Of a DNA stretch of 64,000 nt, positions 1-64,000 are shown one piece after another (position 1 is the stretch's first letter; each line of letters begins with the position of its first letter). A program made the translations under genes and the position numbers. The stretch is from Hyphochytrium catenoides (lineage: Eukaryota > Protista > Hyphochytriomycota). The stretch lies in NCBI GenBank assembly GCA_900088475.1, contig FLMG01003887.1, positions 242-64,241 on the forward strand, in the 5' to 3' direction. Below the pieces are notes generated by a model that was given only the letters and a program-made list of their open reading frames with translations, did no database searches and was not told where the DNA came from.

Positions 1-2
1 AG

Positions 3-545
3 CTGACATTTGATGCTGAGAAAGGTGGGAAACTCATTGGCGGGCAAGTCCTTGGCAGTGGCGAGGCGGTGGCCAAGCGTGTGGACGTGCTAGCCACAGC
101 TCTGCAGGCGGGACGTACCGTCTTTGACATAGAAGAGGCTGAGCTAGCCTATGCCCCGCCGTATGGCTCTGCCAAGGATCCTCTTAACATCGCTGGTGCG
201 GTCGCGGCTAACTATCTTCGTGGAGAATATCACTTTATCACTCCTAAAGAGTTACAAGGCGATGTGCCCAACTACCACGTGATAGACGTTAGGACAAGAC
301 GTGAGTATCAGTACGGTCACATTGCCGGTGCCAAGAACTTTCCTATCGATGAGCTGAGACAGCGCCTGGAGGAGCTAAGAGAGGATGTGAAGGAGGAGAC
401 TAAGCCCCTTGTGCTCTACTGCGGAGTCGGTTTTAGGTCCTATCTTGGCTATAGAATCCTAGTGCAAAATGGCTTTGAGAATGTGTTCAACCTGGATGGA
501 GGTATCACAACCTGGCTCTCTCATGAGTTCCCGGTAGAGCGATAA
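3..545 (+). CDS. 3' part of an FAD-dependent pyridine nucleotide-disulfide oxidoreductase (CoA-disulfide reductase / NADH oxidase family) fused to a C-terminal rhodanese domain; runs in from the window edge
   Basis: The frame is open from base 3 (LTFDAEKGGKLIGGQVLG...). It contains the dimerisation-domain motif KRVDVLATA...ELAYAPPYGSAKDP and rhodanese motifs IDVR...GHIAGA, LYCGVGFRS and NLDGG. No intron in the visible part. Confidence 0.9.
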   Translation: MTFDAEKGGKLIGGQVLGSGEAVAKRVDVLATALQAGRTVFDIEEAELAYAPPYGSAKDPLNIAGAVAANYLRGEYHFITPKELQGDVPNYHVIDVRTRREYQYGHIAGAKNFPIDELRQRLEELREDVKEETKPLVLYCGVGFRSYLGYRILVQNGFENVFNLDGGITTWLSHEFPVER

Positions 546-1124
546 CTATAGAAAGTACGGAAACAAGCAGCCACCGGGACGAAAGGAGAGCCGATAAGAC
601 GGAGGAGAATATGTGGTCGTTGTGTTGGCAATGAAAATAGAAAGACGACGGACTGGGTGGCCTTTCTCTGTTCTCAGCCCATGTCCTGCCCTTTGAATGC
701 ACGTGGAGCTCTACTTCTCTTCTCTGCCGACATACGACCAGCCACATCTTTTGAGTCAGCCTCTTCATTGCTTGGGAACCTTACTCTCTGCACCGAGTGA
801 CGACAGTCTGAAGTGAACTCTTGACGGACACTACATGCTCTCTGGAAGCACTCTATGCTGTGCTATTTCACCTATCGTGAGACGGACTGGGCTTGATGAC
901 AAGAGCGAGAACCCGGGCAACTCCCGACCTCGTAATGAGGGAAAGGCAGACACTAGCAATAACCTGCTAACTGGGTTTGGTCAGGACAGCGCCTATGAAA
1001 GCTTCTTGCTTGCTTCTATTTATAAAAGATTTAAACCTTTCTAAAATCACGCCCTAGGGTAACAGCACACCCATTGTCTTTGTGTGCCCTTCTTCTTTTC
1101 CGTCTCCTTTCTCTTCCCACTTCT

Positions 1125-2453
1125 CTAGTATGCGTTCTTAACTCCTTCTCTCATCACTTCTATCGTGCTAACATCCTTGTCGTACACAGCGTACCACCCT
1201 GGAGCCTCGTGAGGCGGGTCCGAGATCCACTTGTTACCGGGCCGAGCAGCGCCAGCGTACGCCCAGAAACCAAAGCCTGCATATGCGCCTCCATTCTTAT
1301 GAGAAGAGCTCACGTGACCAAGCATCGCTTTGTAATATCTATCCTTGTTGGTGGTGGGATGTTCGGGGTTATACCAGTTTGCCTTGTCACCTAGGGCGAG
1401 CCAATTGTCACGGGCCATGCCAAACTCCTCCAGAACCAGGGGCTTGTTGATCTTCTTTGACCAGCCTTCTACCTTCTGCAGCTCTCCCACACCCCAGGAT
1501 ACCGCGTTGGCAATGTTAGCCTCGCTGCCGTCCAACATGTCGTAGACTCCCCTGTTCTGCACCCACACATGGATGGTTGCATAGTCAACGTTAGCTACAT
1601 CGTGTGCAGTCATATAGTCCTGCTCATCGCTCTTGGATTCTAGCCCAACGGAGACCATGTGCTTTGGCGCCAGAGACTTGATAAACGCTGTCGTGTCTTG
1701 CACCCAGCTGCGCGGAGGAGATTGTGGCTCGTTGCCCAGCTGCCAGGAGAAGACAGTGGGGTCGTCTTTGTAGAGAAGGCCCGTGTACTTGTTCCTGCGA
1801 TTGATCACCGTGGCAATGTGATCCCTGTAAGCCTTCTGTGCCGTCTCTCTCACCTGTGGATCGTTGTAGAACCGTGCGGAGTATTGGATGAACGTGTCCC
1901 AGCTGTTATCCTGGGTATAATCTCCCAGCTTGGGGTCCCAACTGGGCGGGTAAGGGATGCGGGTGTTGCCTGTGGCCCAAGAGACATACTGGGAGAAGCC
2001 GCCAGACCAGTGCCAGAAGTTATTGAGGCACATGACCGCTTTCATGCCTCTCTTGCCGATCTCTGCCATGGCATAGTCAAGACCATCAAAAACTGCCTCG
2101 TTGTACTGACCAGGAGCCTCCATGAGGGCTGGAGTCATGCGGAACGGCTCAGTGTTGGGGCCCTCGCTGCTTGCCATAATTCTCAGGTTGTTGATTCCCA
2201 TCTTCTTCATTGCGTCCAAATCCTCTAAAAGACGAGTACGGTTGCCGCCAAGGCTAACGTCAGCAACGCCAAGATTCATAGCCTGCCAGTAGTTGGCAGA
2301 GAAGATAAACGTTTCCTGACCATCAGCGTAGAAGCGCATATCCTTCACAGAAACAAAGGCAGAGGAAGACACGGAAGAGATCTGCCCAAAGGCGTTGACT
2401 CCTTCCGTGGCAATGACGGCCAGAAACGCCGTCAGATAAGCAGCGTTGACCAT
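1125..2453 (-). CDS. Secreted glycoside hydrolase family 5 beta-mannanase/beta-mannosidase (GH5_7-like), intronless CDS
   Basis: ATG at 2453 is followed by a hydrophobic signal peptide (MVNAAYLTAFLAVIATEGVNA). Motifs: ANYW, NNLRIMA, LNNFWHWSGG, acid/base WQLGNEP, HVW, nucleophile LEEFG, GFWAY, DPPHE..GWYAVYD.D.ST. Confidence 0.93.
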   Translation of the reverse strand: MVNAAYLTAFLAVIATEGVNAFGQISSVSSSAFVSVKDMRFYADGQETFIFSANYWQAMNLGVADVSLGGNRTRLLEDLDAMKKMGINNLRIMASSEGPNTEPFRMTPALMEAPGQYNEAVFDGLDYAMAEIGKRGMKAVMCLNNFWHWSGGFSQYVSWATGNTRIPYPPSWDPKLGDYTQDNSWDTFIQYSARFYNDPQVRETAQKAYRDHIATVINRRNKYTGLLYKDDPTVFSWQLGNEPQSPPRSWVQDTTAFIKSLAPKHMVSVGLESKSDEQDYMTAHDVANVDYATIHVWVQNRGVYDMLDGSEANIANAVSWGVGELQKVEGWSKKINKPLVLEEFGMARDNWLALGDKANWYNPEHPTTNKDRYYKAMLGHVSSSHKNGGAYAGFGFWAYAGAARPGNKWISDPPHEAPGWYAVYDKDVSTIEVMREGVKNAY

Positions 2454-5400
2454 ACTTCCTTTGTTAAATCTTGAATGTCCTATCACGAGGCGTTGACCTT
2501 CTTCTTGACTTGCTTTCTGCGACTCCTAGTCGTCTGGAGGAAAGCTCGTGTTTCTCCTTCTGGGCTGGGCCTTCGCAGCAGAGAGAAAATTGTAGAATGA
2601 GTCGGGAGAGGGGACCGCCTTCTTCCTCACGATCAGAGCCTTACCTGTGCCTAGCCATTTGTTCCTTCTTCTCCTTTGTGTGATGCTTTAGGCTCGCGCC
2701 TACCCTGTCTATTGGAGTCTATCGTTCTTCCCTCTCGCTCTCCTCTTCCCCCTTCTTGTCTCTTGCGTGACCGCCCTTCTTTGGCCTTTGCCTTTGCATC
2801 TCCTTTTCCATATTTTCAGTGGCTTGCATGCGATGATCACCGAGCATGGGCGCTCAAGCTCCATTCGCAATTTATTATCCAAGTTAAGACTAAGGTAGGA
2901 CCTCAACCAAGCACCTCAAAGTGTCTCCTGTCTCCCTCCCTCTCACTCTATCTCTCCCTTCCCCACTTCTTCCTTTCCTCAAGCTCGTCCGCCCTCCTTC
3001 TCCATTTCACGCTCTCTGATGTTTCTCTTCCCTGTTCTCACTCTCGCTCTCTGGAATTGCCTGTAGCACATCGTTTGTTAATCTTTCTCTCTCTCTCTCT
3101 TTCTCGTGCCCTTCTGTTGCTCTCTGTCTGTCTCTCTCTCTTTCTCTACCTCTCTCCTCTCCCTCCCGTTCCGTTCTGCCTCTCTCCCTCTCTTGCTATT
3201 GCCTCACATCTATCTATCCCAACTGCCATATGGGATCTTCTGCTGGCTCTCTTCCCAATAATTGATTCCCTTCTCCATAGCCTTCCCTCCGCCTTCTTCC
3301 GGCCACGGCCATCATGGAAATGACCCTTCACATTCTACCGGCCTCTAAGGTTCTGTTTCTTGCGCATCTAGATTGTTCCTGCTCCGCGGTCACTATCCTT
3401 GGGCCTAACTTCAAGAAGGAGACGAGGACAAACGATGATGAAATTGCTAGTCAAGTCTCAATCATACATCCTGTCCCCACTTCCCTGCACGACCTGATCG
3501 CTCCTGCACTGACCACTTTTTTGGAGGTCAATACGAGGGAAGACGGGAACAGAGCAGGCGTAGAGAAGGGACTAATAGTGAGAAGGAGGAGGAGGTTGGC
3601 TCGTTCAACAGCTCAAGAGGGCTATGGAAAGGGCATATTTTACGAGGGCGGTGAACTTGCAGGGCAAGTGGAAGAGACTAAGACGCGAAGCAAGGATAGG
3701 TTTCGAGCGTGACGAACAACACAGCGCAAAAGCAGCAGCCGAAGCAAACAGCAGGAAAAGGATGAAGGATGTACAAACAAAGAACCAGAGGTAGGCTTCG
3801 TGGTCCTCCTCAGAAAGAGGTAATCCAGCTACGATGATGCCTTGAAGGCAAGATCGCGCTTTGGCAAGGCCAGGTTTGGTCGCGAGAACGTAGCTCTATA
3901 ATAGAAAGCTAGCCAAAAGAGACAAAGACGTCACATGCTCTGGAAAGGGAGCAGGTGCCTTCACGTAAGCGGCTTCCCATGGCTCGTAGCCTGTAGTAGC
4001 CTCGCAGGCGCTCTTATGACTGCTCCTAACCTCCCCTGGTAGCTTTCTCGCTTTCTTCAGGCGGGGACGCGCCAGATCCTTTACTTCTATTAGAGAACTC
4101 TAAGAGGCTAAGAAGCTTGAGGACTGTTCCCCTTCTTCAACCTGCGCTGGTGATGGTGACCTCTTACGCGATGGCCTCAGGACTAAGATTCGTCATAATT
4201 GGTTCTTATGCCGCCTGCCTACGTATGGCTGGTATCTCAATCAGAGCAGGCAGAAGGAGTGCACGACGACTCTGTGGGTAGGACGCCGGCTGTCGGCCTC
4301 AGGATGATGGCGGCGCTCCTCTTATATTATGACAGCTTCTTAGGACTCCTCCTTGGGTACTTGTACTTGGTGCAATGGTGTCAGATACCTGTACTTGGTA
4401 AAGTGGAACTAGTATTCACTGTTAATGTATGACTAATTACCAAGATCCAAGAAGTAAATACCGTCCATGTCACTACTTACTTACTTAGATATAGTTGATG
4501 ATCCTTTGTTTAAGGGGTTTTTACGGCATTCTTTTTGTGCCTGATGGTCGTGCTGGTGGCGCGTGGTCGGGCTTGGTGCCGCTGCTGCGCATCAAATCCA
4601 TTGGCAGGGCACCTTGTTGAAGTTCAAGTTGTACCACGCTTTCTTCTTCCTCTTCTTCTGCTTTGACCTGTCGTCCGAGTCCTTTGGCTCTTATTAGATA
4701 TCGTCCTCCTGGTTAGAAAGGCAAAGAAGTAGTATAGGAGAAGCTGGAACAGCAGAGGTGAGTAAACCTTGGCCTATCATCTTCCCAACTGCGCCGTTCT
4801 ACCAGCGGTGGAAAAGCGCGAGTGGCTACTGTTTACTCCGAACTTCCGTCTGAAGACGGATGACTGTCAACTAGAGGAGCACGAAGAGGCTCAGTACAGT
4901 ATGACCTCAACGATTGAAAATTATGTTTTCCTTTCCCCTCCGGGCCTCATGATGAAAGGGCAACAAATCTTGAGGTCACTATTCTTCCTCGCCTGTTGGT
5001 TTCCAGTGAGGACAACATCAGTTTCATCATGGTACCTTTCTGCTGCTGTGTCGAATCACACCTCCCATCGAGTCCCAACATCATGGTGTTGCCATGGTAT
5101 GGCCATGCACTGAAGTATTTCTTGAAGGTGAAGGAGCATGAAGGCAGAGTTGCAGAGTTGCGGTAAATAAAGTAAGGGAAGAGCGGGAGAGAGCTCAGGA
5201 GGCCGAAGAAGGCGACTTGGGAAAGGCTAGTACGTAAGAAGAAGAGTGCTTTATAAGCTGCTCCATATTAAGAGAACTCGAGAGGAGTAAGGACTTTAAA
5301 GTTGCCCATAGTAGGTACGATGCTTAATCAAGAAGGGATGATGATAACGCGTCTCTCGTCCAAATTTTTGTATAATAAGGAGTTTGGAGGCAAAATGGCA

Positions 5401-7220
5401 TCAAAAGAGAAGTTTGCCCAGGTGTGCAAGAAGAAGCTGAGCACAGCGTTAGGTGAAAAGATAGGAAGGTAGACTTGGGATGATATGATGCAGAAGAGGG
5501 GCGGAGGACGGGTAAGATTGCCTCTAAGAGCATGAGAAAGGCCAGACCGAGCCGAATATCTGACATTGCTCATTGGATCTCCTTAAAACCTCCTTCTGGG
5601 TTAGGAAGCTAGTAAACCTTCAAAGCACGTCCAGCAGCCGGCTCTTTGATAGGGAATAAAAAATGGATGTTTAAGCCCTTACCCCACTTGCAGACGCTGG
5701 CAGAGGATAAAGAAAAAGCACCCACTTTGACTAGGGAAGACCGAGAGAGTGCTTCGCCATCAAACATGGCTTCCGGCAGAAGATACACAGCTTGCAATCC
5801 GAAAGCATTACGCCACGACCTGTCAACAACCAAGAACAATTATGAAATCCCCCTGGCAACGAGCGTTACAATCAATGCGTCGTCCGCGGACAGCGTAGGC
5901 TAGGGATAGGCGAGTGTAATGAGGACCCGAGCTGAAGCTGAGCTAAGATCGGCTGTTATTGACAACGGACCAGTGGCATGCCTCCTCACAGCGTGTGCTT
6001 TGACTTAAACGTCAACGCTTTCTTTCCTACATGTTTGAGGGTATAAATGATCGCTTCTCAATTCTCCATCCTACGTGTCTCCTAGGAAGTGGAAGTTTGG
6101 ACCGCTGCCACTTGAAACTTACACTATTCGATGTTCTGTGCCCTCCGAGAAAGATGTCCAGTCTTAATAATGAGTCAATGGCTCCAGCTTTCCAACCATT
6201 TCCCCTCCTACTGCGGGTGCAACTGAGTATAAAAGGGAAGAACTGTCCTTCGTCAAAGAGCAGACAGTGTCCGTCACTCCAATCAGTTACGGGAGCTACT
6301 ACCCTCCTCCATACTCTCGATGGAGTTTTCTACGCATTAGGAAAAAAGAATCAAAGAGCTTACATTCAGTTCTAAGATGCTCAGTACCTTTCCCTACCGG
6401 TTTGCAGGTAAACGGGAAGCAGAACCTCTTGTAACTCGACCATAAAGCCAGAAAGGCGGCCTTACTATATTCAGCGTCTCCAACAACGAGTTGGTCGCCG
6501 AACCAGGCTAACACTGTCTATAAAGCCCCAGACCAGGACACGCCATGAAGCATGCGCTGAGCTCAAGGAGCGGTCTGCCTATTGATAGCATGCTTCCCTA
6601 GGCAAGGAAGTGGCAGTCACAAGTGCCTTAACACTCTAGAATGCAGATTTTTTTTTGAAGAACTCTTCTTCTTCCCTGATGATGGAGCAGCCATCATCAG
6701 AAGTGAAAGACAGTCCAGAGGGGCGACCTACACCATTCGCACCCCAAGGACATTCCAGTATGGCAATTATCAGGATATTGACCAAGTAACAAAATAGCAA
6801 ACTATTCTCAATTTGGCACAAACAAATCTCAAACATGATATGTGAAGCAAAAGGTTGATTTCTTACACATAGAAGCTTGTCAATTAAGGCTATTGTAAAT
6901 TGCCGGTCAAGAGTCTCGATAATTTACCCGAAGAAATGCGATAAACTCTGAGCTTCAAAATGTGGAACTGGACAGAATCTGCATCATCACACAGCTACCT
7001 TCTCCGGCAAGACCCAGAACTCGCCCACAATCTTCAAGGTCTTTGGATCATACATGCCCTGCTTATACCTCGTTATAGGGCTCACAAGGTGCTAGTGCGA
7101 TAAAAGAAGATGCTTACAGGAACGTTATCTACGTGAGGCCTCTGTCTCCATTCCTCCACCTCTCTGATGAGGGAAAGGTCATGCACACTTGGTGGTTGAT
7201 GATGCCTAGACAAGCCTATA

Positions 7221-10200
7221 ATGGCCGATAAGGTGTATGGCTCTCCATCGTGTAGGATGATTAGGACGCCAGACGCGCAAAACAATCAAGAGACTTCGCC
7301 TGCTACGGATGAAGGCCGTGCCTATCAGAGTCTTTCTGGAGGGTTGTTTGGGTCCTTCTCTAGGGCCGTCCATACGCCAAGCTATAGCTCCCAGACACCT
7401 CCTGGCTACCGGCAGCGCGCATCTGCTTTGGAAGGCGAATTAGGAGGACGAGAAAACAGCTTAGAGGGTTCAAGAAGCGGCCGTCCGGGTGATCTCTTTG
7501 ACAGCTCTACTTGGAAGCAACCACTGCAAAATCTCTTTGAAGGGGCCGAAAAGGAAGGAATCAAGGACAAGAAGTTCGAGGAGGAAGAGCATGAAGATCT
7601 CATCAAATGGATGCCAGAACCTGAAGGGGTGATTGTGACAAGCGTGAGCATTGAGAGGGATGCACTGATTCCTTACTGCTTGTTTATTGTGGAGGTGAGA
7701 CCAGGTCTATTATGCTCTAGCTCTTACACATAAGTGTGTTGCTCTTGTCTTGCCTCTTTAGTCATATCACTGTTTTTCCAATGTCTTTTTAAGTCTATCC
7801 ATCTACCCGGCTGCCCGTCAGCAGCTGCTGTCTGCCTTGGGCTTAGTCCAAGCCACAGGGAATACTAGGTCCAGGCTCTGCGACTCTCTTCCAGTTCTAC
7901 CGCACGTCTCATTCGTTCTTACTGCCTGACGGTCGTCTCTGTTGGTTGTCTCTTGGCATGCATTGTGGCCCCTCAATTTCTCCATGGGCACCTTCGCTTC
8001 TGTCACATTTCTGACCTTTGTGTTTGACTTGATATGTAGATAAAGAGCGGAAGAACATGGTGGAGTATCAGAGTAACGCAGAAGCAGCTTGTCAGGCTGT
8101 ACATCAGGCTGCGCCTCGAGAACCTTCTTGGCAGAGAGGTATAGAGCTGCACTTACTCTCTGGCCCCTTTCTCTTCTCCCCGTCTTACTTTATATACCGA
8201 TCCTATAAAGTACGCTAAGATAGCACACTCTCTGTGTCCTTTTATGAAGGCCTTTCCGGTGCCGGTGCCCTGGGATTTATTTGTGGAGCGAATTGCTACG
8301 AGAAGAGTGCTAGACGCGCCGATTGTGGAGAAGTATCTGCAGGATTTACTTCGGCATCCGCTCATCAGGAAGTGAGTAGAAATGGAGCATTTGAAGAAGG
8401 AGACAAGATTGAAAAAGAATTGTGGTGTTTGTGCGAAGAAATAACCAGGACCTGATGCGAATGACAGAATGGGCTAGAAAAGCATGGACTTAAGAGCTGC
8501 ATAAGTCTGATTGCTGTGAAGGCTTTGGACAACCATGCACGAAAAGGCTGACCCCTGTGTAACTTGTCAGGTCCAAAGCTATGCAGAACTTTCTGGAGCT
8601 AAGCCCGATGAGGGCCGACATTAGATATGGGCCATCACTGCGAGAGGTGAGACTAGGGGATCGATAAGCCTAAGAACCGAAGACAAGACAACCGGAATAG
8701 AAGAGTTTGTTCTCTTTTTGTCTCAGGGTTACCAAGTTGAGCTGTGCCCCTCTGTCTCTGATCTCTCCTGATCTCACTTTTCCAATCCCTTCACTTGGTT
8801 GCTTAGGGCTACTGATCTCACTTTTCCAATCCCTTCGTATGATTGCTTAGGGCTACTTGCACGTGAAAGTAAAGAGTCATGCTACGTTTTATTCGAAGAG
8901 AATTGGCAGCGGCTGCAGTCATGTCATAGACGTGCTCGTCAATATCATCCAGTACTTACTCCTGGCCTTCTCTATGGCCTTCTTCTTCGTTCCGGTCGCG
9001 ACTGTTCTGTTCTTCAAAGCGCCATTGGTGCTGATATCCGGCAATCCAAGGGTACGAAACAGAAGGCTTAGGTTATCTGCCTCCAAACGGCTCACTTGAC
9101 AACTCTGTCTGCATCGTCAACGGCCTCTCCCCGTCGTCTTTCAAATGTTTCGATGATGGTCGTTTTTGTCTCTAATGATCGTCTGACCTTCAGATTATCA
9201 GCACACCACCAGCATGGAGTGACAGGCTGGACCGGTTCATCAACTATTCTGCGTTCTTCATCTTCTGGCTGTTCTTGTTTGGAGGTAAGACAGCTGCAAA
9301 CCACTGAACGCCATTGAGGTGGCGTTCTGCTAAAAGGACGGAAAGACTGGTTGTTTATAACGCTTGAGCTTTTGAAAGACAGTTATCTTGGGCTACTTGT
9401 TTGAAGCTCTTGCCAGTCTGTTAGCGCTAAGTCTGCTATTCTCTAAATTTACTGTTCCCCTCTGAACTTCGCCGGTGTTTTCCGTAGCCGTTTTCTGGGC
9501 CTATCAGTTCTTCCGTGACCGGATCTTTAAGGAGCGTCGCTGGGTAGTGCTGAAGCCTTCCTGTCTACTGTTTTTCTCTCGGAAAGACGACCTCAAGCCG
9601 ACCGAGGTTCTTCTTTTTGACGATAGCATGCAAGTCCGGAGAAGCACCATTAGACAAGGTAATGATGTAATCTCCTCCTATCTTCGGCATTCGCTAGGAT
9701 CCCCGCTTCTGTCCTAAAGCTCGGCTCTCAAGCTTGGAGAGCATTTAGCTTTGCTCAAGCAATTCTCTTCGGTTTGCAATTCTCAGAAAGCGCTGCTGCT
9801 CACGTCTAAATCCTTGAAGCCCAACACTAACCACCACATGACTTAACCTTTCCTTTCGTGTCTCTTCTTTTCTTAGCACACCGCTGTGGCCTCTATCTCT
9901 CGAAATTCTGCTCTTTCTTACTTGTACCTATTCTTATCCCCGGGTACCTAGTGCTGACCGTTTTCCGTCTAGGGCTAATGTGGATGCCCAATGGGCTCAC
10001 GGTGGATGCTTTGATGGGAACTGTGGAGATGGATGCCGGCCATTTATATGCAGTCATCATACAGTCCCTGTGTTTTATAAGCTCCTATCTCTTCTTTTCC
10101 TTGATGATAGGTGCGTTCGTAGTGTCTGTCGAGTATCTTCAACACTCATCTCTTCCGGTCTCTCTCTCTCTCTAATCAAGAGACCCCTCATTCCACCTTG

Positions 10201-13200
10201 CTATATACCATAATTCTATCTCTGCATAACCTGTGATGCTTTCCTGTGTTTTCACATTGTGGACGCGGCTGTGGCATTCCTCAAGAAGCATTCTTGTTAC
10301 CTCTCCCCTATCGCACATGGCAGTATATGTTGATATGGATGCCTCTTCCTTGCCAGCCTTTCCTTGCCACAACGTTCCTGACTTGCCGCCCTATCCTCAA
10401 TAACAGAACCTGGTCTTAGCCCATTTGAGCCAGCCCAAGCAGCCGGAAATGCTTTCAATATGTCTTCCTACCCTCCTCCGTTCCTCTTTGTCCCGACCAC
10501 TGCCAATCCTGGGGACACGTCTGCACAGACCGAGCCCGCTCTCAATTTCAGCTCCTGCGGCTACTTTCTGGAAGCTCGAGGACCCACCATCTTGTTTGTC
10601 AACTCAGAAGAGTTCAGGGCACCTGTTAAGGTACAGCTTGACCGAGGGTGTCTTACTACTCTCCCTTCTTGTACATTATACTATCCGCCGTCGACTTTCC
10701 TCGCCCTGAGCATTGTAGTGTCGGGGTAGAGTCACGCTATTCCGAAGCCGCCGCTCTTGCTGACAAGCTTACCTTACTGTTCTTAATGACGGTGTTACCT
10801 TCTTCTGGCCTTGAATGCTCAATGAGTCCGCCGTGTCATTCGCGTCGCGTTCACATGTGTTGTAGGCTATTATTCGCAAGAAAGGATTAACCGACGAGCC
10901 AACTAGATGGAGCTACACGAATTGGCACTTTCTATTCGATATTTCTCCATACAATGTCCGCTTCGAATCCATCTTCCAGCAGGGGGAGCAAGTCATAGCG
11001 GAAGAGGGGGACTATGCAGGCGTTGTTGCCAATATCCCCTCTGTGGCTGCATCCATTGGGCAGAATTACTCATCATTTTTCATCTATACTGAAGGCAGGC
11101 CATTCGAGGTTGACGTCCCAGGAGGTAAGATATCTTGTCATGCAAATGAATTGATTCTGGTGGCGTGGTTCTGGCGTCCGGTCTGCTGCTGTCCTCACTC
11201 CCTGGCCATACTGTCCTCCTCTTCGTTACGCAGATCACAATGTTTTTCTTCGTGGTCTGACGTCTCAAGATACGGTTCAGTCCATATATCAGGACAGTCG
11301 ATTTCAGCCTACGGATCAGTTTCTGTGCAATATTCCCGTGATGATTGGAGAATATCGTGAGTAATTTGCGTAGGAGTGAGCAGTGTGGATGTTGACGTTC
11401 TGTGCGCTGCTATCTATGGCCTTCCAAAGCCAAGAAGTTATCTTCCCTCTTTTGAACAGTTGGCTTTTTGGTCTACAACCACTTCATTTGCCTTGGTCAG
11501 TGGTACGCTCAATCGTTTTCGGGATATGTCTCTATCAACTAGTGGGTTCTGGTCTCTTGAAGGGTGAATCTGACCGACGTATTTTTGCAGAGTCAAGTAG
11601 CTGGTCCACGATTTGGCTAGTCTGTATTAGTGGAGCACTTGTCGCTGTCTTCCTCACGTTCGGCATCTCTTTATTTCTTGCCAAAGTCGGACTCTGCCAT
11701 GCCAATTCCAGGCGGTATGACACCTTCCTCCTTGCTGAGACAATCTTGGTCGCTTGCTCTGTCCCGTTGCTTTGGTTCCTTGCCAGCTGCTTATGTCTCT
11801 TCACTGTTTCCACGCAACTGTTTGGTGGAGACATTCGTCTTTATGCTAAGGTTAAGCATTGCTTTTAGGTCGTTTTGACAAATCGTTCATTTCCATGCCA
11901 AGTCTAATAATAACTACTTCCCTTCCGATGTCTACTGATTGTCGATGAGCAGCGATAATTGGCTTTACCTATTGAAAGAAGTTAGGGAACATTCCTCATG
12001 GAAGCGCAAAAACCGCTTCAAGTCGTTTGCTCCTGTCCGCCAGCCACGAAATTCGGAAGACCCACATGCAACGACTTCGTCTTTTAAAGAGCTAGACAAG
12101 GTACGTTTACTCTTCTAAAAGCACTTGACGGAGCTTCAGCATCGGTCCAGAAGTCTGTTCTTATCTTTCCTATCACCTTTCATCTCCTCTTGGCTATTCC
12201 AGCACTTGCCCTCTGCGCTACCCATTCCCAACTTGTCTGTAGATCAACTAGTATTCGAGTACTTTGCCTATTCATTACATATGGCAGTCTAGGTTCTGAT
12301 ACTCTAGTCTTTGCTCTACGGTTCCTCGCAGGGAAGTAGCAAAGTCTTGCGGGCACGATTTCCATCTAAGCAGAGCACCACCAGGATTGTAAGCAAGCGC
12401 TACCCTCATCTTTCGTTCAAGATTTCCGGAGGGGAGGGCATCGATCTGCTTTCTCCGTCTGAAGCCATCTCCTTCCCATTTCACTCTGCGACTTCCCAAA
12501 CTGTGGCACACTCACTTGGGGGAAATAGCTCGGGTGAGCTGAGAGCTAACGGTCATGGGCAGTCCATAAGTACTCCTCCAGCCTCATTCAAAGACTTGGA
12601 AGACGAAGAAGCACAGCCAGAAAAACGAGAAAGGGAGACTGACGAAGATGGCGCTGAGGGAGGTATTGCCGTTAAGGAAGAGCTCAATGGGCCGAAGGTC
12701 AAGTTATTCGTTGATGCGGAACGTACCTTCTCCGCCATGTATGCCGCACTTGTGGCTGCGGAAGAGCAGGTTTGGCGTCTAAACTCTCCTTTCTCCCACT
12801 TCCTTTTCTACACATCCATGCTACACTGTGGCTTCCAGGTTACCGCTGGGTTTGCTATCGGTGGTTACACTTTCAGTTCTCGCTTGGTTTTCCCTAATCC
12901 TTCCATTAGCCTTCTATAATACACTCTCCCGTGCGGCATCTAGCTGACGATCACTCTATACGCTATAGATTTTGATTGCAGGCTGGTGGATCTGTCCTGA
13001 CGTCCACCTTGTACGGAAACCTCATCTTTTTGGAGATAGCAAGTTGGACAATCTTCTGTTAAAGAAAGCGGAAGGTGAGTTCTACTAGCATCTCGGGCCC
13101 TGCTCCACGCATTTCTGCACTTTCTGCTCTCCTTCTTCATAAGGGAGAACCGAGCATCTCGGGAAACCTAGTGTTTTTACAGCCAAATGGGCGCTCATGG

Positions 13201-16200
13201 AAAGAAGTAATGCGTTTCGAACAGAAAAGTAGATCTCTCGGCGGTCTCTAACTCTTGCCCCTCGTGCCTCGTGCCTCACGGTGAATTCGGTGCGCTCGAT
13301 TCTTGCTCTTTATCATCATCAAACCCCGACTCAATGTGGCGCAGAGGGGGTAGAGATCTACATCCTAATGTACAAAGAAGTAGCGCTGGCACTGACATTG
13401 AATAGTGCGTACACAAAGAGGCGGTTGATGCAGCATCAGAATATTCACATTATCAGACATCCCGAGGACTTCCAGCTGCTGGACCTGGGTTTCTGGTCTC
13501 ATCATGAGAAAATTCTCTGTGTCGACCAGAGGGTTGCCTTTGTGGGAGGTAGGAAGAGCCACAAGATTGCAATTTCCTGAACCCTCACTATACATCTGAG
13601 CCTTTTTACGAGCTACGTGCAGACCTTTTTCGTGAGAGGCGTGTTTGATTGTATCTCGTCCGTTGGCTAGTGGTACGCTTTTCGACTTTTGTTCTGCCAA
13701 TTGACCCGATCTTTCCCTTGCAGGTTTGGACCTTTGTTTTGGTCGGTGGGACACTCCCGATCACAGACTAGTCGATAGTGAACAGCCTTACACCTGGCCT
13801 GGAAAAGACTACTCGAACCCCAGGCAAGAAGCTGCACGTTTCACACTAGCTCCCGCTGTGGCTCTATTGTCCGTTCCATAAAATCCTGTTCTTGAAAGCT
13901 TGCTATGTTGACCCGCCAAATTGCGGTACCTGTCAGATTGCGATTACGTCTTTCTTCTAACACCTTCTTCGTGGACACAGGGTAAAGGACTTTGTTGAGC
14001 TGGACAAACCTTATGAAGATCTAGTTGATAGAAAATCAGTCCCAAGAATGCCATGGCACGATGTCCACTGCGGGTAAGTAGAGATAAAACGTACGAGGTT
14101 AAGCCTATGGAGACGCTGTTGGTAGTCTCCCAGGAGCCTTACGTCCTCTGGTCTGCAGTGTCTTTGGTCTACCAGCTCAAGATATTGGACGACACTTTGT
14201 GCTTCGGTGGAACTACATTTGTATGGGAGTGCGCTATGACCTTAAGACAGGTGAGGGGGAACGGAGTTAGTCGCAAGTATTGTCGCCTTCCTGTGGACCT
14301 CTTTTCAAGGTTTCTGATAGCTACATTTGTCATGCGAGTTGGCCAGAGTGCTCTGATGGCAAGAACTACTGATGTTGGTCATTCGCTTGTCTTCAAACTC
14401 CACCCTGTTCTCTCTCCTTTATTGGCATGGCTGCCTGGCTCTCCAACAGTTGCCTTTTATGTTCACTCTTATCAAGTACTCCCATTCACTGTGGATCACG
14501 CGACTCTTTAGGTCTTTGTCGCTGTTTTCGGCGGCGTCGGCTTCGTCGTGTCGAAAAGTGCCTGATACCCTACGACTATCAGAATATCTCTGATTCCACG
14601 TCGAGCGAAGATTTTGCTCGCTCTTTTGTGGAGGAGCAAGGACCAACTTCTGCTCCACAAAGGTGGATAATAGGGCGTTTAGGGATGCTTTACCTGTTAC
14701 CCTGCCATTGTTGCCCAATTCTACTTTGCCCTGTCTGCTGTCGCATTTGGCCTCCTGGAACGTTTTGTTGACGCCCGTTTCGCCCGTTTCCGTTGGCTGT
14801 CCATCCTTTTGTAATGTCTACCTCTCTTTCGTTCTACTTGGCGCGGTCCGTCTCCTAGGTAATCCTCTGCCGGGGGATAACGCCCGTCGCTAGTGTGCAC
14901 GACGACCTTACCTGTTGTCCATCCATTCCTGAGCGATCTCTGAACAGGCTTGCGCTAACATTGAGCTATATTTTCCCATCATCCAACCCTTTAGTGGGGC
15001 TCCATCAATTTTGGAAAACAACAAGCCTAGTAAAGTCAAAACTCAGGATGTAGTCAAGGTTCCTTCCTCCTCAGCAATGTTGCAGCAGCCTCTACCACCC
15101 CGGTTGTCGGCGCATGGAGGGATAGAGAGGTAGGGAGTGTTGACAATCCTCCACTTCATCATTTCTCGTGCTTTGGTCCGCTAAGTGACAATTGCAATAC
15201 TTGGACCGAACCAGGCTGCTAACAGAGAAATGGCTGCGGACGGCCAGCGCCGTAAGCGAAGACAACTGGGTGGACGCTCAGTGTCAGGTTATTAGGAGTC
15301 TATCCAAGGTACGTAGCGCTTTCCAGACGTCGAGTTTGCTTTGCTTGCTTGTCGCCGTCCCTCACCATTTCTCTCAGCTCACTATCCTGTGTAGGGTGTT
15401 ATGCCAACTCTCCTCTTTCAGCTTAGCGCTCATCGTGTCTATCGTGGTCTATATACCTATTAACGCCGTTCTGCTGATTTTTATATTTTCTTCCTTAGTG
15501 AAGCGTTACATTGCGTTATTGCGTTACGTTTGTGGGTCACCCATGCTCTGCACCATGGCATTTTTTGACCTCGCTTCTTTGGGTGGACCCTGCCGCCTCA
15601 CCCTTGGCTGATCGTCCACTCACCCACCCCACCAACTCCGTTCTGTGTGACCCTTCATGCCACGTAGTGGTCAGGCGGCATAAGAACTGAAGCCAGCATT
15701 CAGAACGCCTATATCAAGCTTATTCATGGCGCCAAGTCATTTATTTATATAGAAAACCAGTTTTTTGTCTCCGGCCTGCAAGGGACTTTTGACGTCAAGA
15801 ACCGGGTGTTGCAGGCGCTTGTTGAGAGGATCACAGAGGCCATCGAGAAAGGAGAGATCTTTCGGGTTATTGTTGTTATGCCTCTTCTCCCAGCGTTCGA
15901 AGGTGAAGTAGACGGAGGGCAGGCATCTACGTTGCATGCTGTGATGCACTGGCAGGTAAGAAAGCTTAACTTTCCAGCTGCAGAAAGCATTGGTTTTACG
16001 ATTCTCCTTTATGTCTTCTTCCACTCCTTGTGGTTTCTCGCCTTCCCTCATTGTTGTCCTGCTGCTAGTATCAAACCATATGCAGAGGAGGACAGTCGCT
16101 GTGGGAGAAGGTTGCAGAATTGACTTCGTCACCTGAAAGCTATGTGGCTTTTTTCGGTCTCCGGACTTATGATACACTTCCTAACGGAGAGTTTGTGACG

Positions 16201-19200
16201 GAACAAATATATGTACATAGTAAATGTATGATAGTTGACGATAGAAAGGTGCTTATAGGGAGTGCCAACATCAACGATAGGAGCCTCAATGGGCACAGGT
16301 AAACATCGCCGTCTATCTTCGAAGTCCCTTCTCAGTCTTCCTACCCAAAGACATGCCCATGAAGGTCTATGCTTTCTTCCTGACTCGGAATGACTCCTCT
16401 CTGGGACCTGACTCCAAAGTGTTTGTTTTGATGTCGCGTCGCGTCGCGTCTTTCACTTCCGTCTTGGCCTTCTCCGAATTCTCATCTGTACTTACCTACA
16501 CCTCCCACCTCACTTCGTTTTCAATTGGGCTTTCCCCTGTTTTACTCTCAACGCTGGGTGCCGTATCCTTTGTAGGGACTCCGAGATCGCTGTGGTAATA
16601 GAGGACGTCAACTTCATTGAAGGCTTCCTCGCTGGTAAACCCGCAGCGTTGGGAGTCACCGCTCATCAGCTTCGCCTCTCTCTTTTTAGAGAGCACCTAG
16701 GGATACAAGAGGACAACGATGAGAAGATACGGCAGATCCTGGATCCAGCTGCAGACGAATGTTGGGTGAGCGTCTTTTCCTTCTCAGATCGTGTACATAC
16801 TAGTTGACCTCTCTTTCTGTTTGCAAGGTGGTATCTCTTCTTTTTGCATCCCCATGCGAATACCACTGGCTTGTTGCTCCCCTTGCCCCTAGTTCTTCGA
16901 CGTAGCTCCTAACATGCTGTCCATTCTTCTCTCGCTGTTAGTCATTCACACTTCTGCGTAAACTTTCGTTGACCGAGTTTCTTCGTTTCACCATATGCCT
17001 GCCTTTCTCAGGGGTATATTAATGCAAGGGCAAAAAAGAACACTGACATCTACGAAGCAGTTTTTCATCCATTCCCGTCTGATAGAGTAAAGACCTTTAA
17101 CGATATTCGGTACGGTTGACTGCATCCACTGCCCCTTCTTTCTCTCTTTTGGGATGGACCCAGTCTTGACGTTGCGTCTCTAGCTCATAGTGTACCCTCG
17201 TCCTAGTGTAGTTTCAATGCTGATTTCGTATCCCGTCCGGGCTCATATTTATCCCTTTCTTCTATATGCTGCATCTTGTTACGCCCAGCGGCTATGAGCT
17301 GGACGAAGTCTTCGAAAATCAGCGACACAACCGACTGCGAATGCAGCGGTGGTCGCAGGACAATTTGAATGAAGATGATCCACCTTCCTGGTGCGACATA
17401 GCTGGCAGACCAGTCACAGGTAAGCAAAAGAGATCACTCCTCACTAAAGCCTCAAATGTTAAGTTCGAATTAGTCCCTGAATAGAAGTACTTGAGGGTCG
17501 TGCATGGGAGCTTTGTCATCTAGGAATGGGTGACGTATTGAATATGCTGTCTGGCATAGGTTTTTGATGTTTCTTCTTTCCCAAACCTGTACAAGGTCAC
17601 GCCTTTGATCTCTCGGGCTGGGTAGTGGCAAAGCCGTCAGAGGAGGAAACTCTCCCGACAGACGAGGAAGGCTGGGTCTACGCTTTCTCATTCTCTACGC
17701 TTAACCTTCCTATTCATGAGCGACCAATCTGGACAGGGACAGCTCTCAAGTAAGCGGATCGACCTTCATTTATCCATGAATTCCTCTCTGATTTATTGGG
17801 ACATTCTCCTTTTGACCATCGCTGTTGACTTCTATCATATTCTCTCCTCGCTTGCTTCGTCTTCCTCCATTATTGTCGACATCCCTGAAAGTTATCTCTT
17901 CTTCCCTTATCACGTTCTGAGGTCCACTATCTTTGCTTCGTCGCATAGTAACGGATCTTGAACTTTCTATAGGCCCATTGCTGCTGTCCGACGCCGTCGA
18001 TGGGTACGCGCGGAACGCCTCTCTGGGTCAGAGGTTCTTATCACGCCCAGAAACTCTGGACCGAATATTCACAAGCCGGGGCCAGATGCCATGAGTGCTC
18101 TCCACCGACTGGTCAATGAGGAGGAACGAGAGGATAGGATTGCAGGCAGGAAAGACACAGTTGAGATAATGTAAGCTGTCCTGCTCTTCCTTTGCTCTTG
18201 TCCCCTCTTACAATGGCTAACTTGAGTGATATTTTTCCGTGCAGAACGCCGCGTCAGGACTCTCCATCCTCTTCCTTCCCACCAGAAGGAAGCCAGAGGA
18301 GAGGAAGGAAGGATTCCTCTGCATTTTGGATTGAAGGGATGCTGGACTTGGCGAAGAGTCAGGCTCAAAGTCTTCTCTCGTCCACCGCGGCAGCGGGTAC
18401 ACAAATTATGCAGAGATTAGACAAGAAGGCTGAAGAGAATCCCAGTTCTAATTCCCCCCCAGTACGTCCTCCCAGCTGCGGGCAGATTTCTACCTCTTCA
18501 TTCGAGATGCCATGCTATTCAGTCTGCCTGCCCATTCGTCTGTTGGTTTCTGTTATTCTGAAGGGAAGCTCTCGAAATCTTAGGTTGTCCTTCAATTGAC
18601 CTCTAATTCTGTTTTCTTTCATTCTCTTTCTTCCTGTTTCTGTCTCTTTCTCACTCTGCTCGTTCTCTCCATGCGGACGCTGATCTTCTTGCATTGCCTT
18701 CAGATGAGACTTGAGGATGCGAACAAGCTGAATCAAATCAACACGCTCACTCGAGTGCCAAAAGGTGGAGGAGGAGTACCAACAGAGGATTATCTAGCGG
18801 GAATGGATCTCATTGCTGGAGACAAAGAGGAGGAAGAGGAAGAGGATGAGGACAAGGAGTATGACATAAGTGGCATTATTCTCGATACTCTGCAGACAAT
18901 GAAAGAGAGGAAAGGGCCTGACGAGGGAACTCTTGCGCCTCCTCCAGATGGATCTGCAGAGAGAGTCATTCCACGTGAAAAAGGTGTACCTTCATCTGGA
19001 TCTTCACCTATCCTCCCTACGCCTGTGGCAGAAGAAGAGAAGCGCGCATCTTTCTCTCCGGCGTGCCCGCCGTCTTCTTTCGTAGACGCGAAGTTAGTGG
19101 ACACTGTGACGAGCCCCACTGCGCTTAACTATTTAGCAGAAATGGACCAGTGGAACCGAGGCATCATCATGAAGAGGCTTTCGAAGATTGAAGGCAACTT

Positions 19201-19276
19201 AGTGAAGTTTCCTCTGCAGTTTCTGGTGAATGAGAATTTGAAGCCTTCGATGCTGCCCAAGGATTTGCACATATAG
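7221..19276 (+). CDS. Multi-exon phospholipase D of the PX-PH (PLD1/zeta) lineage with transmembrane insertions and a DysF insertion; start codon uncertain
   Basis: Spliced exons give PX-like QNFLELS, PH-like [49 protein letters not shown]1 (HHEKILCVD), [29 protein letters not shown]2 (VHSKCMIVD...GSANINDRS), [10 protein letters not shown] and C-terminal [13 protein letters not shown]. Stop ends at 19276. Confidence 0.93.
8768..8857 (+). repeat. 44-bp tandem duplication spanning a PLD 3' splice site
   Basis: ctgatctcacttttccaatcccttc-acttggtt-gcttagggctac is followed by ctgatctcacttttccaatcccttc-gtatgatt-gcttagggctac (copies start at 8768 and 8812). Confidence 0.95.
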
Positions 19277-19768
19277 ATCAGAAAGTAGAGAGAGATGGCT
19301 GAGAGGTGATGGACACGACGATGTATACTAACGGACAGCTGCCTCCTCGGTAAAACTGTATAGCTTTGTATAATGTATATGGACAACCACTAGCCGCCTT
19401 TTCATGTATCTCTCTCCTCACTGTAAAAGCTGCTACTCTGAGGTCTGGTACATAGCCTCACCGTCCATTGCAGAGAGCGAAAGGTGGAAAGATACTATAT
19501 AATATGCTATCAGCAGTCGTTCCCGGAACAGCGAAGGGCACTGGTGCGTTCTGAGTAATTCTTAGGCAGTCTCTGTGGCCCAGACTCCATAGCCCATACA
19601 CAGTCTACATCCAAAAGCTGATAGGAGGCAGCCAGTGAATGCCAAGCTAAGATAATGTATGAGGAGAGACCTGGTGAACCTACGACTGATGGCGTGTGGA
19701 CGAGATGAAGAAGAGTGCAACAGATATCTTAAAGCCCCTGCTAACAAGAAGGAGAAGAGAGGCGCAGG

Positions 19769-22700
19769 CTACTGTCGTCTTCTGATGGGAAGGGGCGGAA
19801 GGCTCTCTATCAAGCCAGAGGACGAAGAGAGAATCAGTCCTCGGCCCTGACAATCCCGCAAGACTTTCTCCCTCTTTTGATCGACTTCCCTGCGCGGAGG
19901 TACTGGACTTAGTCACAAACTTTGGTGTCCCCCTTAGGACTAAGCCTGTCTCTTCCACACTTGGTATCAAGCCCTCTCCATCCTCCCTATCTTCCTGGCG
20001 ATCACCTAACCTCGTTGGTCATCAGCTCTCGTCCTTTCTCTCTTCCTCCCCCATCTTTGTCACAAAGCTCTCTGCTTCCCAGGAGATTCTCTCACCTGCA
20101 ATGAGGGTGATCGGACCCATACACAACCTCTAGAGTTGCTTTTGCCCTCGTGTAGCATGTCAAAGCATCCAAGGGTTGAAAGACAATGGATGATAAAGGA
20201 GGAAATAGACCCTGAATGCACGGCCACATTAGAGTGAAGGACCGGCCAGACGATAGAGCACGGTCCGAGGTAGGGGTCTCCTACAGAGACATCGCTGAAC
20301 TGATGTCTCTGTGGCCTCGAGCTGAAGGTGGCCTCGAGCCAGAGAAGGAGAGAAGGAAGAGAAGAGAGAAAGACCACGAGAGAGAGGGTCAAGGAGGAGC
20401 ATATACAGACCGAGAGGGAGAAGACGAAATCGGGTAGCAGATAGAGGATGCTGAAGATGCTATAAGGGAAGTGAGGGAGATTATGAATCCACCTTCATCT
20501 CCTCGGATTCTTCAGAAGGCATTATATCTCTGGACCGCTGACAGTGCTCGATGTAATCTGCTTCATACACGAGAGACAACGGGACGCCATGCATAGCTGG
20601 AGAGCACAGATGTGAGAAACCACTTCGGATAGAGAAGACGAAGTCTAGAGAGGGAAGAGTCGCCTTTGACGTCCATCTCCCTCACTCTCTCTCTCCTCCC
20701 TCTCACACTTAACCAAATAAGCTCCTCACCTTACCTGCAATATCATCGCCCAGGTATTCGTAGCACCAGCCAAGTACATTACTAGGCCGAGGATAGGACG
20801 AAGAGAGAAAGCAAAGACGAGCACGCATATGATAAGCCGCTCGAGCAAATCTGAAGTCCATCTGCAGGCAATCGATCAGCCACCCAAGAGAGGCCATTAG
20901 GTGCCGTAAGAGAGAGAGAGAGAGACATATGAGGCACAGCCATGACATCGGGGGTATCAGAAGGGAAGATAAGGGGACGGCGAAGGAGTCTAAAAACAGT
21001 AGAGATAGAGTCTAAACTGACGGAAAGGAAACAATTGCGGAGCTTGAGCTAAACCTTGGAACCGCAGATGAAATGGACGAGTTGGGATAGGGGAAAGCGC
21101 CGGTGCAGTGCAGGACATAAACAAGCTGGAAAGAGAGAACGTAAGAAGGAAGAATGGGGAAGAGGGCAGAAGAAGACCCTTGCGAAGGAGAAAGCGGGCA
21201 TCGAGAGCCAGAGAAAGAAGTGCAAAAAAGCACCTTGAAAAGGTCATGGAGCAGATCGTGGGCCATAGCAACGATCCAGTGATTTTCAGCAAGTCCATGT
21301 TTAAAACATTCTCCATAGAGAGAGAGTAGAGGGGAGGGAGAAAGAAGAGAAGAGAAGTGATCATGCATGTCTTCTATTTTCAAAGCGGCTTTGGCTTCAA
21401 ACGTAAGAAGCTCTTTGAAGTCTTTCTCATCCGCTTTTCTGAGACAATGAGGACACGCCGGAGCAAAGCCTGATAGACAGAAGGATTGGCCTCAAAGAAG
21501 GAAAGAGCCTTAACGCGAAAGGACAGGCAGAGACGAACAACAGGAGAGCAGAGAGAAGAAAGAAAACGCTAGGACCGAGAGAGAGACGGGGAAAGGTTAA
21601 AAGAGAGAGTCTACCAGACCCAAAGAGAAGAAAAGAAGAGAAAAGTGAGAAGGAAGTTGGGGAATGTCTTGGCGTTGTCCCAACTCTAAGTTCAAGAGCA
21701 AAGGCCAACATGGGATTGAGGAGCTGCTCTCCTGAATGTCGGAAGAAGAGACAATTGTTGTTCGATAGAAGCAGCACCTTCGTCGTCTTCCTCTTGAAGA
21801 AAGATTAGTCCGTCGCATGCACCGCAGCGTACACCTCTTGTCCTCTCCTCTTCTTCAACCTCTTTGTTGCGGCCAGTGCTCTTTGTCCGATAGCTGCAGC
21901 GAGGGCATGAGCAGAGAAAGTACTTGGAGTCAAGGAGAAGAGCTTGGCGATAGGAAGGAGGCTGCCACCTCTCTTGCAGAAAGTAACTATGGGTAATCTC
22001 TTCTCCTATCTCTATTGGACACAAGGCGCGCAGCTCCATCGTTTGACCTATGGGCAAAAAGCAGGAAACAGAAGGGTGAGAAAGTGATGGGACAAAGAGC
22101 ATTGTCACAATAGCCAAATGATTTACCTAGCTGTCGCTCATTTTCTCTTACCTTTCTCCTCCCTAACTCCTATACCCTCCTCTTCTCTCTCTCTCCCTCT
22201 CTGCTGTGTGTCTCGATCTGTCTGTCTCTCTATCTACACAGCTACACCCACCCACACATTCTCATTTATTTCTTTATCTCTGTTGATTTTTTGCTCCGTC
22301 TACCACTACGGCAGTGTCCCACCTTCCATGTTCCAGTTAGCGTTTGGTAGGCATGAGTGGTTGATCAAGCTGGTACAGAGAAAGAGACCCAAAGCCCCGT
22401 CTGAGACCCCAAACATGTTCGCAGAGGCAATCAGACAGACACGTAAGAGGAGGGCAGAAAGCGGACTCTCCTCCCTCTCATCGCGGCCTTCTCTCAGTAC
22501 TTTTCTTTTCATGGAAAGCGGGAGGAGACCTAGGAGTTGTTCGCACCGCTGGTCGCTTAGCCTTTGTCTAATGTTAGAAAACCAGAGAGGGAGTTTCCCG
22601 ACCGCTCTCTCTAGCTGGGAAAGGAAGTGGCTTGGAATTGCTTCCAGAGGCGGACAAAAGAGAGAGAGAACCAGAGAAGACTGTACCTCCTCGGGTTCTA

Positions 22701-23269
22701 AGGAGAATTGGACAGCGGCAAGCAGAGTTTTAGAGTCAACCCCTCCTCCTCCACCTTCCTCTTCGGACGTGGAGCACCAAACGTCAAGGTCATCCACACT
22801 GTCTACAGCGGTAACAGGACAGGAAAGGATGTCAGGACGAAGAGGGAGCCCGAACATAGAGTGATAACCATCAGATGCCAAGAAAAAGACAGAAAAGAAA
22901 TAGGGAAGTGGTAACAGAAGGAGACTGCAAGAAGGATGGGCTCCACTGGGAGCAAATAAGGAAAGAGAGAGATCAAAGAGAGGGAGAAGAGAAATGGCCT
23001 CCACCTCCCAGGTCCTCAGTATTCATGGTCATCAGCGCTTCTTCTCTAAAAATCACATCGCCAGCTTCAAACGCACAGCGGGCGAGGAGAACTCGCCCTC
23101 TCTCCGCTGTCACATGAGGAAGAACTCTGTTGCTCTCGTCTTTCTCAACTTTGTGGCACAGCCTTTCCCAGGAAGTGAGATACTTGTGCAAGCTTGTCTC
23201 TTCTGTCTCCTCTTCTTCGTATTTTCCCAAGCCTTGTCTCTCTTTCTTTCTCCAAACTGTCCTGCTCAT
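19769..23269 (-). CDS. SMYD-like SET-domain lysine methyltransferase, multi-exon
   Basis: N-SET GRVLLARCAFEAGDVIFREEAL; SET core GLFLCTSLINHSCLPNA and LRALCPIEIGEEITHSY; post-SET YFLCSCPRC; further CxxC pairs (CGAC, CPHC); C-terminal TPR-like AKATLEVVYGSDHP. The hand-spliced last exon ends at a TAG at 19769. Confidence 0.85.
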
Positions 23270-24270
23270 AGAGTCCTCAACGGAATAGCTGGAAGCAGGG
23301 CACAGGTTCTCGGCACTGTCACGGAAAATCCACTCGGTAAGCGGGGCATCGGGTGACGATGAGGCCGAAGCAATGTTGCTTGCTCTTCTCGCTTAAGAAG
23401 ATGCGTGTCAGGATGGAGAGACAGAGAGAGCATCACGCGGGCGAGAAGGATGTTGATTATAGAGAAGAAGGAAGTACAAAGCGGAAGAGATAGAGACGAA
23501 TGGCAGGGACACACCCTTCGAGAACGTATCACTTATTCGGAGAAGTGTGAAGAAAAAGCTGCATAAGGAGACTTAGAAAATAGAAGAGCGACGCGAAGAG
23601 GGCCAACGTTTCAGCTTCAACATGGCAAACAAAAATTTTTGGAGCGCCATAGCCCTTTACGGGGCAAAATTGATGAAGAAGGCGGAGAGGAAAGCGAGAG
23701 ACAGAGTTAAAAGTAGGAGATCCTACCCTCCTCTTCACTCTTGTTGATGTGACAGACTCGCAGGGCGCTGCCAGAATCATCCACTGGAGACGTAGAGTGA
23801 ATGAGTGTGGAGGTTGACAAAATAGCATCCCCCCCCGCCCAAAAAAAAAAGAGAAAGAAAGAGAGAGGAGAGCTCAGTCGCCAAAAAACAGAGAATCAAA
23901 GATAAAGAGTGAAAGAGACAGAGAGAGAGAGAGAGACAGAGAGAGATGCGAGAGAAGTAGAGAATTTGCAAAATTGTATCAAGCAAAGAAGAGAGAGGGC
24001 GGTTGAGGCCTGGGTTAGAGTCCCTACCGTCACAGACGAGAAGGAGGTCGCAATCACTGTCAGAAAGGTGGGAGACAGAGGAAGAGTAGAGAGAGTTGTC
24101 TCCGCCTCTCTCTCTTCGGCGGACCAGAAGTGAACCTTTTTGAACATTGTTCATCGTCTTCCCCGCTAAGGTCCCTACGTAGCAAGAGTAGATGGGGTTA
24201 GGGAGCAGGAAAGTTGTGGGTTCCTAGAGGGATGACCCGCAGAAGGACTCGACAGGGTAGGCATAGAGGA

Positions 24271-24364
24271 AAGAAAGAGAGAGAGAGCGAGAATGAGAAA
24301 GAGAGAGAGAGAAAGAGAGAGAGACAGAGAGACAGAGAGAGAGAGAGAGAGAGAATGAGAAAGA

Positions 24365-24418
<54 letters not shown>

Positions 24419-24421
24419 AAG
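24271..24421. repeat. (GA)n-rich microsatellite; representative of dozens of CT/GA tracts (e.g. 27105-27245, 30299-30339, 47295-47385, 49510-49630, 59885-60095)
   Basis: Directly visible dinucleotide runs, mostly intronic or intergenic. Confidence 0.97.
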
Positions 24422-26659
24422 AGGCTAGTCTCTCCACAGTTTAACCCGGCCTCTCGCTTCTAGACAACAGACATCGCCCGAGGACAAGGCAGAAGCCGCG
24501 TAGAGGAAAGGTCCATCTTTATCTCCTCCAGTCTCCGTAGGCTGCTAACCTCCGGCTCCTGCAGCGACGGTGGACGGAGGCGAGCCCGCCTGTGCGTCGG
24601 ACGAAAGGTTACTCTCCATCCTCCTTTCTCCTTCTTCCTCTCTTCCGCTCCTGAGCTTCAGGCTGCACTCCAAGCTCTTGTGCCTCTGTCTGTGTCTCTC
24701 TCTGTTCGCTGTCTCTCTCTTCTGTCTCTTATCATCCTTCTCTCTCTCACTCTCTCTCTCACTCTCTCTGTCTGTCTCTCTGTCTGAAAATCTTTATTAC
24801 CCGAAGATCTTCAGAATCTCTGTGCCCCACCCCTGTACATCCATCGTGCGTACATGTAGTGCCGAACTTCGTTGTAAATATAGTACGAGTAGATTATTTA
24901 GCGTTGCTGACTGTACAGGTTGCCGTTAGCCGATAGCATAGCAAAAGAGATAACCTCCAGGAGCGGAAACAACCAAACGTCACTACTCTCTCTTTCTGAC
25001 GCCCAGCAGCGCTCCTACCGCTGGTGCCGCTGCAGCGCGCCGCCACCACCAATCGTCGTCACCTTCTCCCGCCCCTGCAGTCGCCGACGTCCTCCTACTT
25101 GCTGGTACTTCTGCTTCTTTCTATTACTCCGAGAGAGGGTTATACTTTTTCTGTGCAACCCATGAATGTAAAACTCTCCGATGAAAAGAGAACATCTTCG
25201 TCAACCCCCTCCTCCTCGTTTCTCCATCATAAGAGCACCTAGCTCGCTCGTTATCTCAGCAGCAGAAGCCGACATATTGTCTCACATTATGCGTAAATTT
25301 CTTCCGGATAAGGAAAGCACTTTATTGAGAAGGAACTTCCATGATGCTGAATAGCCCTGCTGCCATCATGGATCTCGTCAAACCGTGCAGGCATGTTGTG
25401 GATAAAAATGTCCCCACCCAAACACACGGCGGCATCAGAACACCAGGTTCACGGTGAAGTTTGAGCGTGGAGTCGCACTTGTGGCCTCGTTTTACAATGA
25501 GCTCTGTAATGGTAAGGAGGACGGCGGCGGCTGCAGGAGCTGAAGGAAGTGACAATTAGGATGATCGATGCGTCATCATCGGCAGCAGCAGCAGCAACGG
25601 CGAGCGCTTCTTGTTTTGTTGTTTGGTGGAGCAAAGTGAACACTCCCTGATGGTGGTGGAGGAGGGGTTGCTGTATGTATGTATGGCTTTTATACAACTC
25701 GAGAAATCAAAAGTTCAAAGCAAGTTCATGGGCACACTAGTCAGTTATCAAGTCTGTGATCTCACCCAGATGATCTTTGGGTGTTGGCGTGATGGATGAT
25801 GGGAAAGGGAAGTTCAACTAGCGCCACCCATCCCCTCTCACACAACCTACTGTGCAGTTATAAACCCACATGTCCTATATGGTTCATGACGTACGGCCAA
25901 TACCACTACAAGACTGCTCACACACATCTAAACGGCAAACGCGCGTACTGCAGTAGTGTCCAGAAAGCCTCCCACCCATCCTCCCATCCCCAAAAGTCAT
26001 GATCTATCTTTACCTTCACTTTCTTGGCGACATCAGAGGAGGCCCTGTTTCCTGCTTCTCTCTCTCCTCTTCCCTCTCTTTCTCTCTCTCACTCCCCTCC
26101 CCCCCCCTCTTNNNNNNNNNNNNNNNNNNTCTCTCTCTCTCTCTTCTCTCTTGTCTTTCTTCTCTCCTCTATTAGGTCAAGCAGCAGGGCATCAGTTCAG
26201 TATGCTCGCCCATCACCCATCACCCCCCTCCCTCCCGGCCCCGTGAGGATGCGACGCTACTGATCAAGGAGTTTCCCTTCTCTGCTTCTCTATTTCTTTC
26301 TCTCTCCCCAGTATTCCCTGTCTGTCTCTCTCTCTTTCCCGTGCCCATTCCGATGGTCCTCCTCCTTGGTTCATGCATGATATAGAGTGCCGCCAACATA
26401 GAAGACTATCAAGGGAGAGAGGAAAGCGAGGTAGAGGAAGAGAGAGCCGATGACGAGAGCAACATTCACGAGGAAAGCAGCGTAAACTCTGCCCTTCCCA
26501 TCTTTCACGTACTGTCTCTCTCTTGACATTCGCCAATTTTCCTCTCGTCTCGCTTGTGGTCGCCGCCGTTCTTAGGGCAAAAGCGGGAGACAAGGTTCAG
26601 AGGCAAGGGCGCGGAAGAGAAAGGAGAGGGAACCAGTAGGAAAAGCTCGAATATTAACT

Positions 26660-27952
26660 ATGAGAGAACGCGTGAAGAAGTCGAGCGATGATCTCAAGCA
26701 GCAGAATGCCGCCCCAACTTCTCTCTCTCTTGCCTCTTCTGCCGGAGGGTCAATGCTCTATCCTAAGCTAGTCTTTATGTTCTACTACGGCGGCATGGCC
26801 CTTGTTGCTCCTTATTTTAACCTCTTCTATAAGTCGAAAGGGTTGTCAGGGCAGCAGATTGGCATTCTTCTCTCTCTCTCTCCATTTATTGGTATGGTGG
26901 CAGCGCCTACTCTCTCTGCTCTGGCAGACAGGAGTGGCAAGCGACAGCTTGTTCTCTCTCTCTGCATCGTTATCTCCTGCTCGATGCGCATGGTGCAGAG
27001 CATGACCAATGATTTCTATCAGTTAATGCTGCTCGTGGTCTGTGGAGAACTTGCTGGATCAGGAGTGGGGCCTATCATCGATGCCAGTACGTGTCGACCT
27101 CCCCTCTCTTTCTCTCTCTGTCTCTCTTGCTCTCTGTCTCTCTCTCCGTCTCGATTCTCTCTCTCTCTCTCTATTTCTGTCTCTCTCTCTCTCTATTTCT
27201 CTCTTTCTCTTTCTCTCTCTCTCTCTCTCTCCTCTGTCTTTCTCTTCCTGGCTCCTGTAGAGAATGGCTCTCTGTCTCTCACTTCTGTGGGTTTGGTCTC
27301 ACCTTTGAATGCTAAAACTAGGGTCATGGTCTTTCTCTCTCTTCATTATCTGAAACGTTTCTTGATGTATGCTGAGTTTCTTCATCAGAAAGGCTCTTTT
27401 CCACCCATTTAGGATGTCTCTTCCGGATGGTTATACCTGTTAACGTTTTCTTTGTCTTCCCCTCATTCCATATCTCTTGCCTTTCTCTCTCACTCTCTAT
27501 CACACACTCTCACACGCGCTCTCTCTCTCTCTCTCTCTCTCACTCTCTCTGTTCTAAGTCACGTACAGCCTTCTAGATAACCCTGAAGACTATGGAAAGT
27601 CCCGTCTCTTTGCCTCCATTGGCTGGGGCGGACTGGCTCCGTTAGCTGGGAGCATCATCGCGAGAGAAGGAGTGGAGAAAATGTTCCCTATCCAGGCCAT
27701 TGTTCTCTCTTTGGCCATCTTCTTCGTCATGAGGTAGGAAAGAAGAGAGGGAGAGAAGAGGGAAACAATGATTCTCTCTCTCTCTCAGTCTCTCTCGGTC
27801 TTGCTCTCTCTCTCTCTGAGTGCGTCTGTGTCTCTCTCCTCTATTGAATTGACTTAAGAAGCAGATGTTTACATCATCAGTGAATCACAGACGTGGCCAA
27901 CACGGCGTGTGTCCCTCTCTCTTTCTTATTGCGAGTTTGGTCCCTGCCTCTC

Positions 27953-27983
<31 letters not shown>

Positions 27984-29470
27984 CCCTTCGTTACCTCTCT
28001 CTTCCTCTTCCGTTTTCTCTCCCTCTCTCTCCCTCATATCTGCCTCTCTATCTGCCAGAATCCCCTCATCCAATCCAAAGCCTCCGACGAGCCCAACGGC
28101 CTCAGCCTCGCAGGCAGTAGATGGCAGAGCAGGAGAAGCTCCTCCAGCTCCACAGGGAGGACTTGTCGCAGAGCTGCTCCCCATCGTCAGAAAGCCAACC
28201 AACAAATTGTTCTTCTGTCTCGCGCTGGCACTAGGGATCACAGGGGTGAGAACACTTCTTCATCCTCCTTTCCCACAACACTCTCTCTCCCTTTTCCTTC
28301 TCTCTTTTGATGTCTTCTCTCCTCAAACATGTCCGCTCTCTTGATACATTTGACCCTCTCTCTTTCATTCTTTCCACTTCGTCCTTTCTATCTCTCCTTC
28401 TGTCTCTAAAGCCCGCTTGCTCTTTTCTCCCCTCTCTCTCTCTCTCCTTCGCTATATCCTCTTTCTCTCGCTGTCTCTCTCTCTTACATTCTCTCCTGTC
28501 GGTTCTCTCCATGGCAGGGTTTTATCAACGGTACTCTCTTCCTCTATATGGACTCTTTGAAAGCATCGACAGCTGTCATGGGCCTAGGACTCACAGTCAA
28601 CTGCGCTGCAGAGGTAAAGAGAAGACAGGGTGAAAGATGGTTTTATCTCAGAGAAAGGAGAGAGCAAGGACAAGAGAGAGCGTGAACTATCGAGAGAGAA
28701 GTATTTTTAGAGCATCAGAGACAGTTATTAAGACTGACAACAAACAGAGTCAGAGATGAGAAGAGAGCGAGAGAGGGAGAGATGACAGAGAGAGAAAGAG
28801 CGCGAGAGAGAAAGAGAGAGAGACACAGAGAGAGACAAAGAGAGAAACAGTAACCTTAACCTGTTTCTCTATCCTTCGTCCGAATGTTAGGTCGTAATGT
28901 TCTGGATCGCTGGAAAGATCTTGAAGAGATTCTCTGTTCCCTGTCTCCTGACACTTGTCTTCAGCACCTTCGCCTTTCGGATGGCCTATTACTGTCTCAT
29001 ACCTTACCCTTGGCTCATACTTCTAGGTAACAGAGAGAGAGAGAGAGAGAGAGAGTGATAGAGAAAAGAGAAAGAGAGGAAAGATAGAGTATAGGGAGAG
29101 AAGGGAAGTTAGAAGTAGAGAGCACAAGCTAATCAGGGAGAAGAAGGAAAGAACCGATTGGGATAAGTCAGGCATTCGAAGCTAAAGAAGAGAGAGAAAA
29201 GCCTTTGACGCGTAGCTGACTCTCTCTTCCTCCCCCTTCTTTCTCACAGTTGAAAGTTTGAATGGCGTTACCTTTGGCATCGGATGGTCTGCCTGCTCTT
29301 TCTATGTGAATAGCATCTCCCCTCCGCACCTGAAGACGACCATGCAGGGACTTCTGGCAGCAGTAGAGTGGGGCTTTGGGATGGGAGGTGAGAAGAGAGA
29401 GGAAAATGTTTTATAATCTACGTGGCCCCTTCTCTCTCTCTTTGTCTCTGTCTCTCTGTCTCTCTCTCTG

Positions 29471-29503
<33 letters not shown>

Positions 29504-30079
29504 GCTTAACGCTAGGTCCTCTGTCGCCTCGATCTTTGGCTGCCCTGTTCCTGTTTGTCTCCTGTTCAGTCCATCTGTCTTCGAAACTAACCCTTCTGAC
29601 CTCTCTCTCTTTCTCTCTGTTACTGCTCTCCCTCTTTCTCTCTCTCCTATTCTCTATGTGTGTTGTCTCTCTGCCTCGCTCTCTCTCTCTTTCTCACTCC
29701 CATCTCTCTCCTCATATCTCTCTCACTCTGACCAACTCTCTGCCTCCTTTCCGTCTGTGCCATAGTTGGCCTCCTAGTCGGTGGCTCTCTGAACGACCTC
29801 ATTGGGTTCGTCAATGTCTTTTGGGTGGGAGTGCTGGTCAGCTCTTCGGGAGCGCTTCTCTCTCTCTCCTGGTGGACTGCAGAAGGGAAAAAGGCGAAAG
29901 GTCGTCTCTCTCCTTCTCCATCTGTGGCGGATCCAGAGCTCACAGCCAAAGAACTGGATAGCTTTCGCCTTGTGGAGGAGGAGGATAGGGAAGATGAAAG
30001 ATCAGGAAAAGACAGAGAGAAGATGCCTCTCCTAGGCGGTGCAAAAGCTGATGACATAAGGCCTTCCGTACTAGCTTGA
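26660..30079 (+). CDS. Major facilitator superfamily transporter (MFS_1_like / MFSD6-like), multi-exon
   Basis: PKLVFMFYYGGMALVAPYFNLFY...GLSGQQIG...LADRSGKR in exon 1; DYGKSRLFASIGWG (~27585-27630); GINGTLFLYMDSL; VESLNGVTFGIGWS...ISPPHLKTTMQGLL...WGFGMG; last exon GLLVGGSLNDLIG ends at TGA 30079. The start could alternatively be ATG 26753. Confidence 0.9.
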
Positions 30080-30294
30080 CCAGAGGGGCAGAAGAGGGAA
30101 AGAGTTGAGAAGAGCAAAAGAGAGTGAGACGAGAGTGAGACAAAGCTATGAGAGAAAGAGAGAGAAGTCTGTCTCTATGTATAGTAACCTAGTGCAACAT
30201 CCACCTACTCAACCTAGCCCCTTCCGAAGCTCTCTCTCTCTCTTGATTGTCTTTAAGAGCCACCGTCGATGACTATTTCGACCAATGATGGAGG

Positions 30295-30341
<47 letters not shown>

Positions 30342-31097
30342 GGGGACGCCGGCGTTATTCTTCGCAGTCACCTACGCGTCAAAAAGCGGAAGAGAGGCAT
30401 TGACGGATTGGGCGTTTCTGAGGGAGACGGAGAGAGCTTAAGTGTGAGGCCGTAGGTAGAGAAAGAGAGAGGGAGGTCTAACATCCTGCCAGAGAAGGAG
30501 AGGTAAATGATTAATGAAGAAGCCTGAGAATTGTCTCGCAAGGTACTGCCGCGGCCGCTGCCGCTGCACTATTGGCAGATCAACTGCTATATTACTCTCT
30601 TATGGAAGCAACTCTGGGACGACCGAGAGATAATGTACGCGGAAAGAGAGAGAAAGTGAGAAAGGAAACAAGAGAGAGAGAGAGAGAGAAGAGAGTCGCG
30701 CAAGAAGTGTGTAAAAAGCCAAATTGTTCTTGGCTCGCGCTGTCTCAACTTCCGTTTGGGCACAAATCTCTCTGCCAAACTCCGCTTCCTACTCTACTCT
30801 TTCTCTTCTCACTGCATAAACGTCTCTTCACTGCTCTTCGCTTTCCCTTGACCCTCTCCCTATGAGATGGCCAGTAGGCGGGACGTTGGTATGCCCTTTC
30901 CGCCATCAGCTCCTTTCTACGGCACCTATTAGGCCATTAATATCAAGCCTTGTGGACGCTGTGCGCCTCCGCCTTTGAGAAGTAAAGAGGATGATCTGGC
31001 CGCTTATGTCCTTGCTCTCATTCTCTGTGCTCATTGCGTTGACAAGCTTTTTATCCTCTCTCTCTCTCTCTCGTCGTCCGGACCCTCTCTCTCTTTA

Positions 31098-31472
31098 TCA
31101 GGAGAGAGGACTGCCTCCTCCCATAGGGTTCTTCTCTAGGTCCACCGACCAGTCTCCTGCTTGCTCTCTTAGGCTCGTGTACTTCCGGAGCTGGTCAATA
31201 CCTCGCACAGCTGTGTCTCTTTGTTGTTCCAACTTCTTTGGATCTGTCTCGTGCATGTTTGCTCTGAATTCTGTGGGAAGCGAAGAGAGAACGGAAGTGG
31301 CCATCAGCAGACGGAACAGAGAAAAAAGAAGAGAAAGAGGGAGTGATCCTTAAGGGCGAAAGAGGATCAGCAGGTGAAACGAAGTCCACTGGGACCGTGA
31401 GACAGCAGCAACTAGGAGTGCGAAGGAGTAATGGAGCCAGAGAGACAAAGATTAACCGGAGAAAGAAAGAAA

Positions 31473-31513
<41 letters not shown>

Positions 31514-31698
31514 AGAGAGTTCGAGATAACTTGTGTCTGAGGAGAGGAAGGGAAGAGGGCCGTAGATACCAAGTACCATGACAGAGAGAGACCGATCAAA
31601 TCTCTTGCTAGGGAGGAAAGAGATATAGAGCTCATAAACATAGTTGAGTGCTCGGACAAACACTAGCAGTCAGAGGCATGAGAGAGAGAGCGAGAGAG

Positions 31699-31740
<42 letters not shown>

Positions 31741-31982
31741 GGAGAGAGAGACAGACTCTGAGAGGCCAAAGCCTCCGTTCTCGTTGCACAAACCGGCAGC
31801 GGGTACTTTAGAAATTGACAGAGGAGGACAATGAGAGAGCAGCGACCAAGAAAGGACTGACCTATTTTGATGTCCTCGATGATGGCGTTCCTTTTCACGC
31901 TGGGAAAGTGCTTAGCGAGCTTCAGAAGCTCTCGATAGACTGACCGCATCTGCTGCGGAGTCATTGAAGAGTAGGGACCCAT
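31098..31982 (-). CDS. LYR-motif (Complex1_LYR) small mitochondrial protein, two exons (31982-31862, 31270-31098)
   Basis: The phase-1 GT-AG join gives MGPYSSMTPQQMRSVYRELLKLAKHFPSVKRNAIIEDIKI-EFRANMHETDPKKLEQQRDTAVRGIDQLRKY..., with the VYR..L motif and the downstream EFR. Confidence 0.88.
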
Positions 31983-33370
31983 AGATCACACTGGCTCCCA
32001 GTTCACTTCGCTGTCTTAGGCAAGAGTATCTGCTAGAAGGGCCCTCTGCGCTGCGACACAGACTCTCTCTTTCACTGACTCTTAGTGCTCTCCTCCGCCA
32101 GCTAAGCCCGTACTTCCTTGTTCGAGCTGCTAATAGAGAGGAAGGGAGATAGACAGCCACTGCCACTCAAACAACCCAGATCTTTAAAGCCTCTTCCACG
32201 GTTTGCAGATCTTCGTACGCCATCTGCAGATTTTACTTTCAGAATCTGCAGATTCTTATCCAAAGATGTGCGTACAATTGTAAAGTGCGAAGACCTTTAA
32301 TAGAAAAGAGATACTCCATAAATCTATAGCACGCACTATGGCTGCAGTCAGAATGTGCGCGCGGCATCGCAGGGAAAAGTACAAGTAATTAAAGACTGGC
32401 AAGGTAGGCTCTTGAGTGGGCTGTAAAATGTGCGGACTCCCCACGGAAGAGTAACTCTTACTATACAAGCCACTGCAGCCTCTGCTACATTCCAGAGAGA
32501 AAGCACGCGCGAGCCAGAGTGACGAGGATCAAGACAGAAGAGAGTGTAGAGTGTGAAGAGCAGTGCGGAGATGCTGAAGAGATATAAGTCTTGGCATCAT
32601 TATTCCTCTCCTCCCTCATACGCAGTTCAGATACATGAAGATAAGCTCTTTCTCTCTCTCTCACTTTCTCCGAGTCCGCTACGCTTTGCTTCCCATCCGT
32701 GTTCTCTATCCAACGCAAGCGAAGACGTTGCTTTAGCACGACTCGAAAGAGAGTGGCTTCAACAAGAAGAGTACGCCTTGAAAAAGGGACGACAGGTGCT
32801 GGAGGAGGAGCACTAAGCCCGGACAGAGGTTCCGACGCCGTCCCTTTCCAACGCATGATTGAAGAACTGAATGCATTAATGTGAGACAGAGAGACAGATC
32901 AGCAGCCCTTCTTCCATACAGTCCATGGAACCTCGAGGTCAGGTATAAAGACGGGGAATTGAAAGAGAGGTGAAAGAAGAGAGGGAAGTTGATGCATTAT
33001 ATTGCTAATAACAAGTAAGAACGCCCTAGATGATCTTCATCTCTCTTTGCAGGACATGCTCACTCGCGGCGACGGGATTGGCTACCAGTTAAGTATGTAG
33101 AGAGAGAGAGAGAGCGAAAGAGAGAGAGAGAGAGAGAGAGAGAAGGCGGGAGAAAAAGCGACGGAGAGTCGTGTAAGCTTCTGGAAGTCAAGATAGAGGC
33201 GATTCAGACAAAATTGGACAGATGCAGACGGCCCCGGGAGTGAAGCGAAGTATACAAAGATAGGAGTAGGACCGTGTAAAGGTCCCGGGAGGGAGCCGTG
33301 CAGCCTAGAAAAAGAATAAGGGACGAAGGGCGACTTGACAGAAAAGCAGGAGCTGGTCTTCTCTTCTTTC

Positions 33371-35528
33371 TCACCTGCGATCCTGGGGCTCTTCTCTTCC
33401 TTTGGGAGTTGGACCTCGGCGGTCTTCCTCTCTCCGTGGCGCTCTTTCATCCTTCCTGCCACCGATGTGAGGAGAGGAACTAGTGCCAGAGCGGTTTACG
33501 GTGGATGAGGAAGAAGAGGGAGGATAGTCCGTCCGGTCTCCTCTTTCCCTTTCTCCTTCTCTCTCTCTCCCTGACCCTGGCATCATCTTCGGCCTTTTAT
33601 TTTGCGGCTCGTCCCCTCTGTTTCCCTCAGCAGGCGGCGACTGGGCAGGGAGAGGTCGAGCTCTCTCGCTTGCCCTTCTCTGCTTCTCAGCCTCAAGTCT
33701 CTTCCTGTTTTCTTCAATCACTTCCTTCCTGGACCTCTGACGCGGCGCAGGAGGTGTAGAAGCTGCCACGGGAGAGGGTCCAGAAGAGAGAGGAGGTGTC
33801 CGGGAGGAGGGAACAGGGAGAGGAGAGGGTCGAGAGCTTGATGGAGGTGGATGCCGCGAGCCCTCTGGGTTGCGAACAGGAAGAGGAGGAGGAACTCTTT
33901 GGGGGAGAGTGGGAGGAGAAGGAAGGAGTCCAGCTCCCTCTCTCTCTCTCGGAGGGGCTGCTGTAGATGTTACACCTGCCTCCTCCCGTCGCCGCTTAAC
34001 TTTGATCGGCTCTTCCGCCTGTTCCGTCCCTCCCCCTGCTGACATCCCGTCTCTCTCTCGCTGCTGCTCTCTTTCTCGCTTCCTCGCTTGACTAGAAGAG
34101 CTCTGGCTTTCCCTCTCCCCACGGCCTGGTGGAGCATCGCCCCCACTTCCTCCTCTCCCACTCTCAGACCGGTTGAGACTTATTACTTTACCTCCAGCTG
34201 CGGACGAAGAGGGCGGGGGCGATGACCGAGGGTTTTCACGGGAGAGAGGCCTTTCCCGTCCTCTCTCTTTGGCCTTGTCCGCCCCAACTGCCGCCTCTCC
34301 TTCTCTCTCTGCCCTGCCGCGCTCTCGGGGTAGTGAAGAAGAGTGAGCAGGCGCCGCGCCTGCATCTCTGCCTTTCTCTCTATCCCGAGGCGGAGGATGA
34401 TCTCTCGCCGAGTCTCGGGCAATGCCTCTGCTACCATCTCTTTCCCTCTCTCCTCTTCCGGCGCCATCTGCACTTCCCTTTTGATCACTGGTGGCTCTTC
34501 TCCTTTCTTCCTCCCTGCCCTCTGCGCCAGGCCTTCGCTCATGCGCCGAGGTAGAGGCTGACCTTCTAGAAGAGACAGAAGAATCTTTCTCTTCTCTGGC
34601 CTCTGGCCGTGCAGCGGAGGATGATAGGGAGCGAGAAGTGGGAGGCGCGGGAGAACTTCTCCTCGCTTGGCTGGAGTCAGCTCTGCGTGGGCTCCTACTC
34701 CGGACAGGAGAATCTTCTGGAGGGCGACTGCCTGAACGTCGGAGCGAGGAAGCATCTCTGTCTCCTCTCTCTCCACCTCCACGTGCAGCGGAGGAAGATC
34801 GGGATATCTCTGTACTTCTCTCTCTTTGTCCTCTCTCCGGAGATCGTCCTCTCACTGGAGACTTGGACGGAGGTCGAGATTGTGAGTTAGACCGCGAGCT
34901 CGTGCCAGTGGGAGGAGGGAGAGAGGAAGAAGGCGCATCTGCCGCTGCAGATGCCTGAGACTTTGGCAGCGGAGGTGGAAGTCCGTCATCTCTCAGTGTT
35001 GGCTTCTGTTTCTGGAGAAGGGCCCAATACCTGTTGGCCATGACCTTGAGATCCTCTCTCTCTTCTTCTCTCAGCTTGTTCACTTTCTGCTCTATCTCTG
35101 CCTCCATCCTCGTTGTAGACGGAAATTCTTCCACAATCTTAGTTAGCACTATCAGACTGTTTCTAATGTCCATGTATTCGGCAGACTGCAGGCTTTTGCA
35201 GAAGAACTGAACGAGAGAGCGGTGCCATCGTATAGCAACCTTAGCAAACCGCTCATATTCTACCTTTTTGCTATTGGGGTTGCCAAAGTCTTCACAGAAT
35301 CCTGGCCTTCCGCCGGCCGTGCACTCCTTCACATAGTCTTTCTTAGACTTCGTCCAGCGGTTCATCATTTGTAAGGTTTCCCGGAGGAAGAGCCCAAGGT
35401 TGGAGGCTTCTCTTTCGGTGCAGCAGAGGAGGGTGCGAACAACCTAAAGGAGGAGACGGTTGTTAGAGAGACGGAGAGGTAGAAGTTGTTTGAATGAGAG
35501 TGATAAAGACAGTTGAAAGCTACCAGAG

Positions 35529-35565
<37 letters not shown>

Positions 35566-38500
35566 CCTAGCTATATTTTCCCTCATTCAGCTTCGCCCTT
35601 GATCCCTCGCTCCACTTCTTAGTCCCTGCTTCTTACCAGAGTAAAGGTCTTGTCCAGGTACTGGATGCAGCTGAAGTAGGGGATCCCGACAATATGGAGA
35701 AGATGGAAGAATTTGGCAGTGTAAACGGCGTCATCTGGGGTCAGCACTGCTCGCGGTAGTGCGCAGAGACGTAAAAGACATAGCACCGTCTCATTGTGAG
35801 GAGAAGGTAGGAACTCTGCCTTCATAGATTCGAAGCGGTCCATTATCCGCTTCCGGTTAGCAACCTGTGTCGCCTGCTCGGTCTAAATGGTGGAGAGGAA
35901 GAGACACGGACGAGAAGGGAGAAACGTGAGAGAATAAGGACACCCAGCGGATATAAGTAGATATATTACGCTCTCTCGCTCTTCTCTCTCTGTCTCCTCG
36001 CCAGATCAAATAGAATTTAGTCACAATAGCCTCTTCCTCCCTAACTATAGCCCCAAGCGCTATTACCTTCAATGTGTGAATGGTCGTGAGACATTTGTCC
36101 ATGTCTTTCCTTCTCTTCACATTGGAAGAAGAAGGGTCCGGGTTCTTGTCCATGGTGGTATAATGTTGCTGCAGCCGCGATACCTCCGCCTCATAGCGCT
36201 TATGAGGAACATAGATGTCATATAGGGAGAGTGACCAGAAAGTCACAAAGAGCTTAGCAGAAATGGCTTCCCAGACTGGAGGCGGGTAGAGAGAGGAGAT
36301 AGAAGAGAGAAGGTGCGAAGAGTACGGCGCCCACTTCTGCACAAGTTCTTTGTTCTCTCCCGCACCATCTGTCGCAGCTCCTGAAGCTCCCTGTTGCTTT
36401 GCATGTAACGCATCTGCAGCTCGAATAGCAGGGCGAACTATGTGAAATGCGACTTCTGGCTCCAAATGATAGTTGGAGCAGAGATCAGAAAGTGAAGGAA
36501 GAAGAGATGCGTAGGCGGAAGAAGGAGAGATTGTGGAAGAGAGAAAGTCTAACAGTTGAACCAGTGTCATCTGGCAGGTGTCATAGAGTCTTCCTAGCAG
36601 CTTGAGATGCCGTGTCGATGTGAGGAAGAGAATTGAAGCCCGCTGCTGGGCTATAAGGGCGAGGAGAGGAAGAACAAGCTTTTCCTTGAGAATTGTATCT
36701 CGCAGACGACTGACCGCCTTCTTGTTAACAGTCTGAAAAGAGAGGCGAAGGAGGTGACACAAAGCCACACAGGGAACATGAGGCGGGGAAAACGAGAGCA
36801 CACCACGTGTTAGGCCATGGCTTCAAGAGAACGATTGCGCTGGACAGCACAGCTGCTGCTAACTGGGAAAGGCCTTATGTCACACGCGTAGAGAGCATTC
36901 TTGCAGAACGAAACGCAGCCGTATATGAAAAAAAGAATAGAGGAGGCACGAAAGCAGTCGAACGGTGCCGGACCGAAGAGAAGAATGCGTGAGAAAAGAA
37001 GGTTAGGGACAGAACGAGGAAGAAAGAGGTTGATCTCATGGAGGTCGTTTAACCTACGGTGAGCAAGGCTGACGTCGTCTCAAGCCATAGTGTAGAGCCA
37101 CCAGCTTTGCCTTCCAGCTGCGCCTCTGAGATGTCCTCAAAGCTTTCTATTCCACCCATTCTGAGCAGGCCCAACAGGTCAGAGTAAGTGCAAGAGTTAG
37201 AGAACAGCCATATCCATCAAATCCCTCTCTCTTTCTCTCCTCGTCAGATACATACACTCTTCTTTAAGGCAACCTTTTTGTACTCTCTTCTCTCGCAGAT
37301 TTCCCCTATTAGCCATCATTTTACCCTCTGCCTGACGCCGCCGTCACCTCTGAGAGTTGCCCAGCCCCACCCACTTTACTATTGCCTCTTCTGCACATCT
37401 CGTCTGTAGGATTCAAAGGCCCTGCTTTACCCTCCTCCCTCCTTAATGCAAAAGTAACTTCTGATAACTTGCTAACCTGGATAGCAGCTTGTTGAGAACG
37501 AGTAGGTCGAGCGAATGCCCGGCTTTCAGTCTCTCCACTAGGTACTTCAAAAGGCCCGCCAGTTCAATTGTGGGATACCTCCGGTAGACCACCCCGCAGA
37601 ACTCAGAGAGAGAAGAGAGCCACTGCGAAGTGTTCGTACCGTCTTCCTTCAATTTGCTTCGGCTGCTGGCAAGATGGACTACGAGAGTGAAGGAGAGGAC
37701 ATCCTGGGAGAGAGGAGAGAGGAACTTGAATGCTTCTACCACTGGGTTGATGAGATTGTCATAGGCTTCAATCTGGCTAACAATGGTCATCAGGACGACA
37801 ATGGGGTTGCTATGGGATATCTGTCCTCCAGTTATATACAGACGAGTAAAGAGAGAGACTTAGAACAGGATGTAAGCAGCCAGGAGTAGGAGAGCCCATT
37901 GCACGCCAAAATCAATGTTAAGAACCGGAGAAGCTGGCAAAGCCAGCTGCAGGGGACAAACCATGGCAGAAACAGATACCACCCCAGAGAAGGAGGTACT
38001 CCAGAGACCAAACCAGCACGAACGACATGGATTAGGCCACTCCCAACTACTAGAGAGTCTCGACCCCAACATTGATGGTATTGCGGATCTCAGGCAGTGA
38101 GAGGGGAACAGAAACTGCAAGGTAAAAAGAAGAAGGGATTAGTCGCCCACTCACCTTCGCTAACTGTCTTCCAATGGTCTTTGTATTCTCCTTCGAAAGT
38201 CTCCGAAGTATCTTCCTCGTGTTGTTAGCCGTCTCCGCCTCAGCCATAAGCAGCAGAGGAGACAAGTAAGCTTTGTCTTTCCAAGAGGAGTAAAGCCGAT
38301 ATCGATCCTCAAAGTCAAGACTCTTGATCGCTTCCCATAGCTCCGCCGCCACGGCCGGATTGCAATCGATTAAGGAGAGCCCGGGAAGCAACGAGTTCTC
38401 TGTAGATGGCAAGAGAGACGAAGTTGGATACGTGAAGCGACACGGCAAGACAGAAGGACAACCGAAGCATAAAAAAAGATCTGGGACCAACATAGTGAGA

Positions 38501-41500
38501 AGAGACCGGCCAAAAAAGGAGGACAGACCCACGGTAACGATGGGACGATGTTGATAACTCAAGCGAAAGGCAAAGANNNNNNNNNNNNNNNNNNNNNNNN
38601 NNNNNNNNNNNNNNNNNNNNNNNNNNNNNNNNNNNNNNNNNNNNNNNNNNNNNACATTCAGTGTCTGAAGCGTGGAGGCGTCATTAGCTCTGTAGAGGAA
38701 GGCGATAAGACGGCAAAGCTTCACAAAGACCGGGATCTTTCGAGAGATCTGAAAGGATGTGGTTAGTCTCTGTCAGTGCTTTTAAAGCTTGGACGAAATC
38801 ACTTAGGTGATGCCTAAGTAGAGGTCGCAGTAAACCTCCTATCACGGGCATGCTAGGTTTATACTCTCCCCGGCTCATTGAGCTGTTCATTCTGCCCCCT
38901 CGTTGCAACTCTTTTTTCCTCAAAGCGCTTACCTGTGGGCCAAGGAGTGATAGTAAGGGCTCCACACCCTTGAGTACACTGTCTACAGAATCCTCGAGCT
39001 TCAGCACCTCGGAGCACCTCGGAGTGCTGCGCTTTCCTCTCCCTCCTTTTCCTCCTTTCTCTTTGGTCTCCTTGTCGTCCTTCCCAGTCCAAGCACAGAT
39101 AGGACGAAGGGGAGAGTACGATTTCTCGATGACCCCTCCTACGAGGTCACATAGAGAATCTGCGACCTCTGTGTCTAACATAGGGTTGATGTTATGAAGA
39201 GTGAGAAGAGAGATGAGCTCTTGAGCTACTCGCCAGCTCCCCACCGAAAGAAGACCGGCAAGAAGGCCAAGTATCTGATTGTTCGACTGGAAGAAAGAGG
39301 CGCTGCTGTCCTTCTTCCCCGCGTTTGCCTGTCAAGGGAGAACAAGAAAACGTTGAGAGGCCATAGAGCTAAACCGTGGGTCCAGCACCATGTAACGAAG
39401 AAAGAAGTTCGGAGCTGCATAAACTACAGATCATACTAAAAGCTCCAAAGTAAATGACAAAATGATCTTCTTGCAGACCTTAGCTATGGCCTCCTTTCTC
39501 TCCTCCGCCGTGGCAGTGAGACTCACAACCCCCACTCCTCTAGCTTCCTTTTGCAATAGCTCTAGCCTATCTCGCTGATCTTTTGCCATTTCGGGGAGAG
39601 AAGGGCGAAGATGAGGGAGAAGATTCTGAAGGGAGAGCTTCCTCTCTGCTAGAAGTAGTGCGGAGACGGTAAACAAAGACTTTGGGGTCTTCTCTTCTCC
39701 TCCCGGCCTCTCCTTTTGATAAAACTGGTACTTGAACCCCAAGAGATGGGGCAGAGCGGAAGCCTTGAAAAGAGATGAGAGGACAAGAAAGGCTCTGTTC
39801 TCGGGCTGTTTCTCATAGGCTTCCAATAGTAGGTCAAATACTCTATTGGGGTCCAGGTCAAAGGCGCCAATGAGCGCTTTGACATTGTCGCCCACAGCCT
39901 TGACCGAGGAGGGAGTGAGGGAGGAGTGGAGGAGAGAAAGTAGCTTGGAATAGCCCTCAGTCTCTTCTCTCAAAAGGTTGTACTTTTGCTGTGTATACCT
40001 ATTAAGGAAGGGAACAACAAGACAAATAATGTAAATTTGGCGGTCCAGAACCACGGAATGAACCTACTCCGCCCTAGTGCACTCGCAGGGGCAACAGGAC
40101 AGACCATGCAGCCGCACTGGCCAAGTGAGATCATAGCCACTTATCTAGGGACAAAAACGCAGAGCCAAGAGAGAAAGATAATCGTTCCCGAAGCTTGTAA
40201 ACAAGAAAGAACGAAGAAGGCTCAGAAAGTGTGATACAAGTCATGAGGATGGCAAAGACCAGGAGTCTGGAAAAGCAGTTCGCTAACGCGCTTACAGGTT
40301 CTTGGTGTTTGCTCTGATGAGCTTTTTGTTCATGACACTAAGATTTTCTATCAGCCCAGCACCCTCCAAGAGCTCTAACTCCAGCACCTGCTTCAGAAGC
40401 AGGGGAGGGACAATTTCCCTAGCCTAGAAGGAGATCAGTCAGAAAGACCCAGTTAAGAAAGGTCCACCAGAGTCGTTAAAAGATCCAGAGAAAGGAGAGA
40501 ACAAGGAGACGAACTTCCTAGATGAGGGACTCTGTTTAGAGGCTAGAAGGAGGAGGATAAGAGAGATCTGTTCCTCTTCAGGTCTGTGGCGTTCATCACT
40601 TACCACAACTTCCTTTACAAGGGAACAAAGTCTGCTCCATTCCTCGCTTCCTTTCTTGCTAGGTCCTGCTTCATGGTCTGTCTCCATCCCTTCAAGACAT
40701 AAAAGGCAACAAAAAGTAAGACAAGAGTAGATAATAAAGATCAGTACAAGGGAGCAGAGGCTACACGAGGGACAAGAAGACATAGTCTAGTATGAAGCAT
40801 CAACGAGAAGTGCAACGATGGGGATGTCCTACCGATCAGCCATAGCACATCAGCCAAAGCTTCAGAGACATTCCCATCATCTGGGCGGGCCTATGGAGAA
40901 TTCCAGCCAGAAGAGGTAAGATAAGAGGGAGACTGAGGGACAGAGAATGATAGAGACGGAACTATTTAGAGTGGACAGAAAAAGTAGGCGGTAAGCGTTG
41001 ATCGAGTTCGGCTGTTGACTAGACCATTACCTTCTTCAAAAGGTCGCAGAACTGGTCCGAGGTGATGTTGCTAACCAGCGTTTGCTGCACCAGCTCGTAT
41101 AAGACCTGCTTAAAGACTGGGTAGCCTAGGAGAGAGTACATCCAAAGGTGAATTCCATGATAGTGTCCGGACTAATCGTAGGAAGGGCGAGGCACGGAAC
41201 AGTAAAGTAGGGGAACTTGTTTGGAGGGAGTTCTCAAAAGACAGCCCTCGGCCAATGAAACGAAATAAAGGTCAAGTGCCGGCGATGCGTACCTTTGCCA
41301 TTGCGTTCTATAGGCTCGGAGGGCGCAGGCTGGAGGAGGCCCATTCTAATTTACATCGATGGGTGAGAGGAACAGAAAGCAACACTAAGCCCTGCGTATT
41401 AACCTCGAAACAGAATAACGAACGAACAGACACTCACATCTTTCCCTCTCCCGAGTCTGTCCAGCCAGCGCAGACCTGCGAGGTCACATAATGAAAGGCA

Positions 41501-41517
41501 GTCTTGGCTGATGACAT
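33371..41517 (-). CDS. THOC2: THO complex subunit 2, multi-exon; extreme 3' end uncertain (possible extra short exon)
   Basis: YTQQKYNLLREETEGYSKL, LIGAFDLDPNRVFDLLLEAYE, ILRRLSKEN, QIEAYDNLI.PVVEAFKFL, KLKEDGTN.SQWL, KLLGRLYDTC, FWSLSLYDIYVP, EYMDIRNSLIVLTKI, and a long R/S/E-rich C-terminus. The candidate start ATG 41517 gives MSSAKTAFHYV. Confidence 0.95.
38577..38653. other. Assembly gap (others at 26112-26129, 44088-44108, 55444-55539)
   Basis: Runs of N. This one interrupts THOC2 near an exon/intron junction. Confidence 0.99.
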
Positions 41518-43668
41518 CCTTCCCAGACCCAAGCTCTGCCTCTAAACGGTAATCTGTTCAGCCTGTCTTCCTTCACCTTAGACTAGCCTTCTCCAGGGAA
41601 AGCCGCCGCCAGGTATCATCATAAACCTGTCTTTTCTACTGGAAGCGTTAACGTTGCTCTCTCTGTCTGTTCTGTCATCCCCTCAGCATTCGAGCCTGGA
41701 GCTGCTCTGCGCTATTTTGAAGCTCTGCCATTGGATCTCAACTCTGAACGAAGATACTGACACAATTTCAGAGACTTCCTTTGACTCATATCTGGTCGGT
41801 AGGTTATCACACCTAGAATCAGTCGGGTGATTCCTTTAGTTTTGGCCCATCCACCCTCAATAGGTAGAGATATTCCAGTATGCCAGATGTCCCACCCACT
41901 GTATAACCAGTGAAAGATAATCTTTGTTTGATTTATTTTGCCATTATGTTGAGAACTAAGGAAGAGCTTGATAACTTAACTTGCCAACATCATTATCATG
42001 AGCAGCATTGATCGGTGACGGGGGCCGCTTACTCGCTCTCTTCGTCGTCAAGAATCAGCGGCCAGTTCGTAGATAAAAGGAGAAGCCTCCTGCCTTGGCT
42101 TCTCATCGCTGGTTGTCGCTTGGGACGAGTGCTATTCCGTGCATGAACAGTGAGATATCACCGCCGCTATTATGGACGGCGGTAGGAGGAGCTATCATGG
42201 TTATGGCTTTCTGGGCTAGTTAGTTGGTCAAACAAGGGGACGTGTCCGACCACAGCTTAAAGCTACTACTCACATATAATGGACAACACGGTTGTTATGA
42301 TGGATGGTCGTAGTAATCAGTGAAGCATCACCAGTGTGATGAGGGTGGTCAAGGTAATAAGCCTTTTCTCCATGGAAGAAGCAGCAGCTGTAGCAAAAGT
42401 TATGGCTCCTTTGGCAGCTGTATTTCCACAAGAAGAGGCTTATTGTCGCCGGCGACCAGGAAGAACGTCTCGTCGACCTCATCTCCATTGACCGACTGTG
42501 GATCACGTGACAGGCCCACTACTAGCAGTGTTTGTTACTCACTTAATAACATAGGACGCGAGATGCGTCTCTCTTGACATGAAGGAGTATTGTGATAATT
42601 TCCCTATTTCGTCGGTCCTAGCGTCGTAGAACCCTCAGAAGTGAGGGACAGAAGAGAAACTCGGCCATTCCAGGATGAACACATGCTCATGATGGGTGGC
42701 TAATAATATGTCAAATGCTATTTTCGCCCCTCCCTCTTTCTGGAGGGGCTTTGAGAGATAAACGGACCCTTTTTTAAGATGCTACTTCTTCTTCACCAAT
42801 CGAGACTCTCAAGAAGTGAAGAAAGAGCGGATCACGTAATCATCGCCGTATAGGCGTTAACTCACCTAACAAGCACTGCAAGGAGGCACAATAATGGACA
42901 GGATGAATGATACACTCTACCCAGACGACGACAGCTATATGGCCAACGTCCTGAAATGATGCATTCATGCTCAATCAGTCAGCAGGCAGGTGCGCCTTGC
43001 CAGTCCGCTAGAGAACTCCTGCTCCGCTGCATCATCGCACTTGTCATCTCCTCCTCTTCTGCACTTTGAAACAGGCTCCTCCGCTCATGGCGCCTGTTGC
43101 TTGTTGCACTACCGGGCTTGCTTTAGGTAACGCTGTGGCCGAATCTGAGAAGGCATCTCCCTTAATGGGCAGATTTTGGGCGCCAACACCGATAATAAAA
43201 CCAGGCTCTCTTAGTAAAGGTATACAATTGTTTTGACTCTGACCAGTAATAACCTTCACCTCCGATATTAGATTGGATATTATCACGAGTCAAGAGAAAA
43301 GGATACCCCGAAAACGCTTGCAAAGTGATTTATAGAGAAAGCTGCGAATTGTTGATCCTCCGTAGCTCTCAAGTGCAGACATCTCAGACTTGGCCGTGTG
43401 GTCGAGTTGCTGCCGGAGACTCAATTGTTGACCTCTGGAACCTTACAGCAGTCGTGTCCTGGATAAGACAAGCAGTTTTGCCTCCGAGACTAGCAATCGG
43501 TCGTGAAGCCCGCTTAGTTCGAAGTGCTATCCATGAGCAAGTTCTTGCACTAGTTCGGGGCTGCTGACCGTTGAGTCTTTCGGCTCACGAGGAGAAGCGC
43601 TTCCTGACTGGCAATTAGAGCGATAATATTACATTTTGTGGTGACACGCCACCCTGTACAAATTGAAG

Positions 43669-46284
<2,616 letters not shown>

Positions 46285-46776
46285 CTTAGCGGCTATTTGT
46301 ACAGCTTGTCTAGGGGTCACTCGTCCATCCCTATCTCCTCCTCTCCTGCCCCTCTCCTTCATGTCTCTCTCTGTAGATAGCCTCTTGCCTCAAAATCCTC
46401 TGTCGATTCTCAAGTCCATAGTCTCAGTTGCTGTTGAGAACTCTGTATCCCTAGCACTGTGTCAGTGGTAGGTTCTCGAAGCTTGTGGAGAGCGGGAGAG
46501 CGAAGCGCTGCTTGACGATGTGAATCCTTTTCTGGAATAGTAGAAGTCCTCAATCCCTCTCTCTCTCCGCGCAACTGGCGTCTCAGCGCTGCCTGGCCCA
46601 ATAAAGGCCTTTAATAAGTTAGAGGAGCAAGGTCTTCGTGTCTTCGTCACGTCATTTATGGTCCGGATGACCGTTAGCGGCTAGACCGAAGATTCTTATG
46701 CACGTTAGCGGTATCGGGGGATCTAAATGGCGAAGTGTTCCTGTTCCCTTTCGGTCTCTTGGCCTGGTCTGTCTCT

Positions 46777-46810
<34 letters not shown>

Positions 46811-47218
46811 TGCTCTCTCTCTTGCGCTCTCTCTTGCTCTCCCTCTTTCTCTCTCTCTTGCTCACCCTCTTTCTCTCTCTCTCTCGCTCTCTTTCTCTCT
46901 CTTGCTCTCGCGCAATCCCCCCCTCCCCCCCCTTTTCTCCACAATCTCACTGTCTCTCATGATCCTAGATTCTCACTTCTCTCCCACCTGTTCGCTTCCC
47001 GCTGTCCCTGCTGGGAGCATTGACGCTTCTGTCCAATAGCAGATGTTCTGGCATCTCCGGCAGGAAAGAGACTGGAAAGAGAAGGACGGAGCAGCAGGTG
47101 GTAGAAGATAGCACGCAGACAGTGTCGGTGCAGCTCTAAGCCAAGAGAGCCATAGACTGCGAGAGGGCCTGAGTCAAGAAATCTTCCGGAGGACCGAACT
47201 CACTGACAGTGAAGGATT

Positions 47219-47293
47219 ATGAAGGCTAGTGTCCCTTCTGCACGAAGCTATGAAGAGGCTGGGATACTAGGGCTTCGTTGCTGTTTTTCCCTA

Positions 47294-47350
<57 letters not shown>

Positions 47351-47802
47351 GTTTCTCTCTTTCTCTGTTTCTCTCTTTCTCTCTCTCGGTGCTTCTCTTC
47401 GTTCTACTCTCGCAAAGACGGCATCGATTTCCTCCCCACGTTTAGATCTTCTAACCCTCTTATGTTTCTCTTCTCTTCCTCACTCTCCCTCTCTCTCTCT
47501 CTCCATGTCTCTCTCTCCAACAGAGAGGTCTACCCTCAGACGCAGTGGTGGATCTCACAGCATTATCTTCAGAAGAAGAGAGCAGAAGTAAGCTGAGGGC
47601 TCCAGCTAGGAAGGTACCCAGAGAAAATGGAGACGTCGGTGGAGGAGAGGGAAAGAGAAGTATCCCTTCTGCTTTGCCATCCGTCACCTCTGCCTATGTT
47701 GCGCCAGAGAAGAAGGCAGAAACTGATGGTATAGTTGTCTCTCCCTTCATTCCTCCTCTTTCCTATTGTGGTCTGACCCTTTTCTGTGCCTTTCTCTTTC
47801 TT

Positions 47803-47875
<73 letters not shown>

Positions 47876-48113
47876 CTCTCTCGCACACATCCACACACAT
47901 TCTCTCCTACATGGGCCCTGTAACTTTCTATCTTTATTTGCCTCATTAGCTCTTTACAATCTTTTCTTCCAACGATCCGCAGGGTGTGGCAGACTTCCTC
48001 GCTTTCCAATGTTTATGCTTAAGACCAGACAGCTATCGGAGGCCAGATTTAACGGTAGTGCGGGAACACGGATAGGCTGCCTTGGCCTCAAATCCGCATC
48101 CTGGCCTTATTGT

Positions 48114-48161
<48 letters not shown>

Positions 48162-49595
48162 TGTGTGTGTCCCTCTCTCTCGCCTCCCGCTCCCTCTTCC
48201 TCGTCGTCTCTCCCTCTTTCTCGCCGGTTCTCTCTCTTTCTCTGGCTCTGTCTCACACACACAGTGCGGGCACATGCTATCACGTCTGAACACACAGTAT
48301 CTCATCTCTTCCTCTCCCTATACTTGTTCGTATCTCTGAGTCTCTTTTCCTGTCCCATGCCTGAAGCACTGTTCTCTTACGTCCTATGATCTTATCTAGT
48401 CCACAGCTTTGACATTCTGTCTCTTGTTCTCTCCGTCGCGAGCCAGAGGGCTGCATAAGCATCAAGGACATCTTCCAAGGAGACTATACTTCGGTGCTCC
48501 TGTCGAACTATATGTACGAGCTTGACTGGCTCTTCCTCCAGGTTCCCAAGCTTTCCGATGTTCCGACGGACATCATCTGCGGCGATAAAACCATCAGCAT
48601 GTGAGTCGGGAGATCAGTGAGGGAAACAAAAGGGAGGCGGAAAGGAAAAAGAGGAGGCAAATCCAAAGGGAACAAGAGGGAAGAATGGGCAGAAGAGAGG
48701 GGAACATTTTGTACCTTCCCGCTTATAGTACGTCTTTCTCTCTCTTTCTCTCTCTCTCTTCTAGTGATCTCAGCCATATGAAGAACATACGGATCTTCAA
48801 ACCTGACCTCCCACCTTATGGGACTCACCACACTAAGATGCTGGTAATGGTCTACATTTCTCTCTCTTATAACGAAGCCTACGAATTCTCTTCTTCCTGT
48901 TCATCCCCACATCTTTTTTCTAACGTCAACATTTGCCTCCTCCATCGGCCCTTGTTTGCAAATTTCTTACCTTCTGCGGGCCAAGTCATCTCTCTCTCTC
49001 TCTCTGCTCTCGCCCTCTCTTTCTTTTCTCTCTCTCTCTCCTCTCCCATCTCTTTCTCAGGTCTTTTCTACGTGTCTTCACTCCCATCAAACCCACTTTG
49101 CCTTGCTCTTCGTCTTTGCCATGCACTCCTTCTAACACATCCTGTCGCAGATGCTCTATTATCCAACCGGCATTCGAATATGTGTCCACACCGCTAACTA
49201 CCTTCAAAGAGACTTTGAGATGAAGAGCCAACTCGCCTGGGTTCAGGATTTTCCCAAGAAGAGGGAGAAAGATGGAGATGGCGGAGACGTGGCAGAGGAA
49301 AGCGAGATTGGGGAACAGTTCCGGAGGACTTTGACTAACTATTTGCAAAGTGTGGGGGGTGTCGCAAGGAACCATGCCAAGCAGCTGAGTCTCTATGACT
49401 TCTCTAGGGCTTCAGCTTTTCTCATCCCTTCGGTACCGGATAGCAGGCACGGTACGCAGGCCTAGGCATCTCATAGCCTCTCTCTCTCTGTTTCTCGCTT
49501 TCTGTTGCTCTCTCGCTCTCTCTCTCTCGTTCTTTTCTCTCTCTCTCTTGCTCTCTCTCTCTATTTCTCTCTCTCTCTCTATTTCTCTCTCTCTC

Positions 49596-49630
<35 letters not shown>

Positions 49631-51969
49631 TTCCCCTCTTTCGCTCTCTCTTGCCCTCGCTCTATACTGTTCCTCGGCGCTCTCGTCGTCACTTGCCTCG
49701 TTTGTTGGTTATCTTCGTCCAGTATGCCAATCTAAAAAGAGCTTTGAATGTTCATCCTCTACTTCAACGCCTTCTACAACTTATCACTCTCTTTTTGCCC
49801 ACTTTTCTCCATGGATCTTTACCATTCATTGCTCACGTAGGAGGAGGAATGAGGTTTGGGCAGATGGAGCTCAGAAGGTAAACCATAACTTCCGTGGCAG
49901 AGGAATTTGTCTTGATCATGACTCGGCGCCTAACTCTCTCACTATCTCTCTCCGTCTTTCCCTTGTCGCTCTCACTGCCTTGCGTTTGTTTACCAATGCA
50001 TTTCGGCTTATGGCCCAAACTGCGTCGTGACATAAGAGTCCTGCAAAAGTATTGGAAGGACGAGCGCAAGGAAGACCTTTCTTTCATATGTCAGGTAAGC
50101 GCTATGGAGCAGGGATTGTAAGAGGGACTGGCAGACAGGGCCCGGGATGGGAAGCCATCGAGAACGATGGTGAAAGAGAAGAGAGAGAGGGAAGAGCAAG
50201 AGCAAGACCAGAGAAGGAGCAGCAGGAAGCGCAGAGTTCTTCAGAAGCAACTGAATAGCTCTTGACACTAATCTAAGAGCGCTTCATCTCTTGCAGTTCT
50301 CTAGTCTGGGCTCTCTCTCGGAAGCTTGGCTGCAGGAGTTCTTGAACAATCTTTATGCTTCCAAGCCACACCAGCCTATTAAGCCACAGCCCAAGAATCT
50401 GAGCATCATTTGGCCGACAGCTCCACAAGTGGTAGGTTCCTCGTTGAATCTTCTGTCTGGCGAGTGGGCATAAGCATTATTGGACGTCTTCAGATCACTC
50501 TGTCTCTCGAATCGCCTTGGAGTTCTCTCCCTGTCCTTCCGTTTTTGGCTCTCTCTGGCGTCTTGGGATGCTTAGACTTACCATACCGCTGAACGTTTCG
50601 GGTTATGCAATGGCTCTCTATCATTAATGTTAACTGTGCTACTCTTCTCTGTTCCCATCCTTCTTTGTTTCTCAGCTTTGGAAGTGGATAGAATAGGTTC
50701 TCCTACGCCGTGACGCGTGGCGTGTTACTCACTAACACGTTATCCTTCTGTTGCTAGCGTGACTCTCTCGAGGGTTGGAGCGCGGGCGGTAGCATTCCAT
50801 GCAACAGCTCAAATCAGAAGGTGCGTTCGATAGACAAGACTAGGCCCGCGGGCATAGCTATGCACTTTTCTTCTTCATGTCTCTTCTAGCTTACTTCTTG
50901 CAGGCCAGCTTGTCTCGATCTCAGAGCGTTAACCTTACATATCTCCCTCTCTGCTATGTAGCCGTTCCTTCGACAGTATCTCTGTAGGTGGAACTCAAGA
51001 GCTTCCTTCGGCAGAGACAGAGCCATGCCCCATATGAAGGTAAGTGGGGTAAGACATACACGGGAAGAAGGTGCTATAGGAGGTTGACGAGAGGGCCGCC
51101 TGCATCCTTTTCTTTTACGGTGGAGAGAGAGAGAAACTCAGATGGATCACAGAAAGAGAGAAAGAGATGACAAAGCCTACCTACCTTGATTTGCCAATGC
51201 TCATCACTCCCTGACGCTCAATTATCTCCTGCTCCGCTTTTCACGTCACCCCCTATCTCCTCTCTACATCTGTAATAGTCCTATACATGTTATCGTCCAG
51301 TGGCAGATGAAGAAGACAGACCGTTGGAAGAGAAGAAGAAACATCTGAGCTGGTTTCTTCTAACTAGCAGTAATCTCAGTAGTGCGGCCTGGGGAAGCAT
51401 GAGCAAAAAAGGGAAGTTCTCAATGCGATCCTACGAAATGGGAGTCCTCGTTCTCCCTGTGTCCTATGCCAATTATGCCAAGGAAGAGCCTTTCTCCTGC
51501 ACAGACAGACAGGCAGGACAAAGAATGAAGAAGGTGATCAAGTGCCAGGATTTTTGTTGCTTGGCTCTATATCTTCTCTACCTCCCTAAACGTATCGTCC
51601 CTTTGCCATTACCTATCTTCACACAGCTGCAGACGGAGAAGCCTGTAATACTAGTGGATAGCGAATCACCAGCTTGCAAGTCGGTGGAGAAAGAGCGTCA
51701 TATAGAGGTGTGACTAGAAGACGGCGTGAAAATCTTTCTTTTTACCGCTTTTCTTTCTCTCTCACTTCCTGCCTTGACCCTCTAGCACGCTTTCTCTTCT
51801 CCCGCTCATCACTTCTGTCTACTAACTAACCCATATCCTGCCATGCTAGGTCTCCCTTCCAGTCCCGTACTCTTTGCCTCCTCTTCGCTACTCTCTCACG
51901 GATGAGCCATGGGTGTGGGATAAACCTCGGTTCCAACCTGATTGCTTGGGAAAGCAGTACATTGTCTAG
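47219..51969 (+). CDS. TDP1: Tyrosyl-DNA phosphodiesterase 1, multi-exon; start uncertain
   Basis: [19 protein letters not shown]...HTANY (HKN 1), [32 protein letters not shown]...VRDSLEGW.AGGSIP, R.RAMPHMKSY...[12 protein letters not shown] (HKN 2), [17 protein letters not shown]...DEPWVWD. TAG ends at 51969. Confidence 0.95.
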
Positions 51970-52173
51970 CCTTTGGCACACAGTCTTATTTATGGCGGTC
52001 GTTAGTCTACGATCTCCCTCTGTTTCACTCTCCTGGCTTGCGAAATGCTTTTTCTCTCTCTCTCGCTGGCACTTGTACAGCCCCATTGCCCTTGCTGGTA
52101 CGCGTGGTCAGGGCTATGATGGATGTGCGCAGGCTGAATTCCTTTAGCCCGTGACGTATCCCTCGCACGCCGC

Positions 52174-55066
52174 TCAACCCAGCGCCTTGACCACTGATGG
52201 TGCTTTTTGAGCTCTGGTCGGTCCTGCTTTCAGATGTCGACGGGATGCTGCTCGAATGCGTAAAATTGACCTTAAAGGACTTGGGACAAAGACAGTGATT
52301 AGCGTGCGACATTAGGACAAGCTTAGCACGCTAAGATTGGCGGCCACAGAGGGTTGACATAGGGCAGAGAGTAACAGATGGAAAAGTAGAGAGCTGCTTA
52401 ATGAGAATTGAGCCGATAGCGAAGGAAGTGAGCACTGGTGCATCCTGAGTCACCGCATTTATAGCTTACGTCTCCTCAGGCCACATTCCATTGTTAATAT
52501 TGGCCAGCCAGACGTTATTATCCTCGGTGCTGTCGCTCTGTCTCTTGATCCGTAGGTAGCCATCGGGGCCAACCTGAAGGGAATAAAGTTTGAGGCTCTG
52601 CTCTGTTTGACCCTCAGTTCTAGTTCTATATCTCCCAACTACGGTGTCTCTGTCTCCCTTGTCTTCCTTCCTCTTTCTCTCTCTAGTCTCTCTCCCAATT
52701 GACCAACGGAAGGTGCTCCACACTCTTAGTCTTCCATTGCGGTACATCAGAACTGTCGGTGGTCTCTCTTAGCAGTTCACAATATCTCTTTCTATTCTGC
52801 AGTCTTCTCCACGCTTACCTTAACCTCATCATCTCCGCTGACATTTCCGGAAATTCTAAGGACTTGAAGGTTTGGAAGGCGCTTGATGGCCTGCAGATCA
52901 GCGGAACCGGGCGCTGAGCAATCGTCCAGTGACGTACCAGAGCCCCTCATGAGAGAATAGGAAGGGACTATCACAACGAAAGGCAAGGAAAGAGAAAGAA
53001 CAAACGTTAGTAAAGAGGGAGAGAGAGACTGTCCCCACCTTCTGGTCTGCACGGAGCTTGTTGTTCTCAAGGCCCAGCTGGTGAAGACCTTGCAGCTCTG
53101 CCAGTTCTAAGGGAAGCTCGGGCCCGATCTGCGTCCATTATAGACAAATAGAATCTTCAATCTCTCAGCGCTCGGTAGCTCCACCACGTGTCACTCTTCT
53201 TTCCTCCTCTCTTCTTTCTCCTCGGTCTCTCTCTCTCATCCCTCCTTTCCTCATATTCACTCGTCTCTTCTTTAAGGTTCATTCACCTCGTTGTTATCCA
53301 GATCCAGCTCGATCAGTGCCCTAAGCCTCCTAATCTCACGCGGTAAGCCTGTGAGCTTGTTCCCACTCAGACCCAAGCGTTGCAACGACCTACAGGTTAA
53401 AGGAAGAAAGAAGAGTTGCATAAAGAATGAACGAAAAGAAGGAGTAGAGTGATCCCTATGTAAGTAGGAGAGAAACTAAGCAGCCTGAAGAGAGAGAAAG
53501 GAACAAAGAGAGACAGAACGAGACAGACAAACAGAGCGAGAGAGATAGAGAGAAAGACTTGGGTAGGAGTAACAGGAAAAATCAGAAGAAAATAAATCAA
53601 CGGCGAAGTAGGAGAGACTCTGAAGTGTGAGGGCAAGACGGAGGCCGCTCAGGGAGGATTCCATAGAGAAGAGAGAAAGGGAGAACATGCAGCGACGGAC
53701 AGAAGGCAGCAGGTAGAGCCCAAAATTGGCGATTCGTACCTTAGTCGGGTGAGTTCGACAGGAAAGGAAGAGAGATGGTTGCGATCCAGCCTGAGGTCCA
53801 GCAGACCTTTCAGCTCTCCGAGCCTTTCACTGATGGCCGCGATCTGATTCCCCTCGAGGTAGAGTCTACAGGTGGAGAAACAGTGAGAGATGATGGGACA
53901 TAGAATCAAGACGCGCGAGAGACAAAGAGAGAAAGGAGAGAAAAGAGGAGTGAAGAGGGTCATCATGCATACTTTCTTAAGCTCTGGAGCTCTGCGACAC
54001 TGTCAGGAATCTCTGTGAGAAGATTCCCTGCCATGCCAAGGACTTCCAGGTTCGCCACCTGGGAGAGCGAGGAAGGGAGAGAACGAACATGCTGGTTCGT
54101 CATCCAGAGCTCCCTCAGGGAAGAAAGGATGGCCTTAGGGATAACCTGGCAGTTCGATGGAAGAGAAGCAAGAAAGAAGATACGGGGAGAGAGCAAAAGT
54201 TAGAGAAACATCAAGAAGCCACGAGCTAAGAGAGCGACAGACTAGAGCACGCTGGCAAGAGAGATAGATGAGAGCGAGGGCAGCGGGAGGAGGAAGAGCT
54301 AGGCCGCCAACAAAGAGATTCATGAGAGTTGTCTTTTTGTTGAGGAGCAGAGACACTGAACAGAAGTCTCTCCGTAGTCTAAGAGAAGAAAGATAAGGTA
54401 GACACTGAGAGATCGAGGGAGACCCAACCCTGACCTTGAGTCATAGACGCAGAATAGAAACATGGAGTGAGAGACAGTGAGAAGAGTTGAGAGAGAGAAA
54501 ACATAAGGTGTCTACTTGGGAGACTGGAGGAGAGAGAGAGAGAAAGAGAAGAGAGAGGGAGAGAGATAGGCATAGAGACGAAGACCTGCAGCGGGATGTC
54601 ATAGAACTTGTACCGTCCCTCTCCTCTGACATGTGGGACGGAGAGATCCAATGACCGTGAGCTGTGTGCCTTTCTTAGCCTTCGAATGACTGCCTCCGCC
54701 GCTGCAGGCCCTGGCTCTCCTCCTGCTTCAACTAGTATCTCCTCTAACTCTAGTCTCTTCGCTGCAAGCTCTTAAGGGCGAGACAGAGCGGAGAACACTC
54801 AGCTGTATTACTAGGAACATAGGAGCTGAGGGATACGATCTACCTTTGTCTACAGCTGAAGCCTTGCTCTTCTTCTCTCCTTTCTTTTTGCTGTTGGGAG
54901 AGAGAGAGAGAGACGAAGCCCCTTGGAGAGACGGAGAGAGGAGCGACCCGGCATCACCAGCTCTGGGAGACGCTAGCGAGTGACCCTTGACCGACCTCTT
55001 CGGACTTCGAGGAGGTGAAGAGAGACCGGCCAGCTTTATCTTGCCATGAGGGCTCTGCGTGCTCAT
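52174..55066 (-). CDS. Leucine-rich repeat protein (about 7-8 typical LRRs), multi-exon
   Basis: LRELWMTNQHVRSLP, LEVLGMAGNLLTEIP, RLYLEGNQIAAIS, LLDLRLDRNHLSSFP, LQRLGLSGNKLTGLP, LIELDLDNNEIG, LHQLGLENNKL, LQVLRISGN. S/P/K-rich N-terminus from ATG 55066; the last exon is inferred by phase. Confidence 0.85.
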
Positions 55067-55697
55067 CTCTGTTCCTCTCCTCCTTCTTTTCTCTTCTACT
55101 CTCTCTCTCCTTCTCTATCTTCGCTCACTGCCAACCAAGGGGTTCAAGCTGATACTATGTCAGTTGCTAGGAGGGCGAGCAAGACACGCAAGTGGATAGA
55201 GAGAGAGAGAGAGAAGCGGGAAAGGAATGTAGGTTGGCTAGGACACTGCCGGAGATGATGGAAGCCCCAGGAAAAGTAAAGGAAGAAAATCTCCGAAGCT
55301 AACTTTCAAGGAGGAAAGTGGAGATACGGGACCCTCTCTCTCAAAGCAATGAGGGCGAGAGAGAAGAGTGGACGGGAGAAAAAAGAGAAGAAGAGAGAGT
55401 GAGGGGAGAAAGCAACAGAGAGAGAGAAAAGGGAAAGAGGGAANNNNNNNNNNNNNNNNNNNNNNNNNNNNNNNNNNNNNNNNNNNNNNNNNNNNNNNNN
55501 NNNNNNNNNNNNNNNNNNNNNNNNNNNNNNNNNNNNNNNAGCACGAGGAGGTAAATGGAGGAGGAAGAAGATGATGGAGCAACACTGTGTCGCTTCACCT
55601 CTTCAATACGACCGCTAACGCCTCGACTACGCCCTTGAACATAAAATAACGACTACAACGGGAGGACAGCTTTCCCAGTAATCCCTAAGATTATAAC

Positions 55698-56706
55698 AGT
55701 AGGTGAGAAAGAGATGAGCTCTTCTTCCTTCAGGTGAAAAGAGAGAAGGCACGGAGGCGCAGTTTCTACCGGTGAGGAAGGTTTCTTCTAATAAAATATG
55801 CGCGTCATCTGGAGCAGCAGCAGCAGCAGCATTCTCTTCCCTTCTTCTTTCTTCATCATTCTCTTCTCTTCTTCTTCTCGTCTCCTTCTCCATATCATCA
55901 TCGGGTGAAAGAAGAAGGCCGCTGTGGCGGGCCAAGGTGCGGCCGTGGTCACCAACAACAATACTTCGTTCCTCTACTGTTCTGTCTGTTCTGTCCTCCT
56001 TTTGCTGCTGCTCCTTTTGCTGCTCCTGCTGCTCCTTTTGCTGCTCCTCCGCCTAAGCTAAGAAGGAGCTGCGTCATGTTCTCTTGCCAACAAGGACACC
56101 GGTGATCCGTAACCCTCATAGTAATATAGACCACAAAGAATGAATGCTATTCATCATGTGCCACTGTGATGGTAGTATGACAATAGCGTTATATGTATGT
56201 TGTTTGTGCACTTCCTCAACTTCTCACCAACAACCACTTGATCCGCTCTTCCTTCCTTTTTTTCCCTTTCTGCTCTGTTTCTCTTTGCATGATCTTAGGA
56301 TCGCCTGTTGACTCAACAATCTCTCTTGCAGGTTAATACTCTATGGTTGCATTTCTCAGCAGGTTGTTGTTATTTGCGCGTGTTCCCACCACGAAGTCTT
56401 GCTCTGCGTGGTGCTTGTGTGAATCGGGGCCTGGCCAGCCAAGGTACAGGCCGAGCACCACCTTCTCACTCTCTAATGAGAGATCCGCCTCAGTCTCTTA
56501 TTATGTTAGTACAAATAGCGCTAATTCTTCTTCTTATAATATTTAGACAGTAAAATCAATGCGACTACCACTCAATGAATGACAGCACAGCAGCAGTGCT
56601 GAAAGCTGGCTTGTCCAGTCGCATTAGTCCATATCTAGAAAGATAGGATATTCACTGATAGTTGATAGCGCCACGATTGTCTTCTTCCATCAGAGGGATA
56701 GGTAGG
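55698..56706 (-). repeat. ~1-kb diverged direct repeat, copy 1 (Copia-derived: pol 3' remnant plus probable LTR and leader on the minus strand)
   Basis: Collinear with 62640-63717; shared strings include gccaacaaggacaccggtgatccgtaaccctcatagta, gaatcggggcctggccagccaaggtacag and gtgctgaaagctggcttgtccagtcgcattagtccatatc. The minus strand at ~56665-56695 reads ...EDNRGAI. Confidence 0.9.
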
Positions 56707-56724
56707 AAGATATCTCCGCTCGAG

Positions 56725-56850
56725 ACTAGATCGTCGGCCAGAAGTAGGGCAATAAAGGAGAGATATTTCTCCATTTGCCTGTCAGGTCAGAACAACAATG
56801 TGATGACGGATAGCGATGTGCTTTGTTCTTTGATGAAAGACAGAATTGAA
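56725..56850 (-). mobile_element. Decayed Ty1/Copia RNase H C-terminal fragment
   Basis: Reads NSVFHQRTKHIAIRHH...*QANGEISLLYCPT..ADDL, matching the Copia HxRTKHIDIRYH...G.I.L.YCPT..M.AD motif, with an in-frame stop. Confidence 0.85.
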
Positions 56851-56936
56851 GAGATCACGGCTAAGCACTCCCATGCATTGAGTGTGCAATGTCCGACAGT
56901 CACAGTGCAAATGAGTCCTCAACCGCGCTCTATCGA

Positions 56937-57123
56937 TCTTGGAAAGCAAGAAGCAACCAACTGTAGCTCTGTCAGGCTCCACGGAAGCTGAGTACATGTC
57001 TGCTGCGACAGCGGTACGGGAAGCTACTTGGCTTCCTTAATTTGTTGGATGATTTAGGCTTTCTTCTTTGAGCAGCAGCGCTCTCCTCCTACCACGCTGA
57101 TGGAAGACAATCGTGGCGCTATT
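56937..57123 (+). mobile_element. Decayed Ty1/Copia RNase H fragment, opposite orientation to its neighbour
   Basis: With frameshifts it reads SW.SKKQPTVALS.STEAEYMSAATAVREATWL.NLLDDLGF...PPTTLMEDNRGAI. Confidence 0.88.
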
Positions 57124-57179
57124 AGAAGAGGTGCACGTTAATCGCTACGCTGAATGAAAAGCGGCACCACCTGTAGGGA

Positions 57180-57249
57180 GTGGACTGCTGTCCTTTGTGG
57201 ACTGCTGTCCTTTGTGGACTGCTGTCCTTTGTGGACTGCTGTCCTTTGT
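57180..57249. repeat. Perfect 17-bp minisatellite x4 (gtggactgctgtccttt)
   Basis: Four identical head-to-tail units with no spacers. Confidence 0.97.
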
Positions 57250-58302
57250 AAAGTTACCTATTCTTTCTCTCAAGAGGTCTGCTTAGGGTTCAATCGTCCA
57301 ACAAAGCGAAGAACAAAGAGAGAGAGAGAGTGAAGAGAGCAGCGGTCAAACCGAAGAGAGCACAGCCCTGGTCCAAAGAAGTGAGGAAGGCTGTTTTACT
57401 TTAGAGTCATGCGCTCTTCTTCTCTCCCCCTCCCCCCTATCTCTTGGTCGGGTGATGGTGATCTCGCTGCTTCGTAGATGATGGTGATCCCAGGTAGGAG
57501 GGGAGAGATATCGAGAAAAAGTGAGAGAGAGGGAGAGAAAGAAGGTTCCGGACACCATCGACTATCAGTGCTAGTAATTCTAGGTGCCGAACGAAGAAAG
57601 AAAAGAGGGATTGGCAGGTCCATTGCTTGAGAGGGTAGACGAGCTTGTTGGGATGGAGGATAGCAGCAAGGACGAAGGGCTTGTTCGGAGAATAGAAAAC
57701 GGTAGCAGTGTCAGAAATACGGAGATTTCCTGCCTGTCAGGCCAAGAAGCTTCCGGTCAAGAAGGAGAGCAACCTCAACAACTGGGGGATCGCGCGCCCT
57801 GAGCCTTAGTTTGGACCTAAGGGAAGAACTCCTACCATGGGCATGGAACCAGTTCTAAGCATCGCACTTCTCAGAGTCACTGACCGCCCAATAATCTTGA
57901 CTATCACATTGAAGAGGAAGCGCGGAGCACTTGCATTGGTATACCATTCTTGTTATCCCAGCGTCAACTGAGAACAGAAGGTGCGGCAGTTTCCTCTTAC
58001 AAGAGACGCTCCTAGTGTCATAATCTACACAGCATACCAATTTTGACACTCTTTGAAGAAAACTTCCGGGCGATAAGACGGGAGAAGAGAATATCATGAT
58101 GTCTCTTGCGTAGCAGAGGCCTGGAAGGGTGGACCGATCGTTGGCTTAGACCTTGCACAGGGGACGATGGTAAACGAATCATCATGACATGAAGGCACCG
58201 CAGGGTGGTGCGCAACGCCTGCGTTATCTTCTACGAGTGATAAAGTTCACGTTCTTTGTTGCCGTCACTTACCAAAGAAACCTCCACGCGCGTCATCGAT
58301 CT

Positions 58303-59571
58303 TTATCGATCTATCCACCCGCCAGTGTCGTGCAACTGAAGCTTTTCAGTGAGCTCACCATAAACGCCATCGGGTAAATTCCTTCGTAGAAAGTCCAATA
58401 CCGTCCTGCGGTCGAAGTTTGGAGGACCCTTGGGAACATAGTCCGCCTCCTTATATTCGTCCTTTAAGGACCTATCAGCTTTCTCCGCCAACGTCATTGC
58501 TAACATCCACCAATCTATCGCTGGACTCCCTGACGTCGCCGAATCTCCACTACGCATGTCAGTTGGCAGATAAGGAAGCGTAGAGTGTGTACGGTTTCCA
58601 AAAGGAACGATGCTGCCGATGTCGATCAAAATGAACCTCCGCTGATGAAGGCAAATGTTGGAGGGCTTCACGTCCATAAATGCGACACCAAGATCATGCA
58701 TAAACTGCAACGCCGAGCTCACCTGCGTCCAAAACTCGATGACATGTGGTTCTTCAAAGTAAGGGATGTGCTCTAGAGTACTTCCGTACCTAGGCATGAT
58801 CATATACAGCTTCGGCGGGCTGTGAGAATAGAGCTCAAAGTCGCAGATGTTCTGATGCTTTCTGTTGTCGAGTACTTTCAGAAAATGCTCCGCTCGCTCG
58901 TTCTCGACAGAGTTCAGAGGCTTGATAACCATCTCGACGAGGTCGCGATAGCATATTGTCAAGGCACTGTAAGGGTAGAGTGGGCCATTGATCATCAAAC
59001 CCTTCACCCGCAAGTCCATGACAGTGGTTGTCGCCGGGAGTACACCAGCCATGTCATAGATATCTGCAGCAAGCCTGACGTTCTGCGTTTGAAGAGCGTA
59101 AGACAGCTGCGATGAGTACCGAAGCTCCATTCGACGCACTATCCCGGGGTCCAGCTCCTTGCGTCGATGTTCCTTGCTGGAACGAATCAACTGCTCGAAA
59201 CTGATCACCTGTGAACCTCGTCCTGCACTTCCTGATATACGTGACGTCTCTTCCTCTTTTCGCGAAAGTCTCTCCCACAGGACATACTCCTTCTTTCGTA
59301 GTGCAGCGAGCCCCTCCCGCAGCGCACACTTCTCGTTCATTAGCGCTGCCAATTCCAGCCTCAACGCATCGCGGTCACCATGTTCTAGCTTCTCTGGATC
59401 TGTCCACTGCGAATCGGGGGTTGAGAGGAGGCGCTTTACTTGAGCAACCTGTTGGTTCACTTGATCAATGTCCTTCTGAAGCTCCTCAATCTCGTGTTTC
59501 ACGTCTGCAAGAGTGTCCTCCTGGCTGCTTCTGCTGCTTCTTGGACTGGTACTAGTTTCAGAGACCTCCAT
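58303..59571 (-). CDS. Intronless atypical protein kinase with N-terminal coiled coil, Crinkler (CRN/CR) effector-kinase-like
   Basis: First ATG at 59571 (422 aa). Heptad region IEELQKDIDQVNQQV...LRLELAALMNEKCALREGLAALRKKE; kinase motifs MVIKP, MIMPRY, ALQFMH..GVAFMDVKPSNI, LIDIGS, STLPYLP, IDWWMLAMTL; no GxGxxG loop. The kinase fold is well supported; the Crinkler relationship is from recalled similarity. Confidence 0.8.
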   Translation of the reverse strand: MEVSETSTSPRSSRSSQEDTLADVKHEIEELQKDIDQVNQQVAQVKRLLSTPDSQWTDPEKLEHGDRDALRLELAALMNEKCALREGLAALRKKEYVLWERLSRKEEETSRISGSAGRGSQVISFEQLIRSSKEHRRKELDPGIVRRMELRYSSQLSYALQTQNVRLAADIYDMAGVLPATTTVMDLRVKGLMINGPLYPYSALTICYRDLVEMVIKPLNSVENERAEHFLKVLDNRKHQNICDFELYSHSPPKLYMIMPRYGSTLEHIPYFEEPHVIEFWTQVSSALQFMHDLGVAFMDVKPSNICLHQRRFILIDIGSIVPFGNRTHSTLPYLPTDMRSGDSATSGSPAIDWWMLAMTLAEKADRSLKDEYKEADYVPKGPPNFDRRTVLDFLRRNLPDGVYGELTEKLQLHDTGGWIDR

Positions 59572-59894
59572 ACTCGCTGCTCTGTGCCCAGCGCAGAGCT
59601 TGTCCACCGCGTTATCCGAAGAGTGATGTAGAGATAAAGGAGATGCCGTAGTGTACGACGAAGTTCCAAAAACCGCTTCAGCACTGTCAGAGAGAGAGGC
59701 GACCGAGCTCAAACAATGCGGTTTTTGATGTGCCTGATCGTCGTCATCAGATCGTCCGTGCTGAGTGGAGGCTACGACGGGACTCTGTCACGATGCAGCT
59801 CCCGCCGAGCTGGCTCCCAGCTGTACAGTAGCTTTCCAGTTTCCAGGGCTCAAATGACTGTTCGAGTGAGGGGTTGTGCCAGCTTTCTCTCTCT

Positions 59895-59933
<39 letters not shown>

Positions 59934-60226
59934 TTGTCTGTCTCTCTCCCTCTCTCTCTCTCTCTCTCTTTGTCTGTCTCTCTCCCTCTCTGTCTCTCTA
60001 TGCTGTCTTTCTCTCTCTCTCTCTGTTTCTCCCTCTGTCCTCTCTCTCTGTTCTCTCTCTCTGTGTGTGTCTCTCTCTGTCTCTCTCTCTCTCTCATCAC
60101 GTACAACTCCCCTCGTTGCCTCACTTGTCCCTTCGTTGCTTCTTTGGCCTTTATACAGTAGTATCCTAGAGTATCATTATGCGAGAGAGGTGCAGTTCTT
60201 ATTCTTGTCAGACTGAGTGCGGTTTT

Positions 60227-60387
60227 GACCCTACCTTTACAGGGGCTCCCTCTGAATATAGCTCTCCTACAAAACCTAACAAGTCTCAGTGGTGAACCTC
60301 TTCTGTCCCCTGCGTCGCGATGAGCTGGGGTTACCCCCACTCCAAGGGGACATCTCTGAGACTGCGCGGAAGCGCGAAGCGACAGAG
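60227..60387 (+). ncRNA. Candidate structured RNA (U3/box C/D-like or ribozyme-like); identity unresolved
   Basis: Complementary pairs: 60282-89/60356-63 (agtctcag/ctgagact), 60304-11/60345-52 (tgtcccct/aggggaca), 60326-30/60335-39, 60314-18/60379-83, and a gcgc-GGAA-gcgc hairpin at 60364-75. Confidence 0.25.
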
Positions 60388-60484
60388 TTATTTTGATGTG
60401 GGTCCATCATCAGCTCTTCTTCCCTAGCCTCTCTCCTCTCTCTCTCTCACTGTTCTCCCTCTCTGTCTCCCTACGTACAGTACT

Positions 60485-61150
60485 CTGGGCGTTGCAAGTT
60501 GTGCCACGGGGACTTTGACGTGTTTGGGCACCATGCGATGGTCTGCCGCTTAGCCCGTCGATGTATGACGGTAGTACCTCATGATGATGGAGGGCTTGCG
60601 GGACCTCCTCCTCCTAGGCCTAGCTCGTCGTTCGGCAGGACTTTTGGCCAGAGCTGAACCTCCCGACAGGGTATTACCCAATGATGGTCATCGCCCAGGA
60701 GACCTGGCCATTATTGAGAGATTTGAGCCTCAAAGAGTCTGCACGCTCTTCGACGTTACTGTCTCCGACTACTCGCCGCGGCAACTCAACACCTCCTACC
60801 TCATGCAGCGGCTCGGACAGGATACGTCACGGAGGCAAATTGCCCTTTACTTACGCAGAGGAATGTGAGGATCAAGGCTATGGTTTCCGGCCCTTCTTGG
60901 CGTGATGGGAGTCCTTTGTTGGCGGGGCAACGGAAACCGTTCATTCGACCCTGAAAGAATTGCTTAGGAGGAGGGCTACTATCATCTTTTTTGACAGGTG
61001 TGAGAGTGTAGGTCTTCCTCCTTCTTCTCTCTCATGTCTCACTGCCACTGCTGCCTACTACAGACGATTCTCTTCTGTCCTCTTGTTGTTGTTGCAACGT
61101 TGCAATGCTGAGATGGTCTTACATCGAATGCCCCTGCCTATTACATATTG
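60485..61150 (+). mobile_element. 5'-truncated, decayed RLE-type non-LTR retrotransposon (CRE-clade-like), copy A
   Basis: RCKLCHGDFDVFGHHAMVCR (CCHC knuckle), GLRDLL, EPPDRVLPNDGHRPGDL, FDVTV, Y.EECEDQGYGF.P, WESF.GG; multiple frameshifts. Confidence 0.85.
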
Positions 61151-61344
61151 AGAATGCGATCCTGCTGGGTCAGCTTCCTGGAGCTGTTGCTGGAAGGAGG
61201 TGGTCTTCTTCTCTAGTAGTGAGTGGTGGTAGTAGACGACGACAGTAGTCTTCTTTGCATAAAGTCTAGTATGTAGTTACTCCTCCTATTAGTTTCTCCA
61301 ACTCGTTATATCTTTTTTATAATAAAAGTATTACTCCCTACTGT

Positions 61345-62540
61345 AGTTTGGATGCAGACCTCTCTACCTACTCGTCATGGTGGGTTGGGAGTATCCCACT
61401 CAACGTATATTCACAAAGCGGCATTATTCATTGGCTCTTCTTTGCAGACCTCATCTTTGACGGCCGCTCTACTTAAGCGACCTAGACAGGACTTGTCCCA
61501 CCAGACGATGTTCTCGACGAACTCCTTGCCCGACGACACAATCATCAGACACAAAGTGATCTTGCTGCTGCCGCTCTGGTACAACATGTCCCGAACCTTC
61601 AGAAAAAATTACTCTCGAAAGACGTGTGGCGGGCTCTTCAACATCGGTTGCTGACACAGGCATCGCTCAGAAACAGAGCTCGTCTTTTAGCTGTAAGCAT
61701 GAGTCACGCCGGAGCCTTTGTCCATGCTCGCCCCATCCCTGCCTTACATCAGCGGGTGCAGGACTCAGGCATATTTAGGATAATGCTTCGAAGATATCTT
61801 GGAATCCCTCTCTTGGATCAGGCTGACATTTGCAGACTTCGTCAAGCTCCTTTTGATCTTTATGGTGACCATGCTATTATTATTATGGTTGTTTGTAGGA
61901 CGACGGGAAGAGTGCGACATGATGGCTTGCGCAATTTGCTGATAGCCATAGCAAGATCTGCAGCCATGGTAGCTCGCCCTGAGCCGGCTGATCGGGTATT
62001 GGCTAATGGGAAACGCCGCCCTGGTGACTTGACCATTGACGGCTACGAGCCGGGCAAGATATCGACATGTTTCGACGTGACCATCCGCGAGCCGCTGCAA
62101 CACACATACATTCAGCATGCAGCGCTCGAGGCTGCTGGCTACGTTGCTAGATCGATTAAGTCATGATGCCAAGCTCGCTCGCTACGCGGAGGAATGTGCG
62201 GCAGCAGGATATGGTTTCGTTCCGCTGGTATGGGAGACATTTGGTGGTGGAGCTACCACGGAAGTCCACGAAACGCTCCGCCACTGCTGGATTAGAGCAG
62301 TTCACGACAGGTGCGGAGGAAGGGGTGGGTGGGGTTGTTTTCTTCTTCTTCTCTCTTCAGTTCCATCTATGAGAGGATATCAACACATATTCAGCGCTGT
62401 AATGCACAGATGGTGCGCAGTCGCCTTCTTTTGCCACGGGCAATTTGCGAGGATGTTGTACAGCAACAGCAACAGCTGCAGCAGATCCGACGACGACGGA
62501 GGAGAGGTGGAGCCGCAGTAGTCCAAGAGTTTTTAGTATA
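61345..62540 (+). mobile_element. 5'-truncated, decayed RLE-type non-LTR retrotransposon (CRE-clade-like), copy B
   Basis: QTSLPTRHGGLG (post-RT motif), RARLLAVS..HAGAF, FRIMLRRYLGIPL, D.YGDHA..C...RHDGLRN, RRPGDL, FDVTI, AKLARYAEEC...GYGFVPLVWETFGG; frameshifted. Confidence 0.9.
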
Positions 62541-62639
62541 GACCTTAAGAGCTGGTAGGTTTATTACTAGTAGGGAGCATAGAGATCTGTAGGTAGTAGT
62601 ACTCTTTAATGCTTTCTAAAAGTCAATAATAGTAGCAGT

Positions 62640-63717
62640 AGTAGATGAGAAAGAGACGAGCTCTTCCTCCTCCAGCTGAGGGAAGGGACGGAGCAGTACC
62701 GGTGAAGAACAAGTTTTTTCAAAAATGATATTTGCGCTTCATCCGGCAGCTTCTTCTCCCTTCTTTCTTCATCGTTCTCTTCTCTTCTTCTTCTCGTCTC
62801 CTTCTCCATATCATCATCGGCTGAAAGGAGAAGGCCGCTGTGGCCGAGGTGCGGCCGTGGTCATCAACAACAACAATAGTAATTCCTCTACTGTTTTGTC
62901 TGTTCTTTTGCTGCTCCTTTTGCTGCTCCTACTAATCATCGTGCTACTACTCCCCGTCATCACGCCAACGCTAAGAAGGAGCTGAGTTTACGTTCTCTTG
63001 CCAACAAGGACACCGGTGATCCGTAACCCTCATAGTAGTATAGACGACAAAGAATGAAGAATGCTATTCATCATGATGCCACTGTGATGGTAGTATAACA
63101 ATAGCGTTATATGTATGTGCACTTCCTCAACTTCTGACCAACAACGACTTGATCCACTCTTTATTATTCTTTCCCCTTTCTGCTCTCTTTCTCTTTGCAT
63201 GTTCTTAGGGTAGCCTGTTGACTCATCCTCTCTTAAAGGTTAATACTCTATCGTTGCATTTCTCAACAAGTAGACTGACTCTTCTTCTCTCGTGAGGCAG
63301 ACTCTTCTTTCTCACCACCTCTGTATGATGGCAGTTAATAAACTTCTTTCTGAACGAAGTAGAAGAAGACCCCATGTTGTTACTTGCGCGTGTTCCCGCG
63401 AAGTCTGCCTGAATCGGGGCCTGGCCAGCCAAGGTACAGACCGAGCACCTTCTGACTCTCTACTAACGAGAGATCCGCCTCATCAGACTCATAATATTAC
63501 GTTACAACAAATAGATAGCGCTAATTCTTCTTTTTATTATTATATTAGAACAGTAAAATCCACAATGCGACTACCACTTGTGAATGACAGCGCAGCAGCA
63601 GTGCTGAAAGCTGGCTTGTCCAGTCGCATTAGTCCATATCTTCTAGAAAGATAGGATATTTCACTGATAAGTTGATAGCGCCATGATTGTCTTCCATCAT
63701 TCAGAGGGGTACGTAGG
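62640..63717 (-). repeat. ~1.08-kb diverged direct repeat, copy 2
   Basis: Collinear with 55698-56706, with many substitutions and triplet-slippage indels; both copies give the spurious ORF MEKETRRRREENDEERRE. Confidence 0.9.
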
Positions 63718-64000
63718 TGTTATATTATGTATATCTCCTCTGACGGCTGCTGCTGCTAACCACCTGAATGCGCACTGGACACGACGGAGGATCGACCCGC
63801 GCATGGGGTGTGGCTTCTCCTCTTTGAGAGTACTCTCAGGGCGGGGAGTTTCAACCAGAGTCGGCAAGGAATGGCTCTGACGAAGGATGCTCTCTTCCTT
63901 TTCCCTTTCTTCTCTCTTTCTCTTTGCATGTTACTAGCACTGTGGGATCGTTTTTGTCTTAATTTGTCTGAAAACCACCGTAAAATGTCTTAGAACACCC

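Follow-up and report, generated by a model that had tools for sequence, protein, structure and literature searches.

An intron-rich gene, probably orthologous to oomycete PXTM-type phospholipase D, with a PH domain predicted to be interrupted by two membrane modules

Described phospholipases D and the window gene

Mammalian PLD1 is a peripheral membrane protein that is anchored through phosphoinositides and through palmitates on two cysteines of the PH domain (C240/C241, PMC2172799). PXTM-PLD of Phytophthora (PiPLD1, PITG_00284; Meijer et al. 2005, 2006, 2011: PMC3056787) was described with an N-terminal region called PX, five predicted transmembrane (TM) helices and, between TM2 and TM3, what was termed a PH 'remnant'; its knock-out was reported to disturb Phytophthora growth (PMC3056787). 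The PXTM-PLD subfamily has been called oomycete-specific (PMC6637911).

We analyzed a window of 64,000 nucleotides (the whole stretch of DNA, deposited under Hyphochytrium catenoides) that contains a PLD gene. With a probability of about 0.9, this gene is an orthologue of oomycete PXTM-PLD and encodes a phospholipase D that is integral to the membrane, with four TM helices and an interrupted PH domain. The architecture is that already known for PXTM-PLDs; what is new is an intron-rich member that probably lies outside the oomycetes and is probably the first PXTM-PLD found there. No public protein model of the gene was found when one was looked for. A sequence-only reading had regarded its TM module as novel, with oomycete PXTM-PLDs as a contrast. 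This view was not supported, since the gene matches them best and is read as their orthologue, and the module is a hallmark of the subfamily.

Evidence for orthology came from an HMM of the insert region, built from 31 oomycete PXTM-PLDs and scored against the spliced window product. Spliced products scored 172-187 bits (E 1e-54 to 4e-59), and the model that includes 10988-11098 was matched colinearly over hmm 3-453 (186.7 bits, E 3.7e-59). PXTM-PLDs were the best matches of all seven window exons tested, and for six of the seven the best 12 matches were all PXTM-PLDs. The motifs CGY, C-IP and G-L/I-W/C-H-x-x-x-RRD-x-W were common to the window and PXTM-PLDs at the same site; two Cys residues and the RRD-x-W block, invariant across the 31 proteins, were present in the window. 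As in Phytophthora PXTM-PLD, a TM hairpin precedes the RRWVVLKPS strands, and a TM, a loop domain and another TM stand ahead of the RRD-x-W helix and the NSFAP motif. Four hydropathy peaks (1.95-2.42, 19-residue window) were placed where the family helices lie. The two HKD motifs and the C-terminal tail FPL.FL..E.LKPS..P.D.HI are also shared; the HKD motifs were seen in open frames at about 13500 (HHEKILCVD, with a Pfam PLDc match above cut-off) and at about 16200 (HSKCMIVDD). In addition, window segments 8040-8372 and 8572-8646 aligned to the N-terminal region, called PX in the literature, of P0002, P0008, P0011 and P0026 (E 4e-6 to 7e-5).

Differences were also evident. The Phytophthora and Plasmopara genes have no introns (PMC3056787), whereas the window gene has many, at least 10 within 8.6-12.1 kb. 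Furthermore, five TMs and a PH 'remnant' are given for Phytophthora PXTM-PLD in the literature, whereas we found four hydrophobic helices and, in an orthologue model, a complete PH fold.

These results largely settle how a difficult, intron-rich locus is to be read, and they indicate that its unusual architecture is real and tied to a subfamily called oomycete-specific in the literature (PMC6637911). If the host is Hyphochytrium, the PXTM-PLD subfamily is older than the oomycetes. The modelling also gives a clearer view of the subfamily as a whole, pointing to a full PH fold interrupted twice by membrane modules rather than a remnant. The loop between TM3 and TM4, a conserved domain with no confident relative, is something that functional studies of PXTM-PLD could address directly.

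Exon chain, reading frame and polymorphism

Between the final strands of the PH domain and its C-terminal helix lie 1.9 kb, which are filled by phase-consistent, stop-free exons. A hidden chain of eight exons had been proposed here from the sequence, and it was borne out: the chain joins without a stop, and the profile of 31 oomycete PXTM-PLDs matches it colinearly. Every acceptor is AG and every donor GT, apart from a GC at 10988. The translation runs from PH strands through a hydrophobic helix, a long loop and a second helix to RR-DNWLY. The features of the region, including upstream exons, are:

8851..9051, + strand: exon with PH strand beta1 (GYLHVKVK) and TM1; AG acceptor, GTACGA donor; aligns with the KEGYVH...TM1 region of oomycete PXTM-PLDs; hydropathy peak 2.42
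9194..9284, + strand: exon with a short, predicted outer loop and the start of TM2; splice sites, hydropathy peak 1.95, within the colinear HMM alignment
9488..9658, + strand: exon with the end of TM2 and PH strands beta2-beta4 (RRWVVLKPS...); HMM 42.6 bits; 44% identity to P0002 344-400
9973..10110, + strand: first exon of the proposed chain, with the last PH strands and TM3; tblastn match to P0002 397-435, HMM 27.9 bits
10407..10630, + strand: exon for ectodomain part 1, carrying CGY with the first invariant Cys (its alignment column does not vary among 31 orthologues) and sequons NMS and NFS
10866..11124, + strand: exon for ectodomain part 2, including 10988-11098; open in one frame throughout, one continuous HMM domain
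11234..11356, + strand: exon for ectodomain part 3, carrying FLCNIPV with the second invariant Cys; C-IP on invariant columns, HMM 6.8 bits
11460..11495, + strand: proposed 36-nt micro-exon, probably outside the mRNA; gap in homologues, codon score, haplotype donor change
11591..11714, + strand: exon with TM4 and a basic stop-transfer stretch (GLCHANSRR); aligns to the G-L/I-W-H-x-H-V-R-R-D block of orthologues; hydropathy peak 2.42
11953..12101, + strand: exon with the PH C-terminal helix and the motif running into the catalytic domain; HMM 9.1 bits, aligned to RRDHWYRCV...RYNSFAP of orthologues

As judged from sequence, the insert exons are coding parts of the PLD gene itself, with the splice junctions predicted. 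Exon 9973-10110 leaves 1 nt of a codon at its end and exon 11953-12101 requires 2 nt upstream; because of these mismatched phases, a direct 10110>11953 splice loses the frame and soon reaches a TGA. Closing the frame requires intervening exons whose summed length is 1 mod 3, and the 730 nt added by the revised model satisfy this.

The same arithmetic bears on the idea that a separate membrane-protein gene on the same strand is nested in a long PLD intron and skipped by the PLD mRNA. The lack of a Pfam family for the loop domain would fit such a gene; however, skipping the module breaks the PLD reading frame, and the chain has neither a start codon context nor a stop of its own. With exon 3 as the query, no match was found among proteins of 90-287 aa, which points to the absence of a free-standing relative of that length. 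Orthologues, in contrast, have the module, the PH part and the catalytic part within a single continuous ORF: the 'Pi-PXTM-PLD' gene of Plasmopara halstedii (5418 nt, 1805 aa) is intronless with the module inside an uninterrupted ORF, a metagenome ORF of 1320 aa carries the same module uninterrupted, and Albugo and Aphanomyces proteins also carry it. A nested gene is therefore extremely improbable, and the preference of the sequence-only reading for a module of the PLD itself was upheld.

It could also be argued that the chain is a chance open route through a single intron, and that the real mRNA joins a cryptic donor near 10060 to the acceptor at 11953 and encodes a soluble PH domain of the usual kind. 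Two weak GT sites in the right phase do occur within exon 9973-10110 (CA|GTCCCT and CT|GTGTTT), and with many possible splice sites stop-free routes are not rare. Nevertheless, the profile aligns colinearly along the full insert, and invariant family residues are present in the window. The loop domain alone scored 9-10 bits against the oomycete profile, a score reached by none of 2000 loop shuffles. A second haplotype, seen as genomic DNA in reads and a contig aligned to the window, pointed the same way: SNPs in the middle exons were synonymous and indels were confined to introns. In the firm exons, all five SNPs fell at third codon positions, compared to 28 SNPs and 9 indels in introns. Both SNPs of exon 11234..11356 were third-position and synonymous, as was the one SNP of exon 11591..11714 synonymous, and exon 9973..10110 had no SNP in 138 nt on the second-haplotype contig although its flanking introns differ by ~3%. 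We consider a chance route very unlikely.

An alternative cassette, by which the cell would make both anchored and soluble isoforms, is somewhat easier to picture but still unlikely. Segment 11460-11495, which preserves the frame whether spliced in or out, could represent a miniature cassette of this kind. However, skipping the whole exons between exon 9973-10110 and exon 11953-12101 shifts the frame, and in oomycete orthologues the module is constitutive, since no introns are present there.

Within this coding chain, two details of the proposed exon model were revised. The first is the GC-AG intron claimed at 10988-11098, a segment of 111 nt that is in frame and without a stop. The profile score cannot separate the two possibilities (187.1 bits without the segment, 186.7 with it), and four SNPs in 111 nt (two synonymous, two conservative) count against exon status. 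On the other hand, segment 10986-11096 had a codon score of +0.45, higher than every other long segment tested (only the 9-codon 11097-11123 exceeded it), and 10988-11098 maps to two high-confidence core strands of the ectodomain modelled for the orthologue. GC donors are rare. Based on codon score, the mapping to model strands and the rarity of GC donors, this segment is probably an exon. The second detail is the 36-nt micro-exon 11460-11495, which is probably not used: it sits in a gap of all seven aligned homologues, its inclusion costs ~15 bits with the HMM of 31 oomycete PXTM-PLDs, its codon score is -0.48, and its donor G at 11496 is a C in the second haplotype. With both corrections made, the insert itself stands but measures about 264 aa instead of ~240 aa, and the ectodomain keeps the NMS and NFS sequons but has two Cys residues rather than three.

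A PH domain in three pieces

PX-PH PLDs, including mammalian PLD1, have the PX, PH and two HKD motifs in the order predicted for the window gene, and their PH helix leads into a conserved xRFxSFAP motif, as in the window. Membrane attachment via the PH domain is also common to PLD1 and PXTM-PLD. The beta1-beta2 loop, in contrast, is short and Cys-rich in conventional PX-PH PLDs, whereas the window gene has a TM hairpin there; it also has a second membrane module, absent from those enzymes, ahead of the PH helix. That a TM, an extracytoplasmic domain and a further TM follow the PH strands and precede the C-terminal helix had been suggested from the sequence, and this was supported by an insert at the same site in oomycete PXTM-PLDs, with the topology predicted.

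By sequence, Pfam PH was below cut-off on exon 9488..9658 (a weak match, E 0.0027) and absent on 31 orthologue regions. Structure was examined with an AlphaFold model of residues 234-691 of the oomycete orthologue P0002 (pLDDT 69), which stood in for the spliced protein of the window. Its 50 best structural matches were all PH domains; the best covered 98 of 98 residues (Z 13.2, rmsd 2.1) and spanned model residues 5-430. In the alignment, basic residues flanking the beta1-beta2 loop were conserved (K..R in beta1, RRW in beta2). According to this model, the PH domain of PXTM-PLD is a complete fold from three separated pieces and not a remnant.

PH folds built from non-adjacent stretches, with a module inside a loop, are likewise known from PLC-gamma, syntrophin and myosin X (PH1N-PH2-PH1C), and myosin X (3tfm) occurred among the structural matches of the P0002 model. 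The inserts in these known split PH domains are soluble cytosolic domains, whereas both inserts of PXTM-PLD would cross the membrane, one of them carrying an extracytoplasmic domain. In the literature, we found no description of such a membrane-crossing double insertion as a split PH domain.

Proposed topology and the ectodomain

In the arrangement that we propose, the TM1-TM2 hairpin would exit from the beta1-beta2 loop of the PH domain, and TM3, a glycosylated, disulfide-bonded beta-sandwich of ~200 aa and TM4 would exit between beta7 and the C-terminal helix. The PX, PH core and both HKD motifs would be cytosolic, with the sandwich facing the lumen or the outside. The two modules may provide permanent anchoring in place of reversible lipid anchoring, and could pin the PH domain, together with the catalytic domain directly after the PH helix, flat on the bilayer at its substrate. 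Because the links from TM3 and TM4 to the PH domain are only about 3-5 residues long, the ectodomain could also relay a signal to the PH helix. A receptor-like function had been proposed from the sequence alone and is a conjecture. A more speculative and rather doubtful extension is that PXTM-PLDs are one-chain receptor enzymes, in which the outer sandwich would bind a ligand or act as a sensor of the wall or lumen, move TM3/TM4 and, through their short links to beta7 and the capping helix, switch the catalytic domain on or off, with a transmembrane-signalling PH domain that predates the oomycete-hyphochytrid split.

The ectodomain of P0002 was modelled as all-beta (pLDDT 81.5), which suggests a beta-sandwich for the TM3-TM4 loop, without a confident relative. 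Exactly two Cys were present in each of the 31 ectodomains, and N-glycosylation sequons showed a four-fold excess (2.26 per 100 aa in the loop vs 0.54 elsewhere); the domain is probably glycosylated and disulfide-bonded. Pfam searches with the insert exons and with the 31 orthologue regions gave no family, only scattered weak matches to TM families. A profile search of PDB returned no match, and searches with the ectodomain model by Foldseek against PDB and AFDB clusters, and against the ESM Atlas, returned no confident one.

PHR domains are beta-sandwiches, like the ectodomain model, and are cytosolic. Those of MYCBP2 and BTBD2 were the best VIA-align matches of the model (Z 5.5-6.0, 110-129 residues, identity 8-10%), and a PHR protein was also in the AFDB structural match list. 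Assignment as a PHR domain was rejected, given Z scores below the level that the tool gives as meaningful and neither a Pfam nor a PDB sequence match; the modelled likeness is a resemblance, not membership. The window ectodomain is ~40 aa longer than that of Phytophthora PXTM-PLD and, taken alone, resembles the oomycete ones weakly (about 9 bits).

Exon chain across the PH region

The phospholipase D (PLD) gene is long and intron-rich and lies on the + strand from ~7.2 kb to 19.3 kb of the window, and its HKD motifs lie at ~13.5 kb and ~16.2 kb. Hydropathy analysis of its protein detected four helices. The exons at the start of the PH region are as follows.

Exons encoding the first part of the PH region
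8851-9051, + strand: exon that, with the next two, encodes beta1, TM1, a short loop, TM2 and beta2 onward
9194-9284, + strand: exon, part of the same beta1-TM1-loop-TM2-beta2 stretch
9488-9658, + strand: exon, part of the same beta1-TM1-loop-TM2-beta2 stretch
9973-10110, + strand: exon 1 of the chain discussed here, PH strands and TM3

The intron preceding exon 8851 ends in a 44-nt tandem duplication (8765-8852, 89% identical), which repeats the 3′ splice-site context (...TTGCTTAG|GG) and thereby places a second AG 44 nt upstream. Splicing to this upstream AG would put the exon out of frame.

Between the last PH strands, which end at ~10049, and the PH helix, which begins at 11953, lies a gap of 1.9 kb. 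A sequence-only reading had bridged this gap with a chain of eight exons, and these could indeed be joined in phase with no stop arising; every acceptor is AG, and the donors are GT except for one GC. Exon 1 ends 1 base into a codon and exon 8 (11953 onward) needs 2 preceding bases. Because these phases are mismatched, a direct join runs out of frame into a TGA, and the frame is recovered by the middle exons.

Two elements of this chain were revised. Stretch 10988-11098, which had been taken as a GC-AG intron, is an exon with a probability of about 75%. It is 111 nt long, in frame and free of stops, has the best codon score among the long segments tested, and corresponds by alignment to two strands that were modelled with high confidence in the orthologue's domain. 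Moreover, the profile alignment is continuous when this stretch is kept and falls into two pieces when it is removed. Against an exon, the stretch carries 4 second-haplotype differences (2 synonymous and 2 conservative), an intron-like density. The proposed 36-nt exon, 11460-11495, is probably not used (again about 75%): it sits in a gap in every homologue, lowers the profile score by ~15 bits, has a non-coding codon score and, in the second haplotype, has C in place of its donor G. The frame stays intact without it.

The second haplotype was included in genomic DNA run X1. Compared with the window, introns of the revised chain had 28 SNPs and all of the indels (9/9), and firm exons had 5 SNPs, all at third codon positions (5/5) and 4/5 synonymous. 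A contig over 9693-10219 showed ~3% differences in introns and zero in the 138-nt PH-strand/TM3 exon. Over 9400-12200 the second haplotype differed by ~3%, with frequent small indels in introns; these differences were patchy, alternating with stretches that hardly differ from the window.

Homologues and subfamily assignment

Homologues were identified by searching 1.84 billion representative proteins with the catalytic exon 15668-15955. In four of them, PH strands, a hydrophobic helix, 160-200 residues and a second helix occur in a single chain: P0002 (an oomycete orthologue), P0008 (whose cluster contains an Albugo candida protein), P0026 (Aphanomyces euteiches) and P0011 (a metagenome ORF). 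Their 160-200-residue loops contain the motifs CGY and C-IP, and the second helix is followed by WH-x-HVRRD-x-W, an NSFAP motif and the catalytic domain. A search with the P0002 insert matched 31 more oomycete proteins, among them a Plasmopara halstedii protein named 'Phospholipase D, Pi-PXTM-PLD'. Its gene has 5418 nt for 1805 residues and is thus intronless, and P0011 is a single ORF of 3963 nt. The presence of the TM3-loop-TM4 module in these two sequences indicates that in genes that need no splicing it belongs to the PLD polypeptide, in line with what had been proposed for the window gene. A nested membrane-protein gene as a general explanation is ruled out by the same unspliced polypeptides.

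It had also been suggested that the insert be compared with Phytophthora PXTM-PLD and other stramenopile PLDs. A profile of this region from the 31 orthologues aligned across the window product, scoring 172.4 bits with the original chain and 186.7 bits (E 3.7e-59) with the revised chain, in one domain over profile positions 3-453. The loop domain alone gave 9-10 bits, a score reached by 0/2000 shuffles. Two Cys are invariant across the 31 proteins and both are present in the window. PXTM-PLDs were the best matches for 7/7 window exons tested.

The PXTM-PLD subfamily was reportedly first described in Phytophthora. It is described as specific to oomycetes (PMC6637911), and its reported architecture comprises a PX domain and five TMs, with a PH remnant lying between TM2 and TM3 (PMC3056787). 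The window gene is a member of this subfamily, and the architecture, which had been regarded as hidden, is therefore known in kind rather than novel. What is new is an intron-rich member in Hyphochytrium catenoides, evidence from modelling for a whole PH fold in PXTM-PLDs, and a description of their ectodomain. The Plasmopara gene is intronless, whereas the window gene has many introns. Limited searches found neither literature connecting Hyphochytrium with PLD nor a public protein model of this gene.

Several additional features were observed among the homologues. Window 17296-17696 aligns to P0002 residues 1385-1467, so this region is common to oomycete PXTM-PLDs and not special to this genome. 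P0011, a divergent PXTM-PLD, lies on the 12-kb metagenome contig ERZ23491423 (L002) beside intronless genes for CAP, LRR, ZZ and UCH proteins; the source is probably an uncultured oomycete-like organism. Three PXTM-PLD models from Phytophthora fragariae and P. kernoviae (P0155, P0180 and P0181) have an additional Pfam PF02515 domain and look like gene-model fusions with an upstream neighbour; 2/3 are 2260-2321 aa long and P0181 has 1743 aa. The top-scoring match of the catalytic exon was a Gymnodinium smaydae transcript (P0001, 1549 aa), whose catalytic core is duplicated (966-1065 and 1222-1321), probably as a result of misassembly. Apart from two hydrophobic stretches that precede it, the PH domain of this protein is ordinary, and its beta1-beta2 loop is Cys-rich.

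PH fold, ectodomain and topology

Structure was modelled for orthologue region P0002:234-691 with the 31-sequence alignment, rather than for the spliced window protein (mean pLDDT 69, pTM 0.64). The order of elements was beta1; a long helix, a small hairpin and a long helix; six strands; a helix; a beta-rich domain; and two helices. Against 48,161 solved chains, PH domains took 50/50 top places, the best being that of ARAP3 (Z 13.2, 98/98 residues aligned, rmsd 2.1) across model residues 5-430. These matches suggest that the PH domain is complete, built in the model from beta1, beta2-beta7 and the helix after TM4. The proposed location of the module inside the PH domain is thus borne out by the orthologue model, in which the capping helix follows TM4. 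A Pfam sequence search did not detect the PH domain, which fits the wording 'remnant' (PMC3056787).

Modelled alone, the orthologue loop domain was all-beta (pLDDT 81.5). The earlier reading did not recognise this domain, and searches with the orthologue model likewise gave no confident relative: Foldseek E values were >0.03, the best ESM Atlas match was an unnamed planctomycete protein (TM-score 0.58 by query), and the best VIA match was a PHR domain at Z 6.0, a level classed as unspecific by the tool's notes.

N-glycosylation sequons were fourfold denser in the loop domain than elsewhere in the 31 proteins (2.26 vs 0.54 per 100 aa), and all 31 loops had 2-6 sequons and exactly two Cys. The window loop has three sequons and, in the revised chain, two Cys instead of the three counted in the earlier reading. 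In addition, TM3 and TM4 have basic residues next to their cytosolic ends. As judged from sequence, these features fit a loop facing the lumen or outside, with the PX, PH and catalytic domains predicted to be cytosolic. Only an even helix count allows such a topology, and the long TM4 region was probably over-split in the published count of five TMs.

Ordinary PX-PH PLDs have a short, Cys-rich beta1-beta2 loop, and presumably it is this loop that carries the palmitates of PLD1. The PH domain of mammalian PLD1 bears two palmitates (PMC2172799). The beta1-beta2 loop of PXTM-PLDs instead gives rise to a TM hairpin, and a second membrane module emerges immediately ahead of the PH capping helix. 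The simplest interpretation is that these modules provide permanent anchoring, which would keep the PH domain against the membrane together with the catalytic domain that follows the PH helix. The linkers are so short that the ectodomain might conceivably also act as a sensor.

What the first reader, a model, noticed from the sequence alone, without database searches (positions are those of the whole stretch)
17289..18012. DysF (dysferlin/Pex24-Pex30) domain inserted in the PLD C-terminal region
Seen: right after the conserved PLD segment [23 protein letters not shown], three exons (17289-17419, ~17595-17748, 17973 onward) splice in frame to [12 protein letters not shown]...W...PPSWCDIAG...GWVV...[12 protein letters not shown]...W...AVRRRRWVR. 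The conserved [13 protein letters not shown] tail resumes only after a further long linker. Established: FENQR, D.EGW.YA and VRRRRW.R are DysF hallmarks, found in ferlins, Pex30-family and TECPR1 proteins, where the domain has been linked to lipid binding (phosphatidic acid for Pex30, sphingomyelin for TECPR1). Inference: a PA-producing enzyme carrying a possible lipid/product-sensing or contact-site module. I do not know PX-TM-PH-HKD2-DysF as a characterised architecture.
Basis: partly seen in the sequence, partly recalled or inferred. Interest (0 to 1): 0.8.

Follow-up and report, generated by a model that had tools for sequence, protein, structure and literature searches.

The report
DysF lipid-binding domain inside membrane-anchored phospholipase D
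This phospholipase D gene carries a genuine DysF (dysferlin/TECPR1-type) membrane-lipid-binding domain where other such enzymes have a short link; the same unannotated insert is in every membrane-anchored phospholipase D of water moulds I examined, so it is an old feature.

Summary
Three GT-AG exons (17289-17419, 17596-17749, 17973-18170) read in frame between the PLD block [11 protein letters not shown] and the [13 protein letters not shown] tail.

A profile built only from other organisms' PLD inserts ranks these exons 1, 2 and 3 among 2057 open pieces of the window, in colinear order (E 4.6e-9, 1.1e-5, 0.13). The insert-family profile matches the crystallised TECPR1 N-terminal DysF domain (8P5P, E 3.8e-7). 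An AlphaFold model of the Aphanomyces insert finds only DysF domains in the PDB (Z 8.0).

Pfam's Pex24p model sees none of this, in the exons or in eight full-length relatives.

The insert is not unique to this genome:
- It sits in one uninterrupted ORF in oomycete PXTM-PLDs.
- It is in a smaller transmembrane-hairpin PLD of Saprolegniales.
- It is in a second PLD paralogue of this genome.
- Oomycete PXPH-PLDs lack it.

No paper I could search describes it. Splicing could not be checked with RNA, and lipid binding is inferred. The genome statistics fit Hyphochytrium catenoides.

The scan noted DysF-in-PLD before, on this stretch and on other pieces of this genome.

The parts
13233..13577 (+). 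Open piece holding the HKD1 exon of the phospholipase D
   Evidence: Pfam PLDc, 22.8 bits against a cut-off of 21.9.
15668..15955 (+). Catalytic exon with the IYIENQFF block. Used as the query that recovered the relatives.
   Evidence: 1462 PLDs at E<=0.001.
16069..16299 (+). HKD2 exon ([11 protein letters not shown]...[10 protein letters not shown])
   Evidence: Pfam PLDc 33.3 bits and PLDc_2 29.4 bits, both over their cut-offs.
17012..17109 (+). Exon with the conserved PLD block [25 protein letters not shown], directly upstream of the insert
   Evidence: It aligns to NANIYEQIFRCLPSN of human PLD2 through the homologue P0007.
17289..17419 (+). DysF exon 1: first long strand with FENQR, then the W...L...SWCDIAG loop
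   Evidence: E 4.6e-9 against the insert profile built without window rows.
17596..17749 (+). DysF exon 2: GWVV ... [12 protein letters not shown] core and the tip loop HERPIW
   Evidence: E 1.1e-5.
17973..18170 (+). Exon 3: last DysF strand [12 protein letters not shown] (to about 18015), then the start of the linker
   Evidence: Third-ranked piece, E 0.13, colinear with the other two.
18245..18461 (+). Linker exon, 72 codons, no family match
18704..19276 (+). Last exon: acidic low-complexity linker, the conserved PLD C-terminal tail [29 protein letters not shown], and the stop codon
   Evidence: The tail motif is shared with 51 of the 150 relatives.
8914..9036 (+). Pair of strongly hydrophobic, transmembrane-like segments upstream in the same gene. 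Context only.
Evidence: Kyte-Doolittle scan.
11611..11799 (+). Second pair of transmembrane-like segments in the same gene. Context only.
   Evidence: Kyte-Doolittle scan, scores 2.4.

Best explanation
The three exons encode a single DysF domain of about 110-117 residues. This is the 'finger' fold of dysferlin, TECPR1 and Pex30. It is a constitutive part of a membrane-anchored PX/transmembrane-type phospholipase D.

The domain replaces the roughly 23-residue connector that, in human PLD2, joins the last helix block of the catalytic domain to the C-terminal tail. About 20 residues separate it from the catalytic core on its N-terminal side. A linker of about 270 residues, with no family match and partly low-complexity, leads from it back to the tail. 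These points are shown: the exons, their homology to the inserts of oomycete PLDs, the DysF identity of that insert family, and its restriction to the transmembrane-bearing PLD clade.

The mechanism is inferred. In Pex30 and TECPR1 the basic and aromatic tip of the finger dips into the bilayer. Here the corresponding loops read NRLRMQRW and HERPIW. I propose that this tip docks the catalytic domain on the cytosolic leaflet where a particular lipid is enriched. The most likely lipid is an anionic one such as phosphatidic acid, the enzyme's own product. That would hold or activate the enzyme where it has begun to act.
For: - Exons and phases.
- Exon-by-exon matches to a profile built from other organisms only.
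- Colinear alignment with 15 inserts. The window keeps 14 of the 16 columns invariant in all 28 non-window rows, and VRRR as well.
- Insert profile against PDB sequences: TECPR1 N-terminal DysF 8p5p_A, E 3.8e-7, covering chain positions 13-108 of 116.
- AlphaFold model of the Aphanomyces insert: pLDDT 79.4, pTM 0.73, with long terminal strands 14-22 and 96-103.
- Foldseek: the top 13 hits are all DysF, and nothing else scores below E 8.
- VIA: Z 8.0, 87 residues aligned, rmsd 3.0 Å to 8P5P; Z 5.5-6.7 to myoferlin and dysferlin.
- ESM Atlas neighbours are clusters carrying Pex24p/DysF.
- The same insert lies in one uninterrupted 1799-codon ORF in an oomycete-type contig.
- It is in PXTM-PLDs of Phytophthora, Pythium, Bremia, Plasmopara, Peronospora, Albugo, Lagenidium, Aphanomyces and Thraustotheca.
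- It is in transmembrane-hairpin PLDs of about 1050-1130 residues in Saprolegniales.
- It is in a second paralogue of this genome.
- DysF domains of Pex30, its relatives and dysferlin bind phosphatidic acid through a basic and aromatic tip (PMC12101077, PMC12101078). TECPR1 uses the same tip for sphingomyelin (PMC10476172).
Against: - The curated Pfam model PF06398 does not detect the domain: not in the exons, not in the genome-wide scan, and not in eight full-length relatives.
- No transcript evidence for the junctions could be obtained.
- Exons 1+2 (285 nt) and exons 1-3 (483 nt) are multiples of three, so an isoform without the domain would stay in frame.
- The fold was predicted for a homologue about 30% identical, not for the window's own peptide.
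- The sphingomyelin-contact residues of TECPR1 are not conserved, and lipid specificity cannot be read from sequence. No lipid binding has been measured for any PLD insert.
Confidence: 0.65

Rival explanations
1. The insert has the DysF fold but does not bind lipid. It would serve as a rigid spacer or as a protein-protein interaction surface, for example through its Trp/Arg stacks, as was first proposed for the dysferlin inner DysF domain. That could regulate the C-terminal tail's packing into the catalytic core.
For: - The enzyme is already membrane-anchored by transmembrane segments, so a further membrane anchor is not obviously needed.
- The TECPR1 lipid-contact residues W77, L88, L89, I142 and K152-W154 are not conserved.
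- The ferlin inner DysF domains were not recruited to damaged membranes (PMC10476172).
Against: - The DysF domains of Pex30, of its family members and of dysferlin all bound phosphatidic acid in vitro (PMC12101078).
- The tip loops of the insert are rich in Arg, Lys and Trp in all three types.
- The domain sits only about 20 residues from a catalytic domain that must itself touch the bilayer.
Confidence: 0.2
2. In this organism the DysF exons are cassette exons. The main transcript skips them, or uses them only under some conditions, so the usual enzyme has a plain connector.
For: - Exons 1+2 (285 nt) and exons 1-3 (483 nt) can be skipped without a frameshift. This is my arithmetic on the lengths.
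- No RNA data were available.
Against: - The window keeps 14 of the 16 columns invariant in all 28 non-window rows, and all splice sites are intact.
- The paralogue at C3628 keeps the domain too.
- In a relative with one uninterrupted ORF, and in P. infestans PXTM-PLD, which is listed as intronless (PMC3056787), the domain cannot be skipped.
Confidence: 0.1
3. The motifs are a chance resemblance, and the insert is an unrelated lineage-specific loop.
For: Pfam PF06398 gives no hit. Single exons give no PDB hit by phmmer.
Against: - Profile E 3.8e-7 to a crystallised DysF domain over nearly its whole length.
- A predicted fold that retrieves DysF domains only.
Confidence: 0.02

Closest known systems
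Oomycete PXTM-PLD (Phytophthora infestans PITG_00284, 1807 aa; Meijer et al., PMC3056787)
   Same: It has transmembrane segments, two HKD motifs and the IYIENQFF block. It has the same insert at the same site, followed by a long low-complexity linker and the GxLVxFPLxF...DIHI tail.
   Different: The oomycete insert carries an extra basic helix (RKREKLQHFMTDRLMAQ) before VRRRRW. The window's copy lacks this helix, but the paralogue at C3628 has it. Oomycete genes are single ORFs, whereas this one is split by introns. The published descriptions list PX, transmembrane segments, a PH remnant and the HKD motifs, and do not mention a DysF domain.
TECPR1 N-terminal DysF domain (PDB 8P5P), a sphingomyelin sensor
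   Same: Best sequence and structure match (E 3.8e-7; Z 8.0; 34% identity to the modelled homologue). It shares ENQR, WxD..G, GWxYA..F and VRRRxW, which include the core residues W138, R159 and R161.
   Different: The sphingomyelin-contact residues are not kept. W77 is His here and Leu/Ile/Phe/Met in relatives. L88/L89, I142/D143 and K152/K153 also differ. The host protein is an autophagy E3 adaptor, not a lipid enzyme.
Pex30/Pex23-family DysF domain (Pfam PF06398), a phosphatidic-acid binder at ER contact sites
   Same: Same domain superfamily. It sits on a membrane-embedded protein, and its tip is rich in aromatic and basic residues (PMC12101077, PMC12101078).
   Different: The Pfam model built on this family does not score the PLD inserts. 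A true Pex24p-type DysF in this same genome (L001) aligns only weakly to exon 2, at pairwise E 8e-4.
Human PLD1/PLD2 catalytic domain (6U8Z, 6OHM)
   Same: HKD2, the NxNIYE..F..P block and the C-terminal tail all align.
   Different: About 23 residues join the block to the tail in PLD2. The corresponding stretch is about 158 residues in Aphanomyces P0007. Measured instead from the NTDIY block to the tail motif, the window's distance is about 420 residues, against 42-69 in 22 of the 25 relatives without the insert.

Membership tests
DysF domain (SMART DysFN/DysFC; Pfam PF06398 C-terminal part) | Match to the curated family profile | tested here: not met
   PF06398 gives no hit on the three exons at E<=10. 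In the own-genome six-frame scan at E<=10 it hits three other loci but not this one. It gives no hit on eight full-length insert-bearing PLDs at E<=1. SMART models are not available here.
DysF domain (SMART DysFN/DysFC; Pfam PF06398 C-terminal part) | Significant sequence similarity to a DysF domain of solved structure, over the whole domain | tested here: met
   The profile of 15 inserts plus the window exons matches 8p5p_A at E 3.8e-7 and 33.4 bits, profile positions 14-108 against chain positions 13-108 of 116. The next hit has E 0.14.
DysF domain (SMART DysFN/DysFC; Pfam PF06398 C-terminal part) | Fold: two long antiparallel strands from the two termini, joined by a long loop wrapped around them | tested here: met
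   This was tested on the homologue P0007:893-1006, not on the window's own peptide. The model has strands 14-22 and 96-103 and pLDDT 79.4. The top 13 Foldseek hits are all DysF. VIA gives Z 8.0 to 8P5P and 5.5-6.7 to ferlins.
DysF domain (SMART DysFN/DysFC; Pfam PF06398 C-terminal part) | Trp/Arg stacking residues (TECPR1 W116, W118, W122, W138; R159, R161, R165, R167) | tested here: inconclusive
   Equivalents of W138 (GWxYA) and R159/R161 (VRRRRW) are invariant and present in the window. Only one Trp (GWVV) stands where TECPR1 has W116/W118/W122, and the oomycete long type has Phe there.
DysF domain (SMART DysFN/DysFC; Pfam PF06398 C-terminal part) | Direct binding of membrane lipid | not testable with these tools
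   Needs liposome binding with purified domain.
TECPR1-type sphingomyelin-sensing DysF | Tip residues W77, L88, L89, I142, K152, K153 and W154, required for sphingomyelin binding (PMC10476172) | tested here: not met
   By the alignment, W77 is His in the window (FENQRH) and L/I/F/M in relatives. L88/L89 fall on K/E-type residues. I142/D143 are F/S. None of these is among the conserved columns.
PXTM-PLD subfamily (Meijer and Govers) | Two HKD motifs plus the IYIENQFF block and the C-terminal tail | tested here: met
   PLDc is over its cut-off on both HKD exons. [10 protein letters not shown] and [13 protein letters not shown] appear.
PXTM-PLD subfamily (Meijer and Govers) | Transmembrane segments between PX and the catalytic domain | tested here: met
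   A crude hydropathy scan only. It finds hydrophobic 19-mers at 8914-9036 and 11611-11799. All 14 insert-bearing full-length PLDs scanned have 2-9 such segments, while 8 PLDs without the insert have none.
PXTM-PLD subfamily (Meijer and Govers) | N-terminal PX domain | tested here: inconclusive
   The candidate exon piece 8145-8372 gives no Pfam hit at E<=0.1. PX is also weak in relatives, at E 0.06-0.2.

The most novel reading that the evidence does not exclude
The DysF finger is a built-in product sensor. It would bind the phosphatidic acid that the adjacent catalytic site makes, giving feed-forward retention or activation of a membrane-anchored PLD. If so, this natural fusion would be genomic evidence that phosphatidic acid, or the packing defects it causes, is an ancestral DysF ligand. 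It would also be one instance of a lineage-wide attachment of DysF to lipid-handling machinery in oomycetes and hyphochytrids. Earlier scan notes, which I did not test, list a flippase, Beclin-1, a formin and a sterol glucosyltransferase in this genome.
Probability: 0.25. Interest if true: 0.75.

Novelty: new variant of a known kind. Interest (0 to 1): 0.55.

Why it matters
PXTM-PLD is a single-copy, lineage-specific enzyme of oomycetes, a group that includes major crop and fish pathogens. Its described parts (PX, transmembrane segments, a PH remnant, HKD motifs) left about 400 C-terminal residues unexplained. Assigning a DysF domain there gives a concrete, testable handle on how this enzyme is placed or regulated.

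For the DysF field, the domain's role in dysferlin disease is still unclear. A conserved fusion of DysF to the enzyme that makes phosphatidic acid supports the recent finding that DysF domains bind that lipid. It also offers a simple system in which to test specificity.

Tried and rejected
- **Pfam scan of each exon** at E<=10 gave nothing.
- **phmmer of each exon against PDB sequences** gave nothing relevant.
- **Own-genome scan with PF06398** found three other DysF loci but not this one.
- **Pairwise BLASTP to the genome's own Pex24p-type DysF (L001)** gave only exon 2 at E 8e-4.
- **Pfam on eight full-length relatives** found PLDc/PX only.
- **Word search with the L001 DysF ORF**, meant to build a bona fide DysF alignment for a profile-profile test, found nothing. 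That test was therefore not run.
- **ESM Atlas search by features** gave no usable hit.
- **RNA evidence** could not be obtained. The single run offered (X1, kind guessed) held only low-complexity GAG-repeat matches and one 244-base contig in the last exon, with no junctions.
- **Assigning the window's copy to the short or the long insert type** by separate profiles was inconclusive, so I make no orthology claim.
- **One paper search was wasted**: 'DysF' as a word start matches 'dysfunction'.
joining the exon peptides for a Pfam/SMART scan or a fold of the window's own domain.
Full report
**The gene.** The window holds a multi-exon phospholipase D gene on the + strand, from about 8100 to 19276.
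- Pfam PLDc is over its cut-off on the HKD1 piece (13233-13577) and the HKD2 exon (16069-16299).
- The IYIENQFF block lies in 15668-15955 and the C-terminal tail in the last exon.
- Hydrophobic pairs at 8914-9036 and 11611-11799 fit the earlier scan note that this is a PXTM-type, membrane-spanning PLD.
- The genome has 61.0 Mb in 4759 contigs. The published Hyphochytrium catenoides assembly has 4758 scaffolds plus a mitochondrial genome, with introns of about 208 bp on average (PMC5795050). I take that organism as likely. This rests on the assembly statistics only.

**The observation.** The three exons are present as described.
- They are 17289-17419, 17596-17749 and 17973-18170, each with an AG acceptor behind a pyrimidine tract and a GTAAG donor.
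- Their translations carry [28 protein letters not shown] and [10 protein letters not shown].
- The exon before them ends the conserved block [25 protein letters not shown].
- Downstream, exon 18245-18461 and the last exon 18704-19276 continue in frame to the tail [29 protein letters not shown]. From 17012 this makes 456 codons (my sum).

**Tests on the exons alone.** Taken one at a time, the exons are too short for the standard libraries.
- Pfam gave nothing at E<=10.
- phmmer against PDB sequences gave nothing relevant.
- A six-frame scan of the whole genome with PF06398 found three other DysF loci but not this one.

**Relatives.** I searched the representative protein library with the neighbouring catalytic exon, 15668-15955.
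- Among the 150 best PLD clusters, nine carry YENQR ... D.xGWxYA ... VRRRRW between the NTxIYE block and the tail.
- These nine are the only ones that match a profile of the insert at E<=1.
- In 22 of the 25 tail-bearing relatives without the insert, the block-to-tail distance is 42-69 residues; the other three have 89-157. With the insert it is 171-414. In the window it is about 420.
- Human PLD2 has about 23 residues between the aligned block and the tail, where Aphanomyces P0007 has about 158.

**Taxonomic range.** The insert is confined to the transmembrane-bearing PLD clade, as far as I could sample it.
- The insert of P0002 is conserved at 48-100% identity in proteins of 1433-2321 residues. 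These come from Phytophthora, Globisporangium, Pythium, Bremia, Plasmopara (named Pi-PXTM-PLD by its source), Peronospora, Peronosclerospora, Hyaloperonospora, Lagenidium, Albugo, Aphanomyces and Thraustotheca. None has a precomputed Pex24p domain.
- A shorter form of the insert occurs in PLDs of about 1050-1130 residues in Aphanomyces, Thraustotheca and Achlya. These carry one transmembrane hairpin.
- The oomycete PXPH-PLDs lack the insert and have no hydrophobic segments. Examples are Globisporangium P0009, Achlya P0010 (named Pi-PXPH-PLD) and Albugo P0019.
- All 14 insert-bearing full-length proteins I scanned have 2-9 hydrophobic segments. The 8 without the insert have none. These are relatives, not independent events, so the pattern marks one clade.
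- P0002 is encoded by one uninterrupted 5400-nt ORF. In that organism the domain is therefore certainly part of the enzyme.
- The same genome has a second PLD at contig C3628, with HKD2, the NTIIYDDVF block, a two-exon insert of the oomycete long type, and the tail.

**Do the window's exons belong to this insert family?** Yes.
- A profile built from the 15 foreign inserts only, searched against all 2057 open pieces (20 residues or more) of the window in six frames, puts the three exons at ranks 1, 2 and 3. The matches are profile 10-54 (E 4.6e-9), 51-92 (E 1.1e-5) and 115-131 (E 0.13). The next piece has E 3.7.
- In the 31-row alignment, the window keeps 14 of the 16 columns invariant in all 28 other rows, and also VRRR.

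**Is the insert family a DysF domain?** Yes, by two routes.
- By sequence, the alignment profile searched against all PDB chain sequences hits the TECPR1 N-terminal DysF crystal structure 8P5P. The match has E 3.8e-7 and spans chain positions 13-108 of 116. The next hit has E 0.14.
- By structure, an AlphaFold model of Aphanomyces P0007:893-1006, made with the 31-row alignment, has pLDDT 79.4 and pTM 0.73, with long strands at both ends.
- Foldseek against the PDB returns DysF domains for the first 13 ranks: 8P5P at E 1e-4 and TM 0.55-0.59, then myoferlin, dysferlin, 4CAH and 2K2O. Everything else has E>8.
- VIA-align gives Z 8.0 to 8P5P (87 residues, rmsd 3.0 Å, 34% identity) and Z 4.6-6.7 to the ferlin entries. 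By the tool's own note, Z 8 alone is middling. The weight lies in the exclusivity of the hits and the full-domain coverage.
- The ESM Atlas neighbours are TECPR1, TECPR1-like DysF/VASt, Mug65 and Peroxin/Ferlin clusters. They also include a green-algal DAG-lipase cluster.
- The fold was shown for a homologue about 30% identical to the window's peptide, not for that peptide itself.

**Residue comparison.** Numbering the 8P5P chain from the residues named in PMC10476172, some motifs are shared: ENQR (E73-R76), WxD..G (W95, D97, G100), GWxYA..F (G137-F144) and VRRRxW (V158-W163). These include the core stacking residues W138, R159 and R161. The sphingomyelin-binding tip residues are not conserved. 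W77 is His in the window, and L88/L89, I142/D143 and K152-W154 also differ. The window's tip loops read NRLRMQRW and HERPIW, which are basic and aromatic.

**Function (inference).**
- Pex30's DysF binds phosphatidic acid through aromatic and basic residues at the distal tip. The same property was found for other Pex30-family DysF domains and for dysferlin (PMC12101077, PMC12101078).
- TECPR1 uses the same tip for sphingomyelin.
- Here the finger is tied to the catalytic domain by about 20 residues, so it must act on the same membrane face as the active site.
- I therefore favour a docking or sensing role for an anionic lipid, most attractively the product phosphatidic acid. I give about even odds that it binds lipid at all and about one in four that the lipid is phosphatidic acid.
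- The rivals are a non-lipid structural or protein-binding role, and cassette-exon use. Exons 1+2 and exons 1-3 are multiples of three, so skipping them would keep the frame.

**Novelty.**
- The published descriptions of PXTM-PLD list PX, five transmembrane segments, a PH remnant, HKD motifs and regulatory motifs. They do not mention dysferlin (PMC3056787).
- The following searches found no paper describing the combination: 'DysF domain' with 'phospholipase D'; 'dysferlin domain' with 'oomycete'; 'dysferlin' with 'Phytophthora'; and 'DysFN' with 'phospholipase D'.
- The library does not cover subscription journals, and I could not query InterPro or SMART.
- The proteins themselves have been public for years. 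What is new is the reading of a domain in a known enzyme subfamily and its extension to a hyphochytrid, not a new kind of system.
- Earlier notes of this scan made the same reading on this stretch (s1-336150) and on other pieces of this genome (s1-345849, s1-364992). They also list DysF fusions to other lipid-related proteins. I confirmed only the second PLD locus.

**Limits.**
- There is no RNA evidence. The one run offered gave no junctions.
- The joined-peptide scan and fold were left out by rule.

Noticed in passing
G000:C3628:11268-11870 (L003, L004): A second phospholipase D paralogue in the same genome. It has HKD2, the NTIIYDDVF block, a two-exon DysF insert of the oomycete long type (with the extra helix KERLKWFLTHQRWLAVVRRRVW) and the tail IQGHLVQFPLNFL.
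   Followed up: partly
G000:C2510 (L001 1279-1887, minus strand); C325:77362-77514; C1738:7167-7352; C4037:3048-3209; C1637:8914-9060: Further DysF-like loci in this genome. The C2510 locus is a 202-residue ORF that reaches the Pfam Pex24p cut-off. The others are weaker hits to PF06398 or to the PLD-insert profile. Earlier scan notes list DysF fusions to a flippase, Beclin-1, a formin and a sterol glucosyltransferase.
   Followed up: no
window 17289-18170: Exons 1+2 total 285 nt and exons 1-3 total 483 nt, both multiples of three. Skipping the DysF exons would leave the reading frame intact, so an isoform without the domain is possible.
   Followed up: no
ESM Atlas cluster, row 1: The closest predicted-structure neighbour of the modelled insert (TM 0.69) is a green-algal cluster named sn-1-specific diacylglycerol lipase (Lipase_3). 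DysF-like fingers may therefore be fused to other lipid hydrolases outside this lineage.
   Followed up: no
window 18245-19200: The roughly 270 residues between the DysF domain and the tail have no family match. They include an acidic GAG-repeat run ([12 protein letters not shown]) and a possibly amphipathic stretch ([19 protein letters not shown]). Oomycete PXTM-PLDs have a linker of similar length but different sequence.
   Followed up: no
window 18998-19241: One 244-base contig of public run X1 (kind guessed as RNA) matches the last exon with a single difference. Everything else laid from that run was low-complexity GAG repeat.
   Followed up: no
P0163, P0182, P0183, P0186; P0001: Some database models of relatives look like merged or duplicated gene models. 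Phytophthora PLDs of 1743-2321 residues carry PF02515. The Thraustotheca PXTM-PLD carries a mitochondrial-carrier domain. A Gymnodinium transcript repeats its HKD2 region.
   Followed up: no
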